A stretch of 64,000 nucleotides of DNA from an uncultured Rhodopila sp. (GTDB lineage: Bacteria; Pseudomonadota; Alphaproteobacteria; Acetobacterales; Acetobacteraceae): the NCBI GenBank assembly GCA_903932145.1, contig CAIZFE010000051.1, forward strand, positions 4,173 to 68,172, written 5' to 3'. Shown here piece by piece: positions 1 to 64,000 of the stretch. Below the pieces are notes generated by a model. The model saw nothing but the letters and a program-made list of their open reading frames with translations. It searched no databases and was not told the DNA's origin. The number at the start of each line of letters is the position of its first letter. Within the stretch, counting starts at the first letter, position 1. Both the position numbers and the translations under genes were made by a program.

Positions 1-1965
1 GGCGCCGGCGCGCTGACCGTTAATGCGAAGGCGGGTCATGTCGACGTCATCGGCGGCTCCGGCGGCCTGACCTACACAGAGCAGGCCGGTTTTGGCGGCT
101 CGATCATCACGACTGCCGCAGGGTCGGTGAACACGATCACCATATCAGGTCAGGACACCGTTTACAGCCAAGGTATCGACACGATTACAGAGGGGACAGG
201 CAACGCCTCGGTGACCGTAACAGATATCGCGCAAATCCATGACGGCTCGGGGAACAATCAATACACAGTACTCGGAATGGCCGATATTACCGGAGGAGGT
301 GCATCCGACTTCCTAACAGTCGGCCAGGGTGCGACCGCATTGGTCCATGGCTTGGAGGCTGCCGTCAAGATGACGTCGGTCGGCGGCGATTTCACCATCA
401 ATGCCACGATCGCGGGTTCGCTGGAACAGGCCACGGTCACGGGCGGTTCGGTCACCGTGCAATCGTACTCGAGCGCCCTCAATTTCAAGACAGCGGGCGG
501 TAGTGAGGCAGCGAGCATCGCTTTGGGCGCGGGCACTTCGAACATCCTGAGCTACGCGGCTGACACGATTTATGCCGGGTCCGGGACTGACATGGTGCAA
601 CTGAACGGTGGTGGGCAGACCGTTTACGCCGGAAGCGGGACACTACAGATCTATGGACGCGGCGTTGCCGCGAACAACGCGGCTACGGTCTATGGCAATG
701 GCGGTGATTACTTCATCGGCGGGGACACCGGGAATATCATCTACAACGGTGGTGTTCTGGCCAGTACCGTTGAGGCCCGCCTCTCGAACATCTCCGTCAT
801 TGGCGGGGCGGGGCACATCACCATCAATGGGGGTGCACGCGACACGATCTCGGGCGGTAGTGGCGGCATCACTCTGAATGGCGGCGGCGCGGATACTGTG
901 ACGACGACGGCGGGATCGACCAATATCATCACTCTGGTCGCTTCGAGTACGGTGAACAGCTACGGTCACGACACGATCAACCTTGGCACCTCCAACGAGG
1001 TTCTGACCGTGCATGGCAACGCAACGGTAATGGGCACCGGGTCGAATAGGATCACGCTGCTAGGGACCGACAGTGTCACCTCTGCCGGGGGCAATGAGAG
1101 TATCGGCGTCGGGGCGGGGGCTAACGTTACGGTCACCTCCGCGGCTTTTACCAATCTGTCCGAATCCGGGGCGACGGTCGCTTACAAGGCGAACGCCGGT
1201 CATGACAATTCAACGGCGACGGTCACCGGCGGTGCAGCCAGCATCTTCTCCGCCGCCGGCTCGGCACTGACCGTCACCACTGTCTCCGGCAACGCGACAA
1301 CGGTGAACCTTGGACAAGGCACGGCGGTGGTAGTCGCAACGGGCCGGGATACCATTCGAACCGGTGCCGCGAACACCACTGTCAACGTTCAAGCTGATGG
1401 CATCACCATTGATGGTGGCAGCGGATCGCTGACGGTTAATGACCAGGACTATTACCACCCTGGCCACAACGTCACGATCTACGGTGGCTCCGGCAACGTC
1501 TCTCTGGGTGGAGTGCAAGGGGAGAAGATGACGTTTATCGGTGGCTCCGGTAACGCCGTCATTACCGGACGGATGGGCCTTTTGTCGGTGACCGGCGGGT
1601 CCGGCTCTATCACCATGACGGGCGGTGCTGGCAGCGTGATGACTTTCATCGGCGGTTCCGGAAACGCCAACATTGCGGCGAGCCCTTCAGGGGCGGACAT
1701 CCAGTTCGGCAGCGGGACAAGCCTGGTTTCAGAGGGGGGATACGGCAACGCTGACATCTATAGCTTTCTCGTCGGTCACGGCGGTGGGGCTGACATCATC
1801 AGCGGCTTCCGAGCAGGCATTGACCAACTGAAGTTGACCGGGGTTAGCGTCGTGACCGAACAGGCGCGCGGCGGCTCGACCTACCTGACGCTGTCAGACC
1901 ACACCAGTATCCAACTCACGGGCTTCATCAACACGCTCGCGCTGGGGGTGCACGCAATAAGCTGA
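1..1965 (+). CDS. Gly-rich RTX/hemolysin-type Ca-binding repeat protein, 5'-partial (continues upstream of window); likely T1SS-type secreted protein
   Basis: Frame 1 is open from base 1 (no stop) and translates as the same repeat protein as ORF 127..1965. Iterated GGxGxD-like nonapeptide motifs (GGSGNV, GSGTDMVQL, GGGADTVT, GGGADIISGF). Low-complexity G/T/S/N-rich beta-roll-like composition. Confidence 0.6.
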   Translation, partial: GAGALTVNAKAGHVDVIGGSGGLTYTEQAGFGGSIITTAAGSVNTITISGQDTVYSQGIDTITEGTGNASVTVTDIAQIHDGSGNNQYTVLGMADITGGGASDFLTVGQGATALVHGLEAAVKMTSVGGDFTINATIAGSLEQATVTGGSVTVQSYSSALNFKTAGGSEAASIALGAGTSNILSYAADTIYAGSGTDMVQLNGGGQTVYAGSGTLQIYGRGVAANNAATVYGNGGDYFIGGDTGNIIYNGGVLASTVEARLSNISVIGGAGHITINGGARDTISGGSGGITLNGGGADTVTTTAGSTNIITLVASSTVNSYGHDTINLGTSNEVLTVHGNATVMGTGSNRITLLGTDSVTSAGGNESIGVGAGANVTVTSAAFTNLSESGATVAYKANAGHDNSTATVTGGAASIFSAAGSALTVTTVSGNATTVNLGQGTAVVVATGRDTIRTGAANTTVNVQADGITIDGGSGSLTVNDQDYYHPGHNVTIYGGSGNVSLGGVQGEKMTFIGGSGNAVITGRMGLLSVTGGSGSITMTGGAGSVMTFIGGSGNANIAASPSGADIQFGSGTSLVSEGGYGNADIYSFLVGHGGGADIISGFRAGIDQLKLTGVSVVTEQARGGSTYLTLSDHTSIQLTGFINTLALGVHAIS

Positions 1966-2123
1966 GTGCCCCGCTCAGTCTGTGAAAAGGCACGTCTGGC
2001 GATCACAGGCGTGTCCAGCGACCCATCCTTACGGACGAACATCAGATCGCGGGGAAGTCCGTTTCCTGATCGGTCTGATGCCCGTATTTCCCCGGGGCGA
2101 GGGCTTGCCTGACTGCCCAGCCT

Positions 2124-3908
2124 CTAACGAACCCGGCCCAGCGCGGCCTCGATCTCCGCCAAATGACCGAGCGTGACCTGACGACCGGCGGCGATCACCC
2201 GTTCATGGGTATCCCAGTCAAAAATGCCAACGTTACCGATCTCGGGTCTCAGCATCACATCGCCATCGTGCCGCACCCGGTTGATCGCAGTGTCGCTGCC
2301 GATGGTGCCGACACGCCACAGCAGATCCAGCATGTTGGGCAAACTCTCTCCACCGCCGGATCGCGCCGGCTTATCCAGCGATGAGCCCACATCCACGGTG
2401 ATGGCGGAACCCACACCAAACCCGCGAATCGCATCCGTCGGCACGTTGTTCAGCACACCGCCGTCGATATACACATTGTTCTGTTCAAGAATCGGCGGAC
2501 AAATCCCCGGCACCGCCGAGGTCGCCCGCAGCCAAGTTACCAGCCGTCCGGTCCGATGGATCGCCGACACCCCCTCGGTCAGGTTGGTCGAGACGCAGAA
2601 CATCGGGATCGGCAAATCCTCGATCGCTATATCGCCAAACAGGTTCCCCAACGTTCGCGCGAACGCCCGTTCGGAATACAGCGCCGTGCGCGGGATCGCG
2701 AAGTCGGAAAACCGCCGCTTGGCGAACGCCGCGGCAAGGGATCGCACGGTTACGGATACCTCATACTCCGACGCGAATACCGCCGCGACGATGGCGCCAA
2801 TGCTGGTCCCGCCGACGGCGTCGATCTGGATGTCCTGCGTTGCCAAGGCGTCGATCACGCCGACATGCGCCAACGCCCTGGCGCCGCCACCGGACAGAAC
2901 CAAGCCCAGCCCGCGTCCCGCGATCAGGCGGCTGGCGCGTCCGATGTCGGCCGGCGACCGAATATGATGGTGCCCCTCGGGGCTTGTGGCTTTCAACCAG
3001 GCGGCGGTGCGGTTCGGCACGATCCCGGCTTGCCACAGCAGCAATAGGGACAGATGCGCGCCGGACGGCAGATACTGGCGGTCGTGACCGAATGCCTCAC
3101 ACCGGGTCGGATCACTCTCGCCATCCACCACAAGCACGATGCGATCGCATTGCCGCAGGCAAAACCGGGTCCACGGCGTTGCGCGGTCGTCGGCCTGGAA
3201 CAGCACGAAATCGAAGCGCCGCTCGATCTCGGCAAACCAGAACGATGTTTGGCCCGCCGCCTGTTCCGCCGACAGCATGGTGACCGAACCGAAGGGTGTC
3301 AGACTGTCCGCTATTTGCAGCAAAATCGGCGTCGCATCGATCGTGGCATCCACCGGCACCACGCAGATTGTGGTGGGTCTGACCGGCGCCACGGAGGCCG
3401 GCCGTTCGGCCTGAAGCCGATGCACCACGCCAGAACTGATGGCCAGCAAGACGCCGGGACAGCGCTCGGACGCGGCCTGTAGGTCCCCTGTCGCGATCCG
3501 CAGAACCTCGCTGGTGCGCAGCGCTTTCACCGTGCTCGCCGATGCCGCGCCGGTTATGAACTCCACATCGCCGATGACATCGCCCGGGCCGAGGCGCACC
3601 TGCTGTCCACGGTCAACCGCGAGTCGGCCGGTTATGACAACGTATATCGCCTCAGGTTGCTCGGCCTGGATGACCAGCCTGGTGCCGCCGGGCACCGACA
3701 CAATCGTGCAAATCGCGGTCAGCGCGGCGATCGACACGGGATCGGCGAACGGAAACGCCCGGCGCAGATCGTCGGCCCTTTCCTCCAGAGCCTGATAGAA
3801 GGGCGTGGCCGGCTGGCTTGGGAACAAAAGGCTGCGGAATGACCATGTGTCTGGCACGCTGACAAACTGCTTCAGGCTGTCCAGCAGTCGGGTTGTCCCG
3901 TCCGGCAT
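2124..3908 (-). CDS. Patatin-like phospholipase with N-terminal cyclic-nucleotide-binding domain (NTE-like)
   Basis: 594-aa ORF. Patatin GxGxxG (GLVLSGGGARALAHVG), GxSxG (GTSIG) and DGG motif (YIDGGVLNNVP). N-terminal cNMP-binding-like region (GPGDVIGDVEF). Confidence 0.8.
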   Translation of the reverse strand: MPDGTTRLLDSLKQFVSVPDTWSFRSLLFPSQPATPFYQALEERADDLRRAFPFADPVSIAALTAICTIVSVPGGTRLVIQAEQPEAIYVVITGRLAVDRGQQVRLGPGDVIGDVEFITGAASASTVKALRTSEVLRIATGDLQAASERCPGVLLAISSGVVHRLQAERPASVAPVRPTTICVVPVDATIDATPILLQIADSLTPFGSVTMLSAEQAAGQTSFWFAEIERRFDFVLFQADDRATPWTRFCLRQCDRIVLVVDGESDPTRCEAFGHDRQYLPSGAHLSLLLLWQAGIVPNRTAAWLKATSPEGHHHIRSPADIGRASRLIAGRGLGLVLSGGGARALAHVGVIDALATQDIQIDAVGGTSIGAIVAAVFASEYEVSVTVRSLAAAFAKRRFSDFAIPRTALYSERAFARTLGNLFGDIAIEDLPIPMFCVSTNLTEGVSAIHRTGRLVTWLRATSAVPGICPPILEQNNVYIDGGVLNNVPTDAIRGFGVGSAITVDVGSSLDKPARSGGGESLPNMLDLLWRVGTIGSDTAINRVRHDGDVMLRPEIGNVGIFDWDTHERVIAAGRQVTLGHLAEIEAALGRVR

Positions 3909-4133
3909 GAGTGGTCCTGGCTAATCTCGAATCGCGGGGCAAGAGCGGGATCGTCTTCTTATATGATAATATAGGGTGCCCGATCTGGCGCCGCGCAAAA
4001 ATCTTGTTACCTGTGTAGGGGCGCCGGCCGGGTGCCGGCGCCCCTGTCGCCGAAACCTCTTCCACCGGCGTTCGGACTATGGCACACCGGGAACATCCCC
4101 AGAACTGATCACCCATAAGGGACAGCATTATCC

Positions 4134-7016
4134 ATGGCCGTCACTTTTGAACCGCGCGCCGGGCGTGACATCCACGTGCGTGGCGCGCGGGAACACAATT
4201 TGAAGAACGTCGATGTCGTCATTCCGCGCGACTCGCTGACGGTCATCACCGGCCTGTCGGGTTCGGGCAAGTCGTCCCTGGCGTTCGACACGATCTATGC
4301 CGAGGGTCAGCGGCGCTACGTCGAATCGCTGTCCGCCTACGCCCGCCAGTTCCTGGAACTGATGGGCAAGCCCGACGTGGACAGCATCGAGGGCCTGTCG
4401 CCGGCGATTTCCATCGAGCAGAAGACGACCTCGAAAAATCCCCGCTCCACCGTTGGCACGGTGACCGAGATCGCGGACTACATGCGCCTGTTGTGGGCCC
4501 GTGTGGGCGTGCCGTATTCGCCTGCCACCGGACTGCCGATCGAGGCGCAGACGGTCTCGCAGATGGTCGATCGCGTCATGGCGATGCCGGAAGGGACCCG
4601 CCTGCTGCTGCTCGCCCCCGTCGTGCGCGACCGCAAGGGCGAATACCGCAAGGAACTGGCCGACCTGCAACGTCGCGGCTTCACGCGCGTGAAAGTCGAT
4701 GGCGAATTGTTCGAGATTGCCGAGGTCCCTGCCCTGAACCGCAAGACCAAGCACGAGATCGAGGCCGTGGTGGACCGGCTGGTGGTGCGTGAGGGCGTCG
4801 AATCCCGGCTGGCCGATAGTTTCGAAACCGCGCTGAGCATGTCCGATGGCATCGTCTATGCCGAGAACGCCGATGGCGGCGAACGGACGATCTTCTCGTC
4901 AAAATTCGCTTGCCCGGTCAGCGGTTTTTCGATCGAGGAAATCGAACCCCGACTGTTTAGCTTCAACTCCCCGCATGGCGCCTGCCCGGCGTGCGACGGG
5001 CTGGGGGTGGAAAGCTTTTTCGATCCCGAACTGGTGGTACCGGACGACCGCGCCGGGCTCGCGGATGGGGCAATCGCGCCATGGACCGGGACGCAATCGC
5101 CCTACTACGACCAGACCCTGCAAAGCCTCGCCCGACACTACAAGCAGACTACGAAAACGCCCTGGAATGAACTGCCGGAGGATATCCGCAAGGCGATCCT
5201 GTTCGGGACCGACGAACCGATCGCCTTCACCTACAAGGACAGTGCCCGCAGCTACACGGTCACGAAACCGTTCGAGGGCGTGCTGAAGAACCTGCAGCGC
5301 CGCTGGCAGGAAACCGACAGTGCCTGGGTGCGCGAGGAAATGTCGCGCTACCAGGCGGAAAAACCCTGCGTTGTCTGCAATGGCGCTCGGTTGAAACCCG
5401 AAGCCCTGTCAGTTCGTGTCGCCGGTTCCAATATCGCCGATGCGTCGGAACTGTCGATTCGCCGTGCGCTGAGTTGGTTCGCCGAGGTGCTGCCTCAACT
5501 GACCCCGCAACGGCAGGAAATCGCCGGACGCATTCTACGCGAGATCGTGGACCGGCTGCGGTTCCTGGTCGATGTCGGGTTGGATTATCTGACATTGGCG
5601 CGCGGTTCGGCGACGTTGTCCGGTGGTGAATCGCAACGAATTCGCTTGGCCAGTCAAATCGGGTCCGGTTTGACCGGCGTGCTGTATGTGCTGGACGAAC
5701 CGTCGATCGGACTGCACCAACGTGACAACGAACGCCTGCTGGTCACGCTGCGGCGCCTGCGCGACCTCGGCAATACTGTTCTTGTTGTGGAACACGACGA
5801 AGACGCCATTCGAGCGGCCGATCATTTGATCGATATGGGTCCGGCGGCCGGGGTGAATGGCGGCTATGTGATCGCCGAGGGGACGCCGGACGAGGTCGCC
5901 GCCAATCCAAAGTCCCTGACCGGCGATTATCTGTCCGGCCGCCGCATGATCCCGCTGCCGCCGATGCGCCGCCCGATGCAGAAAGACCGCGTGCTGCGGG
6001 TCGTCGGCGCGCGCGGCAACAACCTGAAGAATATCTCCGCCAATTTTCCGCTGGGTACGTTCACTTGCGTGACCGGCGTGTCCGGCGGCGGCAAATCCAC
6101 CCTGGTGATCGACACCCTATACAAAGCCGCCGCTCGGCGTTTGATGAGCGCCGGCACCGTGCCGACATTGCATGACCGGATCGAGGGCCTGGATCAGATC
6201 GACAAGATTATCGATATTGACCAGTCTCCGATCGGGCGGACGCCGAGGTCCAACCCCGCCACGTACACCGATCTGTTCGCCCCCATCCGCGATTGGTTTG
6301 CCGAATTGCCGGAAGCCAGGGCGCGCGGCTACAAACCCGGCCGTTTCAGCTTCAACGTCAAGGGCGGACGCTGCGAGGCGTGCCAGGGCGACGGGTTGCT
6401 GAAGATCGAGATGCACTTCCTGCCCGATGTGTACGTGACCTGCGATACCTGCAAGGGCAAACGCTACACCCGCGAAACATTGGAAATCAAATTCCGCGAC
6501 AAATCCATCGCCGAGGTGCTGGCGATGAGCGTCGATGAAGCGGTGCCCTATTTCAGCGCTCAACCGCGCATCCATGACCGCCTGAAAATCCTGCAACAGG
6601 TCGGGCTGGGGTATATCGCCCTCGGCCAGCAGGCGACGACACTGTCCGGCGGTGAAGCTCAGCGCATCAAACTATCGAAGGAACTCGCTCGGCGTGCCAC
6701 CGGGCGGACGCTGTATATCCTGGACGAACCGACGACCGGGCTGCACTTCGAGGACGTTCGCAAACTGCTGGAAGTGCTGCACACGCTGGTCGATCAGGGC
6801 AACACCGTTGTGGTGATCGAGCACAATCTGGAAGTCATCAAGACCGCCGACTGGATTCTGGATCTGGGTCCCGAAGGCGGGGACGGCGGCGGCCGCATCG
6901 TGGCGGAAGGCACGCCGGAGGATATTGTAGCGAACCCGGAAAGCCATACCGGCCGGTTCCTGGCGCCGCTGCTGCCTGTGGTGGAGGCACCGAAGAAGAC
7001 GCGGCGGCGGGCTTAG
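4134..7016 (+). CDS. uvrA: Excinuclease ABC subunit A
   Basis: 960 aa. Two ABC ATPase modules with Walker A ([10 protein letters not shown]; [10 protein letters not shown]), zinc-finger cysteines (CPxC), LSGGE signatures. Canonical UvrA length and order. Confidence 0.97.
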
Positions 7017-7089
7017 GCGCCGGAAGCGCCCTGCGTCAGTTTCTGGTCCAAGGAGGTCAGACGGCTGGGCAATGCTACCCCGGACAGTG

Positions 7090-7698
7090 TCAGTCGCTGG
7101 CCATGGCGATCCGGTTCTGCATGGTGCGCAACAGCTCATCGAGGCTGTTGCCGTTGTATGCCATAATGGTCGCGGATTTCTGCCTTTGGGTCAGGCGAAA
7201 CGACGTACCGTCGGTCACGACGTCAATGATCTTCGGATTGGTCGTTGGATTGGAGATAACCCAATCGATCGCGGTGGACGGAGAATTCGGCCGGTCAATG
7301 ACCGTGAAGACGACGCCTTCCTTGTCCTTCATCTGACTGCTGACAACCGTGAATTTTACACCGGGGTCCTCTCCAAACCTGGCTGCCATGCCTAGCGTCA
7401 GAACCGCGTGAAACAGGCCGATTGAGAGCGTCTTCTGATCGGCGGTAGCGGTTCGCCAGAAACGGCCGAGGCAGAATTCGGCTATCCCGTCGACGTCAAA
7501 CGCGGCGTTAATAATGCCCCGCATGCTGGCGTGCGCTGCTCCACCCGCTGCAGTCCCGTTTACGATCGCGACGATCTTGTCGCCTGTTGTTTGGACGAAG
7601 GCGGCGACTTGCTCCGTGTCCTGCCCTCTGGCCGGCTGGACAGCAGAGATCAGCGCCGCTGCGGCGCCGAGCTTAAAAAGGTGGCTTCGGGTGATCAT
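7090..7698 (-). CDS. MlaC/Ttg2D-family (toluene-tolerance / HpnM-like) periplasmic lipid-binding protein
   Basis: Signal peptide starts at MITRSHLFKLGAAAALISA (ATG 7698). ORF-track start 7755 is a likely N-terminal over-extension. MlaC-like core (FCLGRFWRTATADQK...). Confidence 0.6.
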   Translation of the reverse strand: MITRSHLFKLGAAAALISAVQPARGQDTEQVAAFVQTTGDKIVAIVNGTAAGGAAHASMRGIINAAFDVDGIAEFCLGRFWRTATADQKTLSIGLFHAVLTLGMAARFGEDPGVKFTVVSSQMKDKEGVVFTVIDRPNSPSTAIDWVISNPTTNPKIIDVVTDGTSFRLTQRQKSATIMAYNGNSLDELLRTMQNRIAMASD

Positions 7699-7845
7699 GC
7701 GATACGGAACTCCGGTAACGCTTTTCCTGTCGAGCAGATATGTCCGGCCGAGCAATCAAGCCTTTCCGGTCGCGCCAGCGCTATCGCTTCTGCTCCGAAC
7801 TTACGCAATAGGCCAAACGCCGCGATCGAAGCTGGGAACTCATTT

Positions 7846-9414
7846 TTATGCCTTGCTCACATTCCAGAACGTTGGCGCCGGCCCCTTGCCAGGATCGCTG
7901 ATCGACCGGCTGTAGGCGATGCTCGGACGGTAACGACCGAGCGGAATGAAGGGGACGGAGTCTATGGCGAGGAGTTCGATCTTGCGTTCCAGCCGCGTCA
8001 GTTCCTCCGGGGCTTCGGCGTTCAGCCAGTCGGCATAGGCGGCCTCCATCTGAGGGTTATCCGGCCAGCCGATCCAGGCGTCCTTGCCATTGCCGCGCAA
8101 CAATGAACTGAGTAACGGATCGAGCGATTCCGGCACCGGAGTGACACTGGCGAACAGCGACCAGCCCCCCTTGTTCAGCGGTTCGCGGCTGTTTCGGCGC
8201 TGCAACACTGATCCCCAGTCCATGACCTGATCATAGACATTGACGCCGACCCGCCGCAACGAATCGATCACCACCAACGTCGCCAGATTATAGAACGGCT
8301 GATCGGTCGAGTGCAGCACCGTCAGCGGTTCGCCCTTGTATCCGGCCTCCACGAACATCGATCTTATTTCATCTATCGAGCGTTTGCGGGTGAGTTCCTC
8401 TATCCCCGCGGTATCGACCTCAGGTTTTCCGGTGGCCAGATAGCCGGTGGGCACGACGGCACTGTCCGGATCGCCGCCCATCACCGCGTCCATCACCTCC
8501 CGCTGATCGATCGCCGCCCGAATAGCGCGACGGATTTTCACGTTATCGGTGGGGGCGACCGCGTGATTGGGACGCAACTGGCTGATGACCCCGTAGTCGT
8601 CGATCCGGCCGACCTTAACGTTCGGCGCCGCTCGCAGCACCGGCAGCAGATCGGGCAATGGCATTTCCAGCCAATCGACCTCGCCGGTGATCAGCGCGTT
8701 CGCCGCCGTCGCGGCGTCGGGGATCATTTTCCACTCCATGCGGTCCACCAGCACCTTGTGGCCGCCGGACATGAAGCTGGGCTTTTCATCGCGCGGGACA
8801 TAGCGCTCCCATGGCACCAGAGCGGCGTGGCTGCCGATGACATATTCGTCCATCAGGAAACGGAACGGTCCACTGCCGATCGGTTGCGGCACCGGCTTGA
8901 ACGGGTCGGTGATTGCCATGCGCTCCGGCATCATCACGGCGGCGGTTTGCAGCTTCGACAGCAATTTTGGCAGCGACGGCAGCTTCCGTTTCATCCGCAA
9001 CACGATGGTGCGGTCGTCCACCGCGTCCAGCGAGTCCGCCCGTTGCGACAGCGTGGAGCCGACGGGATCGCGCTGCATCCAGCGGCGCAACGACGCCACA
9101 CAGTCGCGCGCCAGCACCTTCTGGCCGTCATGGAACCACAGGCCGTCGCGCAGGGTCATGGTCCAGCGCTTGCCGTCGTCCTCCACCAGATAACCGGCGA
9201 GCATCTGCGGTTTCGGGTTCATCCACTCGTCGCGACCGAACAGCACGTCGTAGATCTGAAACCCGATATTCCGGGTCGGCATGGAACTGGTCCACATCGG
9301 GTCCAGGCTCGACAACGGCGCTTGTGGCACGAAAATCAGCGTCTTCATGATGCCACCGATCGCCGGTGCAGCCAACATCGCCGCCGCCCCCGTTATCAAC
9401 GTGCGTCTTTTCAT
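7846..9414 (-). CDS. ABC transporter substrate-binding protein, family 5 (peptide/nickel/opine type)
   Basis: 522 aa. N-terminal Tat/Sec-like signal (MKRRTLITGAAAMLAAPA). SBP_bac_5-like length and composition. RBS GAGGAAA upstream of ATG. Confidence 0.8.
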   Translation of the reverse strand: MKRRTLITGAAAMLAAPAIGGIMKTLIFVPQAPLSSLDPMWTSSMPTRNIGFQIYDVLFGRDEWMNPKPQMLAGYLVEDDGKRWTMTLRDGLWFHDGQKVLARDCVASLRRWMQRDPVGSTLSQRADSLDAVDDRTIVLRMKRKLPSLPKLLSKLQTAAVMMPERMAITDPFKPVPQPIGSGPFRFLMDEYVIGSHAALVPWERYVPRDEKPSFMSGGHKVLVDRMEWKMIPDAATAANALITGEVDWLEMPLPDLLPVLRAAPNVKVGRIDDYGVISQLRPNHAVAPTDNVKIRRAIRAAIDQREVMDAVMGGDPDSAVVPTGYLATGKPEVDTAGIEELTRKRSIDEIRSMFVEAGYKGEPLTVLHSTDQPFYNLATLVVIDSLRRVGVNVYDQVMDWGSVLQRRNSREPLNKGGWSLFASVTPVPESLDPLLSSLLRGNGKDAWIGWPDNPQMEAAYADWLNAEAPEELTRLERKIELLAIDSVPFIPLGRYRPSIAYSRSISDPGKGPAPTFWNVSKA

Positions 9415-9550
9415 GTCCCGGTTTCCTCGGTTTTTCTTGGCCGTCCCATTGACCCTACCGCAGCGGCGCGACGGCGCGAAGCCTTACCGGCCTTAAAACC
9501 CTGTCCGCACGGCCTTATGCAGCAGACCCTACATCTGAAACGAGACGATC

Positions 9551-10510
9551 ATGTGGGCGGCGCCCGGGGACGGACTGAATATGCGGGTCCTTTGGACCGA
9601 CACGCCGTATGCAATGCAGCGGGTCGCGGGGCTGTACGAGGCCGGGGACATCAACGATGACGAACGTAACGACCTCGCGCACTTCATCGAGCACGGATGG
9701 CTGCTCTGGCCAGCGGCGATCACCCCCGATCTGATCGACCGTTTTGCCGCCGATATCCGAGGCCACCACGCCCACCCGGGGAAATTTCTCACCACCGATC
9801 ACCGGGCCAACAAGACCGGCCTGAAGCTGTCCGGCAGCAATCCGGATCATTTCGAAAGCTTGTTCGATCTGTACGTAAACTTGCAGTCCTCGCGCGACGT
9901 CTGCCTGCATCCGCGGATATCCCGCTTCCTGTCGTTGGTTTTCGACACCAAACCGGTAGCCTGCCAGCAGCTTCTGTTCCAGATCAGCAATGGCCATCGG
10001 GTGCATCAGGACACCTCGGTCGTCGCGGTGGAGGACCCGATGCTGCTCGCGGCGACGTGGATCGCACTCGAAGATGTACGGGAAGGCAGTGGTGAGCTGG
10101 CATTTTACGACCGCAGCCACAGGCTGCCGCACTATCTCTTCAAGGACGGAACAAAACGAACGAACTTCGCCGAAGACGATCAGACGCTGTATCAGGCCGA
10201 AATGGAAGCTGCGTGCGAGCGGGAGGGAATGGCCTATGATCGTTTCGTGGCGAAGAAGGGCGACGTGTTCTTCTGGACCGCTGATCTGGTGCATCGCAGT
10301 CACCCCGGGACCCTCCCCGAGGGCACCAGCCGGCTATCATGCGTCACGCATTATCACCCGGCGACGACGACGCCATTTTGGTTCCGGCATCATCAGAACC
10401 GCACCAAGGCGATCGATCTCGGGGATCGCGGCGCCTATGTCAGCTTGCACTATACTCTCTCAGAACAGAAAAATGGCATGCTGGTTCCGGTTTCTCCTTA
10501 TCTACGCTGA
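9551..10510 (+). CDS. Phytanoyl-CoA dioxygenase (PhyH) family Fe(II)/2-oxoglutarate-dependent oxygenase
   Basis: 319 aa. HxD...H facial triad candidates (HQDTS ... HRSH). PhyH-like layout. Alternative start at ATG 9581. Confidence 0.7.
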   Translation: MWAAPGDGLNMRVLWTDTPYAMQRVAGLYEAGDINDDERNDLAHFIEHGWLLWPAAITPDLIDRFAADIRGHHAHPGKFLTTDHRANKTGLKLSGSNPDHFESLFDLYVNLQSSRDVCLHPRISRFLSLVFDTKPVACQQLLFQISNGHRVHQDTSVVAVEDPMLLAATWIALEDVREGSGELAFYDRSHRLPHYLFKDGTKRTNFAEDDQTLYQAEMEAACEREGMAYDRFVAKKGDVFFWTADLVHRSHPGTLPEGTSRLSCVTHYHPATTTPFWFRHHQNRTKAIDLGDRGAYVSLHYTLSEQKNGMLVPVSPYLR

Positions 10511-10633
10511 GCGATAGCATCTTGCCGTTCTGCACTATAGTCATCAGCATCCCTGTTCCCGCGCCGCGACAGTTGGCCGTCGCCCCTATCAGGGTTACGA
10601 TCCCTTCAGAAAAACCCGCGGGAGGGAAAATCC

Positions 10634-11821
10634 ATGATCACGCAATTCGACAGCACGTATGCCGGCCATATCGATCTTGAAAACGTTGGCTACGCCGGCA
10701 CACCGGTCAACGACCGGCGCTACCCGAACGAGAAGCTGGCGACGGCACTGCAAAAGGCCGAAATCACCGCCAAAATGCTGGATGGCCTGGGCTACGGCAC
10801 ATTCTGGATGGCCGAACACCACTTCCAGCCGGAAGGCACCGAGTGCATCCCCAACGTCCTGCTGATGGCGTTGCACCTGACCCATCTGACGAAAAACATC
10901 AAACTGGGCTGTGGCTTCAACATCACCCCGATGTGGCATCCTTTGCGCCTCGCCGAGGACTACGCCATGGCCGACATCCTGTCGCACGGCCGCGTGGTGT
11001 TCGGCGTCGGCCGCGGCTATCACACGCGTGAGGTCGAAACGTTCGGCTCGCCGTTGCTGGACCAGCATGCCAACCGGGAACTGTTCGAGGAACAGGTCGA
11101 TATCATCTTCAAGGCTTTTAACAACGAGTCGTTCTCGCACAAAGGCAAGCACTACACCTTGCCGCCGGAAGTGCCGTATCGCGGCTACACCTTGAAGGAC
11201 CTGACGCTGGTGCCGCGGCCGGCGCGCCTGCCGGTGGAATGCTGGCAGCCGATCCAGGGCGGATCGCAGCGGGCGCTCGACTTTATGGCGAAGCACGGCA
11301 TTCAGGGTGTCATCGGTGGCGGATCAGCCGAAGGCGGCATCGTCCACAAGGTGATGGTGGATTTCCAGGCCGCCCACGCCCGCATCGGCAAAGAGGTCGC
11401 CCTGGGCGAACGCCTTGCCATCGGCTTCCAGTTCTTCATTGCCAAAAGCAAGGAGGAAGGCATGCGCGAGGCCGGCAAATACTACGAGGAGAACATGAAG
11501 ATGTTCGGCGAACTGCGCCTGGTGCAGGCCCTGACCGACGCCCAGATCGAGGCGATGCGCGACCCGAAACTGGCGGTCAACACCAAGCTGCCGCGGATCG
11601 AGGATGCGGTGAAAGCCGGCGGTTTCCTGACCGGCACCCCGGCCGACATCATCGAAAGCCTGAAGAAGATCGAGGCGATGTATCCCGGCCTGTCTCGCGT
11701 CACCGTTACCCTGCCGCTGGGCACGCCATTGGCCGTGTGGCTGGAGCAGGTCGAACGGTTCGCCAGGGAAGTGATGCCGGCGTTCGGTGCGGGTCCGAAA
11801 CTGGAACTCGCCGCGAACTGA
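10634..11821 (+). CDS. LLM-class (luciferase-like) flavin-dependent monooxygenase
   Basis: 395 aa. TIM-barrel LLM motifs (FWMAEHHF, GRVVFGVGRGY). Strong RBS GGGAGGG 7 nt upstream. Confidence 0.85.
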   Translation: MITQFDSTYAGHIDLENVGYAGTPVNDRRYPNEKLATALQKAEITAKMLDGLGYGTFWMAEHHFQPEGTECIPNVLLMALHLTHLTKNIKLGCGFNITPMWHPLRLAEDYAMADILSHGRVVFGVGRGYHTREVETFGSPLLDQHANRELFEEQVDIIFKAFNNESFSHKGKHYTLPPEVPYRGYTLKDLTLVPRPARLPVECWQPIQGGSQRALDFMAKHGIQGVIGGGSAEGGIVHKVMVDFQAAHARIGKEVALGERLAIGFQFFIAKSKEEGMREAGKYYEENMKMFGELRLVQALTDAQIEAMRDPKLAVNTKLPRIEDAVKAGGFLTGTPADIIESLKKIEAMYPGLSRVTVTLPLGTPLAVWLEQVERFAREVMPAFGAGPKLELAAN

Positions 11822-11884
11822 ACGATCCGATGGCGGCCGAAACATACCGGCCGCCATCGCGTGTCTGCTCCCGCCGAAAAACGA

Positions 11885-12487
11885 TTAGTCGATTGGCATG
11901 TAGCGCCAGACGCTGGCGGGCGGAAAGTTGAACGGCGTCCAGGCTTTTTTTTTCGGATTCAAACCAAGCTTGCTGCCGGACAGCGGTGACGTGATGCAAT
12001 AGCTGAATTGCAGGAACCCGCGTCCCGGCGCGACGGTTTCCATCGCGCCGGTAAACAGCTTCTGGTCAGCCAACGGCAGCAGCACCAGCGGGATGCCGCA
12101 TATGACGCTGCCGATACGGCCCCGGAAACGCTCCGGCAGCAACTCTTGCAGCCTTTTGGCATCGCCTTCGATCACCGTCACACCGGGTAATGTCGCGCGC
12201 AGGTAGGGCACCATGTCGCCGTCGACTTCCACGACGACCAAACGCTCCGGCGCCAAACCGGCATCCAGGAATGCGCGCGTGATAACGCCGGTTCCGGCAC
12301 CCAGCTCCAGCACCGCCGTGCCGTCTTCCGGCCAGCCATGCTTCACCAGTCGCGAGCACAGCGCCTTGGAGGACGGAACGATCGAGCCCATCCGCAACGG
12401 GTGCGCCAGCCAGCGGCGCAGAAACAGTATGGCGCCCTCGATGGCTTGGGTGGGCTTCGGCTGGACGGCAGTCATGGTTCCGGTCAT
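11885..12487 (-). CDS. Class I SAM-dependent methyltransferase, phospholipid N-methyltransferase (PmtA)-like
   Basis: SIVPSS motif and VLELGAGTG SAM-binding motif. Start chosen at ATG 12487 with GGAG RBS. ORF-track 12601 start lacks support. Confidence 0.6.
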   Translation of the reverse strand: MTGTMTAVQPKPTQAIEGAILFLRRWLAHPLRMGSIVPSSKALCSRLVKHGWPEDGTAVLELGAGTGVITRAFLDAGLAPERLVVVEVDGDMVPYLRATLPGVTVIEGDAKRLQELLPERFRGRIGSVICGIPLVLLPLADQKLFTGAMETVAPGRGFLQFSYCITSPLSGSKLGLNPKKKAWTPFNFPPASVWRYMPID

Positions 12488-12711
12488 GGAGTCTCCAGCG
12501 CCGGGTTCCGCGACAGCAAAACCGGGCCGATTGGGGTAACGAGCAAATCGCCAGGGCGTATCGCCATCCGTTCGACAAAGTAGCATGGCATCCACCGGCA
12601 ATAGCGCGCGTGCGATGACGTTCCGATGTCAGATATGTGAAGTAAAAATGTCGGACGCACGTCAACGCGATAGGTGTTGACCCGGTTCGGCAGTGCTTTA
12701 TGTCAAGGATC

Positions 12712-13101
12712 ATGCCTATGGTTAATCGCTGGCTCCGGCTTGCCGGGGTGAGTTTAGTGCTGGCGATGCCGGTTCGCGCCGCCACGCCTCCCGTACCGCT
12801 GACGGTGGTCATGGTGGACGACCGCTTCGAACCGGACCGCATCGTGCTGCACGCGGGCCAGACCTACGCGCTGCACCTGGAAAATCACGGCAAGGATATG
12901 CACGAATTCACCGCGCCCGCATTTCTGAAGGCCGCGACGATCCCGGACAAACATCTGCTGTCGAATGGCGGCACCGATATCGTCGTGCAGCCAGGCAAGT
13001 CGGCGACCATTGTTCTGATCGCTCCCGGCAAGGGGGAATACGGGCTGGTGTGTGCCGATCATGACTGGGACGGCATGACCGGCACGATCATCGTCGATTA
13101 A
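12712..13101 (+). CDS. Cupredoxin (plastocyanin/azurin-like type-1 copper protein), secreted
   Basis: Signal peptide then H...C-x2-H-x4-M copper ligands (HEF; CADHDWDGM). AAGGA RBS before ATG 12712. Alternative start 12700. Confidence 0.7.
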   Translation: MPMVNRWLRLAGVSLVLAMPVRAATPPVPLTVVMVDDRFEPDRIVLHAGQTYALHLENHGKDMHEFTAPAFLKAATIPDKHLLSNGGTDIVVQPGKSATIVLIAPGKGEYGLVCADHDWDGMTGTIIVD

Positions 13102-13967
13102 ATCGCCAGGTCAGCCCACTTCGCCTCAAACCGGTGCACCTCCGGAAAGCCCATCAGCGCATTCATCTCGGAGAACGGCAGTTGCGCCGGACCGCCGATG
13201 CTGGTCCCGGCGCGTTGCAGGTGGGCGTATCCCTGCCGCAGGGCGTTCGCGGCCGTCAGGAAGCCGGTGCCGGGAAACAGAGCAATCTTGAAGCCCATGG
13301 TTTCCAGTTCGCCTGCCGACAGGAACGGCGAGCGGCCGCCTTCCACCATGTTCGCCAGCAGCACGGCACCGCGGAAGGTTTCGGCGATGCGGCGCATTTC
13401 CTCGGGTGATTCGGGACTTTCGACGAACAGGACATCGGCGCCGGCATTCAGGAATCCCTCGGCGCGGCGTAACGCGTCATCCAGGCCCTCGGAATAGCGG
13501 GCGTCAGTGCGGGCGACGATCAGGAAATCCGGGTCCGGACGAGCCGCTACCGCGACCTGAATTTTGCGCACGGCATCGGTATAGGGGATGACCCGGCGAA
13601 ACTCGGTATGGCCGCATTTCTTCGGGATTTCCTGGTCTTCCAACTGGATACCGGCAGCCCCGGAGGCGGCGTAGGCGCGCACAGTGCGGTCCACGTTCAG
13701 CAGCCCGCCATAACCGGTGTCGCCGTCAGCGATAAACGGCACATCAATCGCAGCGGCGATGCACCGAACGCGGTCCAGCATTTCGGTCACGCTGGCCAGG
13801 CCTGCGTCGGGTACCCCCAGAGCCGAGGCGACCGCGCCATAGCCGGTCATATACAAGGCGGGGAACCCCAGACTGTTGGCGACCCGCGCGGAAATCCCGT
13901 CATAAACGCCCGGCAGCGTCAGAATACCGGGCCGGCCGAGAATGTCCCGGAAAGTCGTTTTGGTCAT
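13098..13967 (-). CDS. Isocitrate lyase/PEP mutase superfamily enzyme (2-methylisocitrate lyase / carboxyvinyl-carboxyphosphonate phosphorylmutase-like)
   Basis: 289 aa. Signature EDQ-x4-KKCGH (IQLEDQEIPKKCGH) and DGDTGYG motif. Lacks the EDK-x5-NS motif of true PEP mutase. Confidence 0.8.
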   Translation of the reverse strand: MTKTTFRDILGRPGILTLPGVYDGISARVANSLGFPALYMTGYGAVASALGVPDAGLASVTEMLDRVRCIAAAIDVPFIADGDTGYGGLLNVDRTVRAYAASGAAGIQLEDQEIPKKCGHTEFRRVIPYTDAVRKIQVAVAARPDPDFLIVARTDARYSEGLDDALRRAEGFLNAGADVLFVESPESPEEMRRIAETFRGAVLLANMVEGGRSPFLSAGELETMGFKIALFPGTGFLTAANALRQGYAHLQRAGTSIGGPAQLPFSEMNALMGFPEVHRFEAKWADLAI

Positions 13968-13980
13968 TGTGCTGGTCCTT

Positions 13981-15225
13981 TTATCCGGGAATGCGCACCA
14001 TCATCGATGAGATCCCATGTACGAACGCGGAGAAAACCCGCTTCGGCTCTTCAACCACCTCGATGACCGGGAAGCGCTTCATGATTTCTTCCCACAGAAT
14101 CGTCAGTTGCAGTTCGGCCAGACGGTTTCCGACGCAGCGATGGATCCCGAATCCAAACGACAAATGCTGGCGCGGACGCGCTCGGTCGATGATAAACCGA
14201 TCCGGATTGTCGATGGCGTCGGGGTCGCGGTTGCCGGAAATGTACCACATCGCCAGCTTGTCCCCGGCCTTGATCGTTTTGCCGCCGAGTTCGTAGTCCT
14301 CCAGCGCGGTGCGCCGCATGTAGGACAGCGGGGTCTGCCAGCGAATGATCTCCGGCACCATGTTCGGAATCAGTCCGGGGTTATCCCGCAGCTTCTGATA
14401 CTGCTCCGGATGCTTGTTCAGCGCCCACAGGCCGCCACTGATGGAATTGCGGGTGGTGTCGTTGCCGCCGACGATCAGCAACACGCAGTTTCCCATGAAC
14501 TCCATCGGGTCCATATTCCGCGTTGCCTCGCCATGAGCCAGCATGGAGATCAGGTCGTTGCCGCCAGGGGCGTTCACGCGTTCGTTCCACAACCCCAGCA
14601 TGGCGCCGGCCATTTTCCTGAGTTCGTTGAACCGTTCTTCCTCGGTTTTCACCAGGGCGTTAGGGTCCTTGAAGTTGGTGGTGGCGACGTTCGACCAGTA
14701 GGTCAGGTCGCGGCGTTTTTCGAACGGGTAGTCAAACAAGGTGGCCAGCATCTGGGTTGTTAGTTCGACGGACACATGCTCGACCCAATCGAATGTTTCG
14801 TTTCGCGGCAGGGCGTCGAGGATCTTCGTCGCCCTTTCGCGGATCGTTCCGGCCATGGTGGCGAGGTTGCCGGGGGCGACGATCGGAGCCACGACAAGCC
14901 GCTGCACATCGTGCTTCGGCGGGTCCATGGCGATGAACATTGCCAGTTTGTACTGGGTTTCCTGATCCAACAGGGTGATGCCGGCCGCCGAGGAAAACAC
15001 CCGCGGATTGGTCTCCACCTTCATGATGTCTTTATATTTTGTTACCGACCAGTACGGTCCGAACTGACTGTCCGAGGTGTAATGAACGGGATCGTCGCGC
15101 CTGAGCCGAGCGAACCAGTCGGGCCAGACGTCGTCCTGGAATATACGGGCGTCGGACACGTCGATCTGATCCATTGGGGTGGTCCAAGGGTTGCCTAAGG
15201 CGTCGAGGTTGACCGGCGCGTTCAT
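13981..15225 (-). CDS. Cytochrome P450
   Basis: Heme-binding FGFGIHRCVGNRLA (FxxGxHxCxG). EXXR helix K present. Start set at ATG 15225 (MNAPVNL...) preceded by GGGAGG RBS. ORF-track extension to 15537 overlaps cinA and is rejected. Confidence 0.9.
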   Translation of the reverse strand: MNAPVNLDALGNPWTTPMDQIDVSDARIFQDDVWPDWFARLRRDDPVHYTSDSQFGPYWSVTKYKDIMKVETNPRVFSSAAGITLLDQETQYKLAMFIAMDPPKHDVQRLVVAPIVAPGNLATMAGTIRERATKILDALPRNETFDWVEHVSVELTTQMLATLFDYPFEKRRDLTYWSNVATTNFKDPNALVKTEEERFNELRKMAGAMLGLWNERVNAPGGNDLISMLAHGEATRNMDPMEFMGNCVLLIVGGNDTTRNSISGGLWALNKHPEQYQKLRDNPGLIPNMVPEIIRWQTPLSYMRRTALEDYELGGKTIKAGDKLAMWYISGNRDPDAIDNPDRFIIDRARPRQHLSFGFGIHRCVGNRLAELQLTILWEEIMKRFPVIEVVEEPKRVFSAFVHGISSMMVRIPG

Positions 15226-15373
15226 CGTATAGCCTCCCGTGGCTCTGTTGGTCCGCACGGTAGCGTCCGGCGGCCAATGGCGCAAACACCGTTTCGGGGC
15301 TGGCGGCCGGCCCGATGGACAGAAGCCGAACTCCGCGTCAGGGTCGGCGCGCCCCACCGATCCGGAGCCGTTG

Positions 15374-15859
15374 ATGCTGCCGTCTTCCACCCTGACCGAT
15401 GCCGAGGCCCTTCTTGCTGAATGCCGATCGAAAGGCATCAGGCTGGCGACCGCCGAGAGCTGCACCGGCGGGCTGATCGCCGCGGCGTTGACGGCCATCG
15501 CGGGGTCGTCCGACGTGCTGGACCGCGGTTTTGTCACCTACTCCAACCAGGCGAAGCACGAGATGGTCGGCGTGCCGATGCCGCTGATCGAAGCGCATGG
15601 CGCGGTCAGCGAGGAGGTCGCGCGGGCGATGGCCGAGGGGGCGCTGGCGCGTTCTCGGGCCGGTATTGCCGTGTCGGTGACCGGCGTGGCCGGGCCGGGT
15701 GGCGGCAGTGCCGATAAACCGGTAGGCTTGGTCTGCTTCGGGCTTGCGCGTGCCGGGGCGGCGGTTCTCTCTGAGCGGTATGTTTTTCCGGGTGATCGCA
15801 CGGCGATACGGGCGGCGGTGGTGGTTCATGCGTTCGCGATGATACGGGCGGCCCTGTAA
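15374..15859 (+). CDS. CinA C-terminal domain / nicotinamide-nucleotide amidohydrolase (PncC-like)
   Basis: Conserved ATAESCTGGL motif. About 160-aa CinA_C domain. Start at ATG 15374. Confidence 0.8.
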   Translation: MLPSSTLTDAEALLAECRSKGIRLATAESCTGGLIAAALTAIAGSSDVLDRGFVTYSNQAKHEMVGVPMPLIEAHGAVSEEVARAMAEGALARSRAGIAVSVTGVAGPGGGSADKPVGLVCFGLARAGAAVLSERYVFPGDRTAIRAAVVVHAFAMIRAAL

Positions 15860-15860
15860 A

Positions 15861-16130
15861 ATGTTAGAGGCATTTCGTACAATCGATCCGCTGACGGCCG
15901 TCGGTGTCGTTGTGGCGACCGCGGCGACCGACGCGGTTTATGTGATGTTCTCCTCCGCCGTCGCGGCGCGCAAGCGCGTGCCGGCGGCGACATGGAGCAG
16001 TGTTTGGTACTTGCTCTCGTCGTTCGCTGTGATCAGTTATACGCAGAACTGGGTTTATGTCGGGTTCGCTGCCGCCGGGTCGTGGTTGGGGGCTTTTGCC
16101 TCCATGACATTCCTGCGGGGGCGCCCATAG
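15861..16130 (+). CDS. Small hypothetical membrane protein (2-3 TM)
   Basis: 89-aa ORF starting 2 nt after the cinA stop. Hydrophobic helices. No family recognised. Confidence 0.35.
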   Translation: MLEAFRTIDPLTAVGVVVATAATDAVYVMFSSAVAARKRVPAATWSSVWYLLSSFAVISYTQNWVYVGFAAAGSWLGAFASMTFLRGRP

Positions 16131-16178
16131 CAGTCGGGGGCATACGTCCCCATCTTCGATGCAAAGGAGAACAGGCCT

Positions 16179-16460
16179 ATGAAAGCAACACTGAACGGAC
16201 AGACCATCGCACAGAGCGACGATATCGTGGAAAGCGGCGGCTACGCGTATTTTCCGCCGTCGGCCACGCACCTGGAATGGCTGGAGAAGGCCGCCAAAAC
16301 CGCATCCGATCACGCGTGCCCGCACGGCGTGCAGTTCTACGACGCGGTGCTCGATGGCCATCGGTATGAACGCGCGGCGTGGGTTTATGAACGTCCGCAG
16401 CCCAAGATGCTGGCGGTTGGCGGACGGTTCGGATTCTGGAAAGACGTGAAAGTCGCCTGA
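16179..16460 (+). CDS. DUF427 domain protein
   Basis: 93 aa with the DUF427 N-terminal pattern (NGQTIAQSDD..ESGGYAYFPP). Confidence 0.6.
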   Translation: MKATLNGQTIAQSDDIVESGGYAYFPPSATHLEWLEKAAKTASDHACPHGVQFYDAVLDGHRYERAAWVYERPQPKMLAVGGRFGFWKDVKVA

Positions 16461-16632
16461 CCCGGGGAACGCCGGGGCGCTCGAGTTGTTTGTCCCTGAA
16501 CGTGACCGTCATTGGGCGCGCGGGGCAGGCTTACCGAGGGCGGAATAGAACCGGGCAGTTCTTACGCAAGCCACCCCGCCGCGCCGCCGAACGGTAGCGA
16601 CCGCGTCGTGCACCTCCGGAAGGACATGTCCG

Positions 16633-17922
16633 ATGCGGAACTTGGTCCAATCGCGACGGGAGGCATTGCTGAGCGACGCTGCCGAGCAACCATCCGCCCG
16701 CTCATTGCGCGGTTTGGACGGTATCAACCTGCTGATGGCCGACGTGCGGGACGGAGTCGGTCCGTTCCTGTCGGTGTTCCTCAAGGGGTCGCAGCACTGG
16801 GATTCCGGAGCGATCGGGTTGGCTATGGGGGCCTCGTCCATCGCCGCGGCGATTTGCCAGATTCCGGCGGGATTGCTGGTGGATGGGACACGGGCAAAAC
16901 GGTTGCTGATTGTCGTGTCGGGACTGATGGTGGGCCTCGGCTGCCTGACCATTGTGGTGTTGCCCCATTTCTGGACGGTCATCGCGGCGCAGGCAGTTTT
17001 GGGATCGGCCTCTGCCGTGATACCTCCCGCCATCGCAGCGATGTCGCTCGGTCTTGTCGGGCGGCGTCTGCTGGACGCCCGGATCAGCCGCAATGAAAGC
17101 TTCAACCATGCGGGCAACCTGACCGCGGCCGTTCTGGCCGGCAGTCTGGGCCAGTATCTCGGCTACCATTGGATCTTCTACCTGGTCTGCGGCTTTGCCC
17201 TGGCCAGCGCGGCAATCGTCACCCTGGTAAACCCAAAAGAGATCGACCATGAGCGTGCCCGCGGCGGCGAAGATCCTTCCCACAACGGCAAGCCGATCCC
17301 GTTCGGCGAGGTGATGAAACGGCGGGATTTGCGGATATTCCTGGCCTCGGTGGTGCTGTTTCACTTCGGTAACGCGGCCATGCTGCCCATGGCTGGGCAA
17401 GTCCTGGCGCAGACCCATCCGGGCGAGGATACGCTTGCACTGTCCGCCTGCATCATCGCGGCGCAGTTCGTCATGGTGGGCGTCGCGTGGTGCGTTGGTC
17501 GGGCGTCAGCGCGGGGCATCGGCCGCAAGCCAATCTTCCTGATCGCGCTGGCCGTGCTGCCGGTACGCGGCATATTGTTCTCTTTCACCTCCAGCCCTTA
17601 CGCGGTCGTCGGCATTCAATTGCTTGATGGCGTGGCGGCGGGAATCTTTGGGGTGATCTCGGTGCTGATTGCGTCGGATCTGATGCGCGGCACCGGCCGG
17701 TTCAATCTGGCGCAGGGACTGACGGCTCTGGCCGTGGGCATCGGCGCCACCCTGAGCAACGCAACAGCCGGCTTTGTCGTGCAGTGGTTCGGATACGCGA
17801 GTGGTTTCCTTTACCTGGCATCAATTGCCGGGTGCGCGCTGGTCTTCTTTGTCGTGCTGATGCCGGAGACAAAAGACGCCGCCGAGGCACCCGCCCTGGC
17901 CGCCATTGGCGAGGCCGCGTGA
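16633..17922 (+). CDS. MFS transporter
   Basis: 429 aa, 12 predicted TM helices. MFS loop 2-3 motif-like region. Stop overlaps the next start (TGATG). Confidence 0.8.
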   Translation: MRNLVQSRREALLSDAAEQPSARSLRGLDGINLLMADVRDGVGPFLSVFLKGSQHWDSGAIGLAMGASSIAAAICQIPAGLLVDGTRAKRLLIVVSGLMVGLGCLTIVVLPHFWTVIAAQAVLGSASAVIPPAIAAMSLGLVGRRLLDARISRNESFNHAGNLTAAVLAGSLGQYLGYHWIFYLVCGFALASAAIVTLVNPKEIDHERARGGEDPSHNGKPIPFGEVMKRRDLRIFLASVVLFHFGNAAMLPMAGQVLAQTHPGEDTLALSACIIAAQFVMVGVAWCVGRASARGIGRKPIFLIALAVLPVRGILFSFTSSPYAVVGIQLLDGVAAGIFGVISVLIASDLMRGTGRFNLAQGLTALAVGIGATLSNATAGFVVQWFGYASGFLYLASIAGCALVFFVVLMPETKDAAEAPALAAIGEAA

Positions 17923-19187
17923 TGGGTGCGCTCGCTGCTTCCCCCTGGACGGTTTGGGGTATTGCCGCCGTCGCCACGGCCGGGGTGATCTTCCGGCCAT
18001 TCTTCTGGCCGGAGTTCATCTGGGCCATCGCCGGCGCACTGTTATTGCTGGTTCTAGGACTGCTGTCGCCGTCGGAGGCGCTGACCGGCGTGGCGAAAGG
18101 CACCGACGTCTATCTATTCCTGATCGGCATGATGCTGCTGTCCGAGTTGGCTCGCCAGGAGGGTCTGTTCGACTGGCTCGCGGCGAAGGCGGCCGGGCAT
18201 GCGAAGGGATCGGCGACGCGATTGTTTTCGCTGGTGTTCGCGGTTGGGACGATCGTGACGGTGTTCCTGTCCAATGACGCGACGGCGGTCGTCCTGACAC
18301 CCGCGGTCGCCGCGGTGGTAAAGGCGGCAAAAGCCAGGAGCCCGCTGCCGTACTTGTTCATCTGTGCGTTTATCGCGAACGCGGCCAGTTTCGTTCTGCC
18401 CATTTCGAATCCGGCGAACCTGGTTATTTACGGTAGCCACATGCCTCCGCTGTTGAAATGGCTGCCGACCTATGCGCTGCCCTCAGCGCTGTCGATTGCC
18501 GCGACCTATGCCGTGTTGCGCTGGAGCCAACGGGCCAGCTTGCGCGAACCGGTTGCGACCGGAATCGGCGTACCTGCGTTGACCGTTTGCGGAAAGCTCG
18601 CGGGTGTCGGCATCGCGGCGACGGCTGTGGTTCTGCTGACCTGTTCCGCGTTCAGTCTCCAGCTTGGCCTGCCGACCTTTCTGGCCGGTTTAGCAACCAT
18701 GCTGCTGGTGCTGACGCGATCCGAGCAGGGACCGCTAACGGTGGTCACGCACGTGTCGTGGGGGGTGCTGCCACTGGTCGCGGGGCTGTTCGTGCTGGTG
18801 GAGGCGCTGGAAAAGACCGGTGTCACCGACGACCTCGGCGCAGTGTTGCGCGGCCTGGAGCACTGGTCGGCAAACGGGGCGGCCTGGGTGTCAGGCGTGG
18901 CATTGGCGATCGGCTGCAATCTGGTCAATAACCTGCCCGCCGGACTTGTCGCGGGCCGGGTGGTCGAGATTGCTCGAGTTTCGGAGCATGTCCGATCGGC
19001 GATCTTGATCGGCGTCGATTTGGGGCCGAATTTGTCGGTAACGGGCTCACTTGCAACGATTCTGTGGCTGACGGCGCTGCGACGGGAAGGCTTGCGGGTC
19101 GGCGCTTGGGCGTTCCTGAAACTGGGTGTGCTGGTGATGCCCCCTGCCCTGGCGCTGGCTATCTTAGGCGTGTTCGCTTTCGGTTGA
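17922..19187 (+). CDS. ArsB/NhaD-superfamily permease (SLC13/CitMHS-like anion transporter)
   Basis: Start ATG 17922 overlaps the MFS stop by 1 nt, suggesting translational coupling. Multi-TM with ArsB/NhaD-like repeats. ORF-track 17784 start lies inside the MFS gene. Confidence 0.7.
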   Translation: MGALAASPWTVWGIAAVATAGVIFRPFFWPEFIWAIAGALLLLVLGLLSPSEALTGVAKGTDVYLFLIGMMLLSELARQEGLFDWLAAKAAGHAKGSATRLFSLVFAVGTIVTVFLSNDATAVVLTPAVAAVVKAAKARSPLPYLFICAFIANAASFVLPISNPANLVIYGSHMPPLLKWLPTYALPSALSIAATYAVLRWSQRASLREPVATGIGVPALTVCGKLAGVGIAATAVVLLTCSAFSLQLGLPTFLAGLATMLLVLTRSEQGPLTVVTHVSWGVLPLVAGLFVLVEALEKTGVTDDLGAVLRGLEHWSANGAAWVSGVALAIGCNLVNNLPAGLVAGRVVEIARVSEHVRSAILIGVDLGPNLSVTGSLATILWLTALRREGLRVGAWAFLKLGVLVMPPALALAILGVFAFG

Positions 19188-19261
19188 TGGCGGAGGGGCT
19201 TTCCCGAGTATCCGTGTCGTTCTGGTTCGCGATATCGGGGTAGGAACCCGCCCCTGAAATT

Positions 19262-19789
19262 CTAGCGGTTGTGGGGATCGATAGTCGTAGGCAGAGGACT
19301 AATCGTCCTGCGCTGAGAGAGGGACAGAGGCCGTTGAGGATGTGCTTCAATCTTTTTCAGGTGTAAGTCTGTGTGGCATCGGAAGTCGGTGGCTGTTGCG
19401 TCGAGGGTGCCGTCCGCGATGTGCCCGTTCAATACCGTCACGCCGGGAAAGCCACCGGTTGGGTTGGACCAAATTCCTGAGGCCCGAACGGTGCCGTCTT
19501 CGCCCACTGCGCCGTTCATTGGGGTCTTGGGGCTGAACAAGGGCATAGTCAGTTGACCATTGGCGACTCGGGCAGAAGTAACCCCGTGCAGCTTCGTGAT
19601 GCCACATGCCTCCGTCCTATCGGACTCGCGTGAGCCGGTATATTTGCCGTCGAAACGTGGCGAGGGGGTGGGATCGGTAGCGGAACAGGCTACCGGACTG
19701 AGCAACAATATCCAGGCCGCGAGCAGTTTCACTGGGCTACTTTTAGCTCGATGTGGTGGCAGGAACCACCCGTCCGGTATATCGTGCAT
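19262..19789 (-). CDS. Hypothetical secreted protein (signal peptide; no recognised family)
   Basis: Minus ORF with signal peptide KLLAAWILLLSPVACSA. Start trimmed to ATG 19789 so it does not overlap ffh. Low confidence: a plus-strand ORF 19560..19817 competes. Confidence 0.3.
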   Translation of the reverse strand: MHDIPDGWFLPPHRAKSSPVKLLAAWILLLSPVACSATDPTPSPRFDGKYTGSRESDRTEACGITKLHGVTSARVANGQLTMPLFSPKTPMNGAVGEDGTVRASGIWSNPTGGFPGVTVLNGHIADGTLDATATDFRCHTDLHLKKIEAHPQRPLSLSQRRTISPLPTTIDPHNR

Positions 19790-20043
19790 ATCAGTGACCC
19801 CTGGTGCCGCCCCTTGAACATGGGACGGAGAGGACGCCGTCCGATTTTCAACACTACCACTGAAGAGAGCGAAAAGGGTCAGACCCTGATTCACATCCTC
19901 AACCACGTTGACTCCCCCAGCCATCATCGCCATAAGCCCTCGATCCGGGCCATCATGGCTCCCGGTCCCCGCCTGACGCGGGGGCTCCGTCGCTCCGCGA
20001 GTGTTCGCGCAGCGGCGTAATAACGTATGGAGTATCGCCACCC

Positions 20044-21426
<1,383 letters not shown>

Positions 21427-21448
21427 ATTTACCAGGAGACTTAGTTAC

Positions 21449-21790
21449 ATGGGCCTAAAGATTCGCCTCGCCCGCGCCGGTGCCAAGAAGCGCCCTTACT
21501 ATCACATCGTGATCGCCGATAGCCGCAGCCCGCGCGACGGCCGCTTCATTGAGCGCGTTGGCGCCTACAACCCAATGCTGCCAGCCGATCACGCCGATCG
21601 CGTGAAGCTGATTGGTGAGCGCATTGAGCATTGGATCGGCAACGGCGCCATTGCGACCGAACGCGTCGCGAAGTTCCTCGGCAAGGCCGGTCTGGCCCCG
21701 ATGCCCGTCTGGAACGAGCAGCCGACCCAGTCTGCGCCGAAGAAGAAGGCTCAGGAACGCGCCAAGGCCGCCGCCGCGGCGGCCGTTTAA
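21449..21790 (+). CDS. rpsP: 30S ribosomal protein S16
   Basis: [35 protein letters not shown]... canonical S16, with Ala/Lys-rich C-terminal tail. Confidence 0.95.
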
Positions 21791-21799
21791 TACAATCCG

Positions 21800-22330
21800 A
21801 TGCCGGCAACACGTATCCAGTTGGGCGTGATCGGACGGGCACACGGCGTGCGCGGGTTGGTGAAGATCACCAGCCACACCGCCGAACCCGTCGATCTGAC
21901 CGCGTACGGACCCTTGTCCGACGCGGAGGGGCGCGTGTTGTCCCTCCGCTGGGTGGCCGATGGGGTCGCTGAAATCACCCGTTATATCGACGGTGTTCCG
22001 GTTAAGGTGACCGACCGCAACGCGGCCGAGAAGCTGACCAACACCAAGCTGTTCGTCGATCGGTCGGCCTTACCGCCCGCCGATGACGATGAGTTCTACC
22101 TGACGGACCTGATCGGCCTCGCCGTGACGGACAAGGCAGGTGCGGCCATCGGAACGGTGTCGATCGTGCATGACTATGGTGCGGGTGCCAGCCTGGAAAT
22201 CGAGCGCAAGACCGGCGCATCGCTGATCATTCCGTTCACCGCCGCCTGCGTCCCGACGGTCGATATCGCCGCCGGACGTGTGGTGGTGGTCGAACCGGAC
22301 GAGATCATCGTTGCGGAGGATGCCGCGTGA
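21800..22330 (+). CDS. rimM: 16S rRNA processing protein RimM
   Basis: RimM N-terminal motif ([18 protein letters not shown]) plus PRC barrel. Conserved position between rpsP and trmD. Confidence 0.9.
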
Positions 22331-23016
22331 GCTGGCGCGCTTCCGTTTTGACCTTGTTCCCGGACATGTTCCCCGGCTCGCTCGGTCAGTCATTGGCCGG
22401 GCGCGCGCTGGAAGCCGGCATCTGGTCTTTGGATGTGACCAACATCCGGGACTTCGCGCAGGACCGGCACCGGACGGTGGACGATACCCCGTTTGGCGGC
22501 GGTGCCGGCATGGTGTTGCGGCCGGACATTGTCGATGCGGCGGTGTCACATGTGGCGGACGGACGGCCGGTTGTTTGCCTGACTCCTCGGGGCCGGCGCT
22601 TCACCCAGGCGGATGCGCGGCGTTTCGCCTCCGGTCCGGGCGTGATCCTGCTGTGCGGCCGTTACGAAGGCATCGATCAGCGGGTCATCGACTCGCGCGG
22701 CATGGACGAGATCAGCATCGGCGACTACGTGCTGTCGGGCGGCGAACTGGCGGCGCTGGTGCTGCTGGACAGCATCGTGCGGCTGCTGCCGGGCGTCATG
22801 GGCGCGGCCGAGAGTGCCGTGGACGAAAGCTTCTCCGACGGATTGCTGGAATACCCCCACTACACCCGCCCGGCCGAATGGCAGGGGCGCCGCGTGCCGG
22901 ACGTACTGCTGTCCGGCCATCACGGTGCCGTTGCCGCCTGGAGGCTGGCGGAATCGAAGACAATCACCCGCGAACGACGGCCCGATCTGTGGGCTTCGGC
23001 CGGGGCTCCACAGTAA
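22327..23016 (+). CDS. trmD: tRNA (guanine37-N1)-methyltransferase TrmD
   Basis: SPOUT motifs (TLFPDMF; [12 protein letters not shown]; [11 protein letters not shown]). GTG start overlaps the rimM stop. Confidence 0.95.
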
Positions 23017-23033
23017 AGCAAGAGGACAAGATC

Positions 23034-23456
23034 ATGAATATCATCCAGCAATACGAAGCGGACGAGATCGCTCGCCTGACCGCCATCCGTGGCGTGCCCG
23101 AGTTCATCGCCGGCGACACCATCCGCGTGTCCGTGAAGGTCGTCGAAGGCGAGCGCACCCGCGTGCAGGCGTTCGAAGGCGTCTGCATTGCCCGTTCCAA
23201 TCGTGGCCTGAACAGCAATTTCACGATTCGCAAGATCAGCTACGGCGAAGGCGTGGAGCGCGTGTTCCCGCTGTATGCACCGACGATCGCCGAGATCGCG
23301 GTGGTTCGCCGTGGCGATGTGCGCCGTGCGAAGCTGTATTACCTGCGTGGCCGCAGCGGCAAGTCCGCCCGTATTCAGGAACGCGCCCGTTCGACGACTC
23401 CGGTCGCCGGCAAGGGGGCAGCGGCTCCGGCCGAGTCCGCCGCGGCGTCTGAGTAA
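23034..23456 (+). CDS. rplS: 50S ribosomal protein L19
   Basis: MNIIQQYE...[36 protein letters not shown]. Lies inside a longer spurious ORF (22278..23456) in the track. Confidence 0.95.
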
Positions 23457-23485
23457 ACACGTTCGGGTCCTGCCCAATTTTACTG

Positions 23486-23522
23486 AAGAATGGCCGGCCT
23501 TGTGCCGGCCATTCTTGTATTG
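23486..23522 (+). terminator. Rho-independent terminator of the ffh-rpsP-rimM-trmD-rplS operon
   Basis: Perfect 11-bp stem GAATGGCCGGC / GCCGGCCATTC with 5-nt loop, followed by TTGTATT. Confidence 0.6.
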
Positions 23523-23559
23523 GTCGCTCTACACCGAGTTTCGCTCTTTCCATTACTTT

Positions 23560-24700
23560 TAGATCATTGAATTATAGGAATAATGGCGCCTGAGGCGCTC
23601 AAAATCGTAGCCATGTAATTACGGCTAATTGTTTTGTACCATCGCACCGAATCGATTCTTTTCGTCCATGAATATCGAATCCGTCCCCAGTCGGAACTCG
23701 CCCCGGCCATCCTGCTGCGGCAAAATTATCGCCAGGACGGCAAGGTCCGTAAGCGCATCCTGTGCAACCTCTCCGACTGACCGGCCGCCCACATTGGGGG
23801 GCTGCGTGCACGCCAGCCCGCCGTTGAGTCCATCCTGGCCAAACGCCATCTCAAGAACGGCACCCTCGTGTTGTACGACGTTTCGTCCAGCTACATGGAT
23901 GGGCGATGCTGCCCGTTGGCCCGGTACGGCTACAGCCGCGACCGCAAACGGGGTAATCTCCAGATCGTCTATGGCCTGCTCTGCGCGCCCGACGACTGCC
24001 CGGTCGCGATCGAGGTCTTCGACGGCAACACCGGCGATCCCACCAACCTGGCGGTGCAAATCGAGAAACTGAAACAACGATTTCACCTCGACCACGTGAT
24101 GCTGGTCGGCGACCGCGGCATGATCAGGCCGCGGAGCAGACTGATGTGCCGGGAGGCGTCAGCCGCACTCACGCAGGCGCGAATCACCGAGGACCTCGAA
24201 CCGGCGGGCCTTGGACTGGATCACCGCGCTGCGGGCGCCGGCGATCAAGGACCTGATGAACAGCGGCACCTCGCAGCTTACCCTGTTCAACCAGCGCGAC
24301 ATGGCCTCCATCACCTCGCCCGACTTTCCGGGCGAACGGCTTATTGTGTGCCGCAACCCCGATCTGGCGGCTGAACGCGCTCGCAAACACGACGAATTGC
24401 TGGTGGAAACCGAAGCCGACCTCGCCCGCGTCAAGGCCGCCACACCACGCAAATGCAATCCGTTGCGCGGTGCCGCCGCGATCGGCCTGGCGGTCGGGGC
24501 AGTGTTCAACGAACACAAAATGCGCAAGCACCGCGATCTCCCCGCTCTATCCGATCACCGTGCTGACCGAACTGCCCCCCATCCAGAGGAAGGCATTCGA
24601 TCTTCTGGGGGTCAAATGTAGCCGGTAGCGCGGGCCGTATCGATGAATTATATAGCTATTTCAGTAATTTGCTATTTTCTTAAAAGGGAACTTAGGCCTA
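23560..24700 (+). mobile_element. Degenerate IS1634-family (IS4-superfamily) transposase relic; multiple frameshifts, flanked by AT-rich sequence
   Basis: Transposase-like peptides split over all three plus frames: ...RQDGKVRKRILCNLSD (frame b), LYDVSSSYMDGRCCPLARYGYSRDRKRGNLQIVYGLL...HLDHVMLVGDRGMI (frame c), WITALRAPAIKDLMNSG...FPGERLIVCRNPDLAAERARK (frame a). Local GC drop at both ends (23520-23650, 24630-24700). Confidence 0.6.
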
Positions 24701-24900
24701 ACGAACAGCCACTCCAATCGATCGGCACGGGTATTAATTCCAGGTCGATGAGCTTCACGCGGGATTTTAGCATGAACAGGGATGTCATTTGAAGCGTTCA
24801 ACGCATCGAACGACCGGTGCGGACGTGACGGGGCGTCCGGATCGTGCTTCCTTCAGCCACACACGCTTACCGGCCAGCCAATCAACCAGGACACGCCACC

Positions 24901-26055
24901 ATGTTCGAACTTCCCGAAGAGCACCGGATGCTCCAGGACCTCGTCGCGAAATTCATCGACCGCGATGTCATCCCGCTCGAAAAGGGCGTCCTCGCCCGCG
25001 AGATGTCCGGGCAGAAATCCGGCCTGCCGCCCGAGGAAGAACACGCCCTGCTGAATAAGTGCAAGGAACTTGGCCTGTGGGGTCTGGACGTGCCGGAGGA
25101 ATACGGCGGCGCCAACCTGCCCTACGCCGCCCTGGTCGGCGTGTATGAAGAACAAGGCCGCACCTGCGTGCCCTTCACCTTCCCGCCCGACAGCCCCAAC
25201 CTGCACATGCTGATCGCCGCCGCGAATGACGAGCAGCGCACGAAATATCTCGAACCCTACGCCCGTGGTGAGATGCAGTCCTGCATCGCGATCTCCGAAC
25301 CCGGCGCGGGCGGCGATCCCGCCGGCATGACCACGCGCGCGGTCAGGGACGGCACCGACTGGGTCATCAATGGCCGCAAGATCTGGGTCAGCCGCGTCCC
25401 GCAAGCCGACTTCCTGATCGTCATGGCCCGCACCGGCGAGGGCAAACGCGCCGATGGCGTCACCGCCTTCATCGTCGAACGCGGCACCAAGGGCTTCATC
25501 ATCGAACGCGAAATCCCCATGCTGGGTGGCCAGCGCACCTACGAGCTGGTGTTCGATGACTGCCGCATCCCCGCCACCCAGCTTCTGGGCATCGAGGGCA
25601 AAGGCTACGCGCCGATGCAACTCCGCCTGACGGTCCGCCGCCTACAGATGGGCGCGTGGTGCATCGGCATGTCGCGCCGGGCGCTGGATATGATGGTGGA
25701 ACATACGAAGCAGCGGGTGACGTTCGGGCAACGGTTGGCCGACCGCCAGGCCATCCAGTGGTGGATCGCCGACGCGGCCATGAAGATTCATGCCTGTCGC
25801 CTGATGGTGTACGATGCCGCCACCAAGGCCGACGCCGGCAAAGACGTTCGCATGGAAGCGTCGATGGTCAAACTGTTCGGCACGGAAATGGCCACCGAGG
25901 TCATCGATCACGCCATGCAGGCGTTCGGCGCGATGGGTGTCGCGAAGGAACTGCCGCTGCAACTGATGGCGCAGAAAGTCCGGACCATGCGGGTCTATGA
26001 AGGCCCGTCCGAGGTCCACCGCATGGCCATCGCCCGCCGCATCATCGGCCGGTGA
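24901..26055 (+). CDS. Acyl-CoA dehydrogenase
   Basis: ACAD N/M/C domains. Start at MFELPEEHRMLQDL (ATG 24901). Catalytic-base region YEGPSEVHR near the C-terminus. Confidence 0.9.
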   Translation: MFELPEEHRMLQDLVAKFIDRDVIPLEKGVLAREMSGQKSGLPPEEEHALLNKCKELGLWGLDVPEEYGGANLPYAALVGVYEEQGRTCVPFTFPPDSPNLHMLIAAANDEQRTKYLEPYARGEMQSCIAISEPGAGGDPAGMTTRAVRDGTDWVINGRKIWVSRVPQADFLIVMARTGEGKRADGVTAFIVERGTKGFIIEREIPMLGGQRTYELVFDDCRIPATQLLGIEGKGYAPMQLRLTVRRLQMGAWCIGMSRRALDMMVEHTKQRVTFGQRLADRQAIQWWIADAAMKIHACRLMVYDAATKADAGKDVRMEASMVKLFGTEMATEVIDHAMQAFGAMGVAKELPLQLMAQKVRTMRVYEGPSEVHRMAIARRIIGR

Positions 26056-26387
26056 GCGAACCCCGCATCAAGGCCGGCATCTGGGTCAGCATGGCGTTGC
26101 GCATGGGCAACTCGGATGGCCGGTTCGGGGCTGTGCTGCGCAAGGGCGACCCGGATGCCGGCGGTGTCCTGGTTGTCCTGCGTCACAACAAAGACGTGTC
26201 GGTCCTGTCGCAGTTGCGGTCGGGGGCGGGCGAACTGTCATGGATGCGCGCCACCGGCCCTGGACCGGTCGATGACGCCGCCGCCGACGCTTATATTGCT
26301 CGGCAAGTAAAGTTCGATCCGGACCTGTGGGTGCTGGAATTCGAGGCCCCGGACATGCTGCCGCCGTTCGAAGCGAAACTTGTGTGA
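26052..26387 (+). CDS. DUF1491-family protein (alphaproteobacterial conserved hypothetical)
   Basis: 111 aa. GTG start overlapping the ACAD stop (GTGA). The pattern IKAGIWVSMALR...GAVLRKGDPDAGGVLVV matches what I recall of DUF1491. Confidence 0.45.
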   Translation: MSEPRIKAGIWVSMALRMGNSDGRFGAVLRKGDPDAGGVLVVLRHNKDVSVLSQLRSGAGELSWMRATGPGPVDDAAADAYIARQVKFDPDLWVLEFEAPDMLPPFEAKLV

Positions 26388-26464
26388 CCGTCCGTTCTGC
26401 GGCTGGAATTCCGTCTCCGGCCGTGACAAGCTGGCATCTGGTTCAACACAGGGGAGACACCACC

Positions 26465-26875
26465 ATGGCCGAAATCAAGGGAAGCTGCCGCTGCGGTAAA
26501 GTAAGCTACACGACCTCCGCCGATCCGGTGTTCGTTGGCGTTTGCCATTGCACGTCCTGCCAGAAATCAACCGGTTCGGCCTACGCGAGCGTGGTCGCCG
26601 TGCCGACCGCGGCGTTGACCGTCACCGGCACTACAACGCAGTTCGACTCGGTCGGCGACACCGGCCAGGCGACTCATCGCACGTTCTGCCCGGTCTGCGG
26701 TTCCACTGTGACCCAGTCGGCTGACGTTATGGCGGGGATCACGATGGTTCCCGTCGGATCGCTGGAAGACCCCGCCTCGGTTAAGCCGGGGATGCAAATC
26801 TTCTGTGACAGCGCGCTGCCATGGGCGCCGATCCCCGACATGCAGAGCTTCCCCAAAATGCCGATGCCTCACTAA
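26465..26875 (+). CDS. GFA-family (glutathione-dependent formaldehyde-activating / CENP-V-like) zinc protein
   Basis: CxC...CxxC cysteine pattern (GSCRCGKV; CHCTSCQK; FCPVCG). GGGGAGA RBS before ATG 26465. Confidence 0.8.
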   Translation: MAEIKGSCRCGKVSYTTSADPVFVGVCHCTSCQKSTGSAYASVVAVPTAALTVTGTTTQFDSVGDTGQATHRTFCPVCGSTVTQSADVMAGITMVPVGSLEDPASVKPGMQIFCDSALPWAPIPDMQSFPKMPMPH

Positions 26876-26886
26876 GCGTCACCCAA

Positions 26887-26913
26887 GCCCATCGGTCGTC
26901 CCGGCCTACATCC
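26887..26913 (+). terminator. Possible hairpin terminator after the GFA gene (no U-tract)
   Basis: 10-bp stem GTCGTCCCGG / CCGGGACGAC with 7-nt loop. Confidence 0.3.
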
Positions 26914-27594
26914 GGGACGACGGTGCGGACGCTGCCGCTGAGCGGACTCCTCCGACATTGAGTGACGCTCGCCCAAGCGGTTCATCCGGCCGTGAGCCCG
27001 CCGTTATCAATCAGACCCACAGGTTGCGCTCTGTGTCGCTTCGGTTTGTCGTTCCGACGACGGTCGGGCCATGAATGGGATAGTGTCCGGATGGCCCTTC
27101 GGCCGGCGACACCATCGGGAAAGCCGCGTGCGACCTTGGTTCACCCGATGATCAGCGATCGGACCAGCAGCCAAAAAACTTGACTTATTTCCTATATTAA
27201 TCTACAGTTCCAGGCATGAGAACCTTTTTACTCACCGTGCCCGCTATAAATTTTTCGACACACCTGCATTACCAAGTGGTATTCGTTCCTGAGCACAATG
27301 TCTCATAACATGGCATTATTTCTCACAACATGGCTTTTGAGACACGGTTGAGCGTGCAATCCCGGAAACGGGGATCCAGAGGATCGTGGAATTTTCTATG
27401 CACACGGGTGGTGTGCGCAGGGATGGTCAAATCGTGTTTGGCCGTTCGAGACTTGCCCGCGAAGGGTCGCGAACGTCCCGGGAGGACGCTTCGGCCGCAC
27501 CCGGGCATGCATCTCGTCCTCGCGTCATCCGGACGGCGCCCCGGCCCCTGCCACCTTCCCGTCCCGCGCGTTGACGGGAACGCAGTCCGTCCCG

Positions 27595-28995
27595 TCAGCG
27601 CGATTTCGCCTCAAACCGATAGGGCGAGGCGCCCGCCGTCAGCGGGTCCAACGACAACCGATGCTCCAGCGGCGGAAATGCCCGGCTGCCGCAATCGGGG
27701 CGCTCACACAGGCGGCACGACAGACCGATGCCAACGCGGGCACGATCCAGATCCAGACCGTCGGCATAAACGACCTCACTGGCGTTGCCCAACGCGCACC
27801 CCATCGCCACCACATGCATCGGGCGCGGTTCGCCCCATTTGGCGACGGGTTGCGTGACCGCGGTGGCAAAGCACAGATACGCCGCGCCGTCCGGCAGTTC
27901 GGCGACCTGCACCTGCACGGTGCCGGGCTGGGTGAATGCCGTGTGCACCACCCAGCGCGGGCACGATCCGCCAAACCGAGCAAACGGGAAGCCGGCGGCG
28001 GAGAATCGCTTCGACACGTTGCCGGCCGGATCGACGCGCAGGAAGAAGAACGGCACCCCGCGCATGCCGACCCGTTGCAAGGTGGACAGCCGGTGGCAGG
28101 CCTGTTCGAACGACACGCCGAAACGGGCAGCTACCGCCTCCATGTCGTGCCTCAGGCCCGACGCCGCCGCATGGAACGCCGCGTAGGGCATGATCAGCGC
28201 ACCGGCGACATAGTTGAGCAGGCCGATCCGCATCAGCATGGCGGCCTCGGTGCTGGATGGCGCGGCTTCCTTCAGGACGATCTCCACCGCGTCCCGCGCT
28301 TCCAGCAAGGCGAGTTGGAACGCCATGTGAAAGCCGCGACTTTCGCGTGGCAGGGATTCCGACAGGGCGAGGCTTCTGGTCGCCGGGTCATAGCGGCGCA
28401 GGGCCATGTCCAACGGCTGCACCGTGACGCGGACGCCATGAGCAGAGCGCAACCGTTCGGCGATCGCGTGATTCATTTCGGCCGGCGCATCCGGGGCGAG
28501 TTCGTTGGCCAGGGTTTCGGCCGCTTCCTCCAGCACCGGGAAATGGTTGGCGCGGTCGTCGAAGAAATCCCGCACCTCCTCGTTCGGCAGCAAGATCCGG
28601 CGGCCGGACGGCAGGGCGATGCCGTTGGCATCCTCGCGCGCCACCCGCCACGCCCTGTAAAGCGCCAGGACGGCGCGGGCGGCGTTGGGACTGCCGGCGG
28701 CAAGGGCCTCGACTTCGGCTTCGGCGACAGAGTCGGCACCAAGCAGCGGGTCGGCGAAGGCTTCTCGCAGGCCGACTTCGAGCTGGCGTTCCTGGGTGCC
28801 GGACAATTCGCCCAGATCGACGCGCAGGGTTTCACCCAGCTTGATCAGCAGGGAGGCCGTGACGGCGCGCTGATCGTGCTCGATCAGATTCAGATAGCTG
28901 GCCGAAATGCCCAGCCGCGCCGCGAGCGCCTGCTGCGACAGCGCCCGTTCCGTTCGCAGCCGCCGCACCGTCCGCCCGATGAGGGTCCGGCTCAT
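27595..28995 (-). CDS. XRE-HTH + ImmA/IrrE-peptidase-like + DUF2083 regulator (ScfR/RamB/PrpR-type short-chain acyl-CoA regulator)
   Basis: N-terminal HTH (LSQQALAARLGISASYLNLIE), central metallopeptidase-like domain, C-terminal Cys-rich region (CRLCERPDC). Confidence 0.8.
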   Translation of the reverse strand: MSRTLIGRTVRRLRTERALSQQALAARLGISASYLNLIEHDQRAVTASLLIKLGETLRVDLGELSGTQERQLEVGLREAFADPLLGADSVAEAEVEALAAGSPNAARAVLALYRAWRVAREDANGIALPSGRRILLPNEEVRDFFDDRANHFPVLEEAAETLANELAPDAPAEMNHAIAERLRSAHGVRVTVQPLDMALRRYDPATRSLALSESLPRESRGFHMAFQLALLEARDAVEIVLKEAAPSSTEAAMLMRIGLLNYVAGALIMPYAAFHAAASGLRHDMEAVAARFGVSFEQACHRLSTLQRVGMRGVPFFFLRVDPAGNVSKRFSAAGFPFARFGGSCPRWVVHTAFTQPGTVQVQVAELPDGAAYLCFATAVTQPVAKWGEPRPMHVVAMGCALGNASEVVYADGLDLDRARVGIGLSCRLCERPDCGSRAFPPLEHRLSLDPLTAGASPYRFEAKSR

Positions 28996-29137
28996 GGTTT
29001 ACACCCTTTACAAACTCACCGTCGTGTCGGTGAAGACAGCGACCGCATTGCGTGGACCAATGCCAATTAGGGCTTCTTATTCATGGCCGCAATGTCAATT
29101 ATTCACTGAACGCCTGACGACATGAAGGAGCAGGACG

Positions 29138-29422
29138 ATGGCTTCTACCCCTGAGTATGCACCCGATGGCATGTTGATCGCTGGCCGCGTCACGGAGCGG
29201 TTCGTCGGAACGGCAGCCAGCGACAGTCAGGACGACGGGTTGGTGCATAAGCATGCCTGGGCGAGATCCGAGACCATCAACAAGGTGGCGGCAGCCTCGG
29301 GCGGCATGTTCCTCATGCCCTCTCTGATGTGTCGGTTTCATCATCAGACCCCGATGCCGACGCTGGATGGGCATGATGACGGTCGGGTGCATAACCACAT
29401 CCGGGCCATGTCCGGACAATAA
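29138..29422 (+). CDS. Small His-rich hypothetical protein with internal duplication
   Basis: 94 aa. Repeated DDG[LR]VH[KN]H motif (DDGLVHKHAW / DDGRVHNHIRA). Divergent from the ScfR-type regulator. Confidence 0.4.
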   Translation: MASTPEYAPDGMLIAGRVTERFVGTAASDSQDDGLVHKHAWARSETINKVAAASGGMFLMPSLMCRFHHQTPMPTLDGHDDGRVHNHIRAMSGQ

Positions 29423-29513
29423 TACCGCCGGGTTTAGGGAGGCGGCGCAACAGGCTGCGGGGCGAAGGCTTCGCCGCCTTTTCTTTGTCGGCTGCTCATG
29501 ACCAAAATGCTGT

Positions 29514-30299
29514 GTGGTTCTTTGGGGACGCTGCGTGGGCCAGACACAGGATGACCAGGATACGGCGATCCGGCAAATCGCCCATACTGCCACACGCGCC
29601 CGCCGTCAGACTTTGCTGGCCGCGTTGTTGCGACAGCACGGATCGATCGTACAAGCCGGCCCGTTCGCTGACATGATCGTGCCCGATCGGGCGGCCCGCG
29701 GCGACGGCGATTTACTCTCGAAACTTCTGGGTTTCTTCGAGGCCGAACTGCATCCGGTCATCGACGACATCGTGGCGTGTGCACCGGACCTGATCATCGA
29801 TGTCGGCTCGGCCGAGGGATACTACGCCGTCGGGATGGCCCGCCTGCTGCCCGCGGCATTCGTGCATGCGTTCGACTCCGACGCGCAATCGCAGGATATC
29901 TGCCGCGAGGCCGCCAGCTTGAATGACGTCAGCAGCCGGGTTTCGGTCACCGGTCAATGCTCGCCCGATCTGCTTCAGGCGATCCTGCCGCGGGGCCGGA
30001 CTCCCGTGGTGATCTGCGACTGCGAGGGTTATGAGCGGGACCTGATCGATCCGCGGCGGGTGCCAGCCTTGCGGGCAGCGATGCTGCTGATCGAATGCCA
30101 CGACTTCATCGACCCCACCATCACCCAGACGCTGGCGGACCGTTTGAGTGCGACGCACACTTTGGAAGGGGTCCGTGAAGGCGCCCGCGATCCGAACGCC
30201 TCACCGTTTTTGCAGGGTCTCGATAGCCTGGACCGGTGGCTCGCGGTTTGCGAGTACCGACCCACCATGATGCACTGGATCGTTGCCCGCCCGAAGTAG
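29514..30299 (+). CDS. FkbM-family / class I SAM-dependent methyltransferase
   Basis: Motif I IIDVGSAEGYY and CDCEGYE (FkbM IDxEGxE-like). Confidence 0.6.
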   Translation: MVLWGRCVGQTQDDQDTAIRQIAHTATRARRQTLLAALLRQHGSIVQAGPFADMIVPDRAARGDGDLLSKLLGFFEAELHPVIDDIVACAPDLIIDVGSAEGYYAVGMARLLPAAFVHAFDSDAQSQDICREAASLNDVSSRVSVTGQCSPDLLQAILPRGRTPVVICDCEGYERDLIDPRRVPALRAAMLLIECHDFIDPTITQTLADRLSATHTLEGVREGARDPNASPFLQGLDSLDRWLAVCEYRPTMMHWIVARPK

Positions 30300-31259
30300 C
30301 TACGCGGCCTTGCGGCGGAATGCGCCCAGGCTACCGGCGTGGATGAGTTCGCTGGGCAGTTGGTGCCCGACGATTTCTTCCGCCAGCCGCCCGACCTCGA
30401 TCAGCGCGTCCAGATCGACGCCGGTTTCGATGCCCATTTCCTCGCACAGCAGGACCAGTTCCTCGGTGCAGATGTTGCCGGCGGCTTTCGGCTGCCCCGC
30501 GAACGGACAGCCGCCCAGGCCGCCAACGGTGGAGTCGTACCGGGTCACGCCCATTTTCAGGCCGGCATGGGCGTTCGCCACCGCCATGCCGCGCGTGTCG
30601 TGCAAATGCAGCGACAGGGCCATGTCCGGCCAGCGGTTCCGCACCGCCCCGATGACTCGTTCGATCCGAGCCGGCGTCGCCCAGCCCATCGTGTCGGCCA
30701 GGGAGAACAAGGAGATCGTCGCACCCGTTTCGGCAGCGATGGCGAGACCGTCTTCCAGCGTCTGGATCACCTGAGCCGGCGGGATATCGCCCTGATAGTT
30801 GCAGCCGAACGCGGCCATGACGCCGACCCGGGTGACGGGAATGCCCTTGGCCTGCTGCACGGCACTGTGTTTCGTCATCGCCTCGATGTTTTCCGACGGG
30901 CTGCGGTTCAGGTTCTTCCGCGTGAACCCTTCAGACGCCGTCAGCGAAATCGAGCCGTGGATCGTCAGCTTGTCCTTGAACGCCAACGCCCGGTCGAGGC
31001 CGTTGCCGTTGAAGAACAGCCCCGTGTATTCGACGCCCGGTTTGGCCTTAAAACCCGCCACCACCGCCTCGGCGTCCGCCCAGCCGGGAACCAGGCGCGT
31101 GTTGACGAACGAGCAGGCCTGGATGTGGTGCAGACCGGTTTCCGAAAGCGCCTCGATCAGGCGGATTTTGTCCGTGGTCGGGATCGGGCCGGGTTCGATC
31201 TGAAAACCCTCGCGCGGGCCTTCCTCGTGGATCTCGACGTTCCTGGGCAGATCGGTCAT
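30300..31259 (-). CDS. Hydroxymethylglutaryl-CoA lyase (HMGL-like TIM barrel)
   Basis: 319 aa. HMGL motifs (VEIHEEGPREGFQ; DTxGxA-like DTMGWATP; H-x-H LHLHDTRG). Confidence 0.85.
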   Translation of the reverse strand: MTDLPRNVEIHEEGPREGFQIEPGPIPTTDKIRLIEALSETGLHHIQACSFVNTRLVPGWADAEAVVAGFKAKPGVEYTGLFFNGNGLDRALAFKDKLTIHGSISLTASEGFTRKNLNRSPSENIEAMTKHSAVQQAKGIPVTRVGVMAAFGCNYQGDIPPAQVIQTLEDGLAIAAETGATISLFSLADTMGWATPARIERVIGAVRNRWPDMALSLHLHDTRGMAVANAHAGLKMGVTRYDSTVGGLGGCPFAGQPKAAGNICTEELVLLCEEMGIETGVDLDALIEVGRLAEEIVGHQLPSELIHAGSLGAFRRKAA

Positions 31260-31367
31260 GGCGACGGTTCCTCATTATGGTCTTGGCGTTAGACCCATCT
31301 TGAGAGCACGACGAACCGGTTGCAAGCGAACCCGACTCAGGCTGATCCAACCTGAGACGGGTCTGGG

Positions 31368-32633
31368 CTAATGAGCCGGAGGCGCGGGTGGAGCCGACTT
31401 CAGCAACGTGGACATCAGCGGTCCCAATTCCGGCGGCAACCCAACAATCGTGGTCGGTAGGCGGCCATCGGTCTTTTGTCCAAATGCGCGCAGCGCATCC
31501 GCCGCCGCAAGTGCCTCGATCGTCGCGGTGTAGGGGGCCAGCAGCGCGGCAATCGCCTGATCCTGACTGGCGACGTAACGGCGATTGACGGCTTCCTGGA
31601 CCTCATGGTCGAAGGTGAAGGTGTCAGCGTAGCCTATGAAGTCGAGTGTTATGCCGACTTCGGCGAAATAGGCAGCCGCCTTCTGCTTTACCGCCGTCAT
31701 CACTTGCACGGCTTCTTCGTTGGCCTTGTCGAAGCTGCGCGCGGTGATCTCGTCACAGACGAGAGTTTGAACCTTCTTGCGGCCCACATCGTCCATCACC
31801 TCGGCAAGTTTACGGCTGTAGTAAACCGAGTTGAAGATGATCCGCGGATCGGTCCTGTCGCCGACCGGCGGCACGACGCCGAACCGATACAGATATTTCG
31901 CGGCGTTTGCCTCGGTTACCGACGCGCCGATCGAAACACCAACGGCGATATTGATGCCTTCGCGGCTTTGGCACGGAAAGCCCTCCCGGCGGCGCGAGGT
32001 TCCGCGATCGGCGGCGTCAACCCACTCCCGGCTGAACGGCGTCCGATCGACAATGATCAGCCGGCCGGCCGGCACGTAAAAATCATAGAACGACCCCGAC
32101 CCTTGCAGCTTGGCATGCGTGACGATGAAGCGTTTCAAGGCGACCCGATTGGAGTTCAAATAGGCCTCGGACTCGAACTGCGCCTGGCTGTCCTTGTTGG
32201 CACCCACGTCCGGGATCCAGAAGCCGGATTCGTTCGGCAGGATGGTGTAGGCCTCGGTAAAGTCGGTCTTGTCGTAGTAAGCGGCGGCCGGTTGCGGCAG
32301 CAGACCGGTCAGCACGATCGCTGTCGCGCCCAGCGATGCCAGCAGGCGTTTCAAAACGTCCCACCAGATCCACACCAGAACGCCAAGCAAAGCCAATGCA
32401 GGAATGCCGAGATGGCCAAAAATGTTCATGCCCCAATAGGCTGCAACGAACCCGGAATCGCTGTTCGCGAATTGCTGCCCGGCCGCCGACCCGGCCATGA
32501 TCGTGGCCACCGGATTGAGCAGGAAGTTAACCCAACCATAAACAAGGATCGCCACCACGCTAAGAACGACCCGCCTCATGACACCATTGCCGCCACTTTT
32601 ACCCGCCGGTATCAACGCATTGAAATCATTCAT
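31368..32633 (-). CDS. SPFH/band-7 domain membrane protein
   Basis: Start at MNDFNAL (ATG 32633, AGGAG RBS). N-terminal TM helices then an SPFH-like core (..FDHEVQEAVNRRYVASQD). ORF-track extension to 32876 unsupported. Confidence 0.5.
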   Translation of the reverse strand: MNDFNALIPAGKSGGNGVMRRVVLSVVAILVYGWVNFLLNPVATIMAGSAAGQQFANSDSGFVAAYWGMNIFGHLGIPALALLGVLVWIWWDVLKRLLASLGATAIVLTGLLPQPAAAYYDKTDFTEAYTILPNESGFWIPDVGANKDSQAQFESEAYLNSNRVALKRFIVTHAKLQGSGSFYDFYVPAGRLIIVDRTPFSREWVDAADRGTSRRREGFPCQSREGINIAVGVSIGASVTEANAAKYLYRFGVVPPVGDRTDPRIIFNSVYYSRKLAEVMDDVGRKKVQTLVCDEITARSFDKANEEAVQVMTAVKQKAAAYFAEVGITLDFIGYADTFTFDHEVQEAVNRRYVASQDQAIAALLAPYTATIEALAAADALRAFGQKTDGRLPTTIVGLPPELGPLMSTLLKSAPPAPPAH

Positions 32634-32754
32634 CGCTTCGCTCCTGGTCCGCTGGTGACCATGGTCCGGGCTACGACCGTAACCGTACGATGAAGCAATA
32701 TACGTTTTCCTCGGCGATTTCCAGTGCCAGCCCATCGCGCACGGGATGGTGCTG

Positions 32755-33192
32755 TCACACAGGCTGGGAGAGTGCGTAGGTCGTCGTTGCCTGGGAGATA
32801 AGGCGTCCGGTGGCTTCTTCGGTAATCCGAACCTCAGCGGTAAACAGACGCCGGCCACCGCGCAAAATGGTGGCAACCGCGATCAGCGGCAGAGTCATGG
32901 CCGGGCGGAGGAAGTTGATCGTCATATCGACCGTAACCGCGGCCTCATCCCGCCGGGCGGCGAGGATCAACGCATAGGTCGCGACATCGGCCAGGGCGAA
33001 CTGGATCGGGCCGGCGACACTGCCGCCCGGACGCGTCACATGCTCCCCTTCCCGCAGCCGAACGGCCCCGCGTTCCGGGCTCGCCTCGATCACATCAATG
33101 TTAAAGAGGGGTACTAGAGGTAACCCTTCCTCGATATGCTGCCTGATGTGATCCAACGTCCACAGCGTGTCCGGCGCGTCCAAGCTTGCCAT
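32755..33192 (-). CDS. PaaI-family hotdog-fold thioesterase
   Basis: 145-aa C-terminal portion of ORF 32755..33579. Hotdog motifs (GGSVAGPIQFALADVA; RGGRRLFTAEVRI). Start ATG 33192. Confidence 0.7.
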   Translation of the reverse strand: MASLDAPDTLWTLDHIRQHIEEGLPLVPLFNIDVIEASPERGAVRLREGEHVTRPGGSVAGPIQFALADVATYALILAARRDEAAVTVDMTINFLRPAMTLPLIAVATILRGGRRLFTAEVRITEEATGRLISQATTTYALSQPV

Positions 33193-33267
33193 CCTGTCAT
33201 GCGACTCCCATAGCGGTGCCACGCTATAAGGCACCTGCCGCGCTTCACAACATGGAGAATTCCGCCC

Positions 33268-35433
33268 ATGCCGTTCAAAGTTCAGGTCGGCCCGCCGCAG
33301 ATCGCCATTCATCAGGCCATGACGGTTCTGGTGACCGAGTCCGATGGCCAGATCAATTGGCCGAGCGACAAGGGGCTGTATTTCTTTGATACGCGGTTGA
33401 TCAGCGCGTGGGCGGTTTACGCCAATGGCACAGAGTGGGACCTGCTCAACGGCGGCGCGATGAATTTTGACGCCGCCCGCATTTTCCTGACCAACCGGGC
33501 CTTCCTGACCCAGGACGGGCCGATCGCCGCGCAAACCCTGGCATTCGGGATCGCTCGCGTCCTGACCCACGGACTGCACGAGGACCTCGACTTAACCAAC
33601 CACAGCCAAAAGCCGGTACGGTTCAATCTGGAGATCGCTCTACGATCCGACTTCGCGGACGTGTTCGACGTCAAATCGAAGCGCGACATCCGCCGCGGTC
33701 ACATCACCTCCGACTGGTCGGAGGCCCGGCAGACATTGCGAACAACATACACCAACGCCGACTTTACCCGTGCGGTCGGAGTGACCGCCGGACGCAGCGA
33801 TTCGCCCGCCGTGTTCGCCAATGGCCGGCTGAGCTTCGAGGTGAAGCTGCCGCCGGGCGGGACATGGCATTGCTGCCTGCTGTATGAATTCACCGACGGC
33901 GATAAACATTATCGGGCGGGAGCATCTTGCGCCGAATATGCGGATACGTCGGCACAGGCGCAGGCGCACCGGGACTGGCGCCAGACCGTGCTGAAAGTGC
34001 GCACCAGCAACGAGGAATTCTACCGGTTTTACCACCAGGCCATCGACGATATGGCCTCCTTGAGGCTGCCGATCGAAGGCACCGGCCATATGGAATTCCT
34101 GCCCGCCGCCGGCCTGCCCTGGTTCATGGCGCCGTTCGGCCGCGACAGCCTGATCGTTTCATTACAGAACATTCTGGTCTATCCCGAATTCGCCCGCGGC
34201 TCGCTGGAGGTGCTCGGACGCTGGCAATGCAAGCAGCGCGACGATTTCCGCGATGCCGAACCGGGCAAGATCATGCACGAGCTTCGTTATGGCGAACTGG
34301 CGCATTTTAAGTTGATTCCGCACACGCCGTATTACGGCACAGCCGATGCCACGCCGTTGTATTTGATTACGCTGCATGCGGCGTGGCGTGCGACCGGCGA
34401 TAAGACTTTGCTGGAGAAATACCTGCCGAATGCCGAGGCGGCGCTGGACTGGATTGACAACGATGGCGACCGCGACGGCGATCTGTTCCAGGAGTATCAA
34501 ACACGCTCGCCGGTTGGATACGAGAACATGGCCTGGAAAGACGCCGGCGATTCGATGACGTATTCCGATGGCTCGCCGGTGCGCGGCCCCAAGGCGCTGT
34601 GCGAACTGCAAGGCTATGTCTATGACGCCTGGGTTCGCATGGCCGAGGTTTTTGATGCCCTGGGCCAACCGGATCGCGCGAAGGCATTGCGGACGAAGGC
34701 CGCAGCTTTGTTCAAGAAATTCAACGAAGCCTTCTGGGATGAAAACAGCGGTTTCTATGCCTATATGCTGGACGGCGAGAAACGGAAGGTGATGACCGTT
34801 GCATCCAATCCCGGCCATTTGCTGTGGTCGGGCATCGTGCCGGCGGATCGCGCGGCCCGCGTGGTGGCTCGGTTGATGGCGCCGGACATGAACTCGGGCT
34901 GGGGCATTCGCACTTTGTCCAGCAAACATCCCGCCTACAACCCGTACTCCTATCAGAACGGGTCCGTTTGGCCGCACGACAACAGCCTGATCGCGCTGGG
35001 TTTCAAACGCTACGGATTTAGCGCGGAGGCAGGCCAGATTGCGCGCGATATCAGTGACGCGGCGAGCCATTTCCTGCTGAACCAGTTACCGGAACTCTAT
35101 GCCGGCGTGCAACGTAACGGCGGCAATTTTCCGGTGCAGTATCTTGGCGCGAACGTGCCGCAGGCGTGGGCCGCCGGGTCGTGCTTCGCGTTGCTGCAGG
35201 CGATGCTGGGTATTCAGTCGGACGCGCCAAACGACCGGCTTTATGTCGATCCTGATCTGCCGGCGTGGCTGCCGGATATTACTTTGCTGGATTTGCGGCT
35301 CGGACACAGGCATCTGGACATCCGTTTCTGGCGTGAGGGCGAGAAAACGGCGTGGGAGGTGTTGCGCGGTGATGCCAAGGTGGTTGTGTATCGCAGTTCG
35401 GTGGAGGCACGCGAAGCCTTGTGCGTGGTCTGA
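33268..35433 (+). CDS. Amylo-alpha-1,6-glucosidase / glycogen-debranching-enzyme-type protein (GDE N-terminal + GDE_C six-hairpin glycosidase)
   Basis: 721 aa. N-terminal pattern (GLYFFDTRLIS) and (alpha/alpha)6 C-terminal domain typical of bacterial/archaeal GDE-like proteins. Confidence 0.75.
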   Translation: MPFKVQVGPPQIAIHQAMTVLVTESDGQINWPSDKGLYFFDTRLISAWAVYANGTEWDLLNGGAMNFDAARIFLTNRAFLTQDGPIAAQTLAFGIARVLTHGLHEDLDLTNHSQKPVRFNLEIALRSDFADVFDVKSKRDIRRGHITSDWSEARQTLRTTYTNADFTRAVGVTAGRSDSPAVFANGRLSFEVKLPPGGTWHCCLLYEFTDGDKHYRAGASCAEYADTSAQAQAHRDWRQTVLKVRTSNEEFYRFYHQAIDDMASLRLPIEGTGHMEFLPAAGLPWFMAPFGRDSLIVSLQNILVYPEFARGSLEVLGRWQCKQRDDFRDAEPGKIMHELRYGELAHFKLIPHTPYYGTADATPLYLITLHAAWRATGDKTLLEKYLPNAEAALDWIDNDGDRDGDLFQEYQTRSPVGYENMAWKDAGDSMTYSDGSPVRGPKALCELQGYVYDAWVRMAEVFDALGQPDRAKALRTKAAALFKKFNEAFWDENSGFYAYMLDGEKRKVMTVASNPGHLLWSGIVPADRAARVVARLMAPDMNSGWGIRTLSSKHPAYNPYSYQNGSVWPHDNSLIALGFKRYGFSAEAGQIARDISDAASHFLLNQLPELYAGVQRNGGNFPVQYLGANVPQAWAAGSCFALLQAMLGIQSDAPNDRLYVDPDLPAWLPDITLLDLRLGHRHLDIRFWREGEKTAWEVLRGDAKVVVYRSSVEAREALCVV

Positions 35434-35622
35434 TCAGGGTCATTGAGCCAGAGCCTGACCGGTCCGCGCCGTTGCAAATTGCTCACCGGCCAGCGCCGGT
35501 CCGCAGGGATGCGCTTACCTGATCGCCCTGGCAAACCGGCGGAATCGACATCTTTTGGACTACGGCACTACAGTCGCGCCAGAGCGCGCAGGCGCGGCAC
35601 GCCCTGGCAGGAGGAAGATCCC

Positions 35623-36699
35623 ATGAAGGTCTCTTACTTCGAAACCGGCCGCTACAATGCTCCACCCGACCTGCCGCGCGAATGGCCGGTGCCATCGTCT
35701 GCGTATGACCCTGAAACCGGCACCGCGGCCCTGCGCGGCATGGCTGAGCGGGTGAGGTTCGTCGAAAAACTGGGATTTGATTGGGTCAGCCTGTCTGAGC
35801 ACCATTACTCCCCGCGTATTCTGACGCCGTCGCCGGTTGTCTCCGCCGCCTGGCTCGCTGCCCGCGTTGACACTATCAAAATCGCCCTACTCGCCCCGAT
35901 CGTGCCGATCAGCAATTCGATCCGCGTGGCCGAGGAGATGGCGATGCTTGATGCGCTGGCGCCAGGGCGCATCATCTTCGGGATGCTGCGCGGCACGACC
36001 AACGAATACCTCAGCTACGACCTGAATCCGAAAGAAGCGCGCCCACGCACTGACGAAGGCATGGAGCTGATCCTCAAAGCATGGACCGAGCCGCAGCCGT
36101 TCGGCTGGCAGGGGCGGCATTTTCAATACCGGACAGTCTCGATCTGGCCGCGCCCAAGGCAACCGCTGCCGCCGACTTACGTGCTGGGCACAAGCGCCGA
36201 GGGCGGGGCGTTCGCGGCGCGACACCACCTGGGACTGGGCCTGTCCTACGGGCCGTTCGATGCGATGGGTCGGGCGTCCGCCTATTACCGGCAGCAATGC
36301 GCGCGGTATGGCTGGGCGCCAGGGCCGGATGACATCATCTACCGAGCGAACATGATCCTGGGCGAAACCGACGCGGCGGCCGAGGACGCCCTGAACCGCC
36401 GCGACAAGCAGGCGCCGTTCCCGGTGCGCCCCGGGTTGCGCGATGCGCTGGTCGAGGCCGACACGTCTCGCAACATCGCGGGACAAAGGCAGCGCGCCAA
36501 TGTCGGCGGGGTGCTGCCGATCAGCTTCTGCGGCGGTCCCGACCGCGTGATCGAACAGATCCGCCGCGCTCGGGAGGAGATGGGTGTCGGTGTGCTTGAC
36601 CTGTCGCTGTCGGACCCCGGCACAGGTAGTCTCGATACGACAATGAGCGGGCTTGAGCTGTTCGGGCGCAAAGTCCTGCCGCATATTCGCGACATTTGA
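35623..36699 (+). CDS. LLM-class flavin-dependent oxidoreductase
   Basis: Start ATG 35623 with GGAGGAAG RBS. LLM motifs (WVSLSEHHY; GRIIFGMLRGT). Confidence 0.8.
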   Translation: MKVSYFETGRYNAPPDLPREWPVPSSAYDPETGTAALRGMAERVRFVEKLGFDWVSLSEHHYSPRILTPSPVVSAAWLAARVDTIKIALLAPIVPISNSIRVAEEMAMLDALAPGRIIFGMLRGTTNEYLSYDLNPKEARPRTDEGMELILKAWTEPQPFGWQGRHFQYRTVSIWPRPRQPLPPTYVLGTSAEGGAFAARHHLGLGLSYGPFDAMGRASAYYRQQCARYGWAPGPDDIIYRANMILGETDAAAEDALNRRDKQAPFPVRPGLRDALVEADTSRNIAGQRQRANVGGVLPISFCGGPDRVIEQIRRAREEMGVGVLDLSLSDPGTGSLDTTMSGLELFGRKVLPHIRDI

Positions 36700-37511
36700 C
36701 CAGGAGGCGGATCGTGGCACAGGACCAAACTGCCGGCGCGGCCTTCCGCGAAGGATTCGTCAATGCAAGCGGTTGCCGTATTCGTTACATGGAGGCAGGG
36801 ACCGGGCCTACGCTGATTCACCTGCACGGAGCCGGCGGCCTGTGGCTGACCCCGGCGCATGACCTGCTGAGCCGGCACCACCGGGTCATCGCGTTCGAGA
36901 TGGCCGGTTTCGGATCATCGGCGGAGACCATACGATTCGAAACGATGCCGGACCTTGCCACTGTCATGGCGGAGGCGGTGGCTAATCTGGGGATCGACCG
37001 GTTCAACCTGCTCGGCAGCTCATTCGGCGGCAAGGTCGCCCTTTGGCTGGCAGTGCAGCACCCCGAACGTGTGCTCGCTCTGGTGTTGGAGGCACCGTCG
37101 GCGATCCGTCCGGTCGGGTCCCCACCACCGTCAGGGTCGCCGGAAGACATGGCTCGGCGATTGTTCGCGCATCCCGAACGGCACGACCCGCCTCCGGTGC
37201 CTGAGCCAGACGTGCTGGCGATGGTGGGGCGTTTACGCGGTCCCGAACGGGATACGGCGCTGGAGGTTCGGATGCGCGATCTGGAAACCCCGACGCTGGT
37301 GCTGTTTGGCACGCTGGATCATGTGATCCCGCCGGAAATGGGCCGTTTCTACAAGGAACTGCTGCCGAACTGTCACCTGGTGTTCGTTTACGACGCGGGT
37401 CACGTGATCAGCACCGAACGGCCGGAAGCGTTTGCCGAAGTGACGGCCGATTTCCTTGAGCGGCACGAGGCATTTGTGATCAGTCGTACGGAGACAGTCA
37501 TCAATCCCTAG
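36696..37511 (+). CDS. Alpha/beta-fold hydrolase
   Basis: HGAGG oxyanion region, nucleophile elbow GSSFGG, C-terminal His. Start overlaps the LLM stop (ATGA). Confidence 0.8.
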   Translation: MTRRRIVAQDQTAGAAFREGFVNASGCRIRYMEAGTGPTLIHLHGAGGLWLTPAHDLLSRHHRVIAFEMAGFGSSAETIRFETMPDLATVMAEAVANLGIDRFNLLGSSFGGKVALWLAVQHPERVLALVLEAPSAIRPVGSPPPSGSPEDMARRLFAHPERHDPPPVPEPDVLAMVGRLRGPERDTALEVRMRDLETPTLVLFGTLDHVIPPEMGRFYKELLPNCHLVFVYDAGHVISTERPEAFAEVTADFLERHEAFVISRTETVINP

Positions 37512-37524
37512 ACCATAGGGCTGC

Positions 37525-37896
37525 CTATGCAACCCGCCTCAAATCGTATTCCGACACCAACACCTCCGCCGGCAAACTCAGCAATGGGCCGAGCGATCGG
37601 ATCATGGGTAATGTCAAGGCACGTCGCCGGTTCAGTATCTCCGCCACCCGAGCCCGGCTTCCAATAGCTGGCTCCAAATCGCGGCGGGTCAGGCATTTCT
37701 GTTCCATCATAAAAATGATAGCGGCGATGGGATCAGGCGCTTCGACTGGCACATGCCTGGATTCCCAGGCCTCCACCAGACTGACCAGCACGTCCAGCCG
37801 ATCACCTTCGGGCGTATCAGCCTCGGCTGCCATCAATGACCCTATTTCCGCCAGCGCGGCATGATGATCCTCGACGGTGCGTAACGGCCGCACCAT
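37525..37896 (-). CDS. higA: HigA-family antitoxin (XRE-HTH)
   Basis: Start MVRPLRTVEDHHAALAEIGSLM (classic HigA N-terminus). HTH at the C-terminus. Immediately downstream of higB. Confidence 0.7.
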   Translation of the reverse strand: MVRPLRTVEDHHAALAEIGSLMAAEADTPEGDRLDVLVSLVEAWESRHVPVEAPDPIAAIIFMMEQKCLTRRDLEPAIGSRARVAEILNRRRALTLPMIRSLGPLLSLPAEVLVSEYDLRRVA

Positions 37897-37909
37897 GACT
37901 CCATCGCGC

Positions 37910-38209
37910 TCAGATCGTCCTGGCATCGATGCCGTCATATTGGCGATGGGTGCCGATAAAGCGCACATAGACCACTCCGTAATGAAAATTTGTCCAGGTT
38001 ACCAGGCGATATTTGTTGCCGCCGATATCGAACACAACCCGCCCGTCGCCCAGGATATCCGCACTGTTGAACATCGCCTTGATCGCCACCGGATTGGACC
38101 ACGAGGCGGCCCGCACGACACGGACCCAGGTTCGCAGCGGCTGCTCGGCATCACGATGCTCCGGGACCTCCCAAAACGCCTTCAAGGTCGCGACCGAGAT
38201 GATCCGCAT
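37910..38209 (-). CDS. higB: HigB-family type II toxin (RelE/ParE superfamily mRNA interferase)
   Basis: MRIISVATLKAFWE...GNKYRLV...YVRFIGTHRQYD is highly characteristic of HigB. Start ATG 38209. Confidence 0.75.
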   Translation of the reverse strand: MRIISVATLKAFWEVPEHRDAEQPLRTWVRVVRAASWSNPVAIKAMFNSADILGDGRVVFDIGGNKYRLVTWTNFHYGVVYVRFIGTHRQYDGIDARTI

Positions 38210-38310
38210 CCTAAGAATGTAGATCGCTCCCACAGCGGGAGCAAGACAAATTGCACCGGCTTTCGCCTCCCGCTACAGTCTTTCCCGCACGCTAATTTGG
38301 GGGAAACACC

Positions 38311-39405
38311 ATGAAAATCACCAGTTTCGACGCCACCACGCTCCGCGTTCCAGAGGACGATCCCCTGGCCAACATGCCGGAAGAGGCCGGCCGCACTCGC
38401 CCCGTCGTCATCCTGCGCCTGCGCACCGACAGCGGGATCGAGGGCATCGGCCTGACCTTCTACGGCGGCAAAATGACCGGCAGCCTGCGCGTCGCGGTGG
38501 AGGAACTCGCGGCACTCACCATCGGCGAGGACCCGCTGCGGATTGAGAGGATCATTGCTAAACTGCGTGCCGGCACCGGGGATTCCTGCGGTCCCGGCGG
38601 CATCTTCACGTTGGCGCTGTCGGCCATCGACATCGCCTTGTGGGACATCAAGGGCAAGGCGCTGGATCAGCCGCTGTGGAAGCTGCTGGGCGGTCACCGC
38701 GATCGGGTGGCGACCTATGCCTCGGGTTCATTGCGGCGCGGCCTGACCGATAACCAGGCGCAACGGGCGGCACAGATCCTGGTTCAGAAGGGCTTCACCG
38801 AAATGAAGACCCAGATGGCGCTGCCCGGCAACCCGACGCCGGCCGAGGAAGTCCGCCGGGTGCGCGTGGTGAGGGAAGCGATCGGGCCGGACATCAAACT
38901 GATGTGCGACATCAACCAACGCTGGCGCCCGGAACAGGCCATCGACATCGGTAGCCGGTGTGAGGATGTCGGTCTGTTCTGGCTCGAGGACGTTACTGCG
39001 GCAGACGATTATGCCGGTCTCGCCCGCGTCACCGCGGCGCTGAAAACCCCGGTTGCCGGTGGCGAATATGTGTGGGGCATCGTCCCGTTCCGCCACATGA
39101 TTGAGGCTCGGTCGGTCGATATCGTCATGATCGACATCTGCCGCGTCGGTGGTGTGTCGCAATGGATGAAGGTCGCGGGCATGGCCGAGGCGTTCAACCT
39201 GCCGGTCGTCAGCCATGTCATGCCGGAAATCCTGGTGCATATGGTCGCCGCGTGCCCGAATGGGCTGACCGTCGAATACATGCCGTGGATGCTGGCGCTG
39301 TACGAAGAAACGCCGGCGATCGAGAATGGGCAATTGGTGCTGCCAAACACGCCGGGCCTCGGGTTGAAGTTCGACGAAAAGGCGATTGCCGCGTTCAAGG
39401 CGTAG
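38311..39405 (+). CDS. Enolase-superfamily enzyme (mandelate racemase/muconate lactonizing enzyme family; sugar-acid dehydratase/cycloisomerase-like)
   Basis: 364 aa. MR/MLE N-terminal capping domain plus TIM barrel with metal ligands (D...E...D). Confidence 0.85.
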   Translation: MKITSFDATTLRVPEDDPLANMPEEAGRTRPVVILRLRTDSGIEGIGLTFYGGKMTGSLRVAVEELAALTIGEDPLRIERIIAKLRAGTGDSCGPGGIFTLALSAIDIALWDIKGKALDQPLWKLLGGHRDRVATYASGSLRRGLTDNQAQRAAQILVQKGFTEMKTQMALPGNPTPAEEVRRVRVVREAIGPDIKLMCDINQRWRPEQAIDIGSRCEDVGLFWLEDVTAADDYAGLARVTAALKTPVAGGEYVWGIVPFRHMIEARSVDIVMIDICRVGGVSQWMKVAGMAEAFNLPVVSHVMPEILVHMVAACPNGLTVEYMPWMLALYEETPAIENGQLVLPNTPGLGLKFDEKAIAAFKA

Positions 39406-39488
39406 CACGGCTCGGGTTTTGCTTGATGCGGCGTGGGACGTATGCTATTGATATGGATATCAAGCGTCCCACCTGCGGAAGTGCGACC

Positions 39489-39755
39489 ATGCCGACGCAA
39501 CAACTCCTCCTGCGCCTACCGGATGATTTAGTTCGGCGATTCAAGCAGATCGTGCCAGCCCGTGAACGCAGTGCGTTCGTGCGGCAGTTGTTGGAACAGG
39601 CGCTGCCTTCGGCTGATAGCGACAACGACCCGCTTTATCTGGCGGCGCTCGCGGTCGAGCAGGATACGGTGCTTGGTGCGGAAATGGCCGAGTGGGAAGC
39701 GGCGACCCTCGACGATGGTTGGAACGAGACACCTCCCGTTGGCCGGCACCCGTGA
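39489..39755 (+). CDS. Ribbon-helix-helix (CopG/MazE-like) antitoxin
   Basis: N-terminal LLLRLPDDLVRRFKQIV RHH motif. Stop abuts the toxin ATG. Alternative start 39453. Confidence 0.6.
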   Translation: MPTQQLLLRLPDDLVRRFKQIVPARERSAFVRQLLEQALPSADSDNDPLYLAALAVEQDTVLGAEMAEWEAATLDDGWNETPPVGRHP

Positions 39756-40097
39756 ATGGCGCATGCCCCGGTGGAAGTCCGTCGAGGATCGATCTGGTGG
39801 GTTGAGCTTGATCCGGCCCGAGGCGCCGAAATCCAGAAAACGCGGCCAGCGGTTGTACTCACAGCCGATGGGTTGAACCGGGTGCGACGCACGGTCGTAG
39901 TGGTCCCGCTGTCCACCGGTCCGGCGCCGCGACCTCCCGTGGTCGTCGCGGTTTCCTCTGCAGGTGAGGGTTCGGTGGCCGTATGCGACCAGATTCGGGC
40001 TGTGGATAAATCGCGCCTGACGCGTGGCGGCAGAGCGTTGTCGCGAGAGGATTTGCGGGCGGTCGAGGCCGGCGTGCGAGCTGTTTTGGTCTTGTAA
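39756..40097 (+). CDS. MazF/PemK-family type II toxin endoribonuclease
   Basis: RGSIWWVELDPARGAEIQKTRPAVVL...VVVPLST...VAVCDQIRAVDKSRL is a canonical PemK/MazF signature. Confidence 0.8.
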   Translation: MAHAPVEVRRGSIWWVELDPARGAEIQKTRPAVVLTADGLNRVRRTVVVVPLSTGPAPRPPVVVAVSSAGEGSVAVCDQIRAVDKSRLTRGGRALSREDLRAVEAGVRAVLVL

Positions 40098-40252
40098 TTC
40101 CCGCACGCGACTAAGACCGACTGTGACATGGCTGGCATAGTGATGTAACGTCCGCCTGACCGTCGATCGAAGGCCCCGACAAACGATGAAACAAGACAGT
40201 CTTCGTTATTCGGTAACGGCTCGCCTTGTGGTACGACGCAGGCTTTATCCCT

Positions 40253-41092
40253 TCATCCCGCCTTGACCCTGTAAAGGCCGACCGGGTTGTCCCAGAACGC
40301 CTTTCCGGCCAATTCCGATCCAAGGACTGTCTCCACCAGATCAATGTCGGACGGTTGGAACGGCCGCTGTGCCCGCGTCGATGGGATGTCGGTGCCGAAA
40401 ACCAGCGCACGCGGGTTGGACCTCGCGATGGCTTCCAACGCCGCTGGCACATCAAGCTTCACTCGTCCGAACCCCGTCGCCTTCACCTTGCAACCGGCAG
40501 CGACGAGTTCGAGCAGAACCGGCACGCCGGCCTCGGTCATGCCGAGATGATCGATCGAGATTTGCGGCAGTTTCGACAGCGCGCCTATATGCGGCCGCAA
40601 CGCAGCAGCATCGACATAAAGTTCGGAATGCCAGCCCGCGACGGCATGCACACGCTTCGCCATCGTCACGAGGTCATCGACGCTATCGATCTGGCCCCGA
40701 AAAAGATTGAAGCGCACGCCGCGCACGCCAAGCGCATCGAGCCTGACGATCTCGGCGTCGGGGCAGTCGTTCGGAAGTTGCGTCACGCCCACCCAACCGG
40801 CGCCCAGTTTCGGCAACACGTCGATCAGCCAGGTCTGGTCGTTCGCCTGGAACGAACCCGACACAACGGCTCCAGCCACGACACCGAGCGGCCGTGCCTG
40901 CGCGAGATAGGCGTCGAGCGGAAAGTCCGGCGGCGAGTAGCCCTGGTTCGCCACGATCGGAAAGCGATGGTCGATGATATGACAATGACTGTCGAAAATC
41001 CGCCGTCCGCCCCACGCAGGGGCGGCGGAAAGCCCGGATCTGGCCACGACGGCCGCCGCGCCGCCGAGGACTTGACGCCGGTCCAACCTCAT
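40253..41092 (-). CDS. Amidohydrolase-2 family metal-dependent TIM-barrel hydrolase, Tat-secreted
   Basis: Start MRLDRRQVLGGAAAVVA (twin-arginine signal). HxH motif DSHCHI. 279 aa. ORF-track extension to 41575 rejected. Confidence 0.75.
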   Translation of the reverse strand: MRLDRRQVLGGAAAVVARSGLSAAPAWGGRRIFDSHCHIIDHRFPIVANQGYSPPDFPLDAYLAQARPLGVVAGAVVSGSFQANDQTWLIDVLPKLGAGWVGVTQLPNDCPDAEIVRLDALGVRGVRFNLFRGQIDSVDDLVTMAKRVHAVAGWHSELYVDAAALRPHIGALSKLPQISIDHLGMTEAGVPVLLELVAAGCKVKATGFGRVKLDVPAALEAIARSNPRALVFGTDIPSTRAQRPFQPSDIDLVETVLGSELAGKAFWDNPVGLYRVKAG

Positions 41093-41190
41093 GGCTCGCG
41101 TTTCATGCCCCAAGGAACACCGCCGTTCCGGTATGAAGTGTCGCGCGTTTGCGCCCGTCCGACAAGACAAGCCGGCGCGGCCTGCACAGG

Positions 41191-42000
41191 CTAAGGCGCC
41201 GCGAGGATGCCCCGCATCCGGCGTTCCTGGTCCGCCGCGCGAAACAGGTAGGTCGCCGTCGCCGCATAGCGACCGTGCGGCACATAGCCGCAATTGAGCA
41301 ATAACCCGGCGACCGCCCGGAACGCAGGCGTATCGCCGGCTTCGACGACGATATCGGGCAACCATTGTTCGATCGTGGCTTGCGCCCCGCGCAGCACCGC
41401 GGTCTCGGCGCCTTCCACGTCGATTTTCAGCAACCCGATCGGGCCGGCGATGGCGAGGCTGTCGAGACTTCGCACCGGCACCGAACCGGCGCCGAAGGTC
41501 ACGGCGGTGATACCGAGATTGCCGGGAGGCCCGGGTCGTACCGCGGCGACGCCGTCGCTGTCGCCGATGGCGCAACAGCTCGTCAGCACCTGCCGGTCCA
41601 GGCCGTTTGCGGAAATGTTCATCTGCAACAGGCGGTGGTTCGGTTCAAATTGCTCAAACGCATAGACCGGGCATTCAGGACGGCGCCGAAGAAGATTGCG
41701 TGGTTGCCGATATGGCACCGACATCGATGATCGCGGTGCCGGGCCAATAGATCTCCCGGCATTTCATCAGCACATCCAATTCATAAAATGTGCGATTGGT
41801 GCGGATAATCGCTGCCAGGTGATCGGGGTCCGGGTGCGACCACAGTTCGATCCGGCGGCCCATGAAGGTAAAGATGTGCTGCTGCATGCGGGCAGTATGA
41901 GCGGCAAAAATTAATACTTCATTAACGCCGAAAAATTCCTGCCACGCCGAAAAGACGCTGCGACGATTGACACAAGCCTGCGAAGGTTCGGACGGATCAG
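41191..42000 (-). pseudogene. FkbM-family methyltransferase disrupted by two closely spaced frameshifts
   Basis: N-terminal half (...LDVLMKCREIYWPGTAIIDVGA) in one frame (ORF 41675..42073). The motif continues IGNHAIFFGAVLNA in a second frame. The C-terminal half (PVYAFEQFEP...LKIDVEGAE) is in a third frame (ORF 41191..41724). Two +1 shifts lie within about 60 bp near 41700-41760. Confidence 0.55.
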
Positions 42001-42003
42001 CCT

Positions 42004-42519
42004 CTACTTCAATACCGCCAGAGTCGCCAGACCGGAGCCATAAGCCGTAATCAGCACCGCCAGAATGCCCCACATGTAGGTCTTGGTTGGCAGATCCATC
42101 AACTTCTGATGCATTTCAACGCGCAAATCAGAAATGTCCTTGCCCAGGTCGGCCCGCGTGTCCGCGATGTCCTTGGTAAGATCGGCACGCGTGTCCGCGA
42201 TGTCCTTGGCGAGATCGGCGCGCGTGTCCGCGATATCCTTGGCGAGATCGGAGCGCGTGTCCGCGATCTCCTTGGCGAGATCAGTGCGTGTGTCCGCGAT
42301 CTCCTTGGTAATATCCGCGCGCATGCTGGCCATTTCCGCCCTCGTCGCCAATTGCGGCAACGTCGATGTCAACGTCGCATCGATACGGATAATCATAGGC
42401 TCGAGCCGGAACAGCAGCGACTTTACGTCCCGCATTTCTCCTTCAAGCCGGGCCACACGCTCTTCCATGGGAAGAAAATAAGCACCGGTTGTGGACGATT
42501 CAACATAAAAATCAGCCAT
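42004..42519 (-). CDS. Hypothetical tail-anchored membrane protein with six tandem 11-residue (hendecad) repeats K[ED]IADTR[ATS]DLA; DUF1640-like architecture
   Basis: 171 aa. Helical N-terminus, 6x11-aa repeats, C-terminal TM helix (YMWGILAVLITAYGSGLATLAVL). Confidence 0.6.
   Translation of the reverse strand: MADFYVESSTTGAYFLPMEERVARLEGEMRDVKSLLFRLEPMIIRIDATLTSTLPQLATRAEMASMRADITKEIADTRTDLAKEIADTRSDLAKDIADTRADLAKDIADTRADLTKDIADTRADLGKDISDLRVEMHQKLMDLPTKTYMWGILAVLITAYGSGLATLAVLK
42127..42324. repeat. 33-bp tandem repeat array (6 units; units 2-5 near-identical) encoding the hendecad repeats
   Basis: Units begin at 42127, 42160, 42193, 42226, 42259 and 42292. Consensus (plus strand) gtccgcgatgtccttggcgagatcggcgcgcgt. 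Confidence 0.85.
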
Positions 42520-42711
42520 GGCAGCATTTTCCGCGTCAAGAATACTTTGATACGCCGACGCGCATACTATGATGTTCTCGACGGTGATGCCCGCCCGGAC
42601 AATAACCGGGCAACACCCTCAGACCGCCATGGCATCCACAATCCGCGCGTCCCGGGACGCGCGGATCATAGACTGCGATAGTTTAACAAAAAGTTGAGAA
42701 ACCCGCCCCAA

Positions 42712-43143
42712 TCAGGTCGGGTCGGCGGTCAGGCCCGCGGCCGCCAGCCCGGCCAGAGCTGCGAGCTCATCGTTGTCCGACGAATCGCCGGTCACACCGA
42801 TCGCGCCGATGATGCTTTTGTCGTCGCCCCGGATCAATACGCCGCCGGCCACCGGGATCATCGATCCGCCAATCGCATTGTTGACCGCCGCGATGAAATG
42901 CGGCCGTTCGGTGGCCCGCACGCCGATCGTGCGCGATCCCACGCCCATCGACAGCGCGCCATAGGCCTTACCGATCGCGATATCGGCGCGGCGCAGAGCG
43001 GTACCTTCCTCGGCCGCATACGCCTTCAGCACGCCGCGCGCATCCAGCACGGCGACAGCCATCGGCGACAGGCTCTTGCCGCGCGAGAATTCCAGCGCCG
43101 CGGTGATCGCGATCTGCGCCTTGGCCAATGTCAGTTGTGTCAT
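42712..43143 (-). CDS. GlcG/HbpS-like (DUF336) heme-binding protein
   Basis: 143 aa from ATG 43143. DUF336 pattern (GGxxIxxGGxxIGAIGVSG: IGAIGVTGDSSDNDE). Confidence 0.7.
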   Translation of the reverse strand: MTQLTLAKAQIAITAALEFSRGKSLSPMAVAVLDARGVLKAYAAEEGTALRRADIAIGKAYGALSMGVGSRTIGVRATERPHFIAAVNNAIGGSMIPVAGGVLIRGDDKSIIGAIGVTGDSSDNDELAALAGLAAAGLTADPT

Positions 43144-43168
43144 GCAGTCTTTCCCCAAAAATCGAACG

Positions 43169-44350
43169 CTACAGGAATAGCCCATCCGGGTCGCCGTTGA
43201 ACATGGCCTTCCCCACTGCCTCGAAATGCGAATCGCGGGACTGAATTTGCTGCGACAGGGTGTGGATATCGCGAAACCGGCGTTCGAACGGGGTGCCGCG
43301 GAAGATGGCGGAGGTGCCGGCGGCCTTGAAGACATAGTCCGCGACCTCGATCGCCGCCCCGATCGCGTGGGCGCACCCAAGACGCACGCGGACCCGGGCT
43401 TGCAGATCGATCGGGGCGATGTCGTCCGCCCCGGCCCAGACGTCTTTCAATATCTCGACCAGCCACGCTCGGGCAGAGCCGAGCGAGGCTTCGCGCCGGG
43501 CGACATCGGCCTGCACGACGGGACTGTCGGCAAGACGTTGCAGACCGCGCGGGGTTTTCTCGGCGGCCAGCACGATGAACTCGTCCAGCATGGCGCGCGC
43601 GATGCCCAATGCGACCCCAACCACGCCGACGGCATACAGACCCGCCATCGTGAACGCATACAGCGGCCCGGCATCGCGGCGCAGCGCCGGGTCCTCGCGC
43701 GTTCCGCTATAAGCTTCGGGAACGAACAGATCGGTGACGCGATACCCCTCGGACGCGGTGCCGCGCATGCCGATTGTGTTCCAATCCTGGATTGGCTGCG
43801 TATGTTCCTTGCGAAACAGCAGGGTACGGATGGTGGTGCGCCCGAAGCGGTTCAGCCGCAGCGAGCCATCGGATTCGATCACCTGACAGTGCGCACCGAG
43901 CCAGTTGGCCTGCCGGCTGCCGCTGGCGAAGTGCCACTCGCCACTGACCTGGTAGCCGCCGGGAACGGCCAGTGCCTTGTATTGGTTGGGCGGCCCCCAG
44001 GAGATCCAGGCGCGCGGATCGGCGAAGATGTCCGTCGCGGTTTCCAGCGGAATGAACGGAGCGATCAGGGCGGCGCTGTTGGCGACAAAAAGGTTCCAGC
44101 CCACGGACCCGTCGTGGCGGCTGATTGCCTCGATCGCGTGGAGATACGTCCAGGGATCGATCTGATCGCCTCCCACCGAACGCGGTAGCAGCATACGAGC
44201 CAGCCGTGAGTCGTGGATCTGCGTCAGCAGCGGTTCGGGGATCGCCTGTGTGCGTTCGATCTCATCGGCGGCGGCGATGATTGCCGGCCCGAGGTCGCGA
44301 GCGCGGGCGACCGGATCGAGGCCAGCCGATCGGATACTGAGATGGTTCAT
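43169..44350 (-). CDS. Acyl-CoA-dehydrogenase-fold flavin-dependent monooxygenase (HsaA/DszC/SfnB-like)
   Basis: 393 aa. ACAD N/M/C domain architecture lacking the CoA-ester catalytic glutamate context. Typically paired with small GlcG-like proteins. Confidence 0.65.
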   Translation of the reverse strand: MNHLSIRSAGLDPVARARDLGPAIIAAADEIERTQAIPEPLLTQIHDSRLARMLLPRSVGGDQIDPWTYLHAIEAISRHDGSVGWNLFVANSAALIAPFIPLETATDIFADPRAWISWGPPNQYKALAVPGGYQVSGEWHFASGSRQANWLGAHCQVIESDGSLRLNRFGRTTIRTLLFRKEHTQPIQDWNTIGMRGTASEGYRVTDLFVPEAYSGTREDPALRRDAGPLYAFTMAGLYAVGVVGVALGIARAMLDEFIVLAAEKTPRGLQRLADSPVVQADVARREASLGSARAWLVEILKDVWAGADDIAPIDLQARVRVRLGCAHAIGAAIEVADYVFKAAGTSAIFRGTPFERRFRDIHTLSQQIQSRDSHFEAVGKAMFNGDPDGLFL

Positions 44351-44485
44351 TGGGACGCTCCCTGCGTCTTGCTTGAACGATTAGCCCCTCGGAGCCGCAA
44401 ACTTGTCAATGTCCGCCGGATTGCAGGCGCCTTCGCACGGCATGGTTCATTGAACAGAACGGCAGGTTCCGCTACCAATCGCAAC

Positions 44486-45160
44486 ATGCGCATATTGCCG
44501 ATCCTCAGTGCCGCCGTCCTGACCGTATCACCTGCCGCGTTCGCGCAGGTTACGGTTGATCTCCACGCATTACAGGCGCTGCCGGAGCATGCCGGGACGA
44601 CCCACCCCGCACAGCCATCCGCCCCCAGAACCCAAACCGTCGTGACCCGCGTCACGCCGTTACCAACCACGCAAACCCCGGCCGCGCCCCAGCCCGCCAT
44701 GCCCGAGGCCGTCCCCGAAACCGCCACCGTCGAGCCAATCGCGCCCGCTCTGCCGTCGTCCGGCATGCCTCCGCCACCGCCGCCCCCCGTGTCGGACACC
44801 GCCAAGACCACGGCCGCGGCGACCACCGCCGGCCTGCGCCTGACCTTCGCGCCCGGCGCCTCCGACCTCAGCCCGGACAGCAGCGAGTCGATCAAAAAAT
44901 TGATTCAGACGACGCCGCCGACCGACACGACGACCTACACCGTGCTGGCTTACGCACCGGGCAAACCGGATGACCCATCCACTGCCCGCCGGATTTCGTT
45001 GTCGCGGGCGATGGCGGTGCGAAGCGCCCTGCTCGCCGACGGCATCCCATCCGCCCGCATCGCCGCCCGCGCACTGGGCGAACAGTTCGGCGACGGGCCA
45101 CCCGATCGCGTCGATGTTAACGTGACCGGTGCAACCCCCAACACGGCCCCATCGCAATGA
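44486..45160 (+). CDS. OmpA-family peptidoglycan-binding protein with signal peptide and Pro-rich linker
   Basis: Start MRILPILSAAVLTVSPAAFA (ATG 44486). PPPPPPP linker. C-terminal OmpA-like domain (YTVLAYAPGKPDD...ISLSRAMAVRSAL). Stop overlaps the next ATG (ATGA). Confidence 0.7.
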   Translation: MRILPILSAAVLTVSPAAFAQVTVDLHALQALPEHAGTTHPAQPSAPRTQTVVTRVTPLPTTQTPAAPQPAMPEAVPETATVEPIAPALPSSGMPPPPPPPVSDTAKTTAAATTAGLRLTFAPGASDLSPDSSESIKKLIQTTPPTDTTTYTVLAYAPGKPDDPSTARRISLSRAMAVRSALLADGIPSARIAARALGEQFGDGPPDRVDVNVTGATPNTAPSQ

Positions 45161-46299
45161 CCCGCCCATCCGGCTACCTCATCCGCATGCTGGCCTTCCT
45201 GGTGGCGGTCGGGGTGGCCGCCGCACTGCTGTCACCCGTCCTGATCACCGCGTTCTTCAACAATCCCGTGCTGAACAGCCTGATCCTGCTGATCCTGCTG
45301 CTGGGCATTGGCTGGAACCTCAATCAGGTCGTCCGATTGCGCCCGGAAGTGGTATGGCTGGAAACCTACCAGACCTCCCGCAGCCGGTTGGCGGCCCTGC
45401 CCTCCCCGCGTCTGCTGGCGCCGATGGCCAGCATGCTGGCGATGCGCGAAGGCAAGGGCGGAGACGGCGGGCGGCATTTCACCCTGTCCGCGACCGGCAT
45501 GCGCAGTCTGCTGGATGGGATTTCCTCGCGTCTGGACGAAAGCCGGGAACTCTCCCGCTACATGACCAGCCTGCTGATCTTCCTCGGCCTGCTCGGCACG
45601 TTCTGGGGCCTGCTGCAAACGGTCACGTCGGTATCGGATGTCATTGGCAGCATGTCGCTGGGCAATGGCGACATGAACCTGATGTTCGACCAGTTGAAGT
45701 CCGGGCTGGCGAAACCGCTGCACGGCATGGGCACCGCTTTCTCGGCCAGCATGTACGGTCTGGCGGGAGCGCTCGTGCTGGGCTTCCTTGATCTGACCGC
45801 CGGCCAGGCGCAGAACCGGTTTTTTAACGAACTGGAAGAATGGCTTGCCGGCCTCACCCGTCTGGCATCCGGTGCGCTGGCCGAGGGCGACGGTTCGGTC
45901 CCGGTCTATGTCCAGGCGCTGCTGGAACAGACCGCCGAGAACATGGAAAACCTGCAACAGATTTTGACGCGGGATGAGGACAACCGCATCCGCGCCAACC
46001 AGACCGCGATGACCCTGAACGACCGGCTCGCCGCTCTGAGTGACACCATGCGGTCGAGCCAGCAACTGATGTTGCGGATCGCGGAGACCCAGACCGCACT
46101 GGGGCCGGCGCTGCAACGGCTGGCCGATGTGCAGGGCGGCGACGAAGCCAGCCGCGACCACCTGCGCAACATTGAAATTTACCTCCAACGGCTGGTCGCG
46201 GAAAACGAGCAGGGTCGCACCCGAGCGACCACCGATTTGCGCAATGATTTGCGCCTGTTGACCCGCACGGTCGCCGCCCTGGCCGAACCTCCCCGGTAA
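45157..46299 (+). CDS. MotA/TolQ/ExbB-family proton-channel protein with about 170-aa C-terminal helical tail
   Basis: 380 aa. Four TM helices in MotA/ExbB arrangement (TM3-TM4 LLIFLGLLGTFWGLL / MGTAFSASMYGLAGALVLGFL) followed by a long predicted alpha-helical cytoplasmic extension. Confidence 0.75.
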   Translation: MTRPSGYLIRMLAFLVAVGVAAALLSPVLITAFFNNPVLNSLILLILLLGIGWNLNQVVRLRPEVVWLETYQTSRSRLAALPSPRLLAPMASMLAMREGKGGDGGRHFTLSATGMRSLLDGISSRLDESRELSRYMTSLLIFLGLLGTFWGLLQTVTSVSDVIGSMSLGNGDMNLMFDQLKSGLAKPLHGMGTAFSASMYGLAGALVLGFLDLTAGQAQNRFFNELEEWLAGLTRLASGALAEGDGSVPVYVQALLEQTAENMENLQQILTRDEDNRIRANQTAMTLNDRLAALSDTMRSSQQLMLRIAETQTALGPALQRLADVQGGDEASRDHLRNIEIYLQRLVAENEQGRTRATTDLRNDLRLLTRTVAALAEPPR

Positions 46300-46305
46300 T
46301 CGATC

Positions 46306-47586
46306 ATGGCAGCTCGGACTCGCAGGAACGGCGGCAACGGTCTGGATGCGTGGCCCGGCTATGTGGACGCGCTGTCGACACTGCTGATGGTCATCATTTT
46401 CGTGCTGTTGGTGTTCGTGCTGGCGCAGGCGTTTCTGACCGTGGCGCTGTCGGGCCGCAGTCATGAACTGGACAAGGCGCAACAGGACCTCTCCGCCCTG
46501 GCCGACGCGTTATCGCTGGAGCGCGGCAAGTCGGCCGACCTTCAGACATCGGTGTCGCAACTCGGTAAGGAACTGTCCGAGCGCTCGGCGGAACGGGACA
46601 GGCTGTCGTCACAGCTTGCCGATGTGACCAAGGCGTTCGAAGCCGCCTCGTCGGCGAATGCACGGTTGAACACTCAGTTGGCCGATACCACCGGGCAGGC
46701 CGACGCCGCCCGCGCGCAGTTGGCGGAGATGCAGAAGCAGATCGCCGAACTGGACCGGACGATCGCGATCGGCAAGGACACCTTGCAGGCGAAAATCTCC
46801 GATCTGGCGACACTGGCCAACCAGGCGCGCGCCTTGACGGCCTTGCGCGACGAGTTGGAGAAGCAGGCACAGGATGCCGCCGCACGGGCGATGACCGAGC
46901 AGCAGCGGCGGGAGGCGGTGCAGATTCAGTTGGCGGATGAGAAGAAACTGGGGGACAGCGCGCGGGCCCAGATCGCGCTGTTGAATCAGCAGATCGACCA
47001 GTTGAAAACGCAGCTCACGGCGATCTCGTCCAGCCTGGAGCTGACCCAGCAGCAGAACCAGGCGAAGGACGCGCAGATCGCCAACCTCGGCCAGCGGCTG
47101 AACGTCGCGCTGGCGGCGAAGGTGGAGGAATTGCAGCACTATCGCAGTGAGTTCTTCGGCAAGCTGCGCACGTTACTGTCCAACCGATCCGGCATCACCG
47201 TGGTCGGTGATCGGTTCGTGTTCCAGAGCGAGGTGCTGTTTCCGGTTGGCAGTGCTGATCTGACCGCCGCCGGGGTCGCGCAGATGACCACGCTGGCGAT
47301 CACGATCAAGGACATTGCGTCAGAGATCCCGCCCGATCTGCACTGGATTCTGCGGGTGGACGGCCACACCGATCCACAACCGGTGAAGGGCGGACAGTTT
47401 CCGTCCAACTGGGAATTGTCGGCGGAGCGAGCGATCACGGTGGTCCGGTTGCTGATTGCCGATGGTGTGCCGGCCGAACATCTCGCCGCGACCGCCTTTG
47501 GCGAATACCAGCCGTTTGGTCCGGGCGAGACGCCGGACGCCTACGCGAAGGACCGGCGGATTGAATTGCGCCTGACCGATCGGTAG
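46306..47586 (+). CDS. MotB/TolR-like TM anchor + about 250-aa coiled coil + C-terminal OmpA/MotB peptidoglycan-binding domain
   Basis: 426 aa. Conserved channel Asp in YVDALSTLLMVIIF (MotB D32-equivalent). Q/A/L-rich heptad region from about 60 to 300. OmpA_C-like end (NWELSAERAITV...). Confidence 0.75.
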   Translation: MAARTRRNGGNGLDAWPGYVDALSTLLMVIIFVLLVFVLAQAFLTVALSGRSHELDKAQQDLSALADALSLERGKSADLQTSVSQLGKELSERSAERDRLSSQLADVTKAFEAASSANARLNTQLADTTGQADAARAQLAEMQKQIAELDRTIAIGKDTLQAKISDLATLANQARALTALRDELEKQAQDAAARAMTEQQRREAVQIQLADEKKLGDSARAQIALLNQQIDQLKTQLTAISSSLELTQQQNQAKDAQIANLGQRLNVALAAKVEELQHYRSEFFGKLRTLLSNRSGITVVGDRFVFQSEVLFPVGSADLTAAGVAQMTTLAITIKDIASEIPPDLHWILRVDGHTDPQPVKGGQFPSNWELSAERAITVVRLLIADGVPAEHLAATAFGEYQPFGPGETPDAYAKDRRIELRLTDR

Positions 47587-47609
47587 CGCGGAAGCCAACG
47601 CTAATCGCT

Positions 47610-47692
47610 CCCGTCATGGCCCGGCTTGGCCGGGCCACCTGTCGCGGCACCGCCAGGTCATAGGTGGCCCGGACAAGCCGGGCCATGACGGG
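47610..47692. repeat. Pair of REP-like 31-bp palindromic elements in inverted orientation (BIME-like)
   Basis: CCCGTCATGGCCCGGCTTGGCCGGGCCACCT (47610-47640) and its near-perfect reverse complement (47662-47692). Each unit is internally palindromic. Related copies at 53653-53682, 55320-55350 and 55432-55460. Confidence 0.8.
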
Positions 47693-47997
47693 TCGGGGGG
47701 ACCCGAAATGATTTCGGGCAGCCGGACAATATCTCGGGCAGAAAATCCAAAGGCCCCGGACATAAGTCCGAGGCCCTTGCATTGTTGTGGTCGTCCGTTG
47801 CCGGACCGGAGTCTGATTAAGCCGACGTTCTCGCGCCGGCGATCCAGGTCATGGCAAAGGTTGCCACCGAACAATGAGACACAGGATCACCTCCTTTCTG
47901 TTGTTGACCACGGAAGCTTGCTCCCGATTCGCCCGATTTGGCAAGAAAATCCAACATGCTGCTATAAATCTTTCGAACACTCGAGGGAGGCATCAAA

Positions 47998-49167
47998 ATG
48001 ATCCAGGGAGTCCACCGCTATCCGCCAATGGAGCGGGTGATCTACGGCATCCCGCTGGCCGAAGCGCTGGCTGATGAAGTCAAGCGCCTCGACGCGCGCG
48101 CTATTTACGTCATGGCCAGTGGCACCTTGAACCGCGAAACCGATGTGATCGACACCGTCCGCCAAGTGCTGGGCAACCGCATGGCGGGCCTGTGTGCGAA
48201 AATCGGCTCCCACACCCCGCGCATCGACGTCGTGGCGGCGGCGAATGAGGCGCGCGCCGTGAAGGCCGACCTGATCCTGACCGTCGGCGGCGGATCGGTG
48301 ACCGATGCCGCGAAGATGGTCGGGATCTGTCTGGGCAACGATGTCACGGCACCGGAACAGCTTGACCGGTTCAGGGCGGTCATCACCGCCGACGGCAAAT
48401 CCGAACGCCCGCCGCTGAAGCCGCCAGCGCTACGTTCGGTCGATGTGCCCACCACCCTGTCCGCCGGCGAGTTCACCGCGATGGCCGGCTGCACCGACAC
48501 CGTGCGCAACGTGAAAGAAAGCTACGCGCATCCGCTAATGATGCCGCAGGCGGTGATCCTTGATCCGGCGGTCACGATCCACACGCCGGAATGGCTGTTC
48601 CTGTCCACCGGCATCCGCGCGGTGGATCATGCGGTGGAAGATATCTGTTCCATCAACCCGACACCGTTCTCGGACGGGATGTCGTTGCAGGCGTTACGAT
48701 TGCTCTCCTCCGGCCTCCCTGCGGTGAAAGCCAATCCCGGCGATATGGAGGCTCGGTTGAACTGCCAGTTGGGCGCCTGGATGTCGATCATGGGATCGCA
48801 GAACGGCGTCGCCAAAGGCGCCAGCCACGGAATCGGCCATGTGCTCGGTGGCACCGCCCATGTGCCGCATGGCTATACGTCCTGCGTGATGCTGCCACAT
48901 GTCCTGCGGTTCAACGAACCCGTCAACGCCGAACGTCAGAAATGGGTCAGTGAGGCACTCGGCCGTTCCGGTTTGTCCGCGGGCGATGCCGTGGCGGCAC
49001 TGATTGCCAGCCTGGGTCTGCCGGGAACCTTGCGCGATGTCGGGGTCAAACCGGAACAACTCAACGAAATCGCGGTCGGGTCGATGCATGATCGCTGGGT
49101 CCACACCAATCCGAGGAAGATCGACGGACCACCGGCGGTGCGGGCTCTCCTGGACGCGGCGTGGTAG
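47998..49167 (+). CDS. Iron-containing alcohol dehydrogenase family (maleylacetate reductase-like)
   Basis: 389 aa. Fe-ADH GGGS motif (LTVGGGSVTDAAK), His-rich metal site. GGGAGG RBS. Confidence 0.85.
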   Translation: MIQGVHRYPPMERVIYGIPLAEALADEVKRLDARAIYVMASGTLNRETDVIDTVRQVLGNRMAGLCAKIGSHTPRIDVVAAANEARAVKADLILTVGGGSVTDAAKMVGICLGNDVTAPEQLDRFRAVITADGKSERPPLKPPALRSVDVPTTLSAGEFTAMAGCTDTVRNVKESYAHPLMMPQAVILDPAVTIHTPEWLFLSTGIRAVDHAVEDICSINPTPFSDGMSLQALRLLSSGLPAVKANPGDMEARLNCQLGAWMSIMGSQNGVAKGASHGIGHVLGGTAHVPHGYTSCVMLPHVLRFNEPVNAERQKWVSEALGRSGLSAGDAVAALIASLGLPGTLRDVGVKPEQLNEIAVGSMHDRWVHTNPRKIDGPPAVRALLDAAW

Positions 49168-49396
49168 GACGGGGTGCCGGGCGATTCGCTAAGATAGGGG
49201 CGAACGGTCCAAACCATATGGCGCGGCGGACATGCATTGGTTGGTCGCGTATCCAACTGGCACAGCGAGTGCGGCTGGATGGAAAAAGAGGCCTACACAA
49301 TCTGCCAGGGCTACGTTCGGTGTCCGGCCCCTGATCCAAAGGTCAGTCCGCCGACTGAGATTTCTACCCGGTTTCCATCAACAACAGAGGCAAGCG

Positions 49397-49654
49397 ATGG
49401 CATTGCAATTAGGGGCTTTGCGTGACGCATTGGTTGAGGCTGGCGTCAGCGAGGCCAACGCCAAGGCGGCATCGGAAGAAGTCGCCGGTTATGAAAACCG
49501 CCTGACGCGCTTGACAACGATGGTTCAGGCGATGATCGCGATCGGAATGCTGCTGCTGGCATCACAGGGAACGATCTGGCTGGAGCTTGGAAAGCTGAGC
49601 AGTAAGATCGACCAGATCGGCATCAAGATCGACCAGATCGGAGCACGCCGGTGA
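49397..49654 (+). CDS. Small tail-anchored helical protein (DUF1640-like), with a 21-bp tandem duplication at the 3' end
   Basis: 85 aa from ATG 49397 (AGAGG RBS). Hydrophobic segment MVQAMIAIGMLLLA. C-terminal KIDQIG x2 encoded by a tandem 21-bp repeat (49604-49645). Confidence 0.45.
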   Translation: MALQLGALRDALVEAGVSEANAKAASEEVAGYENRLTRLTTMVQAMIAIGMLLLASQGTIWLELGKLSSKIDQIGIKIDQIGARR

Positions 49655-49836
49655 ACACGACCATGAGGTTTCTCTGAATCGCCGCTGGCTTGCCGGGACG
49701 GGCCTCGGTTCCGGGTCACCCAATGCACCAGTTTGGCGCGCCAACAGAAACCCGACAGAGGCCAGCGGACAGGCCAGTTAGCGACATCGCTTGCCGGGCC
49801 TCCCCGCCGGTGTAATAACGTCAGAACAGGACACAG

Positions 49837-52800
49837 CTACACCGGTTCTGAATCTCCATCCGCGTCCAGCAGTTCCGCCACACGGGCGGCCAGAACATGC
49901 GCTTGAATCGGCTTACGCAACAAAGAAAAAGTGCCGCCACCCGCCGTATCGACGGCAATGTCCGCGGCGCTGGTCGAAAAGCCGGTCAGCAGAATCGCCG
50001 GTAAACCCGGCCGGCGCCGCTGCGCCTCCTGGATCAGCGAAACCCCGTCCATGTCCGGCATCGACAGATCAGACACAAGAACATCCACACCCTCGTTGCG
50101 ATCGAGCACAGCCAGGGCGGCTGCGGCGGACTCGACCGCCAGCACAGTGAAGCCCTCTAATTCCATCAGGTCAGAGGTCAGCTCCCGCACAATGCGATCA
50201 TCATCCACCAGTAACAGGCGCCAGCCGGTCGGCCTTGCGGCGGCCAACGCGACATCGACCGGCATCGCATCGCCGGGCGGCACAGACCGGGTGATCGGGA
50301 ACCAAAGTGTAACCGTTGTGCCTTGCCCCAACGTGCTGGCGATATAGAATCCGCCGCCGCTCTGTTCCGCGAAACCGCGCGCCATCGCAAGTCCGAGGCC
50401 GGTGCCCTTGCCGGTTGGCTTCGTGGTGAAGAAAGGTTCCGACGCATGAGCAAGAGTCTCAGCGTTCATTCCCGTCCCGGTATCCGACACCGAAAGGCGG
50501 ACATACAAGCCAGCCGAAAGGCGCCCTTGATGCTCAGCGACCTGGTCGGGCCGGACGATATCTGGTGTCGCCGCCAGGATCAGCGTCCCAATGCCTGACA
50601 TCGCGTCGCGGCCGTTCGTCGCGAGATTGACCAGGACCGTTTCCAATTGTCCTTTGTCGACCAGCACGCGCGGCAGGTCCGGCGCCGGGTCCACAACGAC
50701 CTTCACACCATCGCCAAGCGTGTGCAACAGGATCTCGCGGATATCGGCGAGAAGTGCGGCCGGCTCCACCGGCTCCGCCCGCAGGTCGCCGCGACGCGAG
50801 AAGCCAAGCAGGCGTCGTGTGACAGAGGCTCCACGCTCCGCGGCTTCAAGCATCATGCCAGCCAGATAGCGCACCCCGTCAGCGTCATTCGGGCGCTTCT
50901 CCAACAGCGCGCACCCGGCTTCTACTGCCTGCAAAACGTTGTTGAAATCGTGGGCGATGCCGCCCGCAAGTTGCCCCAGTGCCTCCATCCGCTGCGCCCG
51001 TGCCAGACTTGTCTGGGTGGCTTGCAGGTCCTTGGTCCGCTCCGCGATCAGGCGTTCGAGTTCGTCACGCGACCGCGCCAGGGTTTCACGGGCCGCGACC
51101 GTGTCCTCGATATCAGTGCAGGTGCCAAACCAACGCAGTATCTCTCCAGTTTGCTCGTCACGCACGGCAACCGCGCGACCAAGCATGCATCGATAGCTTC
51201 CGTTGGCCATGCGGAGCCGATATTCGCTTTCGAAGGAATCCCCGGTCGCCAAAGAATGTTGCCAGGCGGCCTGCGCCCGGGACTGATCATCGGGGTGCAA
51301 AACCTTTATCCAGCCGTCGCCCTCGATTTGCTGCCGCGTGGTGCCGGTCAGGTCATACCAACGCTGATTAAAATAGTCGCGAAATCCATCCGGCCGCGCT
51401 GCCCACACCATCTGCGGCAACGCGTCGGTGATCGCGCGAAGTCGCAATTCGCTGTCTCGAAGGGCTGCCTCCGCCTGCTTGCGTTCGGTGATGTCGGCCA
51501 AAACGCCGGCCAATTGGTTGGGCTTTCCGGCTTCGTTGAGGGCGCGTCCCCGCGATTCGATCCAATGGACGCTGCCATCCGGCCAGATAACCCGATACTC
51601 GGCGCGGACATCCCCGCTGGTTTGATTTGCACCCGCGATGGTCAATCTCACGCGCTCACGATCGTCCGGATGAATCATCGAACGGATATGCTCATATGTG
51701 ATCGTCTCGGTGTGACCCAGCCCCAACAGTGCTTTGGTTATTTCCGAGCACCGTACCTCCTTCGTGGCGAGGTTGAGTTCCCACGCCCCCAGGCGGCCGG
51801 CACGCAGGGAGAAACTCAACCGCTCCTCGGTTTCATGATGTGTTGCCTCGGCGGCAAGCTGCTCAGTCAAATCCAGGATAAATCCTGCCGCCTGGCCGCT
51901 GGCCTTACTCGTCAGACTGAAAGACACCAAAACTGGCACAAGGGTGCCGTCCGCTCGCAGGTATTGCTTTTCGTATGGCGTGCACTGGCCGGTTCGCAAT
52001 GCCTCGGCACATGCCGTTTGGTCAGCCTCGACCCATTGGTCCGGCGTCATGTCGGTCCATTTGAACCCGTCACCCGACAGGTCCGCGCGGGTGCGGCCGA
52101 TAATGGCCAAAAATGCGTCGTTGGCCTCATGCACCTGCCCGTCGATGTCGAAAATGATGATGCCGATCGGGCTGTTGTCGATCAGGGCACGGGCATTGCG
52201 GGTGGCCTCCTCGCGTTCGGCAAATGTCTTAACCAGCAACGCCGCGAACGCATCCGCCTCCCTCAAACCGCTTGATGTCATTGGTGTCGCGCTGGTTCCC
52301 CCAATCCGCGCGGCGGTGCCCAGCGCGCTGTCGAAGGCCCTGACGATTCTATGGGCGCCCCTGATCGCCAACATGAGGCCACAGAGGAGTACTGACAGAC
52401 CGATCAGGGCCGACCGCAGGATCGAGTCTCGGAGAGGCGCAAGGAACACCTGCTCGGGCACGTCGATCTTCAGGATGTAACCCGTTTCCGGAGCCCTGGC
52501 GAAGGCAGTGATCGCCGGGACTTTCTCCAGTGTAACAGTGCCGGGCGGTGCGAGACCGGACTGCGAGGCCAGAACCGCGTTCAAGGCGGATGTCACGGGA
52601 GATTGACCGACGGTTTGGGCGTCGTGCAGCGAGCGCGCCACGGTGATGCCTTTCCGATCCAACACCGATGCCGATCCTCCCACCGGGAATCCCGCTTGGT
52701 TGACGATCGCGATCAGGCGTTCCCGCGGGATCGAAATACCGATACCCCCGACCACGGCGGCCCACCCACCGGCTGGCGGCGTTGGCGCAAAAACGGGCAC

Positions 52801-52959
52801 CGCGAGACCCACGGTCAGCGCACCGGAGGTGGGAGCGATAAAAAAGATCAGAGATTTTCGGCACCCCCTCCGCGATCGCTGCCAGGCCGAAAGACGTCGC
52901 ATGCAGTCCGGTTCGCCGTTCGCCCGGTGCCCATGCGGTGTGCAGCAACCAGGCACCAT
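49837..52959 (-). CDS. Hybrid sensor histidine kinase / response regulator (periplasmic Cache-like sensor, 3 PAS, HisKA, HATPase_c, REC); C-terminal 1040 aa of a gene interrupted by a frameshift
   Basis: H-box GGIAHDFNNVLQAV. HATPase G1/G2 boxes (DTGTGM; GTGLGLAMARGF). REC (LLLVDDDRIVREL...VSDLSMPDMDGV). PAS repeats. The N-terminal continuation is in another frame. Confidence 0.85.
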   Translation of the reverse strand: MVPGCCTPHGHRANGEPDCMRRLSAWQRSRRGCRKSLIFFIAPTSGALTVGLAVPVFAPTPPAGGWAAVVGGIGISIPRERLIAIVNQAGFPVGGSASVLDRKGITVARSLHDAQTVGQSPVTSALNAVLASQSGLAPPGTVTLEKVPAITAFARAPETGYILKIDVPEQVFLAPLRDSILRSALIGLSVLLCGLMLAIRGAHRIVRAFDSALGTAARIGGTSATPMTSSGLREADAFAALLVKTFAEREEATRNARALIDNSPIGIIIFDIDGQVHEANDAFLAIIGRTRADLSGDGFKWTDMTPDQWVEADQTACAEALRTGQCTPYEKQYLRADGTLVPVLVSFSLTSKASGQAAGFILDLTEQLAAEATHHETEERLSFSLRAGRLGAWELNLATKEVRCSEITKALLGLGHTETITYEHIRSMIHPDDRERVRLTIAGANQTSGDVRAEYRVIWPDGSVHWIESRGRALNEAGKPNQLAGVLADITERKQAEAALRDSELRLRAITDALPQMVWAARPDGFRDYFNQRWYDLTGTTRQQIEGDGWIKVLHPDDQSRAQAAWQHSLATGDSFESEYRLRMANGSYRCMLGRAVAVRDEQTGEILRWFGTCTDIEDTVAARETLARSRDELERLIAERTKDLQATQTSLARAQRMEALGQLAGGIAHDFNNVLQAVEAGCALLEKRPNDADGVRYLAGMMLEAAERGASVTRRLLGFSRRGDLRAEPVEPAALLADIREILLHTLGDGVKVVVDPAPDLPRVLVDKGQLETVLVNLATNGRDAMSGIGTLILAATPDIVRPDQVAEHQGRLSAGLYVRLSVSDTGTGMNAETLAHASEPFFTTKPTGKGTGLGLAMARGFAEQSGGGFYIASTLGQGTTVTLWFPITRSVPPGDAMPVDVALAAARPTGWRLLLVDDDRIVRELTSDLMELEGFTVLAVESAAAALAVLDRNEGVDVLVSDLSMPDMDGVSLIQEAQRRRPGLPAILLTGFSTSAADIAVDTAGGGTFSLLRKPIQAHVLAARVAELLDADGDSEPV

Positions 52960-53305
52960 CAGCGCCTATGAAGCTCAATACCGGACGGGGTGCTCCCGGC
53001 GGCAAGTCCACTGAAAGACGGTCGCGTGCCGCGCGTAGCTGCGCTTCAAATGCGTTCAGGTCACTGCCGGCCGCGGGGGCTGCTGCCGCCAGGGTCTGGG
53101 CGACGGCCCGGGTGCGTTCAAACTCACGATCCACCAGTAATGCGACGGTCCGCGCATGTTCGACCAATTGCGTTTCGGCGGCCGACCGCTGGCTCTGGTA
53201 TTGCCACCAGAGCGCTCCCGCGCCCAGCAGCATGAGCGGCAACGCAACAACCGCGACGAGGGCGACCAGACTGCCGGTGAGTGACACGCCCGATCGGCGA
53301 AACAC
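52841..53305 (-). other. N-terminal fragment of the same histidine kinase (TM1 + start of Cache-like sensor), displaced by a frameshift in a poly-T run near 52845
   Basis: Frame of ORF 52349..53572 encodes VFRRSGVSLTGSLVALVAVVALPLMLLGAGALWWQYQ...HTAWAPGE...LAAIAEGVPKISDLF. It then switches frame within cttttttat (52841-52849) to ...LIFFIAPTSGALTVGLAVP... of the main ORF. Putative GTG start 53305. Confidence 0.5.
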
Positions 53306-53781
53306 TGGAGCGCCCGATCCGAAATTCCCGAAGAGAGCAGCCAAACGGCTCCCTACTGGTCGTCGTGCGAATACGGCTTTCCAGTTGCCTGACCTTGGCG
53401 AGGGTACGAACGCCGGGTGAGTCCCGGCCTTTGGATCCGCCGCTGCGAAACCTTCGTGCCCTGAACCGCTCTTATTCGCCCGGGGATGCCCCATGATTTT
53501 GAAGTCATGCGCTTTCCATGCCAAAACGACAAGGCAATTCCAATTATCAATCAATCTGAGAAAATTGCTCAAACTTTGTCACAAAATGATAAAATTGGTT
53601 CCTATCGTGTTATGCCAATCGGCGATGACATTGACTGACGGCCGTTCCACAGCGTTATGGCCAGGCTTGTCCGGGCCATGACACGATGGGCAATATTTCG
53701 ACTGTAAACCGGTTGGTATTATCCGACATTCCCGTCCACCGCTGGTGGACGGGACGCATGCGAAACGGGTGCGGCGACACG

Positions 53782-54420
53782 TCACCCCGGTTTTGAACCT
53801 GTCAACAAGTGTCCGGGAATGCTGGTCGCCAGATTGTTCTGTGCGTTGGCGAGAATTGCATTCTTGGTATTGCTGCCAATACTGGAACCCAACCAGTAGT
53901 TGGCGACCTGTGTCGCCATCGCGGCGAGTGTCCCAACCAGGATAGAGCCGAACTGGCCGTCGGTCGCACTCAGATGGCTGGTCAGCACGGAATACGTCGT
54001 CCAACCAAACGCCGCGATGATCACGACAGAAACGACCACGCTGCCATAGGCCAGCCCACTATGGGCTTTCGCCAGTTCGGTCGCCATGTCACGCGCCGAT
54101 CCGGTATCGCCCAAACGGGCTTTCAGTTCGTCCAACGCATCTTTGCGAAGCTCATCGGCCTCGGCATCCTGCTCTTTCTGCATTTGCAAATGCAGATCGG
54201 TGAGTTTTGCAGCGAGATCGTTAGCAACCTGCGGATTAGTCTGGATATGGGCGACCGCCGCGGCGGCACCACCGGGTGCACTGAGGTCGGCGACCGCCCC
54301 GACAACGGTCTGGACGACGCCAGCCACTTTCGCGGTGGCATCGGCGCCTTTCGATCCGAAGATCATGCCGGCGAGTTGCGGTGCCAAACTCAGCACCATG
54401 GGGATCAAGAGTGCAAACAT
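53782..54420 (-). CDS. 3-TM holin of the GTA/prophage type (holin of 3TMs for gene-transfer release)
   Basis: 212 aa. N-terminal MFALLIPMVLSLAPQLAGMIFG. Central coiled-coil-like region, C-terminal TM helices. Directly downstream of the endolysin gene. Confidence 0.55.
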   Translation of the reverse strand: MFALLIPMVLSLAPQLAGMIFGSKGADATAKVAGVVQTVVGAVADLSAPGGAAAAVAHIQTNPQVANDLAAKLTDLHLQMQKEQDAEADELRKDALDELKARLGDTGSARDMATELAKAHSGLAYGSVVVSVVIIAAFGWTTYSVLTSHLSATDGQFGSILVGTLAAMATQVANYWLGSSIGSNTKNAILANAQNNLATSIPGHLLTGSKPG

Positions 54421-54421
54421 A

Positions 54422-55228
54422 CTAAGCTCCTAATGCATGCAGCGCGGCCTCGCACAGGCGGTTTCGCTCCGCCGCGCCGTTCGTGCCGCCGTTGATTTTG
54501 CGGGTAATGAGATCGAGCGACCAGGAATTGGCCAGAGTGTTCAATTGGTTGGCGGTCCAGAACCAGGCCGCGCTATCGGCGGCTCCGTCGCGGGTGGCGG
54601 CGTGCTGCACTGCCTGATCCAAAGTCATGGCCATGGAGGTCGAAAAATGTTCGTAGGCGGATCGGCCGGTGATCTGGATCAGTCCACGACCGCGAAACCG
54701 CCAGCCGTCGCCGGAGGCCTCGTTACCGTTGCCCATGCGATCGGCATAGACCCGGTTGGCGAGCGCTTCGGGCTTCAATGCGCACGGTTCCGCTGCTTCG
54801 GTGCTGGGGAACCGGCCGGGCCAAACCTGACACAGTCGTGCCGCGCTGTAGCTGAGGTCTTCCTCCAGTTCGCGGAAGCCGCCGCTTTCGAACGCGCACT
54901 GCCCCAGGAAGGCCGCAACGCAGCGTGGTCCGGTGATACCGGCCTTGCGCAACGGTTCTGCCAGGGAAGCGACCCAGGCGGCACGTTCCTCGGCGGCGAG
55001 ATGCGGGGCCACCGCGCGCATTGCCTGATCGAGGCGATCCCCGGACGCGGGCGGCGGTATTGTGGTCAGCAGCGTGACAGCGGCGGCGACGGCTGGATCG
55101 GGTGAGGGCTGCTGAAACAGTGTTTCGTAGATGTTTGATGAGGCGGACACAGAGGGGGCCTTCAAATGAAGTGCTGGAATGCAACCGTTACGGCTCGTCC
55201 TGGTTCGGGTTGTCCGTATGGGCATCAA
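54422..55228 (-). CDS. Glycoside hydrolase family 19-like lysozyme (endolysin)
   Basis: GH19/chitinase-like catalytic motifs (AAFLGQCAFESGGF...YSAARL; GDGWRFRGRGLIQITGR.AY). Alternative internal start ATG 55021 (MRAVAPHL...). Confidence 0.7.
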   Translation of the reverse strand: MMPIRTTRTRTSRNGCIPALHLKAPSVSASSNIYETLFQQPSPDPAVAAAVTLLTTIPPPASGDRLDQAMRAVAPHLAAEERAAWVASLAEPLRKAGITGPRCVAAFLGQCAFESGGFRELEEDLSYSAARLCQVWPGRFPSTEAAEPCALKPEALANRVYADRMGNGNEASGDGWRFRGRGLIQITGRSAYEHFSTSMAMTLDQAVQHAATRDGAADSAAWFWTANQLNTLANSWSLDLITRKINGGTNGAAERNRLCEAALHALGA

Positions 55229-55576
55229 ATTAGGCAGCGGATGGAGATAAATTTCTTATTTATCATCACCAGATTTGGTCCGGCCACCCGGGACTTTGCT
55301 TGGGCAGGGCAGCAAGTCGTGGGTGACCGGGCCAAGCCCGGTCATGACGGAGAGGAAAAAGCAGCGTCCGGAGAGTCTCTGCCCACCGCTCAATACCAAT
55401 GGCCGTCGAGCCCGAACCTCGCCCCTCATCCTCCTGGCCCGGCTAGTCCGGGCCACGACGAAATTAAAATATAGTCAAATCGAACATACTCTATTGAAGC
55501 GGCCAAAAATACAATGTGAATAAAATCACAAAACGCGACCAATGTCAACTCATTTTCGAAACTTCGCCATCCCGTG

Positions 55577-55927
55577 TCAGAACATCTCCTCACCATGGTG
55601 GCGATCCGCGTCGGGAAAATCCCGGTACAGCCCGAAAATCGCATTATGAACCAGGCTGTTAACGCCGTGATGGACGGACTCCGCCGGCTCCCGTCGCGAA
55701 GCCACATGGTGAAACGCTCGGTCGAGCTGCGCCATGTCCTTGGTTTCTATGACGATGTGGAACTCGCCGAGACCGGGCGGACCCAAACCGAGCTTGCGGC
55801 GTGTCAACCGCCAGTCCTCGATCAGGCCTTGGTGCTTGAGGTGGCTCATATAGGCGGCCACCTTGTCGGCAAATTGCAGATCCCCGGTGCCGGGCTTCAG
55901 GTCGCACCAGATATGATACAAATCCAT
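55577..55927 (-). CDS. Hypothetical protein (about 117 aa)
   Basis: Conserved-looking C-terminal part of ORF 55577..56353 (MDLYHIWCDLKPGTGDLQFADKVAAYM...). The upstream part of that ORF is Arg-rich junk overlapping the next gene. Confidence 0.35.
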   Translation of the reverse strand: MDLYHIWCDLKPGTGDLQFADKVAAYMSHLKHQGLIEDWRLTRRKLGLGPPGLGEFHIVIETKDMAQLDRAFHHVASRREPAESVHHGVNSLVHNAIFGLYRDFPDADRHHGEEMF

Positions 55928-55938
55928 TGGCGCGCGTC

Positions 55939-56754
55939 TTACTCTTTGCGACCAAACGCAACGAACGCGGCGAGCGGGATCGCCAGACCGTCCTCGTCCC
56001 GGTAAGCCTCGGCCGCCCCGTCGATATCGGCGATGATCGCGGGCATTGCGTCCACGGCCTGAGCCTCGATGAGCGCGGCCATCCGCGCAGTGCCGGATCG
56101 CAGCGCGGCCAACAACGCCGGGCCATCCGGTTGACGCCAAACGCCGGCCAGTTTGTGCGTTCCGATACCGGAGAAACCTGCTTGCTCCAGCGCGGCCGCA
56201 CAGTCGTCCGGGGTGCCGAAGCCTCCACCCGGCGCGGGCGCTTGCGATGCTGCCATATCCCCGCATCGCCGGATCGCGTCGAACACAAGTTTCCACGCCA
56301 CGTTCTCGGCCGGCGCGGCCCATATGGTGAAAGCCAATGTCCCGCCTGGACACAAAACCCGATGCGCCTGCCTCAGGGCGAGGATCGGCCGTGGCACATG
56401 GTGAATGCCGAAATTGGACACCACCGACGTGAAACTACCATCCGGGTAGGGCAACGCCTCGGCGTCACCCTGCTCGAACACAATACCTGGATGCAGGGCA
56501 CGCGCGACGCCCAGCATGGCGGCGGAAAAGTCCAGCCCTCGCGCCACGGCGCCACGATCCGCCGCCGCCGCGGCAACAAAGCCGGGACCGCACGCCACAT
56601 CCAGCACCGAGGTACCGGCACCGACATTCCCCGCGTCCAGCACCCCGGGAATGAACGGCCGCGTCGCGGTGGCGAATGTACGTTCGTACGTGTTCGCCGC
56701 CCGCTCCCATCCCGCGTGTTCAAAAACCCGGATCGCTTCAGCGTCGGGCGTCAT
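55939..56754 (-). CDS. Class I SAM-dependent methyltransferase (UbiE/COQ5-like)
   Basis: Motif I VLDVACGPG and motif post-I. 271 aa. Confidence 0.8.
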   Translation of the reverse strand: MTPDAEAIRVFEHAGWERAANTYERTFATATRPFIPGVLDAGNVGAGTSVLDVACGPGFVAAAAADRGAVARGLDFSAAMLGVARALHPGIVFEQGDAEALPYPDGSFTSVVSNFGIHHVPRPILALRQAHRVLCPGGTLAFTIWAAPAENVAWKLVFDAIRRCGDMAASQAPAPGGGFGTPDDCAAALEQAGFSGIGTHKLAGVWRQPDGPALLAALRSGTARMAALIEAQAVDAMPAIIADIDGAAEAYRDEDGLAIPLAAFVAFGRKE

Positions 56755-57752
56755 CAGTAGGTCCGGAACATGTGCATGATGGTTTCCGGATCGTCCGTGC
56801 GCGTCAGCGCCAGTGTCAACAGGATGCGGGCCTTTTGCGGATTGAGATTGTCGGCAATCAGGAACCCCGACTTCTCCAGCTTCGTCCCCCGAAACGTTCG
56901 CCCCGAACCCGCTCGCGTCGATTGCACAACCACAATGCCCTGACGGGCCGCCTCGGTCAGGGCCTCGATTTCGCCGGGAGGGCAGAACCCGGGAGCGAAC
57001 CCTGCGGCGACGATCCCGCGCGCCCCCGCCGCGATAAACGCCCGCACCGCGACGCCGTCCCCGCCAGCATAGGAATACGAGATATCGACGCGCGGCAGTT
57101 CGTCCATCTCGGAAATGTCGAACTCGGTATCGGGGGCATGGCGGCGGATCGGGCGGCGATAGAACGCCACCTCGTCGCCGTCCGCGTGCCCGAGCACGCC
57201 AAAATCCGGGGTCCGAAACGTCTGCAACCGCAGCGTGGAGGTCTTCGTCACCTCCCGCGCCGCATGAATCTCGTCGTTCATGACGACCAAAACGCCCATG
57301 TCGCGGGCATCCGGGCTGGCAGCGACACGGAGTGCGTTCACCAGATTCAAGCCGGCGTCACTGGACAACGCGCTGGACGGACGTTGGGCGCCGACAAGCA
57401 CGACCGGGATCGCGACCTTGACCGTCAGATTGAGGAAATACGCGGTTTCCTCCAGCGTCGCGGTGCCGTGGCCGATGACGATACCCGCCAGGTCGGGGTG
57501 TTCCCGCGCCAGACGGCGGCACAGAGCGGCGAGTGCTTTCCAATCGGGGTAACCGATCGACGGACTGGCGATATTGCGGTAACGCACCGCCATCACATCG
57601 GCCACCAGCGCGGTTTCCGGCCAGCGCGCCAGGATTTCGTCGGCGTGCATCACATTGCCGGTGGCGCCGTAATCCTGCAGATCGAGCGGCCCACGGCCCA
57701 TCGATGCGATCGTCCCACCGGTTCCAATGAACGCGACTTTGGGTTTGCTCAT
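56754..57752 (-). CDS. L-asparaginase (type II / glutaminase-asparaginase family)
   Basis: N-terminal IGTGGTIAS Thr-nucleophile motif, HGTDT-like motif (IGHGTATLEETAYFL). Confidence 0.85.
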   Translation of the reverse strand: MSKPKVAFIGTGGTIASMGRGPLDLQDYGATGNVMHADEILARWPETALVADVMAVRYRNIASPSIGYPDWKALAALCRRLAREHPDLAGIVIGHGTATLEETAYFLNLTVKVAIPVVLVGAQRPSSALSSDAGLNLVNALRVAASPDARDMGVLVVMNDEIHAAREVTKTSTLRLQTFRTPDFGVLGHADGDEVAFYRRPIRRHAPDTEFDISEMDELPRVDISYSYAGGDGVAVRAFIAAGARGIVAAGFAPGFCPPGEIEALTEAARQGIVVVQSTRAGSGRTFRGTKLEKSGFLIADNLNPQKARILLTLALTRTDDPETIMHMFRTY

Positions 57753-59176
57753 GCAGCGGTCTCCAGGATCGGCGGCCGAGCTTTATGCCAATCCGTATCG
57801 GTCTGGTAGGCCCCGGCGACCTGCAAGATGCGGCCTTCACCAAACGGCCGGCCAGCGATCTGCAAGCCAATCGGGCAACCGTTCGAATCGAACCCGCATG
57901 GCACGCTGATCGCCGGAAGCCCGAGATAGTTGAACGGCCGTGTGTTGGCCGACACCGCCATGAAGCGATGCTCCGTGCCGGGTGGTCCGTGGTCGATGTC
58001 GGTTGCGTCCAGCGTCGGCAGGCAGGTGCGAATGGTGGGCGTCACCAGGACATCGACCTTGGAGAACACCTCGGCCGCGAACGCCTTCAGCACTGGGCCG
58101 CGACGGCTGAGGGCCTCGATGTAATAAGCCGCCGGAATGGCATAGCCGGGATACATCCGCCCACTGATATGCGCGCCATAGGCCTGCGGGTCCGACCGCA
58201 TCCACTCGGCATGGATCGGCGCCGCCTCGGCTCGGGAGACGATGCCGCCGTACGCCGCGACCGCATCCATCAGCGGCAGGTCGAAGCGGTTGACGGTGGC
58301 GCCTCGGGCGACAAGGACCTGGAGTGCCGCTTCGATGGCGGCGATGACGGGTTCGTCCGCACCGTCGAGGAAGACGTTCGTCGGCACGCCGATTCGCAGA
58401 CCGCGCAGGTCATCGTTCATCGCCGCTTCGTATGATGGCACCGGCTCCCTGGAACTGGTTGGATCGCGGGAATCGTGGCCGGCGATGACGGTCAGGACGC
58501 GGGCGCAGTCGCGGGCGGTGCGGGCCAGCGGGCCGACGTTGTCGTGGGAGAATGACAGCGGCATCACGCCAAACCGGGACACGCGGGTCTGGGTCGGCTT
58601 AAGCCCTGTCACGCCGCACGCCGAGGCCGGCAGGCGGATCGAGCCGCCGGTATCGGACCCCAATGCCATATAGTTGAAGCGGGCGGCGACCGAGGCCCCG
58701 GACCCGGACGAGGAACCGCCGGTGATATACGGCAGGTTCCACGGATTGTGGCAGTTACCAAAAGTCTTGTTGTGGCCGGTGGGGTTCTGGGCGAACTCGG
58801 CCATGTTCAGGCCGGCGAAGGTGAAGGCTCCGGCGGCGGACAGACGCTCGATCACCGTGGCGGTTACGGTTGGCCGGTAGTCTTTTCGTAATGCCGAACC
58901 GCAGGTGCTGAGCTTGCCGGCCTGATAGTACATGTCCTTGTGCGCCGTCGGCACGCCGTGCAGTAAACCGAGCGGCTGTTTGTCGCGGACGGCGGCGTCG
59001 GCGGCGCGGGCGGCGATTTCGGCGGCCTCGCGTTCCTGCCAGATCACCGCGTTCACCTGTGGATTGACGGCGTCCAGATTGGCCCAGCACGCATGCAGCA
59101 GGTCCAGCGACGTGGCTTCGCCAGAGGCGACCGCATCGGCGGCCTGAACCAACGATAAATCGGCGAGCCCGGCCAT
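57749..59176 (-). CDS. Amidase-signature family enzyme (GatA/AtzE-like)
   Basis: 475 aa. Amidase signature GGSSSGSGASVA with Ser-cisSer-Lys triad context. Stop overlaps the asparaginase start. Start overlaps the stop of the small upstream ORF (TGATG). Confidence 0.85.
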   Translation of the reverse strand: MAGLADLSLVQAADAVASGEATSLDLLHACWANLDAVNPQVNAVIWQEREAAEIAARAADAAVRDKQPLGLLHGVPTAHKDMYYQAGKLSTCGSALRKDYRPTVTATVIERLSAAGAFTFAGLNMAEFAQNPTGHNKTFGNCHNPWNLPYITGGSSSGSGASVAARFNYMALGSDTGGSIRLPASACGVTGLKPTQTRVSRFGVMPLSFSHDNVGPLARTARDCARVLTVIAGHDSRDPTSSREPVPSYEAAMNDDLRGLRIGVPTNVFLDGADEPVIAAIEAALQVLVARGATVNRFDLPLMDAVAAYGGIVSRAEAAPIHAEWMRSDPQAYGAHISGRMYPGYAIPAAYYIEALSRRGPVLKAFAAEVFSKVDVLVTPTIRTCLPTLDATDIDHGPPGTEHRFMAVSANTRPFNYLGLPAISVPCGFDSNGCPIGLQIAGRPFGEGRILQVAGAYQTDTDWHKARPPILETAA

Positions 59177-59376
59177 CAGACAGCTTCCTTTGTCGCCTGC
59201 AAGGCCGCTTCGAAGCTGGATGGCTCGTCTTCAAACACCAGCGTGCCACGCAACGCCTCGAACGCCTCGATCGTGCCGGCCAGTTCCGCCGCTAACCGTC
59301 TGCCTGGATCATTCGGAGGGTCTATTCCAAACCATCGCGAGATCGTTGCTTCAATCGAGGTCTCGAAAGCACCCAT
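59176..59376 (-). CDS. Small GatC/AtzG-like amidase partner protein (DUF4089-like)
   Basis: 66 aa from ATG 59376 (GGAGAAA RBS). MGAFETSIEATISRWFGIDPPNDPGRRLAAELAGTIEAF... Translationally coupled to the amidase. ORF-track start 59502 unsupported. Confidence 0.5.
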   Translation of the reverse strand: MGAFETSIEATISRWFGIDPPNDPGRRLAAELAGTIEAFEALRGTLVFEDEPSSFEAALQATKEAV

Positions 59377-59426
59377 CTGTCGGTTTCTCCGGGCTGTGAT
59401 GCCCGTGAGTAGGCAACAGAAAGGCA

Positions 59427-60872
59427 ATGCGGGCAATGCCGGAGACGCCAAAAACCTACCGAACCAACGTGCCGCATCGGCTGGACCGGCTGCCATGGGC
59501 ACGCTTTCACTGGCTGGTGATCTTCGCGCTTGGGATCGCCTGGATCCTCGACGGGTTGGAGGTCACCATCGTCGGATCGCTGTCCGGCGCGCTGTCGGAA
59601 AGCCCGATGCTGCATTTGACCGGCAGTCAGATCGGCTTCGCGGCGAGCGCCTATCTGATCGGCGCGGTCGGTGGCGCGCTGTTCTTCGGTTGGCTGACCG
59701 ACCGGTTCGGACGCAAGAAACTGTTTACCGTGACCGTGCTGGTTTATGTATGCGCCACCATCGCCTGCGGCCTGTCCTGGAATTTTTGGTCGTTTGCAGT
59801 GTTCCGATTACTGACCGGCGCGGGGATCGGTGGCGAGTACGCCGCGGTCAACGCCACCATTCAAGAGTTGATTCCAGCCCGCCGCCGCGGTTTCACCGAC
59901 CTGGTCATCAACGGCAGCTTCTGGCTGGGGGCCGCCATCGGTGCATTGGGATCATACGTCGTGCTGGACCCGGCGTTGGTGCCCGCCGAGATCGGCTGGC
60001 GAGCGGCCTTCATCATCGGCGGCGTGCTGGGGTTGATCGTGCTGTTTCTTCGCCAGTTCCTGCCGGAAAGCCCAAGATGGCTGATGACGCACGGCTATCC
60101 CGAGGAAGCCGAACGCGTTGTCGCCGGCATAGAAGCACGCATAGAGCATGAAACCGGCACGCCACTGCCCCCCGTGCCGCCGGGATTCCTGACGCTGCGC
60201 ACCGATGTGCATTCCTGGTTCCGGGCCGGGGCGAAAGCACTGGTTACAACATACAGAAGGCAAACCTGGCTGGGCGTCACGCTGATGGCGGCGCAGGCGT
60301 TTTGCTACAACGCTGTGTTCTTCACGTACGCTTTGATCCTGACCCGATTTTATGGCGTCGGTTCCGGAAATGTCGGTCTGTTTCTGCTGCCGTTCGCGAT
60401 CGGCAACTTCCTGGGGCCGCTGGTGCTCGGGCACCTGTTCGACACGATTGGCCGACGGATCATGATCACCGCGACGTACGGATTATCCGGAGTCCTGATG
60501 GTGTTGACCGGCTGGTTGTTCACTCTGGGATGGCTGGACGCGGTCCAACAAACGACGGCCTGGACGGTGATTTTCTTCGTCGCCTCGGCCGCCGCCAGTT
60601 CCGCCTATCTGACCGTCGGGGAGAGCTTTCCGCTGGAGGTGCGCGCCATCGCCATCGCGTTGTTCTACGCGTTCGGCACCGGTGTTGGCGGCGTTGCCGG
60701 GCCGGCGTTGTTTGGCGTGCTGATCGACACCGGCTCGCGGGTCTCGATCTTCTATGGCTACCTGCTTGGGGGCGTTCTGATGATTGTCGCCGCCATCGTC
60801 GCCGGGTATTTGGCGGCGAATGCCGAACGACGATCCCTGGAGGATGTGGCGCCGCCGCTGTCGGCGGTCTAG
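59427..60872 (+). CDS. MFS transporter (metabolite:H+ symporter / aromatic acid-sugar porter type)
   Basis: 481 aa. 12 TM. MFS signature GR[KR]K between TM2-3 (DRFGRKK), sugar-transporter-like PESPRW motif. Confidence 0.85.
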   Translation: MRAMPETPKTYRTNVPHRLDRLPWARFHWLVIFALGIAWILDGLEVTIVGSLSGALSESPMLHLTGSQIGFAASAYLIGAVGGALFFGWLTDRFGRKKLFTVTVLVYVCATIACGLSWNFWSFAVFRLLTGAGIGGEYAAVNATIQELIPARRRGFTDLVINGSFWLGAAIGALGSYVVLDPALVPAEIGWRAAFIIGGVLGLIVLFLRQFLPESPRWLMTHGYPEEAERVVAGIEARIEHETGTPLPPVPPGFLTLRTDVHSWFRAGAKALVTTYRRQTWLGVTLMAAQAFCYNAVFFTYALILTRFYGVGSGNVGLFLLPFAIGNFLGPLVLGHLFDTIGRRIMITATYGLSGVLMVLTGWLFTLGWLDAVQQTTAWTVIFFVASAAASSAYLTVGESFPLEVRAIAIALFYAFGTGVGGVAGPALFGVLIDTGSRVSIFYGYLLGGVLMIVAAIVAGYLAANAERRSLEDVAPPLSAV

Positions 60873-60902
60873 CGTGGTTGCTCGCTAACGTGAGCAGGCC
60901 CG

Positions 60903-61298
60903 ATGAACACCGACACCGCCATCATTACGGAAACCCTGGAGCGCGTCGCCGAACGGGTCGGCGATCCCATGCCACTGGTTTTTAAGCGGTTGTTCGCCGA
61001 CGCGCCGGACACCGAACCGCTGTTCATACGAGATCCCGGAGGACTGGTACGCGGCCAGATGTTCCAGGTAACCATCGAAAGCCTGCTGGATTTCCTGTCC
61101 GACAAAGCCTACGGCGCCAACCTGATCCAGATCGAGCGGGTCAACCACCAGGGCCTCGGAGTCGAACCGGCAGTATTCGATACGTTCTATGCAACGGTGG
61201 TGACAACGTTCCGTGATATTCTGGGAGCGGACTGGACGCCGGACATGGAAGCGGTTTGGACGCGGACGGTACGGGACCTGACAGGGGTGATTGTTTAG
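60903..61298 (+). CDS. Globin-like protein (bacterial single-domain globin family)
   Basis: 131-aa all-helical protein with a globin-like pattern (NHQGLGVEPAVFDTFYATVVTTFRDILG). Confidence 0.55.
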   Translation: MNTDTAIITETLERVAERVGDPMPLVFKRLFADAPDTEPLFIRDPGGLVRGQMFQVTIESLLDFLSDKAYGANLIQIERVNHQGLGVEPAVFDTFYATVVTTFRDILGADWTPDMEAVWTRTVRDLTGVIV

Positions 61299-61699
61299 TT
61301 TCTGTCTCTGGCCGCGAAGTACTTCTTCATCGGTTCAAAATAGTGTTCTTGCCAGCCGCCTTGCTCATAGCCGGTGTGGTCTTCCGGAACGTTCTCGTGT
61401 GTCAGCGTCAGGCGGGTTCCACCGGCAATCGGTGATAGCGCCACAGTAATCCTTGAATCCGGTTGATCGTCCCGGAAACGTGTTGTCCGCCATGACTGGA
61501 CAATACGTTCGTCCGGGACGAGCTCCACTGTCCTGCCTACAATATAGCCGTCCCAGGCCGTAAAGGCGCCGCCTTCGGTCGGAGAAACCTCGGCTTTGCC
61601 GCCGGTCATGTCTGTATGGCCGCGGCTGTCCAGCCAGGCGGCGTAAATCGCCTCGGGCGATGCGGGAATGTCGTCGGTCAGGCGAAACGTATAGGCCAT
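61295..61699 (-). CDS. SRPBCC-superfamily protein (Aha1/AHSA1-like)
   Basis: 134 aa. START/Bet v1-like fold pattern (AIYAAWLDS...GG.F..W). Confidence 0.7.
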   Translation of the reverse strand: MAYTFRLTDDIPASPEAIYAAWLDSRGHTDMTGGKAEVSPTEGGAFTAWDGYIVGRTVELVPDERIVQSWRTTRFRDDQPDSRITVALSPIAGGTRLTLTHENVPEDHTGYEQGGWQEHYFEPMKKYFAARDRN

Positions 61700-61821
61700 G
61701 GCTTGCCTCCAGGGAGGATCACGGTGGGGGCGCCGGGACTTGACACGGGCGCCTGCTATGGTCGGATCATGGTGCGATCATCGGCGCCGTCACAAGCCGC
61801 ACACAACGGGAGCACGCAAAG

Positions 61822-62862
61822 ATGTTTATCCGCGACGCCTGGTATGTCGCCGCCTGGGCCGACGAAATTGCCGGCACACCCGTCGCCCGGCGTATCCTGA
61901 ATGAACCTGTGGTGTTGTTCCGCGATGCCGAGGGCCATGCGGCCGCCTTGTTGGATATGTGCTGCCATCGCGGTGCGCCGTTGCACCTGGGTCAGGTGAC
62001 GGACAAAGGCCTCGCCTGCGGATATCATGGCCTGACGTTCGATCGCTCCGGCCAATGTGTCCACATTCCGGGCCAGGACCGCATTCCCGAACGGGCTCGG
62101 GTTCGGTCGTTTCCGTTGGTCGAGCAGGATGCGTTCCTGTGGATCTGGATGGGCGATCCGGCGAAGGCCGATCCCGCGACGATCGTTTCTTATCCATGGC
62201 ACAACGATACCGAGCGTTGGCCGCATAAGCACACGATGTATCCGATCAAGAGCTCGGCCATGCTGATGGTCGATAACCTGATGGACCTGACGCATCTGGG
62301 CTACGTCCATGTCTCCACCATCGGTGGCAACCCGATGACGCATGTTGAGGCGAAGATGGACACCGTCCGCACGCCTCTGGGTTTGAAGTTTACGCGGTGG
62401 ATGCGGAATTCCGTTCCGCCGCCGACCTATGTCCGGGCGGTCGGGTTCGAGGGCCGGATCGATCGCGTACAGATCTTCGAGTTCATCGCCCCCGGATCGA
62501 TCCTACAGTTCAGCGGCGCCGATGAAGCCGGCGCATACAAGGACGGCGACATCGAGAACAGCAAGCTCCAGTTCCGTCTGTTCCACGGATTGACGCCAGA
62601 AACCGAAACGACCTGCTTCTACTTCTGGTCAACCGCCAACGGGTTCCGGCCCGGCGATCCGGCCGCGACCGAGGGCCTGTTCAACGAAATTGCCGGCGCG
62701 TTCAACGAGGACCGTGCGGTTGTCGAAAAGCAACAAGAGCGGTTGTCCGAACTGGGAGAGGCCGCGCTGGTCGATATCACGACCGATGCGGCCAGATTGC
62801 ACATGCGGCGGACGGTAGATCGGCTGTTGGCGGAGGAGGCACAGGGGTTGGCCGCGGAATGA
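61822..62862 (+). CDS. Rieske non-heme iron aromatic-ring-hydroxylating oxygenase alpha subunit (VanA/phthalate-family monooxygenase-like)
   Basis: Rieske CxH-x17-CxxH (CCHRGAPL...CGYHGLTF). Mononuclear Fe site (DNLMDLTHLGYVH). Confidence 0.85.
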   Translation: MFIRDAWYVAAWADEIAGTPVARRILNEPVVLFRDAEGHAAALLDMCCHRGAPLHLGQVTDKGLACGYHGLTFDRSGQCVHIPGQDRIPERARVRSFPLVEQDAFLWIWMGDPAKADPATIVSYPWHNDTERWPHKHTMYPIKSSAMLMVDNLMDLTHLGYVHVSTIGGNPMTHVEAKMDTVRTPLGLKFTRWMRNSVPPPTYVRAVGFEGRIDRVQIFEFIAPGSILQFSGADEAGAYKDGDIENSKLQFRLFHGLTPETETTCFYFWSTANGFRPGDPAATEGLFNEIAGAFNEDRAVVEKQQERLSELGEAALVDITTDAARLHMRRTVDRLLAEEAQGLAAE

Positions 62863-63327
62863 GTCTATGCGTCGGTTGAGAATGGGTGATGCTGCGTGCC
62901 ATCGTAAAGCGGCTCTTGGATTGTGACGGTGGGCTATCGTTGAATAACGGCACCACCGGCGGCTGATTGCTCTACCGACTTCACGCAGAGGTCGCGGAGC
63001 GTGGCGCAGAGGGCGCAGGGAAGAGTTTTGAGGCTTTCGATCAAGAGTAGCGTCTTCGGGCGGCGCAGGGCTGGTCTTGTTCCGGATTCAGTCTGATACC
63101 AGCATCGACTCTCCGGCCGCCCATGACCGTCATGCCGACGAAGGTCGGTATCCACGTCCTTTGTTCGCCGCAACAAAGGCATGGATGGTGGCCTTCGCGC
63201 ACCATGACGATCCGGGAACGACCGGCGTGTGTCAGTCTCAACGCTGACTGGTATGACGGCCCATCAACCGAGGACTGATACTGGCCGCCGTTGGCACTGA
63301 CCTACTGTCATTCCACGGCCGTCATTG

Positions 63328-63366
63328 GCTCGGCTTATCAGAACGACAAGCCGAGCAATGACGGAC
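63328..63366. repeat. Imperfect palindromic hairpin (13-bp stem) in the vanA-like/BVMO convergent spacer
   Basis: cattggctcggctt-atcagaacgac-aagccgagcaatg. Lies in a 520-bp region full of gtcatg/catgac-containing small hairpins. Confidence 0.5.
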
Positions 63367-63393
63367 GGGCATGACGGATTGAGGCCGGACGCG

Positions 63394-64000
<607 letters not shown>

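What the first reader, a model, noticed from the sequence alone, without database searches (positions are those of the whole stretch)
44486..47586. Three-gene OmpA / MotA-ExbB-like / MotB-coiled-coil-OmpA module: a stator-like unit outside any flagellar, Ton or Tol context
Three tightly linked plus-strand genes (ATGA overlap between genes 1 and 2; 6-nt gap between genes 2 and 3).

They encode:
(i) A secreted Pro-rich OmpA-domain protein.
(ii) A 4-TM MotA/TolQ/ExbB-type proton-channel subunit carrying an extra roughly 170-aa helical cytoplasmic tail.
(iii) A single-TM MotB/TolR-like subunit that keeps the conserved channel Asp (YVDAL). This TM is followed by a roughly 250-residue Q/A/L-rich coiled coil, long enough (about 35 nm) to span the periplasm, and then a C-terminal OmpA/MotB peptidoglycan-binding domain.

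In effect TolR-like, TolA-like and Pal-like parts are fused into one polypeptide, next to an ExbB-like partner. The extended-tail architecture recalls Zorya ZorAB anti-phage motors, but no ZorC/D/E-like effector gene follows. Downstream is a REP pair and then an Fe-ADH gene. No flagellar, TonB or TolB genes are nearby.

This is the best candidate in the window for an uncharacterised proton-motive-force-driven envelope machine.
Basis: partly seen in the sequence, partly recalled or inferred. Interest (0 to 1): 0.75.

Follow-up and report, generated by a model that had tools for sequence, protein, structure and literature searches.

The report
Uncharacterised alphaproteobacterial stator-like membrane motor
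Three linked genes encode what looks like a proton-driven membrane motor anchored to the cell wall by a long rigid rod; it is conserved beside housekeeping genes across Alphaproteobacteria, is not flagellar, Tol/Ton or anti-phage, and I found no study of its function.

Summary
Three plus-strand genes sit at 44486-47586, with an ATGA overlap and a 6-nt gap. They encode a secreted Pro-rich OmpA-like protein, a 4-TM ExbB/ZorA/TolQ-fold protein with a ~165-aa helical tail, and a MotB/ZorB-like protein (TM with invariant Asp21, ~240-aa coiled coil, OmpA peptidoglycan-binding domain).

This is not a one-off. Genes 2 and 3 are adjacent in 79 of 80 species loci examined (the 80th is too short). They still lie ~5 kb apart in a distant lineage. 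Gene 1 is directly upstream in about 80% of loci. The ancestral context is housekeeping (efp-suhB upstream, ABC transporter/rpmE downstream), including in Sinorhizobium meliloti. No flagellar, Tol, Ton or Zorya effector genes recur, and no phage record holds a homologue.

Gene 3 belongs to NCBIfam PRK09039 ("peptidoglycan-binding protein"). Gene 2 has no curated family.

New finding: the coiled coil varies about four-fold in length between orthologues, yet 33 of 53 distinct lengths fall in one class mod 7 (p = 1e-15). That fits a continuous phase-locked rod far longer than the membrane-to-wall gap.

Best reading: a distinct housekeeping family of 5:2-type ion-driven motors, mechanically closest to ZorAB. 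Its cellular role is unknown.

The parts
44351..44485 (+). 135-nt intergenic region between the divergent acyl-CoA dehydrogenase-like gene (43169-44350, minus strand) and g1. Presumed promoter region of the module.
   Evidence: ORF map and gene calls on identical contigs. No sigma-70 consensus was found. The promoter role is an inference.
44486..45160 (+). g1: secreted, Pro/Thr/Ala-rich protein with a divergent C-terminal OmpA-like domain (224 aa). It is an accessory periplasmic component.
   Evidence: Signal-peptide-like N-terminus and composition. Pfam OmpA 35.6 bits, above the 27.2 cut-off. A homologue lies directly upstream of g2 in 63 of 78 loci, often with the same ATGA overlap. The canonical GHTD Asp of PG-binding OmpA domains is not recognisable; the sequence reads LAYAPG.
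45157..45798 (+). g2 membrane core (residues 1-214): four predicted TM helices. The conserved LGLLGTFWG motif (invariant Thr148) lies in TM3 and PLxGMGTAFS (Ser196 at least 90% conserved) in TM4. This is the presumed ion-channel/rotor subunit.
45799..46299 (+). g2 cytoplasmic helical tail (residues 215-380). TM4 extends to about residue 238, there is a disordered break at 241-247, then a helical hairpin (250-325 and 330-376) with conserved distal motifs.
   Evidence: AF2 secondary structure. Conserved HLRNxD and E[IL]R[LV]L[AT]RT[IL]A motifs in A1. Heptad score z = 3.4.
46306..46458 (+). g3 N-terminus: a basic cytoplasmic segment and a single TM helix with invariant W16-P17-G18-x-V20-D21. The Asp21 codon is at 46366-46368.
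   Evidence: Hydropathy. Invariant columns in A2 and A3. Conserved in S. meliloti and in a distant low-GC lineage.
46459..47178 (+). g3 periplasmic coiled coil (residues about 52-291). It is A/L/Q-rich and its length is heptad-quantised across orthologues.
   Evidence: Helix prediction. Heptad periodicity z = 6.7. 33 of 53 distinct linker lengths (151-613 aa) are 4 mod 7, p = 1.3e-15.
47179..47586 (+). g3 C-terminal MotB/OmpA-type peptidoglycan-binding domain, with its preceding conserved YRSEFF segment.
   Evidence: Pfam OmpA 46.7 bits. PDB MotB/PomB/MotS hits at E = 1e-12 to 1e-8. Invariant D356, N368, L371, S372, R375 and RRIE 417-420. NCBIfam NF006543 at 490 bits, above the 305 cut-off.
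47610..47692 (.). Inverted repeat (31-nt arms, 97% complementary, 21-nt spacer) starting 24 nt after the g3 stop. Probably a transcript-end hairpin or REP-like element.
   Evidence: the repeat finder. Only these two arms occur in the window. No T-run terminator was called on the + strand.

Best explanation
g2 and g3 encode the A and B subunits of a distinct, vertically inherited alphaproteobacterial family of MotAB/ExbBD/ZorAB-type ion-driven membrane motors.

**Proposed mechanism**
- By analogy with solved relatives, five g2 subunits would surround the TM helices of a g3 dimer.
- Protons would pass via g3 Asp21 and the g2 Thr148/Ser196 ring.
- The g3 dimer continues as a continuous parallel coiled coil ending in a MotB-type peptidoglycan-binding domain, which fixes it to the cell wall.
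- The g2 pentamer, with its conserved ~165-residue cytoplasmic helical tail, would then be the moving part, as in ZorAB.
- g1 is a translationally coupled, lineage-variable periplasmic OmpA-like accessory.
- The module serves a housekeeping envelope function, not motility, nutrient uptake or phage defence. Its cellular output is unknown.

**Shown**
- Gene structure.
- Fold and motif conservation.
- g2-g3 co-conservation.
- Housekeeping synteny.
- The heptad-phased coil.

**Inferred**
- 5:2 stoichiometry.
- Proton flow.
- Which part rotates.
- A role in the envelope.
For: **Fold and family matches**
- The g2 fold matches ExbB, ZorA, TolQ and MotA.
- ZorA HMMs are the best sequence match to g2.
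- g3 has MotB-type PG-binding motifs that are invariant.
- g3 passes the NCBIfam PRK09039 equivalog cut-off.

**Conserved motor residues**
- The GLLGT motif with invariant Thr148 and near-invariant Ser196 parallels ZorA Thr147/Ser184 (PMC11946911).
- g3 Asp21 is invariant near the cytoplasmic end of its only TM helix.

**Co-conservation**
- g2 and g3 are adjacent in 79 of 80 species loci, and they remain linked in a lineage about 35% identical.
- The ATGA overlap and 6-nt gap indicate co-translation.
- The g2 family has 532 clusters (50% identity) at E <= 1e-30, and at least 598 species loci were matched.

**Context**
- The conserved context is efp-suhB ... ABC-rpmE, including in S. meliloti.
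- There are no phage homologues.
- No defence genes flank the module.

**Coiled coil**
- Its length is heptad-quantised. This argues for a continuous coil rigidly coupling the TM helices to the PG-binding dimer.
Against: - Pfam MotA_ExbB scores 18 bits, below its 22.9 gathering cut-off.
- No sequence-level hit to any solved A subunit was found, so g2's assignment rests on fold and motifs.
- Stoichiometry and complex formation were not modelled.
- The coil (about 35 nm here; 18-86 nm across orthologues) is far longer than the roughly 9 nm membrane-to-wall distance cited for E. coli. A simple upright stator does not explain this.
- The g3 monomer model is poor (pLDDT 62).
- No conserved cytoplasmic partner for the g2 tail was found in the neighbourhood.
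- No experimental data were found.
Confidence: 0.6

Rival explanations
1. A periplasmic force transducer. The output is the g3 coiled coil rather than the g2 tail. PMF-driven movement of the g3 dimer is transmitted along the phase-locked rod to pull or twist the peptidoglycan (and, through g1, perhaps the outer membrane). This would resemble TolQRA-Pal or GldLM.
For: - The heptad phase is conserved over a four-fold length range, as expected for a torque- or tension-bearing shaft.
- A translationally coupled periplasmic OmpA-like partner is present in about 80% of loci.
- The g2 fold is as close to ExbB/TolQ as it is to ZorA.
Against: - The C-terminal domain is a canonical static PG anchor, as in MotB/ZorB.
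- g1 is dispensable in many lineages, including S. meliloti, and shows no link to coil length.
- The g2 tail is constant in length and carries conserved distal motifs, which suggests it has a function of its own.
- No outer-membrane partner was identified.
Confidence: 0.2
2. A passive structural tether between inner membrane and peptidoglycan. The ExbB-like subunit would be only a membrane scaffold, with no ion-driven movement.
For: - g2 falls below the Pfam MotA_ExbB cut-off.
- A very long, length-variable coil looks more like a leash than a precise machine part.
Against: Three features that matter only for ion conduction are invariant or nearly invariant over sequences as low as 33% identical: the channel Asp, Thr148, and the Gly-rich TM3 motif.
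Confidence: 0.1
3. A Zorya-like anti-phage sensor whose effectors are encoded elsewhere or are unrecognised.
For: - The best HMM matches are ZorA1 (E = 2.3e-14) and ZorB3 (E = 3e-25) in PADLOC.
- The A subunit has a helical cytoplasmic tail.
Against: - Scores are far below the NCBIfam ZorA cut-offs: 18.5 bits against a cut-off of 100.
- The ZorB match covers only the generic PG-binding domain.
- No ZorC/D/E/F/G or other PADLOC families occur in the flanks.
- The chromosomal synteny with efp-suhB is stable across orders, instead of a patchy defence-island distribution.
- The tail is about 165 aa, against 280-460 aa in ZorA.
- ZorB has no long coiled coil.
Confidence: 0.05
4. A flagellar stator paralogue. 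Several databases annotate these genes as 'flagellar motor protein MotA' and 'chemotaxis protein MotB'.
For: Source annotations. The C-terminal domain of g3 resembles MotB/MotS/PomB.
Against: - No NCBIfam MotA model hits g2 at E < 0.1.
- MotB, MotS and MotD models score 34-95 bits, against cut-offs of 250-301.
- No flagellar or chemotaxis gene recurs next to the module in any of 80 loci.
- MotA ranks below ExbB, ZorA and TolQ in fold comparison.
- The module is present in Komagataeibacter and Gluconacetobacter. From my own knowledge, Komagataeibacter is described as non-motile.
Confidence: 0.05

Closest known systems
ZorAB, the membrane core of Zorya anti-phage systems (PDB 8QYD, 8VVN, 8VVI)
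   Same: - The A subunit has an ExbB-like TM core plus a helical cytoplasmic tail.
- The B subunit has an N-terminal TM Asp (D21 in type II ZorB and D21 here) and a C-terminal OmpA-type PG-binding domain.
- The A subunit has a Thr/Ser polar ring.
- ZorA and ZorB models are the best HMM matches.
   Different: - There are no effector genes.
- The synteny is housekeeping and conserved across orders.
- The tail is about 165 aa rather than 280-460 aa.
- g2 has an extra N-terminal TM helix: 4 predicted, against 3 in ZorA.
- The B subunit has a 120-580-residue coiled coil between the TM helix and the PG-binding domain, which ZorB lacks.
- Scores fall far below the ZorA family cut-offs.
ExbB-ExbD / TolQ-TolR (with TonB / TolA)
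   Different: - The B subunit is MotB-like (OmpA domain), not ExbD/TolR-like.
- There is no separate TonB/TolA-type transducer.
- No TolB/Pal/CpoB or TonB-dependent receptor genes lie nearby.
- g2 has an extra N-terminal TM helix and a long C-terminal tail.
Flagellar stator MotAB/PomAB
   Same: The A subunit has a four-TM topology. The B subunit has a TM Asp and an OmpA-type PG-binding domain.
   Different: - There is no flagellar context.
- MotA/MotB equivalog cut-offs are not met.
- The cytoplasmic domain is compact and ExbB-like.
- The short MotB plug/linker is replaced by a coiled coil hundreds of residues long.
NCBIfam PRK09039 (NF006542-NF006546), 'peptidoglycan-binding protein'
   Same: g3 scores 490 bits against NF006543 (cut-off 305). 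The S. meliloti orthologue scores 692 bits against NF006544. This is the same family.
   Different: The NCBIfam entry is only a name, with no function attached. It does not link the protein to its ExbB/ZorA-like partner, and that partner has no curated model.

Membership tests
5:2 ion-driven motor A-subunit superfamily (MotA/ExbB/TolQ/ZorA; Pfam PF01618) | Pfam MotA_ExbB match at or above the gathering score | tested here: not met
   18.0 bits against a cut-off of 22.9; E = 0.0025 over residues 116-208.
5:2 ion-driven motor A-subunit superfamily (MotA/ExbB/TolQ/ZorA; Pfam PF01618) | Fold of the TM core and membrane-proximal cytoplasmic helices | tested here: met
5:2 ion-driven motor A-subunit superfamily (MotA/ExbB/TolQ/ZorA; Pfam PF01618) | Conserved polar Thr/Ser in the two pore-lining TM helices | tested here: met
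   Thr148 is invariant in LGLLGTFWG, and Ser196/Ser198 are at least 90% conserved in GMGTAFSxS, across 32 sequences as low as 33% identical. ZorA Thr147/Ser184 are described in PMC11946911.
5:2 ion-driven motor A-subunit superfamily (MotA/ExbB/TolQ/ZorA; Pfam PF01618) | Pentamer enclosing a B-subunit dimer | not testable with these tools
   No multimer prediction was available.
MotB/ZorB-type B subunit | Single N-terminal TM helix with an invariant Asp near its cytoplasmic end | tested here: met
   W16, P17, G18, V20 and D21 are invariant in A2 (16 sequences) and A3 (24 sequences). They are also present in S. meliloti and in low-GC relatives.
MotB/ZorB-type B subunit | C-terminal OmpA-like domain with PG-binding Asp/Arg motifs | tested here: met
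   Pfam OmpA 46.7 bits. Invariant GHTD (D356), NWELS..RA (N368, R375) and RRIE. MotB/PomB structures match at E = 1e-12 to 1e-8.
Flagellar stator MotAB | Passes the MotA/MotB equivalog models | tested here: not met
   g2 has no MotA model at E < 0.1. g3 scores 34-95 bits on MotB/MotS/MotD models, against cut-offs of 250-301.
Flagellar stator MotAB | Encoded with flagellar/chemotaxis genes | tested here: not met
   No such gene family recurs in 80 loci with flanks of up to 8 kb (shorter where the contig ends). The recurring neighbours are epmA/epmB, efp, suhB, thiE, an ABC transporter and rpmE.
Zorya anti-phage system (types I-III) | ZorA/ZorB family models passed | tested here: not met
   NCBIfam ZorA_2 scores 18.5 bits against a cut-off of 100. 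PADLOC ZorA1 scores 51 bits but covers only profile positions 105-269 of 683. ZorB3 scores 87 bits over the PG-binding domain only.
Zorya anti-phage system (types I-III) | Adjacent effector genes (ZorC+ZorD, ZorE, or ZorF+ZorG) | tested here: not met
   PADLOC scan of eight flanking window proteins: none has a Zor hit, and one has only weak coiled-coil hits to LeoA/DruG. No such genes recur in related loci.
Zorya anti-phage system (types I-III) | Long cytoplasmic ZorA tail | tested here: inconclusive
   A helical tail is present but is only about 165 aa. Type II ZorA has about 280 aa and type I about 460 aa.
Tol-Pal / Ton systems | ExbD/TolR-type B subunit, TolA/TonB transducer, and TolB/Pal/CpoB or TonB-dependent receptor genes | tested here: not met
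   No ExbD/TolR, TolA/TonB or TolB models hit. Pal matches only as a generic OmpA domain: 32.6 bits against a cut-off of 125. None of these genes is in the neighbourhood.
NCBIfam PRK09039 'peptidoglycan-binding protein' | Equivalog score above the curated cut-off | tested here: met
   NF006543 at 490.2 bits, above 305; NF006544 at 373.6 bits, above 362.

The most novel reading that the evidence does not exclude
This is a previously undescribed functional class of 5:2 rotary motor. It would be a core, Alphaproteobacteria-wide housekeeping machine and possibly the non-defence sister of ZorAB. In it, a cell-wall-anchored B dimer carries a rigid, heptad-phased periplasmic shaft of freely variable length, and the rotating A pentamer signals or works through a short cytoplasmic tail. 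It could couple proton-motive force to envelope mechanics or to cell-wall/membrane coordination in a clade that lacks Lpp-type tethers.
Probability: 0.35. Interest if true: 0.8.

Novelty: new variant of a known kind. Interest (0 to 1): 0.62.

Why it matters
**A possible new functional class.** From the papers read here and my own knowledge, only a few functional classes of 5:2 ion-driven motors have been described: flagellar MotAB, Ton, Tol, gliding/T9SS and Zorya. A further class that is conserved next to housekeeping genes across Alphaproteobacteria would point to an unrecognised PMF-dependent process in the cell envelope of this clade. The clade includes rhizobia and acetic acid bacteria.

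**A possible relative of ZorAB.** It would also offer a candidate housekeeping relative from which the Zorya sensor could have been recruited.

**A testable design rule.** The heptad-quantised coil, with variable length and fixed phase, gives a concrete prediction. Insertions of 7 residues should be tolerated, and insertions of 3 or 4 residues should not.

**Tractable genetics.** Orthologues exist in genetically tractable species such as Sinorhizobium meliloti and Azospirillum.

Tried and rejected
- **Sequence searches of g2 against solved structures.** Both the single sequence and the profile gave only coiled-coil noise. The relationship to ExbB/ZorA appears only at fold level and with family HMMs.
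- **Literature.** Ten full-text searches found no paper on this family. They covered PRK09039, combinations of motor names, Rgs/Tol-Pal in S. meliloti, Zorya-like terms and reviews of 5:2 motors. I also checked these sources without result:
  - the Rgs paper;
  - the CenKR paper;
  - the R. rubrum PapS paper;
  - the MotAB evolution paper;
  - the force-transducer paper;
  - two reviews.
- **g1 and coil length.** I tested whether the presence of g1 goes with a longer g3 coil. It does not (p = 0.24).
- **g3 structure.** The accepted run gave a low-confidence monomer (pLDDT 62). I used it only for secondary structure and did not submit it to fold search.
- **AFDB fold library.** It was unavailable.
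- **Defence-island reading.** Rejected, because of the conserved synteny, the absence of PADLOC hits in the flanks and the absence of homologues in phage records.
- **Crude ORF clustering.** It produced an antisense 'shadow ORF' cluster (cluster 1), which I ignored.


Full report
**What is there.** The window holds three co-directional ORFs at exactly the stated coordinates: g1 44486-45160, g2 45157-46299 and g3 46306-47586. The g1 stop overlaps the g2 start (ATGA). Six nucleotides separate g2 from g3. Identical contigs in public metagenome assemblies carry the same three gene calls. Source names on near-identical proteins place the organism among Rhodopila-like Acetobacteraceae.

**The three proteins.**
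- g1 (224 aa) has a signal-peptide-like N-terminus (…PAAFA|QVTVD…) and a Pro/Thr/Ala-rich linker. It has a divergent OmpA-like domain (Pfam 35.6 bits, cut-off 27.2). In that domain the canonical GHTD Asp is not recognisable.
- At sequence level g2 is remote from these relatives. Pfam MotA_ExbB scores 18 bits, below its cut-off. There is no hit to any solved A subunit. The best family HMM is PADLOC ZorA1 (E = 2.3e-14).
- Across 32 homologues as low as 33% identical, the motif LGLLGTFWG (Thr148 invariant) and PLxGMGTAFSxS (Ser196 at least 90% conserved) are conserved. These correspond to the Thr/Ser ring described for ZorA.
- g3 (426 aa) has a basic N-terminus and one TM helix with invariant WPGxVD (Asp21). 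It then has about 240 helical residues with strong heptad periodicity (z = 6.7) and a MotB-type OmpA domain with invariant PG-binding motifs.
- g3 passes the curated cut-off of NCBIfam NF006543 (PRK09039, 'peptidoglycan-binding protein'; 490 bits against 305). g2 has no curated family.

**Distribution and context.**
- The g2 family comprises 2,522 clusters (50% identity) at E <= 1e-3 and 532 at E <= 1e-30. A pattern scan of one genome per species returned at least 598 loci.
- In the best 80 loci (Acetobacteraceae, Rhodospirillales, Azospirillum, Kiloniella, Defluviicoccus and others), a g3 homologue follows g2 in every locus with room for one (79 of 80). A g1 homologue lies directly upstream in 63 of 78 loci, often with the same 4-nt overlap.
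- The recurring neighbours are housekeeping genes: epmA/epmB, efp and suhB upstream on the same strand, and an ABC transporter and rpmE downstream. Of 63 loci with at least 3 kb upstream, 53 have suhB and 47 have efp.
- The same backbone is seen in a relative only 33% identical, from a low-GC organism.
- The same backbone also occurs in the annotated Sinorhizobium meliloti chromosome. There the order is thiE, sel1, suhB, 'MotA/TolQ/ExbB proton channel family protein', 'peptidoglycan-binding protein', ABC transporter, rpmE, DUF1465. The two S. meliloti proteins are 40-41% identical to g2 and g3. Gene 1 is absent there.
- In a still more distant lineage g2 and g3 are separated by about 5 kb, but both are retained.
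- The window's own lineage has moved the intact module away from efp-suhB.
- No flagellar, chemotaxis, Tol-Pal, Ton or Zorya effector gene recurs. PADLOC finds nothing relevant in the window flanks. No phage record encodes a homologue.

**A new observation.**
- I measured the distance from the TM motif (W16) to the conserved YRSEFF segment before the OmpA domain. It ranges from 151 to 613 residues in 281 unique homologues.
- 33 of the 53 distinct lengths fall in a single class mod 7 (binomial p = 1.3e-15). No other modulus shows enrichment.
- The minor classes correspond to +4 and +3 shifts, the classic coiled-coil stutter and stammer.
- The rod is therefore best read as one continuous parallel coiled coil whose phase is constrained at both ends while its length is free.
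- If straight, the periplasmic part would be about 35 nm here and 18-86 nm across orthologues. That is much longer than the roughly 9 nm inner-membrane-to-peptidoglycan distance quoted for E. coli.
- So 'long enough to span the periplasm' is not the explanation, and the reason for the length remains open. Coil length does not correlate with the presence of g1.

**Interpretation.**
- The invariant channel Asp, the conserved Thr/Ser ring, the ExbB/ZorA fold, the MotB-type wall anchor and the strict co-conservation of g2 with g3 together make a 5:2-type ion-driven complex the best-supported model. This is inferred, not shown.
- The B dimer ends in a canonical PG anchor. The A subunit has a tail of constant length with conserved distal motifs.
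- I therefore favour ZorAB-like mechanics, with the wall-fixed B dimer as stator and the A pentamer plus tail as the moving output.
- The main rival is that the phase-locked rod itself transmits force in the periplasm, in the manner of Tol or GldLM.
- Flagellar, Zorya and Tol/Ton membership each fail at least one defining test (see the membership table).
- The conserved position next to translation and housekeeping genes argues for a core cellular function rather than defence. So does retention in Acetobacteraceae genera such as Komagataeibacter, which from my own knowledge are non-motile.

**Novelty.**
- The sequences are catalogued. NCBI names them 'peptidoglycan-binding protein', 'MotA/TolQ/ExbB proton channel family protein', or, misleadingly, flagellar MotA/MotB.
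- Ten full-text searches and nine papers read turned up no functional or structural study of this family. Recent surveys of MotAB relatives and periplasmic force transducers do not describe it.
- Subscription-only literature was not searchable, so prior characterisation cannot be excluded.
- I rate it a new variant of a known kind of machine, moderately high in interest and directly testable in model alphaproteobacteria.

Noticed in passing
window 46459-47178 (g3 coiled coil) and homologues in L004-L089: Coiled-coil length between the TM helix and the OmpA domain varies from 151 to 613 residues among orthologues, but 33 of 53 distinct lengths are 4 mod 7 (p = 1.3e-15). The minor classes correspond to stutter (+4) and stammer (+3).
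   Followed up: yes
window 47610-47692: A near-perfect inverted repeat (31-nt arms, 97% complementary, 21-nt spacer) starts 24 nt after the g3 stop. It is the only copy in the window, so 'REP' status is untested. It may be a transcript-end hairpin.
   Followed up: partly
window 39756-40097 (+), with an 88-aa ORF at 39489-39755 (+): A PemK/MazF-type toxin ORF (Pfam 92.8 bits) that is not among the gene calls listed for the identical public contig. It directly follows an 88-aa ORF with no family match, which may be its antitoxin. A HigB-family toxin gene also lies about 1.5 kb upstream (gene table for the identical contig).
   Followed up: partly
window 42004-42519 (-): A 171-aa protein with five or six tandem 11-residue repeats (…DIADTRADLAK…) and a hydrophobic C-terminal helix. 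It has a weak apolipoprotein-like match below the cut-off and looks like a tail-anchored amphipathic-repeat protein of unknown role.
   Followed up: no
g1 homologues, e.g. L004 7294-8004, L006 802-1713, L013 6896-7696: Right after the signal peptide, the mature N-terminus of g1 carries a short conserved motif (QVTVDLHALxALP) in close relatives. It is followed by a Pro-rich linker of very variable length. This could be a docking peptide for an unknown partner.
   Followed up: partly
L084 125-1735 and L089 672-8179: In a distant low-GC subfamily of g2 (about 35% identity), the gene after g2 is not g3. In L084 it is a 145-aa FliJ-like coiled-coil protein followed by murA; in L089 it is an ABC ATPase. 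In L089 the g3 orthologue lies about 5 kb away on the other strand.
   Followed up: partly
PLSDB records CP090106.1, NZ_CP069303.1, NZ_CP104131.1 (loci L087, L088): Several 3.5-4.6 Mb Sinorhizobium and Shinella replicons are filed as plasmids in the plasmid collection (one is labelled pSymB). They carry core chromosomal genes such as rpmE, purE and thiE, so they look like mislabelled chromosomes.
   Followed up: no

Follow-up and report, generated by a model that had tools for sequence, protein, structure and literature searches.

The 64-kb window, by which we mean the whole stretch of Rhodopila DNA analysed here, carries on its minus strand a GH19 endolysin gene followed immediately by a gene for a holin-like membrane protein, and we regard it as probable that a Rhodopila-like clade of the Acetobacteraceae has acquired this pair from a phage and keeps it stably in the chromosome as a lysis cassette of two genes. 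The cassette apparently stands alone and domesticated outside any prophage, a view supported by synteny, low dN/dS and promoter conservation. A preliminary description of this DNA had proposed a stand-alone, domesticated lysis module, and in this respect it agrees with the conserved gene order, the purifying selection and the dedicated promoter reported below.

Both genes named in that description, a GH19 gene and a membrane-protein gene beginning 1 nt later, were verified as minus-strand ORFs (stop codon TAG at 54424-54422, next start codon ATG at 54420), and the two motifs it quoted, AAFLGQCAFESGGF and GDGWRFRGRGLIQITG, are present in the sequence. The endolysin gene spans 54422-55150 and encodes 242 residues from a GTG codon; its frame is open as far as a TTG at 55228, from which the preliminary description counted it, but because the orthologues start at the position of GTG 55150, this is most likely the true start. 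The second gene (53782-54420) encodes 212 residues and was assigned from a profile match, hydropathy and an AlphaFold2 model. A GGAG at 54427-54430, within the 3' end of the endolysin gene, precedes its start codon and was annotated as translational coupling; we propose that synthesis of the membrane protein is putatively coupled to that of the endolysin, with both genes presumably carried on one transcript.

Judged by its sequence matches, the first product is a phage-type endolysin whose nearest relatives are phage endolysins. It matches PHROG endolysin family 181 (3e-65) and two solved endolysins, PWe1 (9ms6, 5e-42) and 4ok7 (1e-24); its match to the Pfam GH19 model (PF00182) is sub-threshold, at 19.6 bits against a gathering cut-off of 25.5 bits, and a precomputed PF00182 call is present on many of its orthologues. 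Glu88 and Glu97, which we take to be the catalytic pair of GH19, are invariant in 16 orthologues and align to Glu in 9ms6. No signal peptide was seen on inspection by eye. In the orthologues the N-terminus is extended by about 40 conserved residues, among them a short hydrophobic patch, which at about 11 residues is too short to span a membrane. In two of four environmental contigs of the same species the gene carries a nonsense codon, W196*, indicating that the endolysin is dispensable at least in some cells.

The 212-residue protein belongs to phrog_1544, whose profile it matches nearly end to end (E=5e-12, residues 5-191 against positions 6-193 of 200), as do 90 of 91 diverse relatives. This family comprises 631 representative clusters at 50% identity, is listed in PHROGs as of unknown function, and has no Pfam or NCBIfam model; searches of the 212-residue protein against these two databases returned a single sub-threshold "Sensor" match. 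Other routes to a name were similarly unrevealing: ten cluster members looked up had no informative name, a PDB profile search found nothing, a BFVD fold search gave a single weak unnamed match, PADLOC found no defence-system model for either cassette gene, and tblastn of the window's protein against 50,697 phage records found no match, the same search with a phage-contig homologue instead recovering phage MinM1. The AlphaFold2 model is all-helical (pLDDT 91.9) and the protein includes an acidic helical domain of about 100 residues. Hydropathy marks a strong segment at approximately residues 124-146, peaking at 2.3 over 131-145, and weaker ones at 1-20 and 158-177, and the C-terminal tail is net positive across the family (on average 3.5 positive and 1.8 negative charges). 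The layout of the holin class, namely hydrophobic helices, a charged C-terminal tail and an endolysin neighbour, is thus present.

Peptidoglycan hydrolases of eight kinds occur next to members of phrog_1544 or fused with them, and on these grounds we infer a holin-like role for the 212-residue protein. Neighbouring hydrolases include GH19 (in the window), GH24, GH108, a PF11860 muramidase, an M15 peptidase and Tlde1/YkuD, and nine of ten long family members are fusions to GH108, SLT or Amidase_2 domains. The hydrolase partner thus changes from locus to locus while the membrane protein stays constant. The family member of phage contigs, and of one isolated phage, ends the tail-gene block and lies directly beside the endolysin gene, often overlapping it; in two phage cases an integrase gene also adjoins, and the phage contigs have another small ORF, for a membrane or coiled-coil protein, 5' of the family member. 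The fusions to hydrolases would be just as compatible with membrane anchoring or regulation as with hole formation.

Inheritance of the pair among Rhodopila-like Acetobacteraceae is vertical. We found 31 orthologous pairs in Rhodopila and other Acetobacteraceae genomes; complete genomes with the pair include the Rhodopila genomes OZ241370.1 and NZ_OZ255846.1 as well as CBDIBO010000003.1 and CBDIDA010000001.1. In about 12 loci the upstream order of amidase, asparaginase, (in some cases) methyltransferase, GH19 gene and membrane-protein gene is kept. Flanking genes are metabolic and the downstream neighbours vary, with a convergent gene beginning within a few bases of the pair in many loci. No more than about 8 nt separates the two genes in the orthologous loci, and in the 22 of these where no contig end truncates the GH19 match, both genes are intact without exception. 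With dN/dS values of 0.071 for the endolysin and 0.087 for the membrane protein, against 0.03-0.25 for neighbouring genes, the pair is under purifying selection on a par with its metabolic neighbours. Across orthologous loci the membrane protein is better conserved than its endolysin.

Around the cassette lie genes for an amidase, an asparaginase, a methyltransferase, a DUF6614 protein, a hybrid sensor kinase and an Fe-ADH, and in one orthologous locus (L001) the cassette directly abuts the Fe-ADH gene. The preliminary description had seen no phage structural genes nearby, which was borne out: the 47 other ORFs of the window have no PHROG structural, terminase, portal or integrase match at E<=1e-5, and same-species contigs have only metabolic genes, with no phage structural genes, over +/-10 kb. 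There is no spanin gene after the pair. A TPR/glycosyltransferase gene considered as a possible partner lies downstream in many loci, but the window lacks it, and the gene at locus L064 resembles it weakly (28% identity over 184 residues). The spacers fitted their earlier characterization in part. The one on the kinase side, given as 476 bp and AT-rich, is indeed lower in GC than the window (0.53 versus 0.625) but measures about 350 bp if the kinase starts as called in same-species contigs. The upstream spacer, said to be REP-rich, does contain a REP-like palindrome, but in one copy (55435-55455) beside a different palindrome (55324-55344). Another copy, TGGCCCGGACAAGCCTGGCCA, lies downstream of the cassette at 53658-53678 on the minus strand, one of four in the window against zero expected by chance. 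Between it and the cassette, 28 nt past the stop codon, a perfect 11-bp GC-rich hairpin without a clear T run (53730-53754, minus strand) may act as a terminator-like element; a pattern scan did not flag it.

Upstream of the GH19 gene we identified a conserved promoter of the sigma-70 type, also on the minus strand. Its -35 element TTGACA (55543-55548), of which TTGAC is invariant, lies 17 nt 5' of a putative -10 hexamer, TTTTAT (55520-55525), and this arrangement, with exactly this spacing, is found in the window and again in 22 orthologous loci, each of which has a single copy, invariably 5' of the GH19 gene, while the remaining intergenic DNA is unalignable among the loci that share it. A generic sigma-70 scan misses this promoter because it demands A at the second position of the -10 element. 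The -10 hexamer is bracketed by an inverted repeat of the CRP/FNR type, TGTGA-TTTTAT-TCACA (55515-55530, minus strand; candidate operator region TGTGATTTTATTCACA), a perfect match and the single site in the 64-kb window when TGTGA-N6-TCACA is searched with up to one mismatch. Across orthologous loci the repeat reads T(A/G)TGA-N6-TC(C/T)(C/T)A, and the second half-site is imperfect outside the window's species. Since this repeat spans the -10 element, it suggests that a Crp/Fnr-type protein, presumably binding there, controls the cassette; neither the window nor the flanks of the orthologous loci contain a Crp-family gene. From the promoter position, transcription would start near 55510, giving the window a 5' leader of about 360 nt (55151-55514, minus strand); at most orthologous loci the leader is only about 100 nt long. 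This leader contains three palindromes, among them the AT-rich GATAAAT-N5-ATTTATC at 55246-55264. An Rfam search of 53300-55700 returned only a chance-level miRNA match and RNAalifold on 18 of the shorter leaders gave no consensus structure, nor did it support small GC hairpins near the start codons, which had been considered as candidates.

These observations can be assembled into a model in which the sigma-70-type promoter would drive a bicistronic mRNA whose first product, the GH19 muramidase, would accumulate in the cytoplasm, as expected from the absence of a visible export signal. The coupled helical phrog_1544 protein, acting by analogy with holins, would then open the inner membrane or otherwise pass the enzyme to the periplasm, where cutting of murein would lyse the cell. 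If the cassette is lethal, its near-consensus promoter would need tight control, and such control could be exerted by a Crp/Fnr-type protein at TGTGA-N6-TCACA that keeps this otherwise strong promoter silent in the absence of a signal. Induction would probably take place in a fraction of cells, and lysis might release particles, DNA, vesicles or proteins, none of which is encoded nearby. We count the large size of the 212-residue protein, the uninformative annotation of its family, the fusions to hydrolases, the lack of a spanin gene, the lack of a Crp-family gene, the imperfect second half-site in other species and the W196* alleles as points against this model.

A less likely alternative is that the pair is not lethal at all and instead serves type 10 secretion-like export or membrane-anchored wall remodelling, with the 212-residue protein as tether, activator or gate of the muramidase. 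Known holin and hydrolase pairs release proteins without lysis or through lysis of a specialised subpopulation (PMC9527704, PMC10847048), the natural fusions to GH108, SLT and Amidase_2 suggest a tether, and strong purifying selection together with a near-consensus promoter is easier to accommodate if expression does not kill. Set against this, a cargo gene such as a chitinase or toxin is unlinked in all orthologous loci, where flanks are metabolic and the downstream side is variable, the home context of the family is the phage lysis cassette, and the GH19 enzyme is nearest to phage endolysins.

Less probable still is that the 212-residue protein is an accessory lysis protein, be it an antiholin, a releasin-like factor or an endolysin-docking protein, and that the GH19 enzyme crosses the membrane otherwise. 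Holins are typically smaller than 212 residues with an acidic helical domain of about 100 residues, so both the size and this long domain are unusual; the extra small membrane or coiled-coil ORF of the phage contigs could be the true holin, and the N-terminal extension of GH19, with its hydrophobic patch, could bind the membrane. Yet just two genes are conserved in the chromosomal cassettes, the convergent downstream gene within a few bases leaves no space for a further lysis gene in many loci, and the hydrophobic patch falls below membrane-spanning length.

The preliminary description went further and called the pair GTA-type, with a 3-TM GTA holin and the adjacent hybrid kinase as a possible regulator, implying an RcGTA-like lysis module under a CckA/CtrA-type phosphorelay. 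We consider this very unlikely. The order of endolysin and then membrane protein and their tight coupling do recall rcc00555/rcc00556 of R. capsulatus, the pair is likewise unlinked from structural genes with local synteny kept in its clade, and the neighbouring kinase is a hybrid with PAS, HisKA, HATPase and receiver domains. Nevertheless, both genes come from families other than those of the RcGTA pair. The 212-residue protein has no match to GTA_holin_3TM (PF11351) even at E<=10, none of its 91 diverse relatives matches that model at E<=0.01, and hhalign of the 91-sequence family alignment against 32 proteins verified as PF11351, R. capsulatus P0475 among them, returned a probability of only 0.73% over 10 aligned columns; BLASTP against P0475 itself gave E=32. 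In the R. capsulatus locus (L067) the PF11351 protein is paired with a GH108+PG_binding_3 endolysin, whereas the window's enzyme is GH19. Nor did the regulatory part of the proposal hold up. A CtrA box of the form TTAA-N7-TTAA is absent within 13 kb of the cassette, the sole full copy in the window lying far off at 41911-41925, and the conserved promoter consensus lacks one. The kinase stands beside the cassette in the window's species only, being missing at all 31 other orthologous loci, and its gene in the window carries a +1 frameshift. It also bears a Cache sensor domain, which CckA is not known to have. Furthermore, RcGTA homologues in the Rhodospirillales are reported only as small scattered clusters, with large ones elsewhere (PMC5721377), and the gene for the RcGTA holin ranks with those GTA genes that evolve fastest (PMC5026251), whereas the window's membrane protein is better conserved than its endolysin. 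What remains is an analogy of organisation, and layout alone is insufficient to call pairs of an endolysin and a three-helix protein GTA modules. Finally, we give almost no credence to a decaying prophage remnant devoid of present function, for although the family occurs at a prophage end beside an integrase, from which deletion could leave these genes, and a GH19 nonsense allele segregates in the species, this reading is contradicted by dN/dS values of 0.07-0.09, by the 22 of 22 loci with both genes intact, by the conserved promoter and gene coupling and by the invariant catalytic residues.

A domesticated lysis cassette at this locus would matter because host-kept cassettes of this kind determine the moment at which some cells of a population die and thereby set free particles, DNA, vesicles or toxins, and here strong selection maintains a lysis-type cassette in a clade from which no gene transfer agent is known. 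It makes phrog_1544, widespread yet lacking a Pfam or NCBIfam model, a candidate new holin family; the TGTGA-N6-TCACA repeat over the -10 element offers a testable candidate operator, and the natural W196* polymorphism in the endolysin a possible handle on cheater dynamics.

The cassette can be compared with several known systems. The RcGTA lysis locus is also a two-gene, endolysin-first unit, its genes overlapping in L067, that sits among housekeeping genes far from the capsid genes with synteny kept in its clade. Its membrane protein shares with ours a Gly/Ala-rich N-terminus, a helical middle, two C-terminal hydrophobic helices and an ending in aromatic-aromatic-x-G; the two proteins have no detectable homology, and the locus differs further in endolysin family, CtrA box, pace of membrane-protein evolution (PMC5026251) and host clade, ours not being among those from which large RcGTA-like clusters are reported (PMC5721377). 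Phage cassettes, represented by Synechococcus phage MinM1 (ON981384) and four IMG/VR contigs (L047-L050), likewise place phrog_1544 directly beside an endolysin gene with overlap or near-overlap, but they occupy the end of a late operon beside tail genes, with an integrase in MinM1 and in a prophage (L066), and mostly have the membrane protein first and other enzyme types. The window cassette, by contrast, is endolysin-first, is free of phage genes and is served by a conserved promoter of its own.

Type 10 secretion systems and other domesticated lysis cassettes, such as Serratia ChiWXYZ, the Yersinia Tc toxin release genes, the Pseudomonas pyocin lysis genes and explosive cell lysis, also consist of chromosomal holin and hydrolase genes of phage origin that the host has kept. 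They lie next to the genes for their cargo or particles and as a rule contain spanins. The window cassette differs from them in having no linked cargo, particle or spanin gene and in its holin-like family, the hallmark of a linked chitinase or toxin plus spanin being missing among the neighbours in the window and the orthologous loci. What host-kept holin and hydrolase cassettes do is set material free, in many cases from only a subpopulation of the cells (PMC9527704, PMC10847048, PMC4834629).

A further parallel is a paralogous cassette of the same genomes (L032-L045) in which a GH108+PG_binding_3 endolysin gene precedes a gene for a phrog_1544 protein 34-39% identical to that of the window. 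It differs in having the endolysin family of RcGTA (33% identity over 128 residues) and other upstream sequence, and the window does not contain it; at least one genome has both cassettes (L002 and L038). More speculatively, and with a modest chance of being right, the GH19 and GH108 cassettes may have been domesticated separately and, perhaps under Crp/Fnr-type operation, may constitute host-controlled programmed lysis that releases an unrecognised particle, DNA or vesicles. If true, phrog_1544 would be a large, undescribed holin family that also works as single-chain holin-endolysin fusions. Like the GH19 cassette, the paralogous one stands alone in a non-prophage context, with overlapping genes and a TGTGA-N6-TCACA-like palindrome upstream, and at L038 a gene for a Crp/Fnr-family regulator adjoins it.

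The first ORF of the cassette (open frame 54422-55228, minus strand), which lies one base before the second, encodes a phage-type GH19 endolysin according to profile and structure-database sequence comparisons. Its Pfam GH19 match falls below threshold; it matches PHROG endolysin family 181 (3e-65) and the solved endolysins 9ms6 (5e-42) and 4ok7 (1e-24), and no orthologue departs from its GRGLIQITG and WFW motifs or from the two glutamates. Because these orthologues are mostly 242 aa long and the GTG at 55150 lines up with their ATG, we place the start at 55150, one of the minor corrections with which we confirm the two-gene endolysin and membrane-protein cassette that the preliminary description had proposed. 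By inspection no signal peptide was seen, and the N-terminal extension, some 40 residues long and conserved, holds only a short hydrophobic patch. Close homologues from Rhodopila/Acetobacteraceae metagenome bins share 68-97% identity. In two of four same-species environmental contigs (L052, 9271-9999; L055, 6850-7578; orthologues of window 54422-55150), the invariant Trp196 of GH19 is replaced by a nonsense codon and the membrane-protein gene is intact; a GH19 loss-of-function allele therefore segregates in nature.

The second ORF (53782-54420, minus strand), whose GGAG sits within the end of the endolysin gene, encodes a 212-aa protein with an all-helical AlphaFold2 model (pLDDT 91.9). It possesses one strongly hydrophobic helix (residues ~124-146), weaker hydrophobic segments at 1-20 and 158-177, a central acidic stretch, helical and some 100 residues long, and a tail of net positive charge beginning with a near-invariant WLGSSxGSxxK. 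Pfam and NCBIfam searches returned no family for this protein. Its family is PHROG 1544, whose function is listed as unknown, and 90 of 91 diverse relatives match it too; an exhaustive search yielded 631 clusters at 50% identity, and hundreds of close homologues (79-96% identity) are present in Rhodopila/Acetobacteraceae metagenome bins.

On IMG/VR phage contigs, genes for tail fibres and a small membrane ORF precede the phrog_1544 gene, and a GH24 lysozyme or Tlde1/YkuD peptidase gene comes after it. Phage MinM1 has it overlapping the gene for an M15 peptidase, with an integrase adjoining, and on other contigs it lies beside a GH108 or PF11860 muramidase gene or between tail genes and an integrase. 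Nine of ten long members (P0274, P0297, P0299, P0313, P0321, P0333, P0340, P0357 and P0389) are fusions to GH108+PG_binding_3 (at either end), SLT (C-terminal) or Amidase_2 (N-terminal), and one of these fusions was found identical in several assemblies. Fusions at both ends of the phrog_1544 domain fit poorly with a three-span topology. From a constant membrane protein paired with eight swapped wall hydrolases, we infer that it has the look of a holin or close endolysin partner. This large uncharacterised family is the part of the system most worth following up. A separate 100-kb IMG/VR contig (L046) harbors a GH19 and phrog_1544 pair at 9388-10654 (62% and 56% identity), with a DUF7694 gene and an ORF of 2434 aa adjoining, and may represent a mobile element bearing the same cassette.

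The window has a GC content of 62.5% and lacks a compositional island, and no structural, terminase, portal or integrase PHROG families were named among the matches of 47 of its other ORFs. Four same-species contigs (94.4% nucleotide identity) show the window's gene order, namely MFS transporter, amidase, asparaginase, methyltransferase, DUF6614, GH19, membrane protein, hybrid kinase and opposite-strand Fe-ADH, with metabolic genes farther out on both sides. The reported absence of phage structural genes is thus borne out, and together with the metabolic flanks it indicates that the pair belongs to no prophage. When one genome from each species was scanned, 31 loci had GH19 immediately upstream of a membrane-protein homologue, about a dozen of them with the window's upstream amidase-asparaginase-(methyltransferase) order. 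The downstream side varies, with a convergent TPR/glycosyltransferase-like gene in most loci; in the closest, L001, the pair runs directly into the Fe-ADH gene. Comparison with a same-species contig gives GH19 a dN/dS of 0.071 and the membrane-protein gene one of 0.087 (neighbours, 0.03-0.25). The conserved upstream order and these low values indicate that the pair is vertically inherited and under purifying selection; it is a domesticated, stand-alone lysis-type cassette. The DUF6614 gene (55577-55927) separates the methyltransferase gene from the cassette promoter in the window's species alone; in other species the promoter comes straight after the gene for the methyltransferase or the asparaginase.

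Apart from one block, gAAttatCTTGAC(A/T)-N14-T(A/G)TGAtTtTATTC(C/T)(C/T)A, the orthologous loci have upstream regions that cannot be aligned. The block is present as a single copy in each of 22 loci, always with GH19 downstream, and is matched exactly in the window at 55518-55548 (minus strand). It can be read as a -35 TTGACA and a -10 TTTTAT separated by a 17-nt spacer with a TG end. A perfect TGTGA-N6-TCACA, the only such site with at most one mismatch in 64 kb, brackets the window's -10, and in other loci the half-sites are T(A/G)TGA and TC(C/T)(C/T)A. We read the block as a strong housekeeping-type promoter with a candidate Crp/Fnr-type dimer operator across its -10. The window promoter lies ~360 nt before the GH19 start, versus ~100 nt in most orthologous loci, because REP-like palindromes occupy the leader. 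This family, TGGCCCGG-AC(A/T)AG-CC(G/T)GGCCA, has four window copies where none is expected by chance: two flank the cassette (53658-53678 and 55435-55455) and two lie between an OmpA-domain gene and the Fe-ADH gene (47617-47637 and 47665-47685). A perfect AT-rich inverted repeat, GATAAAT-N5-ATTTATC (55246-55264), stands ~95 nt before the GH19 start, where other species keep the promoter; the loosely promoter-like sequence around it may be a decayed second promoter copy.

The same genomes carry, outside the window, a membrane-protein paralogue (34-39% identity) overlapping a GH108+PG_binding_3 gene, which likewise stands alone among non-phage genes (loci L032-L045). Its upstream sequence is unrelated; 13 of 14 loci keep a GTG-N8-CAC palindrome, similar to TGTGA-N6-TCACA, 72-96 nt before the start, and L038 has a gene for a Crp/Fnr-family regulator directly upstream.

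For the GH19 pair the most likely mechanism is regulated lysis of some cells by holin and endolysin, a reading we hold with moderate confidence. That the two proteins instead serve non-lytic export or wall remodelling seems unlikely, and we consider it rather improbable that the membrane protein is an accessory that forms no hole.

The preliminary description had likened the membrane protein to the 3TM holin of gene transfer agents (GTAs). A search with a PF11351-like sequence retrieved 7080 proteins; all 120 listed bear a precomputed PF11351 label, one of them from R. capsulatus. When hhalign compared a profile of 32 of these PF11351 proteins with the membrane-protein family profile, the probability was 0.73%, and just ten columns aligned, where the last helix ends (TQVANYWLGS versus GAIVGFYFGA), a superficial resemblance that probably prompted the original assignment. 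The sole full TTAA-N7-TTAA in the window, a CtrA-box-like site, is 13 kb away (41911-41925), in a region where a codon-bias filter for likely genes keeps few ORFs. Nor does the suggested link to the adjoining hybrid histidine kinase (49837 to ~53431, minus strand) hold, as no locus from another species has the kinase. Compared with the intact copies (1197-1228 aa) of four same-species contigs, the window kinase has a one-base insertion (T) at 52845 that leaves its N-terminal transmembrane and Cache half in another frame (ORF 52349-53572), making it either a pseudogene or a sequencing error. Between its end and the Fe-ADH gene are 634 bp (49166-49799), compared to 126 bp in the same-species contigs. 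The cassette's place beside the kinase is incidental. The preliminary interpretation is half correct: the cassette is domesticated and stands alone, but no testable criterion makes it GTA-type, and a GTA lysis module is a very improbable reading; for genes under purifying selection, a functionless remnant is the least credible of all.

The likeness to the R. capsulatus GTA (RcGTA) is one of organisation, its lysis pair being likewise stand-alone, syntenic and tightly coupled (PMC5026251). In the published distribution, large RcGTA-like clusters occur in five other orders, and Rhodospirillales have small scattered clusters only (PMC5721377). In R. capsulatus the gene order is CcmE, GH108+PG_binding_3, PF11351, and both of its lysis genes therefore differ in family from those of the window pair. 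RcGTA instead has its endolysin family in common with the GH108 cassette.
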